DNA from: Macrostomum lignano
Taxonomy: Eukaryota
DNA length: 55,861 bases
Direction: 5' to 3'
NCBI GenBank assembly: GCA_002269645.1
Contig: NIVC01004192.1
Span: forward strand, 1-55,861
Positions 1 to 55,861 of this stretch are shown here, piece by piece. Each line of letters begins with the position of its first letter. Within the stretch, counting starts at the first letter, position 1. Both the position numbers and the translations under genes were made by a program. The notes under the pieces are model-generated. The model worked only from the letters and a program-made list of their open reading frames with translations. It made no database searches and was not told the origin of the DNA.

Positions 1-1310
1 ATGACTCTACCGGGGCTGGACATTTGATAATCTATCGGGGCTGGACATTCTGATAATCTACTACCGGGGCTGGACATTTTGATAATCTACCGGGCTGGAC
101 ATTCTGATAATCTACCGGATGACATTTTGAAATCTACGATGATGGACATTTTGATAATCTACCGGGGCTGACATTTTCTGATAATCTACCGGGATGGACA
201 TTTTTGATAATCTACCGGGGATGGACATTTTGATAATCTACCGGGCTGGACAGTTTTGATAATCAACCGGGCTGGACAGTTTGATAATCTACCGGGGATG
301 GACATTTTGATAATCTACCGGGGATGGACATTTTGATAATCTACCGGATGGACATTTGATAATCTACCGGGGCTGGACAGTTTGATAATCTACCGGGGCT
401 GGACAGTTTGATAATCTACCGGGCTGGACAGTTTGATAATCTACCGGGCTGGACAGTTTGATAATCTACCGGGGCTGGACAGTTTGATAATCTACCGGGG
501 CTGGACAGTTTGATAATCTACCGGGCTGGACATTTTGATAATCTACCGGGGCTGGACAGTTTGATAATCTACCGGGGATGGACATTTGAGGGTGGTCTAT
601 CGAGAATGGAAATTCTGAAAGTCTATCGGGGATGGACATTCTGGGAGTCTATCGAGAATGGAAATTCTGAGAGTCTATCGGGATGGACATTCTGAGAGTC
701 TATCGAGAATGGAAATTCTGAGAGTCTATCGGGGATGGACATTCTGAGAGTCTATCGAGAATGGACATTCTGAGAGTCTATCGGGGATGAACATTCTGAG
801 AGTCTATCGGGGATGGAAATTCTGAGAGTCTATCGGGATGGACATTCTGAGAGTCTATCGGGGATGGACATTCTGAGAGTCTATCGAGAATGGAAATTCT
901 GAGAGTCTATCGAGAATGGACATTCTGAGAGTCTATCGGGGATGGACATTCTGAGAGTCTATCGAGAATGGAAATTCTGAGAGTCTATCGGGATGGACAT
1001 TCTGAGAGTCTATCGAGAATGGACATTCTGAGAGTCTATCGGGATGAACATTCTGAGAGTCTATCGGGATGGACATTCTGAGAATCTATCGAGAATGAAA
1101 TTCTGAGAGTCTATCGGGGATGGACATTCTGAGAGTCTATCGGGGATGGACATTCTGAGAGTCTATCGAGAATGGAAATTCTGAAGTCTATCGAGAATGG
1201 AAATTCTGAGAGTCTATCGAGAATGGAAATTCTGAGAGTCTATCGGGAATGGACATTCTGAGAGTCTATCGGGGATGGACATTCTGAGAGTCTATCCGGA
1301 ATGGACATTT
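1..1310. repeat. Bipartite ~25-26 bp minisatellite (unit A GATAATCTACCGGGGCTGGACATTTT to ~587; unit B GAGAGTCTATCGGGGATGGACATTCT after)
   Basis: Tandem units read directly; the two unit types align position by position; the array runs off the window start. Confidence 0.95.
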
Positions 1311-1855
1311 TGAAGAACCTATTGTGGAAGCGCTTGGACTTTTATCTCAGACCTCTAGAAACGGAACAACAATCCAGTTTTTTCATTGGTCATCATGCAG
1401 CCGTGCAGCATGCAAATTGTGCAGATTCGGGCCAGTTTGGGATAATGTCCAAGCGCTGCAGACACTTGTTGAACGGCCCACGAGGGGTTCGGAAAGTTGA
1501 AAAAGAAGAAGATCGCGAGGATGCTCAGCCCTCTGCCCCATCTCTCTCTGGCTGAGCAGCGTTGATCAAATCGTCTGTGATTGAATTGTCCGCCATCTAA
1601 TCCGCCCCTGGCGCACTTGTGTCCCTCCCTCGCGGCATCTTATTGCGTGGGCATGAGTTGCTGCTCGACTCCTTTAGTCACCCCCGCCACCCCGGCCTCC
1701 CCCACCTAGCCTCAGCCAAGGCGGTCCAGAGCCACAGTCTGGAGTAGCAACTCTCTTCTCTAATCCATAATCAGCACGATTGCAGGAGGGCTGCGAACAC
1801 CCTGGCGACATCGTACCACACTCCAGCGCTGAGGCAGCTGACGATCCTGAGCACA

Positions 1856-1954
1856 TACAGGCACACACTCATACACACGCTCACACAGGGTGTACAACTG
1901 CCCTGACTGTCTAATCGTCAGGCATGTACACTCTCTGTGCCTTGGGGGCTGGCT
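1856..1954 (-). mobile_element. Diverged partial copy of the SINE family at 14372-14730
   Basis: CAGGCACACACTC...GTGTACA..GCCCT..ATCGT.AGGCATGTACACT...GCCTTGGGGG.TGGCT matches about 14505-14592. Confidence 0.5.
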
Positions 1955-2619
1955 GTCGTGGCACTTTTAGAATGAAAAATCATCTTAAATCTGTACTGTA
2001 ATTTTCCTTTCCCCATAAGGCTTTATCTTACAGTACAAAACAGACAACTCGTGTTGCCATATTTTTTTTTCATTCCTTGACTAATTGTCGATTTTTTCTC
2101 CGCGACATCAAACGGATCTGGCCAGAGTTCGCTGGCACTCTGAGTTCTAGCTCTGGTCTTCTTGGCTCAGGCAAGGGGCGCCCAAACTTCTCCTCCCCCG
2201 CTCGTCTCTCTCTCCGCGGCTTTGGGATCCTCCCGAACTAGAGCGAAGTTACTGAACCCTGTAGCTACTGTCACGCTGCAGTTGGCATCTCTTAATACCC
2301 GCGCCCGGCTCGAGTGCCACTAGGATTTGGAATTATGCCGCCTCCGCCCCCAACTCGCCCTCACTTTTCCCTTTCCTTCGTCCGTTAATTTTCCGGTGTT
2401 TTGCCCCAGCCCAGAATCGAACTGAAAGCTTTAACACTCCGCCTGTCAATCTGCCTCTCCCCACTGAGTAAAGTTACTACTTCAGCTAGCTAGAGTGTGG
2501 CTGTGCAAAAATATTTCACTTGAAAGCCTGGCTCAGAGGCCAATCTACAACAGAGTGCATCCAGCATAACAAAAAGTGCGAATTCTAAAATAAATTGTAA
2601 GGCCTTCTTTCTGTTTGAC

Positions 2620-3215
2620 TGCCTACCTGTCTGTGCGTGTGGGTTGGGTGAGGCTTATCGATTTTCTAGCCTGCTCTCTGCCTGCCTGTTCTGATGGGGT
2701 GGGCGAGGCTTATCGATTTTCTAGCCTGCTCTCTGCCTGCCTGTGCGTGTAGGGTGGGTGAGGCTTATCGATTTTCTAGCCTGCCTTCTGCCTGCCTGTG
2801 CGTGTGGGTTGGGTGAGGCTTATCGATTTTCTAGCCTGCTCTCTGCCTGCCTGTTCTGATGGGGTGGGTGAGGCTTATCGGTTTTCTAGCCTGCTCTCTG
2901 CCTGCCTGTGCGTGTAGGGTGGGTGAGGCTTATCGATTTTCTAGCCTGCTCTCTGCCTGCCTGTGCGTGTAGGGTGGGTGAGGCTTATCGATTTACTAGC
3001 CTGCTCTCTGCCTGCCTGTGCTGATGGGGTGGGTGAGGCTTATCGGTTTTCTAGCCAGCTCTCTGCCTGCCTGTGCGTGTAGGGTGGGTGAGGCTTATTG
3101 ATTTACTAGCCTGCTCTCTGCCTGCCTGTGCTGATGGGGTGGGTGAGGCTTATCGGTTTTCTAGCCAGCTCTCTGCCTGCCTGTGCGTGTAGTGTGGGTG
3201 AGGCTTATCGATTGC
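2620..3215. repeat. 55-bp minisatellite, ~11 copies
   Basis: AGGCTTATCG recurs at 2651, 2706, 2761 and onward. Confidence 0.95.
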
Positions 3216-5168
3216 CTGGCCTCCTGTCTGCCTGGGTGTAACAAGGCTTACCGATTGTTTTCAAACCAACTGCATATGCCTTAGACACTCTACTGACAAT
3301 TATGACACCATGTTATCCACTATAGCGCCTGTCGTGCCTGATTTTCACGATAGTTTTTTTTTCCGCTGCGAATTTTCTGACTCCCAGAAAGATCGCAATT
3401 TCCCGGTCATGCAAGAAATCCGCTCAGCAAAATGCATTTATTCGTGTCCTCCCTCCATTCTGAATCCCAGTTTTACTGAGCATTTAAGGAAATCTTCTCA
3501 GTTTCAAGCGCAGAGAGTAATCCCACGTCTCATCTCTACAAGGCACTGCATGCAATCCCCCTCTCTCTCACTCGCTCCCAACCAGCCTAGACTCTATAGA
3601 CCACTGGCAAGGGAGGAATGGTCGCAGCCTTAAGCGGTTAATTTTCGTTGCAGACAAAGTGGCTTAGGATGGCGGAGACAGTTGAAGAATTGTCTCAAAC
3701 GACTTTCTCTTGTCCCCCCCTCTCTCTCTCCTCTCGAGTTTCGGCCGAAACTCCTTCATCAGCCGATGCGAGGGATGTCATACAGGGCTAGTGAGGCGGA
3801 TAAGTGGACTTCGGAGATAATCGCCCTAAGAATCGCGCTCTGAGGCTGGGCATGGCGGTCTGGGAGGATAAAGAGGCGCCACCGCCGTTGACAACAAGAG
3901 AATCGATTGGGATTCCCCGCCTCAACCCTGCATGCAAAGCAAAGCAAAGCAAAGCTGCATGCACTTTGTTTTTGGCGGGGGTGGCGGGTGGTGGGTTAGC
4001 CATATCTTAAGACTCAAGGATTTCATCTCATTTTCTAGGGTATCAGGGCTTGTACAAGCATTGAGACTCTGCAACAGATTACGAATAGATATTGGCCTAT
4101 TGCATGTACGCTCGTAGTTGCTATGCTATGACTTAAAGGCTATGGGAACAGCCAACAATAGCTGTTGAGCATTATCAGTAACAATACTCGTACAATTTAT
4201 GCCTGAAAGGCTTGTTTTCCTAACGGAAAAGATGTCAATACTCGCACATGACAGGGAGCTTCGAAAGTGTTGGCTTAAATCATTTTTTAGTGCATTCGAC
4301 TCGTATAACAATTTATTTAATCGATAGCAGTAGAAATGAGACTTAATAATACTTTTAGTATTATTGATCGAAATTAATAAATGTTTAAAATGAAGGGACA
4401 ATTGTACAGGATTCCTTTATATTATTTATTTTTTGACGAGTTTTCCGGTTTTTTTATCTACAATGATTATTTTAATATTTATTTATTATACAGTATTTAA
4501 GTACCATAATACAATTATAACAGATTAATTTTTTTAAAATCCGTATTATTTACGGATATCTATTAAAATTAATTTATTTAATAAAAAACCCTCAAACGAA
4601 AAATTAAAAACTTTAAAAAATTACATGACTCCGATACAAACAACTGCGGCGCTACCGTGGAGAGAAAAATTATTGAATGACTGAATATTTGAGTTGCTGT
4701 TAAAACGCATTGACCTAGGCGGTCGCGGGTCAGCCCTTGGGGGGGCTCTGCCGCAATATATATATTTATAAAAAAATTTAAAACGAGCATTGTATTGTAA
4801 ATTAATTTTCGAAATAGTATTTTACTTAGTATAAAAGGTTTAAAGGTGTAAAACTGTTATTATTGAGTTTGAAAATAAAAGTAAAAGCATATTGGAATAA
4901 TTTTAGAAAATTTTTGCTCAAGGAAGGAGAATATTTGAGTTACTATTGAATTGAGTTAATGTTCCGTTATAAGAAAAAAAAGTAGAATTTTATTGATGAA
5001 GAAACACATTGATTGCAAATCTGAAGGCTTAGCTAGATATATTTTTATCTGTTAAGATTAAGACTAAGATAATATTTATAAAAATTAGTTCACGGTTGGC
5101 TGCCGTGTCTGAAGCTATTTAGCTGTGTGTTGTTAAGACATCTGGATTAGCAATCCTTTCTTATTCCT

Positions 5169-6293
5169 TCATCCATGGAAAAAATTGACAACAATTTTCT
5201 CTTTTAAGTGGCGGCAAAAAGATCTGAAAATGAAAACAAGAATAACGAACAAAACTTTGATTGTATACTCCGAAACCGAGGCACATGAAGCGGTGTTCTG
5301 AAATTGGCTTGAGCCACCATAGTCAACCGCAGCAATCCAGATGGCAATGGTGCAAATCACGGTACAGCAGACAGCAGCGAAGCATAGGCATGAAAACAAC
5401 GCGCTCAGAATGACGATGCCCACTTTTGATAGCATTAACAGACAGCAGTAGACGGTCAATAGAAGTGGATAAATCAAACAGCAAAACGCGGCGATAGAAA
5501 TGAGTATAAAAGCACTTTTACTAAGTTTCTTACCGAATAGCTTTGAGGACCAACTTTCTATTTTCGATTTTGCGAGTGCTTGTGTGTGCTCCGCTAAGGT
5601 CTTGAAATTGATCTCTAAATTGCACTGCACTTTTTTGTGAGCCATATTTAACTTGATCCGCAAATCGCACTGCACTTCTTTGTGAACCATCGCACTCATC
5701 TCGCCAGAAATAAACTTCACCAGGTACCGAGGGGCTGCCTGCTCAGCTCGGTACACAATGTACTCATCGTTGAGTACACCTCCGCTGCTCTTAGTCTTCC
5801 GTTTAGCAAACGCAGAGTCGCAGCCCTCAGCTTGCAGCCGTACAATGCTGAGCCTGGGATCGGCTGCTTTGCAAACCAACGGTTTTCCGATAGCAACATC
5901 GCATAACAGCAGGTACTTGGCTCCATTGTCGCGACAGTATTGAGCACTCTTGGTGCTATCGGTGGCGAAGTAGATTCCCGGACCGAACATGCCTCCACTA
6001 CCGACCTTGAATCCATCTTCGATAATTTTCTCGGCGTTTTGTTTCGTCGTCCCGTGAAAAAGCAGCTGCGGCTGGCGGTCGCTGGCGTGCAGTTCATTGA
6101 GACAGTTTCTCAGTTTGCGATCCAACTCGGAGTTTTGGATCCTCTCAATCGACTGGATCTGTATTCGGATTCCATGCTCCGGTTTGACATACCGCTCGAC
6201 TCTGTCCCGAACTGTCAGATACTCTTGAATTGTGTCGTCACTGGTCTCGGTGAGAAGTTTCCGGCGAACTACTCTGCCTTGTATCTGATCTGG
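5169..6293 (-). CDS. Tankyrase-like PARP/ADP-ribosyltransferase catalytic domain followed by ~3 hydrophobic TM segments (terminal exon; upstream exons unresolved)
   Basis: ORF 6125-5169 extends in frame to an acceptor TTTTTAG at 6294. Motifs IERIQN, LFHGT, GGMFGPGIYFA, LLLCDVAIGK, NDEYIVY..EQAAPRYLV match the tankyrase/PARP fold. Candidate AATAAA at 4994-4989. Confidence 0.9.
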   Translation of the reverse strand, partial: PDQIQGRVVRRKLLTETSDDTIQEYLTVRDRVERYVKPEHGIRIQIQSIERIQNSELDRKLRNCLNELHASDRQPQLLFHGTTKQNAEKIIEDGFKVGSGGMFGPGIYFATDSTKSAQYCRDNGAKYLLLCDVAIGKPLVCKAADPRLSIVRLQAEGCDSAFAKRKTKSSGGVLNDEYIVYRAEQAAPRYLVKFISGEMSAMVHKEVQCDLRIKLNMAHKKVQCNLEINFKTLAEHTQALAKSKIESWSSKLFGKKLSKSAFILISIAAFCCLIYPLLLTVYCCLLMLSKVGIVILSALFSCLCFAAVCCTVICTIAIWIAAVDYGGSSQFQNTASCASVSEYTIKVLFVILVFIFRSFCRHLKEKIVVNFFHG

Positions 6294-6794
6294 CTAAAAA
6301 GTATTATCAAAGAGAGATCTATGATTAAATTGACTCGGATTGAGACTTTAAGCTCTTCCACACAGCCATCAATTGAAGGCAATTGTAGAGCGATTGATTA
6401 CATTCATACTTCACACATAATCGCAGGAGCAGGCACCCTGGCGCAACGTCTTTGGCGACATCGTCCCACGTTGCACTATACCAGCGCTTTTGATAGGAGG
6501 CAGATCCAGTGTTGATCTTTTGATATGTTGTGCCTTTCTTATTGCTCCATCGATATTCATAAAGCTTTTCGTTCAGAAATAGTTTTAAAGGGAGGTTTCA
6601 CCGAAAAAAATACACTACGGAGATAGGAAATTTCACGATTTTCAACACTAAAACAGTGATTGGGTCTCTTAACAGTGTCAGAGAAAGTTCTAATCACACT
6701 ATTTTGTGCCTCACATGCTGCTCTGACGACGCATTAATCGATTTTTTATGTTAAATTGGTCTTATTGGAAAAAACGTTTAAAATAATGATAAGA

Positions 6795-6918
6795 ACTGAA
6801 GCAATGCAGAGAGTTAAGTGTCTTGCTCAAGGACACAAATTGTTCCCGTGGGGTCGAGAATCGAACCCCCGACCTTTCAGTCGTGAGCCCGACGCTCTGA
6901 CCGCTAGGCTACAACCCC
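6795..6918 (-). mobile_element. tRNA-derived CORE-type SINE fragment
   Basis: Minus strand has A box TAGCCTAGCGG, B box GGTTCGATTC, then TGTGTCCTTGAGCAAGACACTTAACTCTCT, resembling the MIR/CORE motif TGTGACCTTGGGCAAGTTACTTAACCTCTCT. Confidence 0.75.
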
Positions 6919-6964
6919 TCTATGCTAAACCCCCCTCTTTGGTGCAAAAGCCCTAAATGAATGT

Positions 6965-7040
6965 TGCCATGTACGGAATGAATCGAACCTGGGGTCGCAA
7001 TGCAAGAGTCAGACGCGTTTACCGCTGAGCTGCCCTGCCC
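6965..7040 (-). mobile_element. Second degenerate tRNA-like SINE head
   Basis: Minus strand GCAGCTCAGCGGTAAACGCG...CCAGGTTCGATTC (A-box-like and B-box-like); no full cloverleaf. Confidence 0.5.
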
Positions 7041-8721
7041 CTAATTTTAAATCTGTAAAGTACTTTTATTGCGTGCTTTGGGTAGCTATACGGATATTTG
7101 ATTTAATGCATGCACGCTCAAGTATTCACCTGACCGGCTGCATCATGCCAGCATTAAATTAATCCATTTCATAAGTTCACATACCTGGGATGCGGGTTGA
7201 TTACCCATGCCGCGATAAAAGTATTCGGACACTTAAATTAAACAAATATTTTGTTGATCATAACTAAAAACAATTAACCGATGGCTAAAGGTATACCTGT
7301 CTCTTTGATGAGTTAGTTCTTCTGCTTACAGTTTATGCAAGTTTTGTTTGGAGCTTGTGCCACAGATTTCCTGTCTTGACTAATAAAACTCTCTCGCAAT
7401 TATAGACTCAAAATTTGTAAAAAAATGTTATCAACTACACTACTTATATACTAAGAAGGTACAAGCCACTAGCCACTGATACTAGAATCGTTTCCCAGTG
7501 TACAACTTATGCATTTACCTTGCGTACTGTTTCTAAGTCTGTCTAGCTCTAATTGCACGTACGCATTCGTGCAATACAAGGCTACTTTTGTTCGTTGTTT
7601 TGTTCGCCTTTCATTCGTCATGTTATGTGGAACTTCAGTTTTGCTCCAAAGTAATTTGCAGCATCTTTTATGTAATTTTTGTCCTACAAGATTTTGGGTT
7701 GCTTGTCGTAGATAGACGGATTGGAAATCACAGACTTACAGAAGTCAATTTCAATCATATTTGATCGCAGCCAATGTTAAATTGGGCGGAAGTTTTCGTT
7801 CTCAAAGGAACTTAGAATTACAGCTAAATCTTGTGATATCATAAAAACTCATTTGACGGGGTGGTAGCAAAGAAAGGAATGAGAAATTTTGAATGAACTA
7901 AATGTAGAAATTTTTGTATATAGTTGCTACTGTTACTTTCTTACGGAAAAGGATGCTTTAAAGCAAAAAAATTATCGGCCCCTGACAGCTAGCTGGCAGC
8001 CACCCCAAAGATCATATGATCTAGCCCAAGATGTCAGCACCCCTTTGAGAAGTGAAATCTCAGCAATTCCCCCTTGAGCCATGCAAAGGCTACTAAAGTA
8101 GAAGGACGCAACACTCGAAATCTATGGAAAATGTTTTGAAGGCCACTTTTCCTAACCATGTCCTTTTTGAATGGATGGAGGGAGAGTGTTGGCTGAGGCA
8201 GTGCTGGCAGAGATTTAATCCGATGTGCAGACGATACGCTCTTATTTCCTAGAAGAAAGCAATTAAATAAGATGGCCTCTATTATAGGTACAGCAAATTT
8301 TATAAAGCTTATAGACTTTCATTTTGCGCTACTCATAGTAATAGAAGCAGAGCCCGAGTGCCTTTCGATGAGCAGCAGTGCTGGCTGAAGTAAGTGCGCA
8401 CTGTTTATGCTGCTATATGAGCGGAATGACAAATTGAGTAATGAGTCATGCTGCTCACCCTCGCTTCAACTACGAGTATGGCGAAGCGCTCGTGCCCCAG
8501 CCTCCTCTCCGGCTGGCTTTCGAATTAACAAAAATTTCTTTTGAGTTTTCGCCTGCACATCATGCGGGCGGGCCGCGCATTGTTTCTGCTACTAAAATGG
8601 AAATTACAGCAATTAACGATCCGGCAGAAGCAGTTGAGATGAAGAATGCGCGTAAGTGAACTCATTGAGTCCAAGATATTACTCAGGTACGCTTGTGCTG
8701 CAAATTTGACATGGCGTTCTC

Positions 8722-9142
<421 letters not shown>

Positions 9143-9668
9143 CACGGACAGGTGGAGGGCGAGAAGTAACCAAAGCCAACACAGCGGAATGCCGAACGGC
9201 CGCATGAATGGCACAGCTGGCTAGCATAAAGGCCTGTCCTCTCAAACAATAAACCGCTCCATCGGGGCAGGGGCGGGCGGGTCAGAGTGAAGTGTCATTT
9301 GCGGCCGCTGAAATGGAGCAGGCGGAGCGCGGCATCGAGCGAGAGAAGTGCGCGCTGCTAACCAAAGCCTCCCTTAGATTTTTGAAAGAAGGAAACCTCA
9401 GTGGGTCAGGGAAAGAGAAGATGGCAGTAGTTTGAGAGACTGAGTGGGCCAGGCGGTGTTAACCATGCAATAGAAATGCCTATACACTTACCCCTGAAGT
9501 TTTGTCTTATATTCTGGCAACAATCTCTTTTACACGGCCCCTCTAAGTGCGAGGGTCAGAATAAACCCGACCAGCTCGTTGAGCTCATCTGAGCACTAAT
9601 TCTTTTGATAAGGTCAGTCGGCCAGTCCCCGGATCTGCAGCAGCAGCAGCAGCAGCTTGCGTGACGCA

Positions 9669-12600
9669 ATGCAACTGGTGTGCAAGGTGGCCAGGGCCTT
9701 GGCCACCACAGCTCTGATAATCGCAATCCTTCCCTATGAGGCTCGAGCACAGGACGTCTCGCCAGGAGTGGCAGCCGGGGTGACCTTCGCCGTGACGTTT
9801 ATCGTCTGCGTATGCGTCTGCGTCATCCTCGTCTGCTACCTGCTGCGGCGAATGCGCCTGATGAAGAGGAGATGTGAGAGCTGGCTGCAAGGGCTTCGGG
9901 AGGAGTGGCATTAGCGGAGAGCATGAGGGGGAGATGGAGAGCATGAGGGGGAGAGGGAGAGCATGAGGGGGAGATAGAGAGCATGAGGGGGAGATGGAGA
10001 GCATGAGGGGGAGAGGGAGAGCATGAGGGGGAGATAGAGAGCATGAGGGGAGATGGAGAGCATGAGGGGGAGAGGGAGAGCATGAGGGGGAGAGGGAGAG
10101 CATGAGGGGGAGATGGAGAGCATGAGGGGGAGTGGGAGAGCATGAGGGGGAGATGGAGAGCATGAGGGGAAGAGGGAGAGCATGAGGGGGAGAGGGAGAG
10201 CATGAGGGGGAGATAGAGAGCATGAGGGGGAGAGGGAGAGCATGAGGGGGAGATGGAGAGCATGAGGGGGAGAGGGAAAGCATGAGGGGAGAGGGAGAGC
10301 ATGAGGGGGAGATGGAGAGCATGAGGGGGAGATAGAGAGCATGAGGGGGAGAGGGAGAACATGAGGGGAGATGGAGAGCATGAGGGGGAGAGGGAAAGCA
10401 TGAGGGGGAGAGGGAGAGCATGAGGGGGAGATGGAGAGCATGAGGGGGAGATAGAGAGCATGAGGGGGAGAGGGAGAACATGAGGGGGAGATGGAGAGCA
10501 TGAGGGGGAGATGGAGAGCATGAGGGGGAGATGGAGAGCATGAGGGGGAGAGGGAGAGCATGAGGGGGAGAGGGAGAGCATGAGGGGGAGATGGAGAGCA
10601 TGAGGGGGAGAGGGAAAGCATGAGGGGGAGAGGGAGAGCATGAGGGGGAGATGGAGAGCATGAGGGGGAGATAGAGAGCATGAGGGGGAGAGGGAGAACA
10701 TGAGGGGGAGATGGAGAGCATGAGGGGGAGATGGAGAGCATGAGGGGGAGATGGAGAGCATGAGAGGGAGAGGGAGAGCATGAGGGGGAGAGGGAGAGCA
10801 TGAGGGGAGATGGAGAGCATGAGGGGGAGATGGAGAGCATGAGGGGGAGAGGGAGAAGAGCATGAGAGGGTAGAGGGACAGGGATACAGTTCACTTTAAC
10901 CTAGTCCCTTTGTCGTCGCACCCTCCTTGGACAGCGAGCTCACACAGGTCCCGGTCCGGCGTCGAGAACACCGGCTTTGATTGGGTGGAGAACCGGCCCG
11001 CAACCACCGGTCGCCGAGCTGAGCAGAGCGGCGGCGCCTCAGTGCGGATGGTCAACGAGCAGGATTCTGCCAAAGTGGTGAGCCAGCCCACAGATTATCC
11101 TGTGAGCCAACCTGTGTTTCACCTGGTTCCCGGTGTTCACCTGATTCCCGGTGTTCACCTGGTTCCTGGTGTTCACCTGATTCCCGGTGTTCACCTGATT
11201 CCCGGTGTTCATCTGGTTCCCGGTGTTCACCTGATTCCCGGTGTTCACCTGGTTCCCGGTGTTCACCTGGTTCCCGGTGTTCACCTGGTTCCCGGTGTTC
11301 ACCTGGTTCCCGGTGTTCACCTGGTTCCTGGTGTTCACCTGATTCCCGGTGTTCACCTGATTCCCGGTGTTCACCTGGTTCCCGGTGTTCACCTGATTCC
11401 CGGTGTTCACCTGGTTCCCGGTGTTCACCTGGTTCCCAGTGTTCAGCTGTTCACTATCAAACCATTGTCTTCATCAACAACTTCAGCATGTCAACAAGCC
11501 AAAGCCGGAGGTCAAGGATCTAATATCAGTTTGCGCCACCAAGCTTGAGGACTTGGAATTAAAGATTAAGCTGAGCAACAACATGGTCCTGGTGTCCAAG
11601 GACCCCGCGCACAGCTCGCTCTGCAGTCGGCAAGGCGTTCGAGCAGGTAATTTCGTTGTCCTGATGTCAACCCCAACCCCAACCCCAACCCCAACCCCAA
11701 CCCCAACCCCAACCCCAACCCCAACCCCAACCCCAACCCCAACCCCAACCCCAACCCCAACCCCAACCCCAACCCCAACCTCAACCCTAACCCCAACCTA
11801 AATCCTAACAATTCCCTTGCTAACGAATGCCGGCCTCTCCACTGCCTTAGGCGACCGCATCGTGGCGATCCGGGTCGACCTAACAGCTGGCGAAGCGGCC
11901 GACGCGGTCGACCCCGATCATGTGAGCTTCCTGCTCGGCCTGGCCGGTTGCTACGGCCTCACAGTAGAATTCCAGCACCAGCAGCCAGCGACTTCAGCCG
12001 CCGCCGCCGCCGCCGCCGCCCCGCCGCTGCCGCCGTCAACACCGTTGCGCGAGGCCTCGCGAAGCGTCGCCCTACCATCGATCGTTGTCTCCGAGGAGGC
12101 GCCGGCGCCTGCGCCTACAGGAGGGCCGCGGCTTCTGCTGGCCCGCGGCGGCGGAGTCCCGCAGGCGGCAGCTGGTGGCCAACTCGAGCGGGCCCTGCTG
12201 AACTCCGACTGGACGGAGGCGGAGCCACAGGAAGACGAATGGGTGGCACTGTCGGTGGATCTGATGCTGAAAGAGGAGGCCGACTCGCACGCCTACGCTG
12301 TCATTGGCGAGGTGGCGGTCCCGAACCTCGACTTGTCGCTGGAACCCGGAGACGAAGGCAAAACCTGGCGCTCGTTGGGTGGCGCCGTTGAAGACGCGCT
12401 GACCGAGTCCACAGGCAGGCGCGGCTCCGCCTCGTCAGGTGGCACCTCGTCAGGCACGGCGAACACCCTGGTGGAGATGCCGCGGCCGCGCAGCGACGAC
12501 AGCCTGTCAGCGTCCGGGGATGACGATCTGGACGAGGCCGACCTAGTGGTTCAGGCTGTTAGGAATGCCGACAAAGCGTTGTCGAATGCGGAATCCGCGG

Positions 12601-15538
12601 AAGTCGAACCGGAAGTGGAGATTGATGTTGAAGAAAAAGTCGAAGCTGCGGTTGACTTGGCAACTCATGCCGAAGTGGAATTCAATGGGGAAGTTGAAGT
12701 GGGCCTCAGACCGGAAGCTGATGTGGAACTAGAACTCGATTTTGAGAGCCAACCAGAGGTGGAGGCGGAAGTAAAATTCGATGTTGACGTCCGACCGAAA
12801 GTTGATGCGGAAGTGGAGCTGGATGCTAACTTACGACCAGAAGTTGAAGCGGAAGTAGACTTCGGTGTTGATATCCGACCGGAAGTTGATGCAGAATTGG
12901 AACTTGATGTTGACGTTCGACAGGAGGCGGAAGTAGAATTCGGTGTTGATGTCCGACCGGAAGCGGAAGTAGAATTCGGTGATGTCCGACCAGAGGTGGA
13001 AGCGGAAGTAGAATTCGATGTTGATGGCCGACCAGAGGTGGGGGCGGAAGTAGAATTCGGTGTTGATGTCCGACCAGAAGCGGAAGTAGAATTCGGTGTT
13101 GATGTCCGACCGGAAGCGCAAGTAGAATTCGGTGTTGATGTCCGACCGGAAGCGCAAGTAGAATTCGGTGTTGATGTCCGACCGGAAGCGCAAGTAGAAT
13201 TCGGTGTTGATGTCCGTCCAGAAGCGGAAGTAGAATTCGGTGTTGATGTCCGACCGGAAGCGGAAGTAGAATTCGGTGTTGATGTCCGTCCAGAAGCGGA
13301 AGTAGAAATCGACGCTGATGCAGAAGTTGAAAGGGAATTGGAAGCGGATGCAAAAGTGGAAGTAGAATCGGAAGAAGAAATCGGATCTGATATTGAGATC
13401 AAATCGGGCGCTGAAGTAGACCTGGGTGTACAGGCCGAGGCGGAAGTCGACCTGGATGTACATGCTGAGGCGGAAGTCGACCTGGATGTACAGGCTGAGG
13501 CGGAAGTCGACCTGGATGTACAGGCTGAGGCGGAAGTCGACCTGGATGTACAGGCCGAGGCGGAAGTCGACCTGAATGTACAGGCGGAGCTGGATTCGGA
13601 CGCAGAGGAGATCGTAGAGGCCGCAGTCAGCTCGGTGGCGCAGTCGGCGCAGTCAATCAATCTAGAACGGAAGGCGCCCAAACTGGAAGTTCGAACCGAA
13701 GCCCCGGAAGTTAAAGAAGATATTGACGAGATTCAACGAGACGACGACATCGAGGAGGTCTCTATCGATGACGACACGCCGGAAGTCCGCAGCCTGGATG
13801 CGTCAGCGCCGGCTCGCTGGGTAGGCCGGGCCGAGTCCAGCGGCAGCCGCAGCAGCAACGAAAGCATCGACGACAACTCGGACGGAGAGGCCGGCAGCGA
13901 CCGCCGGCTGCGAAAGGCAATACGCCAGGCGGCCAGAGCAGTTGAGAAAGATGCCGAAGACGGGGAGGCTGCGGCGGCATCGAGTAAGACGCCGAACTCT
14001 ACGCGGGAGAAAACGGCAGAATGGCAAAGTTTGGAGAATCACCCGGTGACCGGAGGCCGGTGGGAGAATCTGGAGAATCGGCCGGTGACTGGAAGCCAGT
14101 GGGAGAATCTGGAGAATCGCCCGGTGACTGGAGGCCGGTGGGAAAACTTAAACAATCTGCCGGTTGATACAGGTAAGTTGCATAATTGTAAAGTTATAAA
14201 GCGATAAAACACAAATTCACCTATTTACCATGCGTTCATTAACAATAATAACTGACAAAAGGAAAGTTCTAAATTTGACATGAAACCTCCAATTTAATAC
14301 TCTCTACTCAATCTGCTTTTACAAGCACCTCAACCGCTAGCCAGCTAACTTCTACACCCACCTCACTCCTTTTTTATTAGAGGCAGGGGGGTTGTGTGCA
14401 CCCTGGCGCACTTTAAGCGACATAGGCACACAACCGGCGAGAGGCATTACTGCCCATTCCGCCGACTCCCCTGAGCAGGCATGCAAGCGCGCGGATACGT
14501 ACGCAGGCACACACTCACACAGGAGTGTACAGCGGCCCTAACTTATTTATCGTTAGGCATGTACACTTCACTGCGCCTTGGGGGGTTGGCTCTCAAGGCC
14601 GTTAATTGCACGAGCAGAGCCAAACCGAGATTCCAATTCAGCCCCAAATTAATGTGAACCTGCACTTGGAATCGAGCCTGGGTCGCTGGCACACCAGAGC
14701 AGCTGCGCTACCGCTGGGCTACGGCCCCCTCCACCTCACTCCTTGCACCCGGCTCACTCCTTACACCCACCTCACTCCTTGCACCCACCTCACTCACTCC
14801 TTGCACCCTCCTCACTCCTTACACCCACCTCATTCCTTACACCCACCTAACTGCAATTACACCCACCTCAAGCCTTACAACCACTTCACTCCTTACACCC
14901 ACCCGTGTCAACCCACAATAACAAACTGATCCAACTACATCCCTCAGTAACAGAGATAGGTATACACACAACTGACTCTAAAATTAAAAAACTAATTGGT
15001 TCTCTCCACAGTCCAAGAGCCGGAGTTGGCAGCGTCTATCGTACAGCATCCGAAGCCGCAACAGAAAGCGTCCAGAATTCCCCAGCGCTCATTAAGCTCA
15101 ATTCTCAGGGACGTCGAATCCGCAACTGTAGACCTGGTAAATAACGAGGCACAGGCCGCTGCCGCGGCCGCCGCCGAGGACAACCACAGGGGCGCGGAGT
15201 CGCCACCAGTTATCGACGAGACCAACATCAAAGCGACCCAGGCGCCGGTTCCGGTCGTCCAGCTGGACTTTCAGGCGCTGCAGGAGGCGGAGGACGAGGC
15301 GGGCGAGCCCGAGTCGCCGCTGCTGGATCCGGAGCTGGTGCGGGAGATCCAGGCCGGCGCTGAGGGAATCTGGGACGACGATGAGGAGAACGGCGTGGAG
15401 GAAGGTGACGCTCTCCAGCTGGAGGAGTCGGAGGGCGAACTGTCGGACAGCTTTCAGGAGTTTCTCAACAATGAGGAACTGCTGGAGCAGGACGGATTCA
15501 GCCGTATGATACGAAAGCTGGAAGAGTCAGACGCCTGA
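9669..15538 (+). CDS. Uncharacterised type I single-pass membrane protein, 1118 aa, with a very short ectodomain and an acidic low-complexity repeat cytoplasmic tail; join(9669-9873,10935-11077,11487-11646,11851-14172,15012-15538)
   Basis: All four introns are GT-AG with matching phases (1,0,1,1); total 3357 nt = 1119 codons with no internal stop. Signal peptide MQLVCKVARALATTALIIAILPYEARA, TM VAAGVTFAVTFIVCVCVCVILVCYLL, then basic RRMRLMKRR. Confidence 0.8.
9915..10870. repeat. 20-bp G/A-rich minisatellite GAGAGCATGAGGGGGAGA(T/G)G, ~47 copies, intron 1
   Basis: GCATG at 9921, 9941, 9961 and onward. Confidence 0.97.
11118..11445. repeat. 18-bp minisatellite CACCTG(G/A)TTCCCGGTGTT, ~18 copies, intron 2
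   Basis: Direct reading. Confidence 0.95.
11669..11800. repeat. (AACCCC)n telomere-like hexamer array, intron 3
   Basis: About 19 pure units decaying into AACCTC/AACCCT variants. Confidence 0.95.
12640..13590 (+). repeat. Coding tandem repeats in exon 4: 12-aa EAEVEFGVDVRP and 10-aa AEVDLDVQAE units
   Basis: Visible in the 11817-14207 ORF translation; 36-bp and 30-bp DNA periods preserve frame. Confidence 0.9.
14372..14730 (-). mobile_element. Full-length tRNA-derived SINE with AATAAA/A-tail and a candidate 14-bp TSD
   Basis: Head GGCCGTAGCCCAGCGGTAGCG...CAGGCTCGATTCC; tail CTCTAATAAAAAAA; CCACCTCACTCCTT at 14358-14371 and 14731-14744; second copy at 49291-49612. Confidence 0.8.
14731..14905 (+). 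repeat. 18-bp minisatellite CACCCACCTCACTCCTTA (left arm of an inverted pair)
   Basis: Direct reading; reverse complement of the 15590-15835 array. Confidence 0.9.
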
Positions 15539-15589
15539 GGAGTAGCGGTGAGAGTTAATTTTGCTTCTTGTAACTGGTGCCGTGCATGA

Positions 15590-15835
15590 GGTGGTTGTAA
15601 GGAGTAAGGTGGGTGTGAGGTGGGTGTAAGATTAGTGAGGTGGGTGTGAGGAGTGAGGTGGGTGTAAGGAGTGAGGTGGGTGTGAGGAGTGAGGTGGGTG
15701 TGAGGAGTGAGGTGCCTGTAATTACAGTTAGGTGGGTGTAAGGAGTGAAGTGGGTGTGAGGAGTGAGATGGGTGTAAGGAGTGAAGTGGGTGTAAAGAGT
15801 GAGGTGGGTGTAAGGAGTGAGGTGGGTGGGTACAG
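15590..15835 (-). repeat. 18-bp minisatellite TAAGGAGTGAGGTGGGTG (right arm of an inverted pair, in the 3' UTR)
   Basis: Direct reading; shares the rare variant TAATTACAGTTAGGTGGGTGT with the left arm. Confidence 0.9.
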
Positions 15836-16424
15836 TTGAAGTAGCTAAAAAGTATCTCATGACTATTTACGCTCGTACCCTGTGCCCCTCTGCTCTTTGT
15901 AGGCAGCGATCGATAATGGATGACCTTACACATACTTGTTACGGGCAGCTGCATGCAGAGGAATGATCATAGAAGAAATGAATTTCTCACAAATAGCTTG
16001 TACATGTAACGCCAGTTATCCACTCAAATCAGTCAGTCGCGTATGTCATACACGATTCCATAATAGATAAAAAAATGTCCGACTATACTACTAACCACAG
16101 TTTTCAATCTTGCTTATCTGAAAATTTTGTTGTGTTGAATGTTTGCATATAAAATACCCGTCCCCCACTTTGCCTTATTGCATGCGCTTTCTATTTTTGA
16201 ACTTTGCTCATGTGGGTGTCTGAGCGTATTAGTCCAATTCGCATCAGCCTGTCAACATTTTACGCTCGTAACACTTCATGACGATGACTTACTCATGACT
16301 TAACAGCAGAATAAAAGTGCCATGCAATTTTTCATTGAACTATGAATATTTGAAGCTTGACGACTAGCTATAATTGTAGTAAATTCCTGCTTTCATCGAT
16401 TAATTAGACAAGATAACTTGAGGA

Positions 16425-16830
16425 TCTGGGGGGGGGGGGCTGGCCCAGCAACTGAGGATCTGGGAGGCTGGCCCAGCAACTGAGGATCTGGGAGGCTGGC
16501 CCAGCAACTGAGGATCTGGGAGGCTGGCCCAGCAACTGAGGATCTGGGAGGCTGGCCCAGCAACAGAGGATCTTGGAGGCTGGCCCAACAACTGAGGATC
16601 TGGGAGGCTGGCCCAGCAACAGAGGATCTTGGTGGCTGGCCCAGCAGCTGAGGATCTGGAAGGCTGGCCCAGCAACTGAGGATCTGGGAGGCTGGACCGG
16701 AACTGAGGATCTGAGAGGGTGGCCCAGCAACTGAGGATCTGGGAGGCTGGCCCGGAACTGAGGATCTGGGAGGCTGGCCCAGCAACTGAAGATCTGAGAG
16801 GCTGGCCCAGCAACTGAGGATCTGGAACGG
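16425..16830. repeat. 28-bp minisatellite CTGGCCCAGCAACTGAGGATCTGGGAGG, ~14 copies
   Basis: Period 28 (16441, 16469 and onward). Confidence 0.95.
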
Positions 16831-17649
16831 TGGCAACCCAAATCCGACAAGATAAAAAATCTGGTCATGAGTCACGCAGAAGATACAATCGATTTCCCAG
16901 CAACAAAATGGCACAAGAGACACGAGCCAAGTGTATATTTATAAATTTATTATTTCAATTGATAAAAACACAAAAAACTTTGAGCAGACAGACATCAGCT
17001 GTGAGTATTGGGCACAATAGTATATAATAATCGTGAACCGTATAAACATGAATTTGTGTATAAGACAGATCTATAGCACATCCGAATCTGATGATAATCG
17101 TAAAGCTATTTGGATTTCTAAATATATCGATTGTAGAAATCAGCTTACAATAATGAGTTGTACTTTTCGAAAGCAGAGAATCTAACACAACATAATCGCC
17201 GTGCAACACGTACGTACCCTGATAGCATCAGTAAAATTGAGTCCAGCTGTCTTAACTAGTGGAAGAGCAGCGATATCTGTAGTGAGCTGATGATAAAACA
17301 ACGGATAACGGGGGGTGGGAGGGCGACACGTGGAATGACAAAAACTGTGCTGAAATGTGCAGTACAAATTTGAAACGACAGAACACACGGCACTACACGG
17401 GCAGTACGTTCACACACACAAGAATCTAAAAACGGAAATATTCATCATAAGATATAAAAGCACTAAGCCAAAAAAGTTATTGGAATAAGTTTAATGCCGA
17501 AAAAGCGCAATTATTCTTTTTAGTAGATAAAAAGTGATGATTTTCATCAAGTACTTTGCAGGTTTGCCGCTACAGTCTGGAACGAGATCGTTAGTTGGCC
17601 TGTATAACAAAATGGAAAAACAATAAGTCTGTTAGTGTTTTTGATATGC

Positions 17650-26322
<8,673 letters not shown>

Positions 26323-26944
26323 TTGTGTGGTCTTTTGTATGACTGAACTTAACGAAAGATAAAAAAACAAACTAGCCTGCGAAGCAACAATTGACTATGC
26401 ACTAGTTTTGCAATATGCAGGCACAAAACAACAAAAATTAAAGCTCAAGTGGCCAGTGAACAAAACTTTTAACTTGACTACATCAGCGATGAAAATTAAA
26501 AATCAAAAGAGGAAATCGTGACTAAAGAACAGAATGTATTTATTAAGCAATAAAAAGAAATACTCAACCCTTGTTTTGAAGTGCTTTTCTAAATTTCTTT
26601 CTAGGTTTTCCTGATATAAATAAGCAAGTAGGATTTGTTTTACTTATTGTTTCAAACTAACGGGTTTACCAGTTTACACGTGTAATTGCCACAGAAAGTT
26701 ACTTACCTACCCATGATATTTTACTTTTGGCCACTGCTATCTGTTAAAAAAGTAGCTGATAAGGTCGCTAGTTTGTTTATGAGACATTTAACATTGCCTT
26801 TCAGATTCACCCAAAGATTAACTTCAGCGCAAATGTTTTTTCTCCTAATTACATAGGGCAAAACGAACGATTGAGTTGCACCGATTTTTTAAACAGAAAT
26901 GCTCGAATCTGCATTCTGTGTATATTCTGTGCCCATATTCTGTG

Positions 26945-27992
26945 CCCAAAGGTGCTCCGTGCGTACAACGTGCAAGAGCAGCTGAGTTCCGCCATCATGA
27001 CAATGTACCGTGAAACGAAAGCTGCTGTTTCAACACTGGACGACTTATCGGACTTCTTTGAGACTTCAGGGAGATACGCTTGCGCCGTTCCTGTTCGTTC
27101 TGGTGCTTGTCTGGGTGCTGCGGACCGCTCTTTCTACTAACGACGACGGCTTTCTGTTGCGGCGACGCGTGGGTCGACGTCAACTGGAGAGGCGACTCAG
27201 CGTGCTTGGCTACGCCCACGATCTTGCCCTGCTGTCCTCAACTCTCGAGGGCGCCCAACGACAACTAGACAAGCTAGTTTTTGTTGCGGCGAGTGTCGGC
27301 CTGGTGGTCAACACGCAGAAAACCGTCGTGCTCTGCGTGCCGGACGACATCGAGACTGCGATTTTGTGCCAATGCGCTAGCTGATGGGTAAGCGACAGGG
27401 CTTCCGCGCTGTCATCAGTTCGTCTAAATTGGCGGTCTGGTTTTGCGGCGTCGCCGCGGGCTTGCCTGGGCTGCCTTTCGTTCTGTGAGGGCTGTCGTTC
27501 CAGGCGGTGATTGAGACCGTCCTGCTGTACAACGCCGAGACCTGGACGCTGACATATTCGCTCGAGCAACAAGTTGCGCGGCGCATGCTGGCCTGCTGCG
27601 CGCCGCCTTCAAGATCGGCTACGAGCGAGTGAACGACGTGGATTTGTATCACCGCGCCGGCCTGGTCCGTCCAAGCGACTTGTTGCGTTGTCGACTCCAG
27701 CTAGCAGGCCACATCATCCGCGCCGAGACGTACTACCCACAGACGGTGCAGGAGGTGCTCTCTCTCTCTCGGCAGGCGGCTGGGGGCTTGGCCGGCCGAG
27801 AGGTCGGCCCACCACCTGGAGGAAGCGGCAGATCCCCCTGCGTCGTTGAGATCGCACTGCCTGCTTGCTGACGCCGGCGCCCCGGATTCAGCCGGCGGCG
27901 TGGCGTTCGTTCGTGACCTGGCCCTGAGGCGCGCCCTGTGACGCTGAACGCGTATTTTGTTGTTGCTGTTGTTGTTGTTTTTGTTGCTGTTT
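26945..27992 (+). mobile_element. 5'-truncated, decayed non-LTR retrotransposon (RTE-like LINE) RT fragment with short-repeat tail
   Basis: LQGDTLAPFLFVLV, LGYAHDLAL (YADD-like), GLVVNTQKT, IETVLLYNAETWTL, RLQLAGHIIR across shifted frames; (GTT/GCT)n tail at 27956-27992. Confidence 0.85.
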
Positions 27993-28732
27993 TAAGATGA
28001 CGCAAAGCAATGCGATACAAAATGCGATGTAACATTTTGTTAGCGCATAATTTTTTAAAGCATTGAGATCGAGCACCACCTTAGCCTCTACGGTTTTAGT
28101 GAGCAATTTTTTTGAACAGGATTTTGGATACATGGAAACCTTTATTCCTTTACGATTAAAGTCAAACGCTAAACGCTTTTATAATCGTAATCTCGGAGTG
28201 TACTAGTATAATATACGAGTACTATATGCATCGTGCCAAGTAGAATTAGATAGCAGTCTTAGCAGTCTGCTTGTTACGTGCATGGCTAACAACACTTCCC
28301 CTTGCGAAGCTTCGATGAAATGCCTTTGTTTCCCGGTGCATGAAACTGGTTTAAAGTTTACAGGTCTTTGCCTTATACCGATTGTAACATTAATATTTCC
28401 GCATAGAAACATTGCTGTGAAACTATCGAGCAAGCTAAACTAGTCCGGGTTGCTCCTCATTTTATTGGACGCAGCACCAATGCTTTATTATAATAATATT
28501 CGATATAATATATGCCTACCTAATACATTTGTAATAATGCAGGATTCTGCAGATGCGATGCAATAAAACGCCGGTATAGGCCCCTTCCCTCCCTCATCTT
28601 GCAGCAATAATTTTTGCTTTATAGATATTCGGTTAGCGAATTTCGAGTAAAATGCGTCTGCGCTTTTACGGCTTGTATAAATCTACACACATGATATAGC
28701 AACAGGGCCTTCAAACAGCAATTTTAATATGA

Positions 28733-29069
28733 GACAGTGGCAACCACCGAGAGACAGTGGCAACCACCGAGAGACAGTGGCAACCACCGAGAGACAGTGG
28801 CAACCACCGAGAGACAGTGACGACCACCAAGAGACAGTGGCAACCACCAAGAGACAGTGGCAACCACCAAGAGACAGTGGCGACCACCAAGAGACAGTGG
28901 CGACTACCGAGAGACAGTGGCGACCACCAAGAGACAGTGGCGACCACCAAGAGACAGTGGCAACCACCGAGAGACAGTGGCAACCACCGAGAGACAGTGG
29001 CGACCACCAAGAGACAGTGGCGACCACCGAGAGACAGTGGCAACCACCAAGAGACAGTGGCGACCACCA
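28733..29069. repeat. 20-bp minisatellite GAGACAGTGGC(A/G)ACCACC(G/A)A, ~17 copies
   Basis: Direct reading. Confidence 0.95.
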
Positions 29070-29814
29070 AAATAATTGGGCGCTGGGTTCGCGCGAAAAA
29101 TACGCTACGGAGATAGGTAAGAACTTCTTTTCTGGCGCAGAAATAGTGATAGATTTCTATTGGAAGACAGATCAAATACTCGTCTTTTAGAAAAGCATGC
29201 CGAGCTGTCTTATTGCCCCATTGATTTTTGTAAAGATTCGAGTATATTTAAAAAAGTACGATATTTAAATTCCATCAACCCAGAAACTGTCTAAACTGAC
29301 AACAAAGTTGCATTTTATGCTGTAAATTCTGAAGCTCAATTTTCCCTCCAACTTTGACAGCACAATTTCTCTTAAGTAGTATAACACGAGCCTTTACAAG
29401 CTCGAAAACAAGCTGCTCTTGAAAGCAGTTAAGCCAATTTATTCCAATCGATGCTTACACACTTGCAGCCTAATTCCACTCTAATCCTTCAGCTGGGACA
29501 TTGAAAAGCTTTCAAAGAGATTCTATAGTCCAGCATTATTCCCGCGTTTCTTAACTAGAACCGAACTCTGACCTGAAAGCACAATTATAGTCTTAAGCTC
29601 ATATCGTGATGTGCAGTAAACAAATGAAAAATCTGTAAGCCTAGTTATAGCATAACATTTTAAGTGAGCCTTAATTGATAAATTTGTACAATATTCGAGT
29701 GCATAATTTTTTTTCTAACACAAACGACTTCTGCTGTTTATTTATTGGTTTTTATTGGTTTAAGTTCACTAGTTTAAAACGAATTTAAGAGCACCAATGT
29801 AAACAACAGTTTAA

Positions 29815-30955
29815 ACGCACCAGTTTAAACACACAAGCATAAATGCACCAGTTTAAACACGCCAGTTTAAGCACACCAGTTTAAAAACACCAGTTTAAAC
29901 ACACCAGTTTAAACACACCAATTTAAACACACCAGTTTAAAAACACCAGTTTAAACACACCAGTTTAAGCACACCAGTTTAAAAACACCAATTTAAGCAC
30001 ACCAGTTTAAAAACACCAGTTTAAACACACCAGTTTAAGCACACCAGTTTAAAAACACCAATTTAAACACACCAGTTTAAAAACACCAGATTAAACACGC
30101 CAGTTTAAACACACCAGTTAAAACACACCAGTTTAAACACACCAGTTTAAACACGCCAGTTTAAGCACACCAGTTTAAACACACCAGTTTAAACACACCA
30201 GTTTAAACACGCCAGTTTAAGCACACCAGTTTAAACACACCAGTTTAAACACACCAGTTAAAACACACCAATTTAAACACACCAGTTAAAACACACCAGT
30301 TTAAACACACCAGTTTAAACACGCCAGTTTAAGCACACCAGTTTAAACACGCCAGTTTAAGCACACCAGTTTAAACACACCAGTTTAAACACACCAGTTT
30401 AAACATACCAGTGTAAACACAACAGTTTAAACACGCCAGTGTAAACACACCAGTTTAAACACACCAGTTTAAACACGCCAGTTTAAACACGCCAGTTTAA
30501 GCACACCAGTTTAAACACACCAGTTTAAACATACCAGTGTAAACACACCAGTTTAAACACGCCAGTGTAAACACACCAGTTTAAACACACCAGTTTAAAC
30601 ACGCCAGTTTAAGCACACCAGTTTAAACACACCAGTTTAAACATACCAGTGTAAACACACCAGTTTAAACACACCAGTTAAAACACACCAGTTTAAACAC
30701 GCCAGTGTAAACACACCAGTTTAAACACACCAGTTTAAACACGCCAGTTTAAGCACACCAGTTTAAACACACCAGTTTAAACATACCAGTGTAAACACAC
30801 CAGTTTAAACATACCAGTGTAAACACACCAGTTTAAACACGCCAGTGTAAACACACCAGTTAAAACACACCAGTTTAAGCACACCAGTTTAAAAACACCT
30901 GTTTAAACACACCAGTTTAAACACACCAGTTTAAGCACACCAGTTTAAGCACACC
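29815..30955. repeat. 14-bp minisatellite CCAGTTTAAACACA, ~80 copies
   Basis: Direct reading. Confidence 0.95.
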
Positions 30956-31124
30956 ATATTCCGAACACAATGCATTTAGCTACCCAATGCGCCCAGCTTC
31001 TCAGCTAGCTGAGCAGCCCCTGTCGCGATGCCGATAAGCTCATCTCACATCAGACAGGAGATATGCAGACGTTAGCCTAGCCATAAGCCGACATCATATT
31101 TGACCTGTCAGTCTTTGGCAAAAT

Positions 31125-31232
<108 letters not shown>

Positions 31233-31667
31233 AGATCCGCCTGTTACTGAGACCCCCACGGGGGCCACCTAGGACCGACCGGGCTCATGCAGTGTCAGAG
31301 TCAGTGACCCCCCCCCCCCGAATCGAATGGTGGGACGGGCGATCGTATTTGCTGCACTCCATAACCCTCCGCCCCACATAGAATAATCCTCTGGCGCTTG
31401 CAGCCTCCTGTTTTTTCACCCGCCCGCCTAAATTTTCTTTCATTTCTGTTAGCTTCATCTTCTATTGACATTTTCGCCCCACCTCTGCCTCCCAAGAGAA
31501 CCGGCAGGAAGTCTTGCTGTCTTGTGTGTTTACTGCCGAACCAGAAAAAATAGTGCGATCTATTTGAGCCTTTCAAATACTAACTGAACACTTTCTGATA
31601 CGCTTAAGGACTTAGCTCCACATATAGACCTAATCCTAGAGCTGGCGACTCCCATTCGCGTTTGATA

Positions 31668-32057
31668 TAATCCCCAACAACCAGGCAGCTGAAATCCCCA
31701 ACAACCAGGCAGCTGAAATCCCCAACAACCAGACAGCTGAAATCCCCAACAACCAGACAGCTGAAATCCCCAACAACCAGGCAGCTGAAATCCCCAACAA
31801 CCAGGCAGCTGAAATCCCCAACAACCAGACAGCTGAAATCCCCAACAACCAGGCAGCTGAAATCCCCAACAACCAGACAGCTGAAATCCCCAACAACCAG
31901 ACAGCTGAAATCCCCAACAACCAGGCAGCTGAAATCCCCAACAACCAGGCAGCTGAAATCCCCAACAACCAGACAGCTGAAATCCCCAACAACCAGGCAG
32001 CTGAAATCCCCAACAACCAGGCAGCTGAAATCCCCAACAACCAGACAGCTGAAATCC
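31668..32057. repeat. 24-bp minisatellite AAATCCCCAACAACCAG(G/A)CAGCTG, ~16 copies
   Basis: Direct reading. Confidence 0.95.
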
Positions 32058-32059
32058 TC

Positions 32060-32718
32060 TACAGACAACGAAAATCCAGACGGACACAAAACACACAGAC
32101 AGAAACAAATCACCCATACAGACAAATCATTCAGACAGACACAGATCACTCAGACACAATTAAATCACACAGACAGACACAAATCACACAGGCAGACACA
32201 AATCACCCAAACAGACACAAATCACCCAAACAGACACAAATCACCCAAACAGACACAAATCACACAGACAGACACAAATCACCCAGATAGACACAAATCA
32301 CCCAAACAGACACAAATCACACAGACAGACACAAATCACACAGACAGACACAAATCACACAGACAGATACAAATCACCCAGACAGACACAAATCACCCAG
32401 ACAGATACAAATCACCCAAACAGACACAAATCACACAGACAGACACAAATCACCCAGACAGATACAAATCACCCAGACAGACACAAATCACACAGACAGA
32501 TACAAATCACCCAGACAGACACAAATCACCCAGACAGATACAAATCACCCAGACAGATACAAATCACCCAGACAGACACAAATCACCCAGATAGACACAA
32601 ATCACCCAGACAGACACAAATCACCCAAACAGACACAAATCACACAGACAGACACAAATCACACAGACAGACACAAATCACACAGACAGATACAAATCAC
32701 CCAGACAGACACAAATCA
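32060..32718. repeat. 19-bp minisatellite ACAAATCAC(A/C)CAGACAGA(C/T)
   Basis: AAATCAC at 32162, 32181, 32200 and onward. Confidence 0.92.
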
Positions 32719-33235
32719 TCCTGACAAACACACAACTGAGATGTACCCCCAGTTCACATTCCCGCTGCTGCATGCCCAATATTTCCCCAGACCAGGAAGG
32801 AAAGCTCGACATGCCGCGGTCCCCTGGATCGGGCTGCAGGGCTGGAGAGGAATGCCAGAAAATACCAGTTGACGATGGCGGAGAGGGAGGAGAGGGAGAG
32901 CAACTGTCTCGTGAAGGCCGAGGCCCATTCTTTCAACTCTGACTCCCCCCCCCCTCGGATTCACGCACTCCAATTGGTCCAGCCAGACTGTCCCAATGAG
33001 GGCGCGCTGACCGAGACTATCAAGGCCTTGAATTTTCAACTTCCGCCCGGCTACCGAGTTGCCGAGACAACTCGAATTAACGGGTGCAGATTCTCTTGCT
33101 AAAGCTTAGCCTAAATTATTAATTTTCTAAAAATCAATCCCCGAGCTTATACTGCAGTTGCAGCGGTGATCTTTGTTCGTCAGTAAGGAGTTTGGACTGC
33201 CTTGGGGGGCAGTGAAATCGGTTTGATACTGAGAT

Positions 33236-55158
<21,923 letters not shown>

Positions 55159-55861
55159 CGATGGGGCTGCGGAAGCCACTTAGCTCTGAGTGCTCACCAG
55201 TCAGCTACTCCGAAATACCTGCCTATTAACCTGCAATTAGGAAGCTGGCTGATGCATGCACGAACAGGCGTAACGCTTTTTTCAGCACCCGAAGTTTGTT
55301 GGAAAGTTGCTTCTCATTCTTGCCTGACCTTGTCGCCACACCGTGCAATGTCCGCCCCCCCCCCACTGGAGACTGCTCCATGCCGGGCTTACAAGTTTGT
55401 CCAACCAACTGCTCGCCATCTGATCGCACCTTTCCTGCCTTTCCTGGAAACAGTCTTGCCTTGCCATCTTGTTGCACAGTCGAGATTAGATCTTAAAGCC
55501 GCGCATTCATTTTCATTTGGTTCCATCAGGTTTGTCCAGATGGACGGTTCGATGCTCGATTTAATCGTGACGGAGTCTGAGTGAAACTTAAAAACAATTA
55601 TCCTGATTGGATCTGTAAGGATTCTGGTGGATGATTGGTAAAAAATTCTGCAGTTTTGTCCTTTTCCAAACTGTTACAACTGTTTGGGCTAATGTCCATT
55701 GCTTTACACTACATAGACAGAAAACTAAATATGCTCATTTCGAATGTAGCACAATTACTTTTGTAGCGTCAATGGATTAGGGGAAAATTACCAAACGTCA
55801 GCTTCTAAAATACTCAGAATGTATATTTGTTGAAAACGATATTGCGAGTATTATTTTGGAG

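Follow-up and report, generated by a model that had tools for sequence, protein, structure and literature searches.

Does a minus-strand open frame in the 55,861-nt stretch of Macrostomum lignano DNA analysed here (contig NIVC01004192.1, the window) encode an ADP-ribosyltransferase that carries its own membrane anchor, or is the hydrophobic sequence that follows the enzyme domain something other than protein? The reading we hold to, with moderate confidence, is a two-exon minus-strand gene (7208..7185 plus 6293..5169) for a membrane-anchored, cytosol-facing, lineage-specific ADP-ribosyltransferase of ~382 aa. The predicted protein would run from an MGNQPAS myristoylation-type start through a stand-alone PARP/ARTD domain and a helical linker of ~50 residues with a 15-residue duplication to a Cys-rich hairpin of two TM-length helices, a shorter hydrophobic helix and a basic C-terminus (Table 1). 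Such a protein would be an uncommon form of an established type of enzyme and no new kind of system.

The PARP domain and the hydrophobic Cys-rich tail lie in one 374-codon open frame (6293..5169, stop codon 5171-5169) and form one exon-like block, as an earlier note on this DNA had stated. A splice-acceptor-like tttttag stands directly upstream of the frame, and the in-frame TAG at 6296-6294 both shuts the frame on that side and supplies the AG of this acceptor. Exon 2 has no start codon ahead of the catalytic His, a point that the earlier note missed; an upstream start exon is required because the first in-frame ATG is codon 102 (GGMFG). Short members of the M. lignano PARP family have a very small first exon beginning with MG, a single intron and a large exon 2 that runs to the stop, a structure verified for P0005 and P0022 against the annotated proteins. 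The predicted counterpart in the window is MGNQPASQ with the phase-0 donor CAG/GTATGT right after it, and the pattern ATGGGNAAY, sought on either strand across the 55.9-kb window, occurs a single time, at this proposed exon. Its G2 and A6 suggest an N-myristoylation-type start, and paralogues open with MGNCYSK (P0005), MGLFHSK (P0006) and MGNHVAI (P0022), the first exon being tiny in each. Introns at the equivalent place measure 96 and 447 nt in paralogues, and two tRNA-like SINE heads lie within the proposed intron 1, at 6849-6918 and at about 6985-7040. Rfam and tRNA scans gave nothing at the gathering threshold and one sub-threshold tRNA-like match inside this intron. Further homologous upstream exons were considered and rejected: when all M. 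lignano paralogues were searched against the window with tblastn, the catalytic exon alone was recovered, and N-terminal exons with a coiled coil or Cys motifs were not.

Table 1. Positions in the window of the features of the proposed gene
Feature	Position	Strand	Details
Proposed exon 1 (coding part)	7185..7208	-	ATG GGT AAT CAA CCC GCA TCC CAG = MGNQPASQ; predicted
Proposed intron 1	6294..7184	-	891 nt, GT...tttttAG
Exon 2	5169..6293	-	374-codon open frame plus stop
PARP catalytic (ART) domain	5712..6227	-	Exon residues 23-194; Pfam PF00644
Triad codons	His80 = 6056-6054, Tyr108 = 5972-5970, Glu177 = 5765-5763	-	Exon numbering
Polar helical linker	5538..5705	-	~Residues 197-252; AlphaFold2 helix 204-252
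In-frame 45-nt tandem duplication	5602..5690	-	Copies MVHKEVQCDLRIKLN / MAHKKVQCNLEINFK
Hydrophobic helix 1	5427..5516	-	Residues 260-289, SAFILISIAAFCCLIYPLLLTVYCCLLMLS; TM-grade
Hydrophobic helix 2	5325..5423	-	Residues 291-323, VGIVILSALFSCLCFAAVCCTVICTIAIWIAAV; TM-grade
Third short hydrophobic stretch and basic C-terminus	5172..5261	-	Residues 345-357, VLFVILVFIF; RSFCRHLKEKIVVNFFHG
Candidate poly(A) signal AATAAA	4989..4994	-	~175 nt past the stop codon; predicted from sequence reading

The catalytic domain is a genuine PARP fold with an intact H-Y-E triad. A profile check against PF00644, which had been suggested at the outset, scored 103.5 bits (cut-off 26.7; E=1.4e-29) and covered profile positions 2-197 of 199, and the Pfam scan of exon 2 returned PARP only, with no ankyrin repeat clusters or SAM domain. 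The motifs FHGT, GIYFA and NDEYIVY, previously read as carrying the triad His, Tyr and Glu, are all found in exon 2. When 13 relatives are aligned with the protein (A1), H80, G81, Y108, S116 and E177 (exon numbering) do not vary, which bears that reading out. Alignment to the TNKS2 motifs likewise places the His-Gly, the Tyr of GIYFA, the Ser-x-x-x-Tyr and the catalytic Glu of the H-Y-E class. An AlphaFold2 model has pLDDT above 90 across the catalytic core, and Foldseek with this model gave TNKS1, PARP4 and PARP1 at E about 1e-14 to 1e-15, each with a probability of 1.00, and PARP2 at about 1e-14. By sequence, PARP4 and TNKS2 are matched in the PDB at ~1e-10 each, PARP4 being the best (E=2.1e-10).

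The resemblance to tankyrases claimed earlier holds in part. Tankyrase 1/2 (PARP5a/b) shares with this protein the H-Y-E triad, the GGMFGxGIYFA segment, a short acceptor loop and the lack of a helical regulatory domain before the ART fold, and supplies the best Foldseek matches, with PARP4, PARP1 and PARP2 nearly equal. The label is only partly specific because PARP4 by sequence, and PARP4, PARP1 and PARP2 by fold, score equally well. Identity to tankyrases is only about 25-30%, and the protein here lacks their ankyrin (ARC) and SAM regions, its proposed N-terminus being 8 residues only. The D-loop is short, and the absence of the tankyrase zinc insert is confirmed by the HMMER alignment, in which the zinc-binding insert of TNKS2 (CxxH...CxxC type) falls against a gap or poorly aligned residues and the protein here has RDNGAKYLLLCDV. 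Tankyrases are soluble. PARP4 (vault PARP) shares the triad and is distinguished by BRCT, VIT, vWA and MVP-binding regions that are missing here.

The H-Y-E triad had also been associated with poly(ADP-ribose) synthesis, and here the earlier view is not supported. PARP3 and PARP4 retain the triad and are mono-transferases; making polymer requires H-Y-E but is not guaranteed by it (PMC9189837), and polymer synthesis does not follow from the triad here. PARP4 is moreover as close to the domain as tankyrase is. The NAD+ site is complete (His, Gly, Tyr, Ser, Tyr, Glu) and a regulatory helical domain is missing; the protein is predicted to be an NAD+-dependent ADP-ribosyltransferase, mono or poly.

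The closest relatives are stand-alone PARPs of M. lignano itself, which share 54-59% identity with the protein (E about 1e-57 to 1e-66); beyond them, identity falls to 44% or less. The family, which includes P0001-P0006 (named 'Poly [ADP-ribose] polymerase' in UniProt) and P0022 (BOX15_Mlig006965g3), comprises seven M. lignano clusters with 44-59% identity over the catalytic domain and is arranged in tandem arrays; it is large, tandemly duplicated and fast-evolving. A literature search on Macrostomum and PARP found nothing relevant. The paralogues share the short D-loop and short acceptor region, and the two-exon organisation of their short forms would match the gene proposed here. The 45-nt duplication and the pair of Cys-rich, TM-grade helices are missing from all of them. 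The six closest of the seven clusters end 1-19 codons beyond the domain, after ...RYL(V/I)xF, which we count against the tail. P0022 comes nearest to it: past the domain it has, in alignment A2, the motif M..K.VQC[DE] with which the linker here begins, and it ends in RSF plus basic residues (IMRSFRKRKKTK). Its C-terminal extension is shorter than the tail studied, and the catalytic His-Gly is gone from P0022. Both ends of that extension resemble the tail in shuffle tests (p about 0.002 anchored at the N-terminal end and about 0.004 at the C-terminal end), and BLASTP found no significant similarity between the tail and that of P0022; homology of the tail ends is treated as a lead and not as a result, because only position-anchored shuffle tests are suggestive. 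P0022 was also considered as a tail-anchored protein in its own right and rejected, its hydrophobic stretch having a dGapp of +6.5 and two Asp and thus not being TM-grade.

Beyond the PARP domain, 178 codons make up a helical linker and a Cys-rich hydrophobic region. The 15-aa duplication said to join the two parts is real at the DNA level: a repeat search found two in-frame copies (5602-5645 and 5647-5690) at a spacing of 45 nt and with 82% identity. Differences between them are mostly non-synonymous, which counts against a selected tail. Of the ~110 hydrophobic residues in about three Cys-rich segments that had been described, the Cys content (13 in the tail) and two TM-grade segments stand, while the third fails. 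Graded by Hessa-scale dGapp and Kyte-Doolittle (KD) hydropathy, helix 1 reaches a KD of up to 2.5 and a dGapp down to -1.97, and helix 2 a dGapp down to -2.87; the third stretch is marginal as a TM segment (KD 1.6-1.95, dGapp not below 0.5). AlphaFold2 places helices beyond the domain at residues 204-252, 259-287, 292-325 and 334-373. Helices 1 and 2 are set apart by Ser-Lys only and probably form a hairpin, with ~50 further residues after these TM-grade helices (residues 260-323).

Chance alone is an unlikely source of the tail. Its frame has 0 stops where 8 are expected, the other five frames having 4-14, and stays open over 178 codons in 0.015% of dinucleotide shuffles (P about 1.5e-4). GC3 exceeds GC1 and GC2 (p=0.014), and the tail has a GC content of 0.39-0.49, while values for the 3' flank span 0.19-0.42 and are mostly 0.19-0.33. 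Against this, long hydrophobic open frames also arise in T-rich non-coding DNA of the window, such as a run of 85-92 codons in the 3' flank. Taken together, these statistics suggest that the tail is translated.

A challenge comes from splice signals inside the tail, where a canonical donor (TCG/GTAAGA, 5534/5533) and a strong polypyrimidine acceptor (AG 5225-5224, ttcgttattcttgttttcattttcag/A) would together delete the hydrophobic part. If the hydrophobic segment were an intron of 310 nt (5533..5224) that is open by accident, the enzyme would be soluble or lipid-anchored only, and the mature protein would end in ...SSKLF-DLFAAT and a stop, as in the short-tailed paralogue P0022. The donor has the intronic hexamer of the P0022 intron (CCG/GTAAGA), the composition of the segment (38% T, 20% A) is similar to that of the P0005 intron, the length falls within the family intron range (96-891 nt), and the six clusters without such a tail are on the same side. 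We nevertheless regard this explanation as unlikely. The segment alone is open in frame with a probability of 1%, its codon-position chi-square (19.9) exceeds that of stop-free shuffles (6.4; p about 0.0075), and two TM-grade windows arise in just 0.75% of stop-free, composition-matched shuffles. Its GC lies above that of the proposed intron 1 and the flank, splicing would shift the P0022-like C-terminus (RSF plus basic residues) out of frame, and no paralogue has an intron inside exon 2 (P0005 and P0022 structures). These statistics argue against the segment as a mere intron; an isoform spliced via 5533..5224 is possible, and spliced and unspliced forms could coexist.

A full HMMER scan of 1.84 billion representative proteins found no homologue of the tail; the sole borderline match, P0015, is a bacterial repeat protein aligning to 'VWIAAV' and was judged spurious. 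In three M. lignano loci searched with tblastn, all matches had E>1, there are no copies of the tail elsewhere in the window, and no Pfam family, including CYSTM and known Cys-rich TM modules, reaches its curated cut-off on the tail. The idea that the Cys-rich TM region arose from the abundant (GTCT)n/(AGAC)n microsatellites was rejected, since 4-mer enrichment was not significant (p=0.08) and the best match was 10/16. The orphan tail, together with nearest relatives that are Macrostomum-only paralogues, upholds the description of the gene as lineage-specific. It also fits a young or decaying paralogue that has lost its ancestral stop and reads former 3' sequence, with a tail little or not translated and without selected function, or a whole copy that is an unexpressed duplicate. 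The size, tandem duplication and fast evolution of the family point the same way, as do the loss of the His-Gly motif already seen in P0022, the mostly non-synonymous changes between the duplication copies and the setting of the gene in a satellite-rich region (43% tandem repeats). We doubt this account, since all 374 codons are free of stops and frameshifts, every family-invariant residue is kept, stop-free read-through of 178 codons has the low probability given above, the tail shows coding periodicity, and start exon, acceptor and AATAAA are plausibly all there. An assembly or chimeric artefact fusing a PARP exon to unrelated sequence is very improbable even in a region so repeat-rich and hard to assemble, given that the junction lies in unique sequence with no window repeat matching the tail, the frame is continuous across it, and the first residues past the domain match the P0022 extension.

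Under the favoured reading of a membrane-anchored enzyme, the tail probably pins the protein to a membrane. Insertion of the hairpin together with N-terminal acylation, and perhaps Cys palmitoylation, would hold the enzyme at the cytosolic face of an internal membrane or of the plasma membrane, where it would use NAD+ to ADP-ribosylate itself and nearby proteins. A role in stress, immune or toxin-like signalling is speculation. A parallel is offered by PARP16 (ARTD15), a small ER tail-anchored enzyme with a C-terminal anchor and a catalytic domain facing the cytosol (PMC4245714, PMC9189837); the predicted protein would likewise be small and anchored to a membrane through its C-terminal part. 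The earlier contrast with PARP16, a single tail anchor and an H-Y-Y triad, is correct according to the same sources. PARP16 further has an N-terminal helical domain and belongs to clade 6, whereas the protein here has Glu177 third in the triad and a basic tail after two or three hydrophobic helices; PARP16 is not among the best 60 PDB sequence matches listed. Combinations of PARP and TM segments also occur sporadically in sponge clade-3 (N-terminal TM), Rhizaria clade-3 and rice clade-2 (C-terminal TM) proteins (PMC4245714), so the type of architecture is not unprecedented. Those proteins resemble the present one as lineage-specific accretions of a TM segment to a PARP domain (PMC4245714), but they belong to other clades, mostly lack H-Y-E, and have single, unrelated TM segments.

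If the tail is translated and inserted, the gene would give a membrane-bound PARP of the H-Y-E class and a clean example of a new anchor gained through an orphan C-terminal extension in a fast-expanding, lineage-specific family. To our knowledge, characterised H-Y-E PARPs are all soluble, nuclear or cytosolic, and the only known membrane PARP is PARP16, an H-Y-Y mono-transferase. A bolder proposal is that a de novo or orphan Cys-rich TM hairpin makes this tankyrase/PARP4-like H-Y-E enzyme an integral-membrane poly(ADP-ribose) polymerase, within a rapidly diversifying flatworm-specific PARP arsenal whose paralogues reach membranes variously, by N-myristoyl/palmitoyl starts, short tails or TM hairpins. 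We think this improbable; were it true, it would be the first membrane-embedded PAR-synthesising enzyme. The significance is limited in that PARP and TM combinations arose several times and this novelty may be confined to one species. Macrostomum is a model for regeneration and ageing that offers RNAi and transgenesis, and function is therefore testable.

Other sequence in the window is also close to M. lignano: an nAChR exon has its best match in this species (79%), and the repeats shared by the window and M. lignano loci are 72-85% identical.

We favour, with rather more confidence than doubt, the prediction that the minus-strand PARP-type gene encodes a membrane-tethered, cytosol-facing ADP-ribosyltransferase of ~382 residues. 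The protein belongs to the PARP/ARTD superfamily, H-Y-E class, and its catalytic core is as the earlier note described: the Pfam profile check proposed there assigned residues 23–194 (exon 2 numbering) to PF00644, the PARP catalytic domain (E=1.4e-29; score 103.5 bits, cut-off 26.7), the triad is intact and the tankyrase zinc-binding insert is absent. His80-Gly81, Tyr108 (GIYFA), Ser116 and Glu177 (NDEYIVY) are invariant throughout the alignment and align with the corresponding tankyrase-2 motifs; no ankyrin, SAM, WGR or regulatory helical domain was detected. The top sequence matches among solved structures were PARP4 (2.1e-10) and tankyrase-2 (4.1e-10), then PARP2, PARP1 and PARP3 (~1e-6), and an AlphaFold2 model from a 14-sequence alignment (pLDDT >90 across the catalytic domain) retrieved tankyrase-1, PARP4, PARP1 and PARP2 in Foldseek at E ~1e-14 to 1e-15, none of them clearly ahead of the others. 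The label "tankyrase-like" therefore holds for the motifs, but PARP4 is equally near by sequence and fold, and "tankyrase/PARP4-like H-Y-E ART domain" is more apt. Reading the triad as a sign of poly(ADP-ribose) synthesis has to be dropped, because PARP3 and PARP4 are mono-transferases that retain H-Y-E (PMC9189837), and an intact triad is thus no predictor of polymer synthesis.

The catalytic domain lies in one uninterrupted minus-strand frame of 374 codons plus stop (6293 to 5169), closed upstream by a TAG (6296-6294) that also supplies the AG of a splice-acceptor-like ctctctttgataatacttttTAG/CCA (slashes mark splice junctions). GC content is 0.47–0.54 in the first 590 nt, 0.39–0.49 in the remainder and mostly 0.19–0.33 in the 3' flank, where an AATAAA lies ~175 nt past the stop codon. 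Because the earliest in-frame ATG is codon 102, within the catalytic domain, a start codon is needed from an upstream exon. On the same strand, about 0.9 kb further upstream, gcggcATG GGT AAT CAA CCC GCA TCC CAG/GTATGT (7208..7185) encodes MGNQPASQ with a good start context, a canonical phase-0 donor and an in-frame join to the acceptor at 6293, and this site is the single occurrence of ATGGGNAAY on both strands of the 55.9-kb window. MGNQPASQ matches the PROSITE N-myristoylation pattern, as do the starts of the M. lignano paralogues P0005, P0006 and P0022. Short paralogue genes of this species share a layout of tiny exon 1, one intron and a single large exon 2, as in P0005 (MGNCYSKRRST/GTAAAA, intron 96 nt) and P0022 (BOX15_Mlig006965g3; MGNHVAIPDPAYDTCTLP/GTAAGA, intron 447 nt). 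We infer a corresponding two-exon model, MGNQPASQ joined to the acceptor at 6293, with an intron of 891 nt; within it, a GAGCAAGACACTTAAC... stretch after the first tRNA-like element is similar to the core of CORE-type SINEs.

C-terminal to the domain is a tail of 178 codons (5705..5172, minus strand) in four parts (see table). Since the Hessa apparent free energy of 19-residue windows is negative solely in residues 260–289 and 291–323 (minimum -2.87), we predict two robust membrane-spanning candidates, forming a hairpin, plus a marginal third; the roughly three hydrophobic segments noticed earlier are thus two of membrane grade and a third that fails this scale. The Cys-richness reported for the tail is borne out by 13 residues, 9 of them within the two hydrophobic helices, and the 15-residue duplication is real in the DNA (5602-5645 and 5647-5690, 82% identity, 45-nt spacing, in frame).

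The tail frame contains no stops against a mean of 8 in dinucleotide-preserving shuffles (0.015% of shuffles are open), the remaining five frames hold 4–14, and GC3 exceeds GC1 and GC2 (p=0.014). Since hydrophobic, Cys-rich peptides result from translating T-rich non-coding DNA, and open runs of 85–92 codons occur in the window's flank, the hydrophobic segment was tested separately. It alone is open in 1% of shuffles; among 400 shuffles that were themselves stop-free, 0.75% had two TM-grade windows and 0.75% matched its codon-position base heterogeneity (chi-square 19.9, shuffle mean 6.4). In openness, TM windows and codon position the segment thus resembles DNA that codes for membrane helices, and not an intron or UTR left open by accident. 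The hydrophobic part is bracketed exactly by a canonical donor, TCG/GTAAGA at 5534/5533, and by a strong acceptor, …ttttcattttcag/A, with its AG at 5225-5224; splicing it out would give a product ending …SSKLF-DLFAAT; this is unlikely, conceivable as an alternative isoform, and as the sole isoform it is opposed by the statistics above and by the P0022-like C-terminus, which would fall out of frame. It is also improbable that the gene is a young or decaying paralogue with a tail of unselected read-through, and an assembly chimera is far-fetched.

The nearest proteins in a collection of 5.8 billion sequences are seven M. lignano clusters (P0001–P0006, 54–59% identity; P0022, 44%), annotated in P0005, P0006 and P0022 with nothing beyond "Poly [ADP-ribose] polymerase". 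Next come short sequences, few in number and of environmental or protist origin, either at 37–44% identity (P0007 and P0008) or found by profile alone (P0023–P0025, one of which is from Prymnesium polylepis); bacterial WGR-PARPs come after these. M. lignano PARP genes are arrayed in tandem, a 20-kb stretch of the genomic locus L001 containing four or more copies of the PARP domain, and minisatellites and dispersed repeats are common to these loci and the window (72–85% identity). A 20-nt-unit satellite (GAGACAGTGGCAACCACCAA, 28731-29070) is of the same family (about 80–82%) as the P0022 intron filler (L003, 19885-20138).

No tail homologue emerged when 1.84 billion representatives were scanned in full with HMMER (one borderline match was spurious), and nothing tail-like lies downstream of the M. 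lignano PARP copies. Paralogues other than P0022 end 1–19 codons past the last strand of the domain. P0022, which has SFYTT where catalytic LFHGT is expected, extends 51 residues further (RSSRSTGVMLDKAVQCEGVATSLPGLITLIVDLVLDIMRSFRKRKKTKRS); the start (M..K.VQC[DE]) and end (hydrophobic, RSF, basic) of this extension align with the two ends of the tail. In position-anchored shuffle tests the match of the first residues had p of about 0.002, that of the last residues about 0.004, and the gapped alignment from end to end about 0.007; plain BLASTP between the two was not significant, and the P0022 hydrophobic stretch is not TM-grade. These similarities are suggestive of a short C-terminal extension predating the window gene within this subfamily; the extension may have been enlarged here by the 45-nt duplication and ~100 residues including the hairpin.

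In the proposed mechanism, the catalytic domain would lie on the cytosolic side, tethered by the C-terminal hydrophobic hairpin with the probable assistance of N-terminal myristoylation and possibly of palmitoylation at the many juxtamembrane Cys, and would carry out NAD+-dependent ADP-ribosylation of its own protein and of nearby membrane-proximal proteins. The paralogue starts in the table are of myristoylation or dual-acylation type, which suggests lipid-mediated membrane targeting of those proteins; as three soluble-looking paralogues have such MG-type starts, membrane association may be a recurring theme in the family, by differing means. The protein is not a tankyrase (it lacks ARC and SAM domains and the zinc insert), PARP4 (it lacks any PARP4 accessory domains) or PARP16, an enzyme with an H-Y-Y triad, a helical domain at its N-terminus and one terminal anchor. 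PARP domains with TM regions occur sporadically in a sponge, Rhizaria and rice besides PARP16, and this type of architecture therefore has precedents (PMC4245714). As far as our tools show, there is none for a member of a flatworm-specific expanded family that joins an H-Y-E domain to a Cys-rich orphan hairpin and probably has an N-myristoyl start.

Features of the window and of related M. lignano loci
Feature	Position	Strand	Remarks
Tail part 1	residues 204–252	-	polar stretch; one long helix in AlphaFold2
Tail part 2	residues 259–287, 292–325	-	two long hydrophobic helices (AlphaFold2), only Ser-Lys between
Tail part 3		-	polar loop, ~20 residues
Tail part 4	residues 334–373	-	final helix (AlphaFold2); 13-residue hydrophobic core, basic end
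Two tandem tRNA-like SINE heads	6849-6918, about 6985-7040	-	in proposed intron; Rfam tRNA 25.6 bits, below gathering
100-codon open frame	9612-9911	+	signal-like start; Cys/Val-rich hydrophobic stretch TFAVTFIVCVCVCVILVCYLL; basic stop-transfer-like RRMRLMKRR; adjoins 20-mer satellite
Isolated PDZ-domain exon	26062-26394	-	Pfam PF00595 E=3.7e-5; NHERF-like by eye
Reverse-transcriptase fragment	27001-27381	+	Pfam RVT_1 E=1e-6, slightly below cut-off; YAHD replaces YADD
Nicotinic acetylcholine receptor alpha-type subunit exons	48755-49213, 51196-51699, about 54566-55069	+	Cys-loop, YDCC loop-C motif
Short PARP paralogues P0005, P0006, P0022	L001 10001-10786; L003 19122-20354		starts MGNCYSK, MGLFHSK, MGNHVAI

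Elsewhere in the window, the nicotinic receptor exons match Pfam Neur_chan_LBD (E=7.6e-23) and Neur_chan_memb (E=6e-8), the best database match of one being from M. lignano (79% identity), and their introns are filled with satellite. The reverse-transcriptase fragment is probably a decayed non-LTR retrotransposon, and the 100-codon frame may be either an exon of a small membrane protein or an artefact of repeats. Tandem repeats make up ~43% of the window (e.g. 22583-25456, 33394-35751 and 19571-21771), among them dozens of different minisatellites with 10–102 nt periods as well as two long tracts of (AGAC)n, 2.4 kb and 0.9 kb in length, giving rise to extreme local strand skews.
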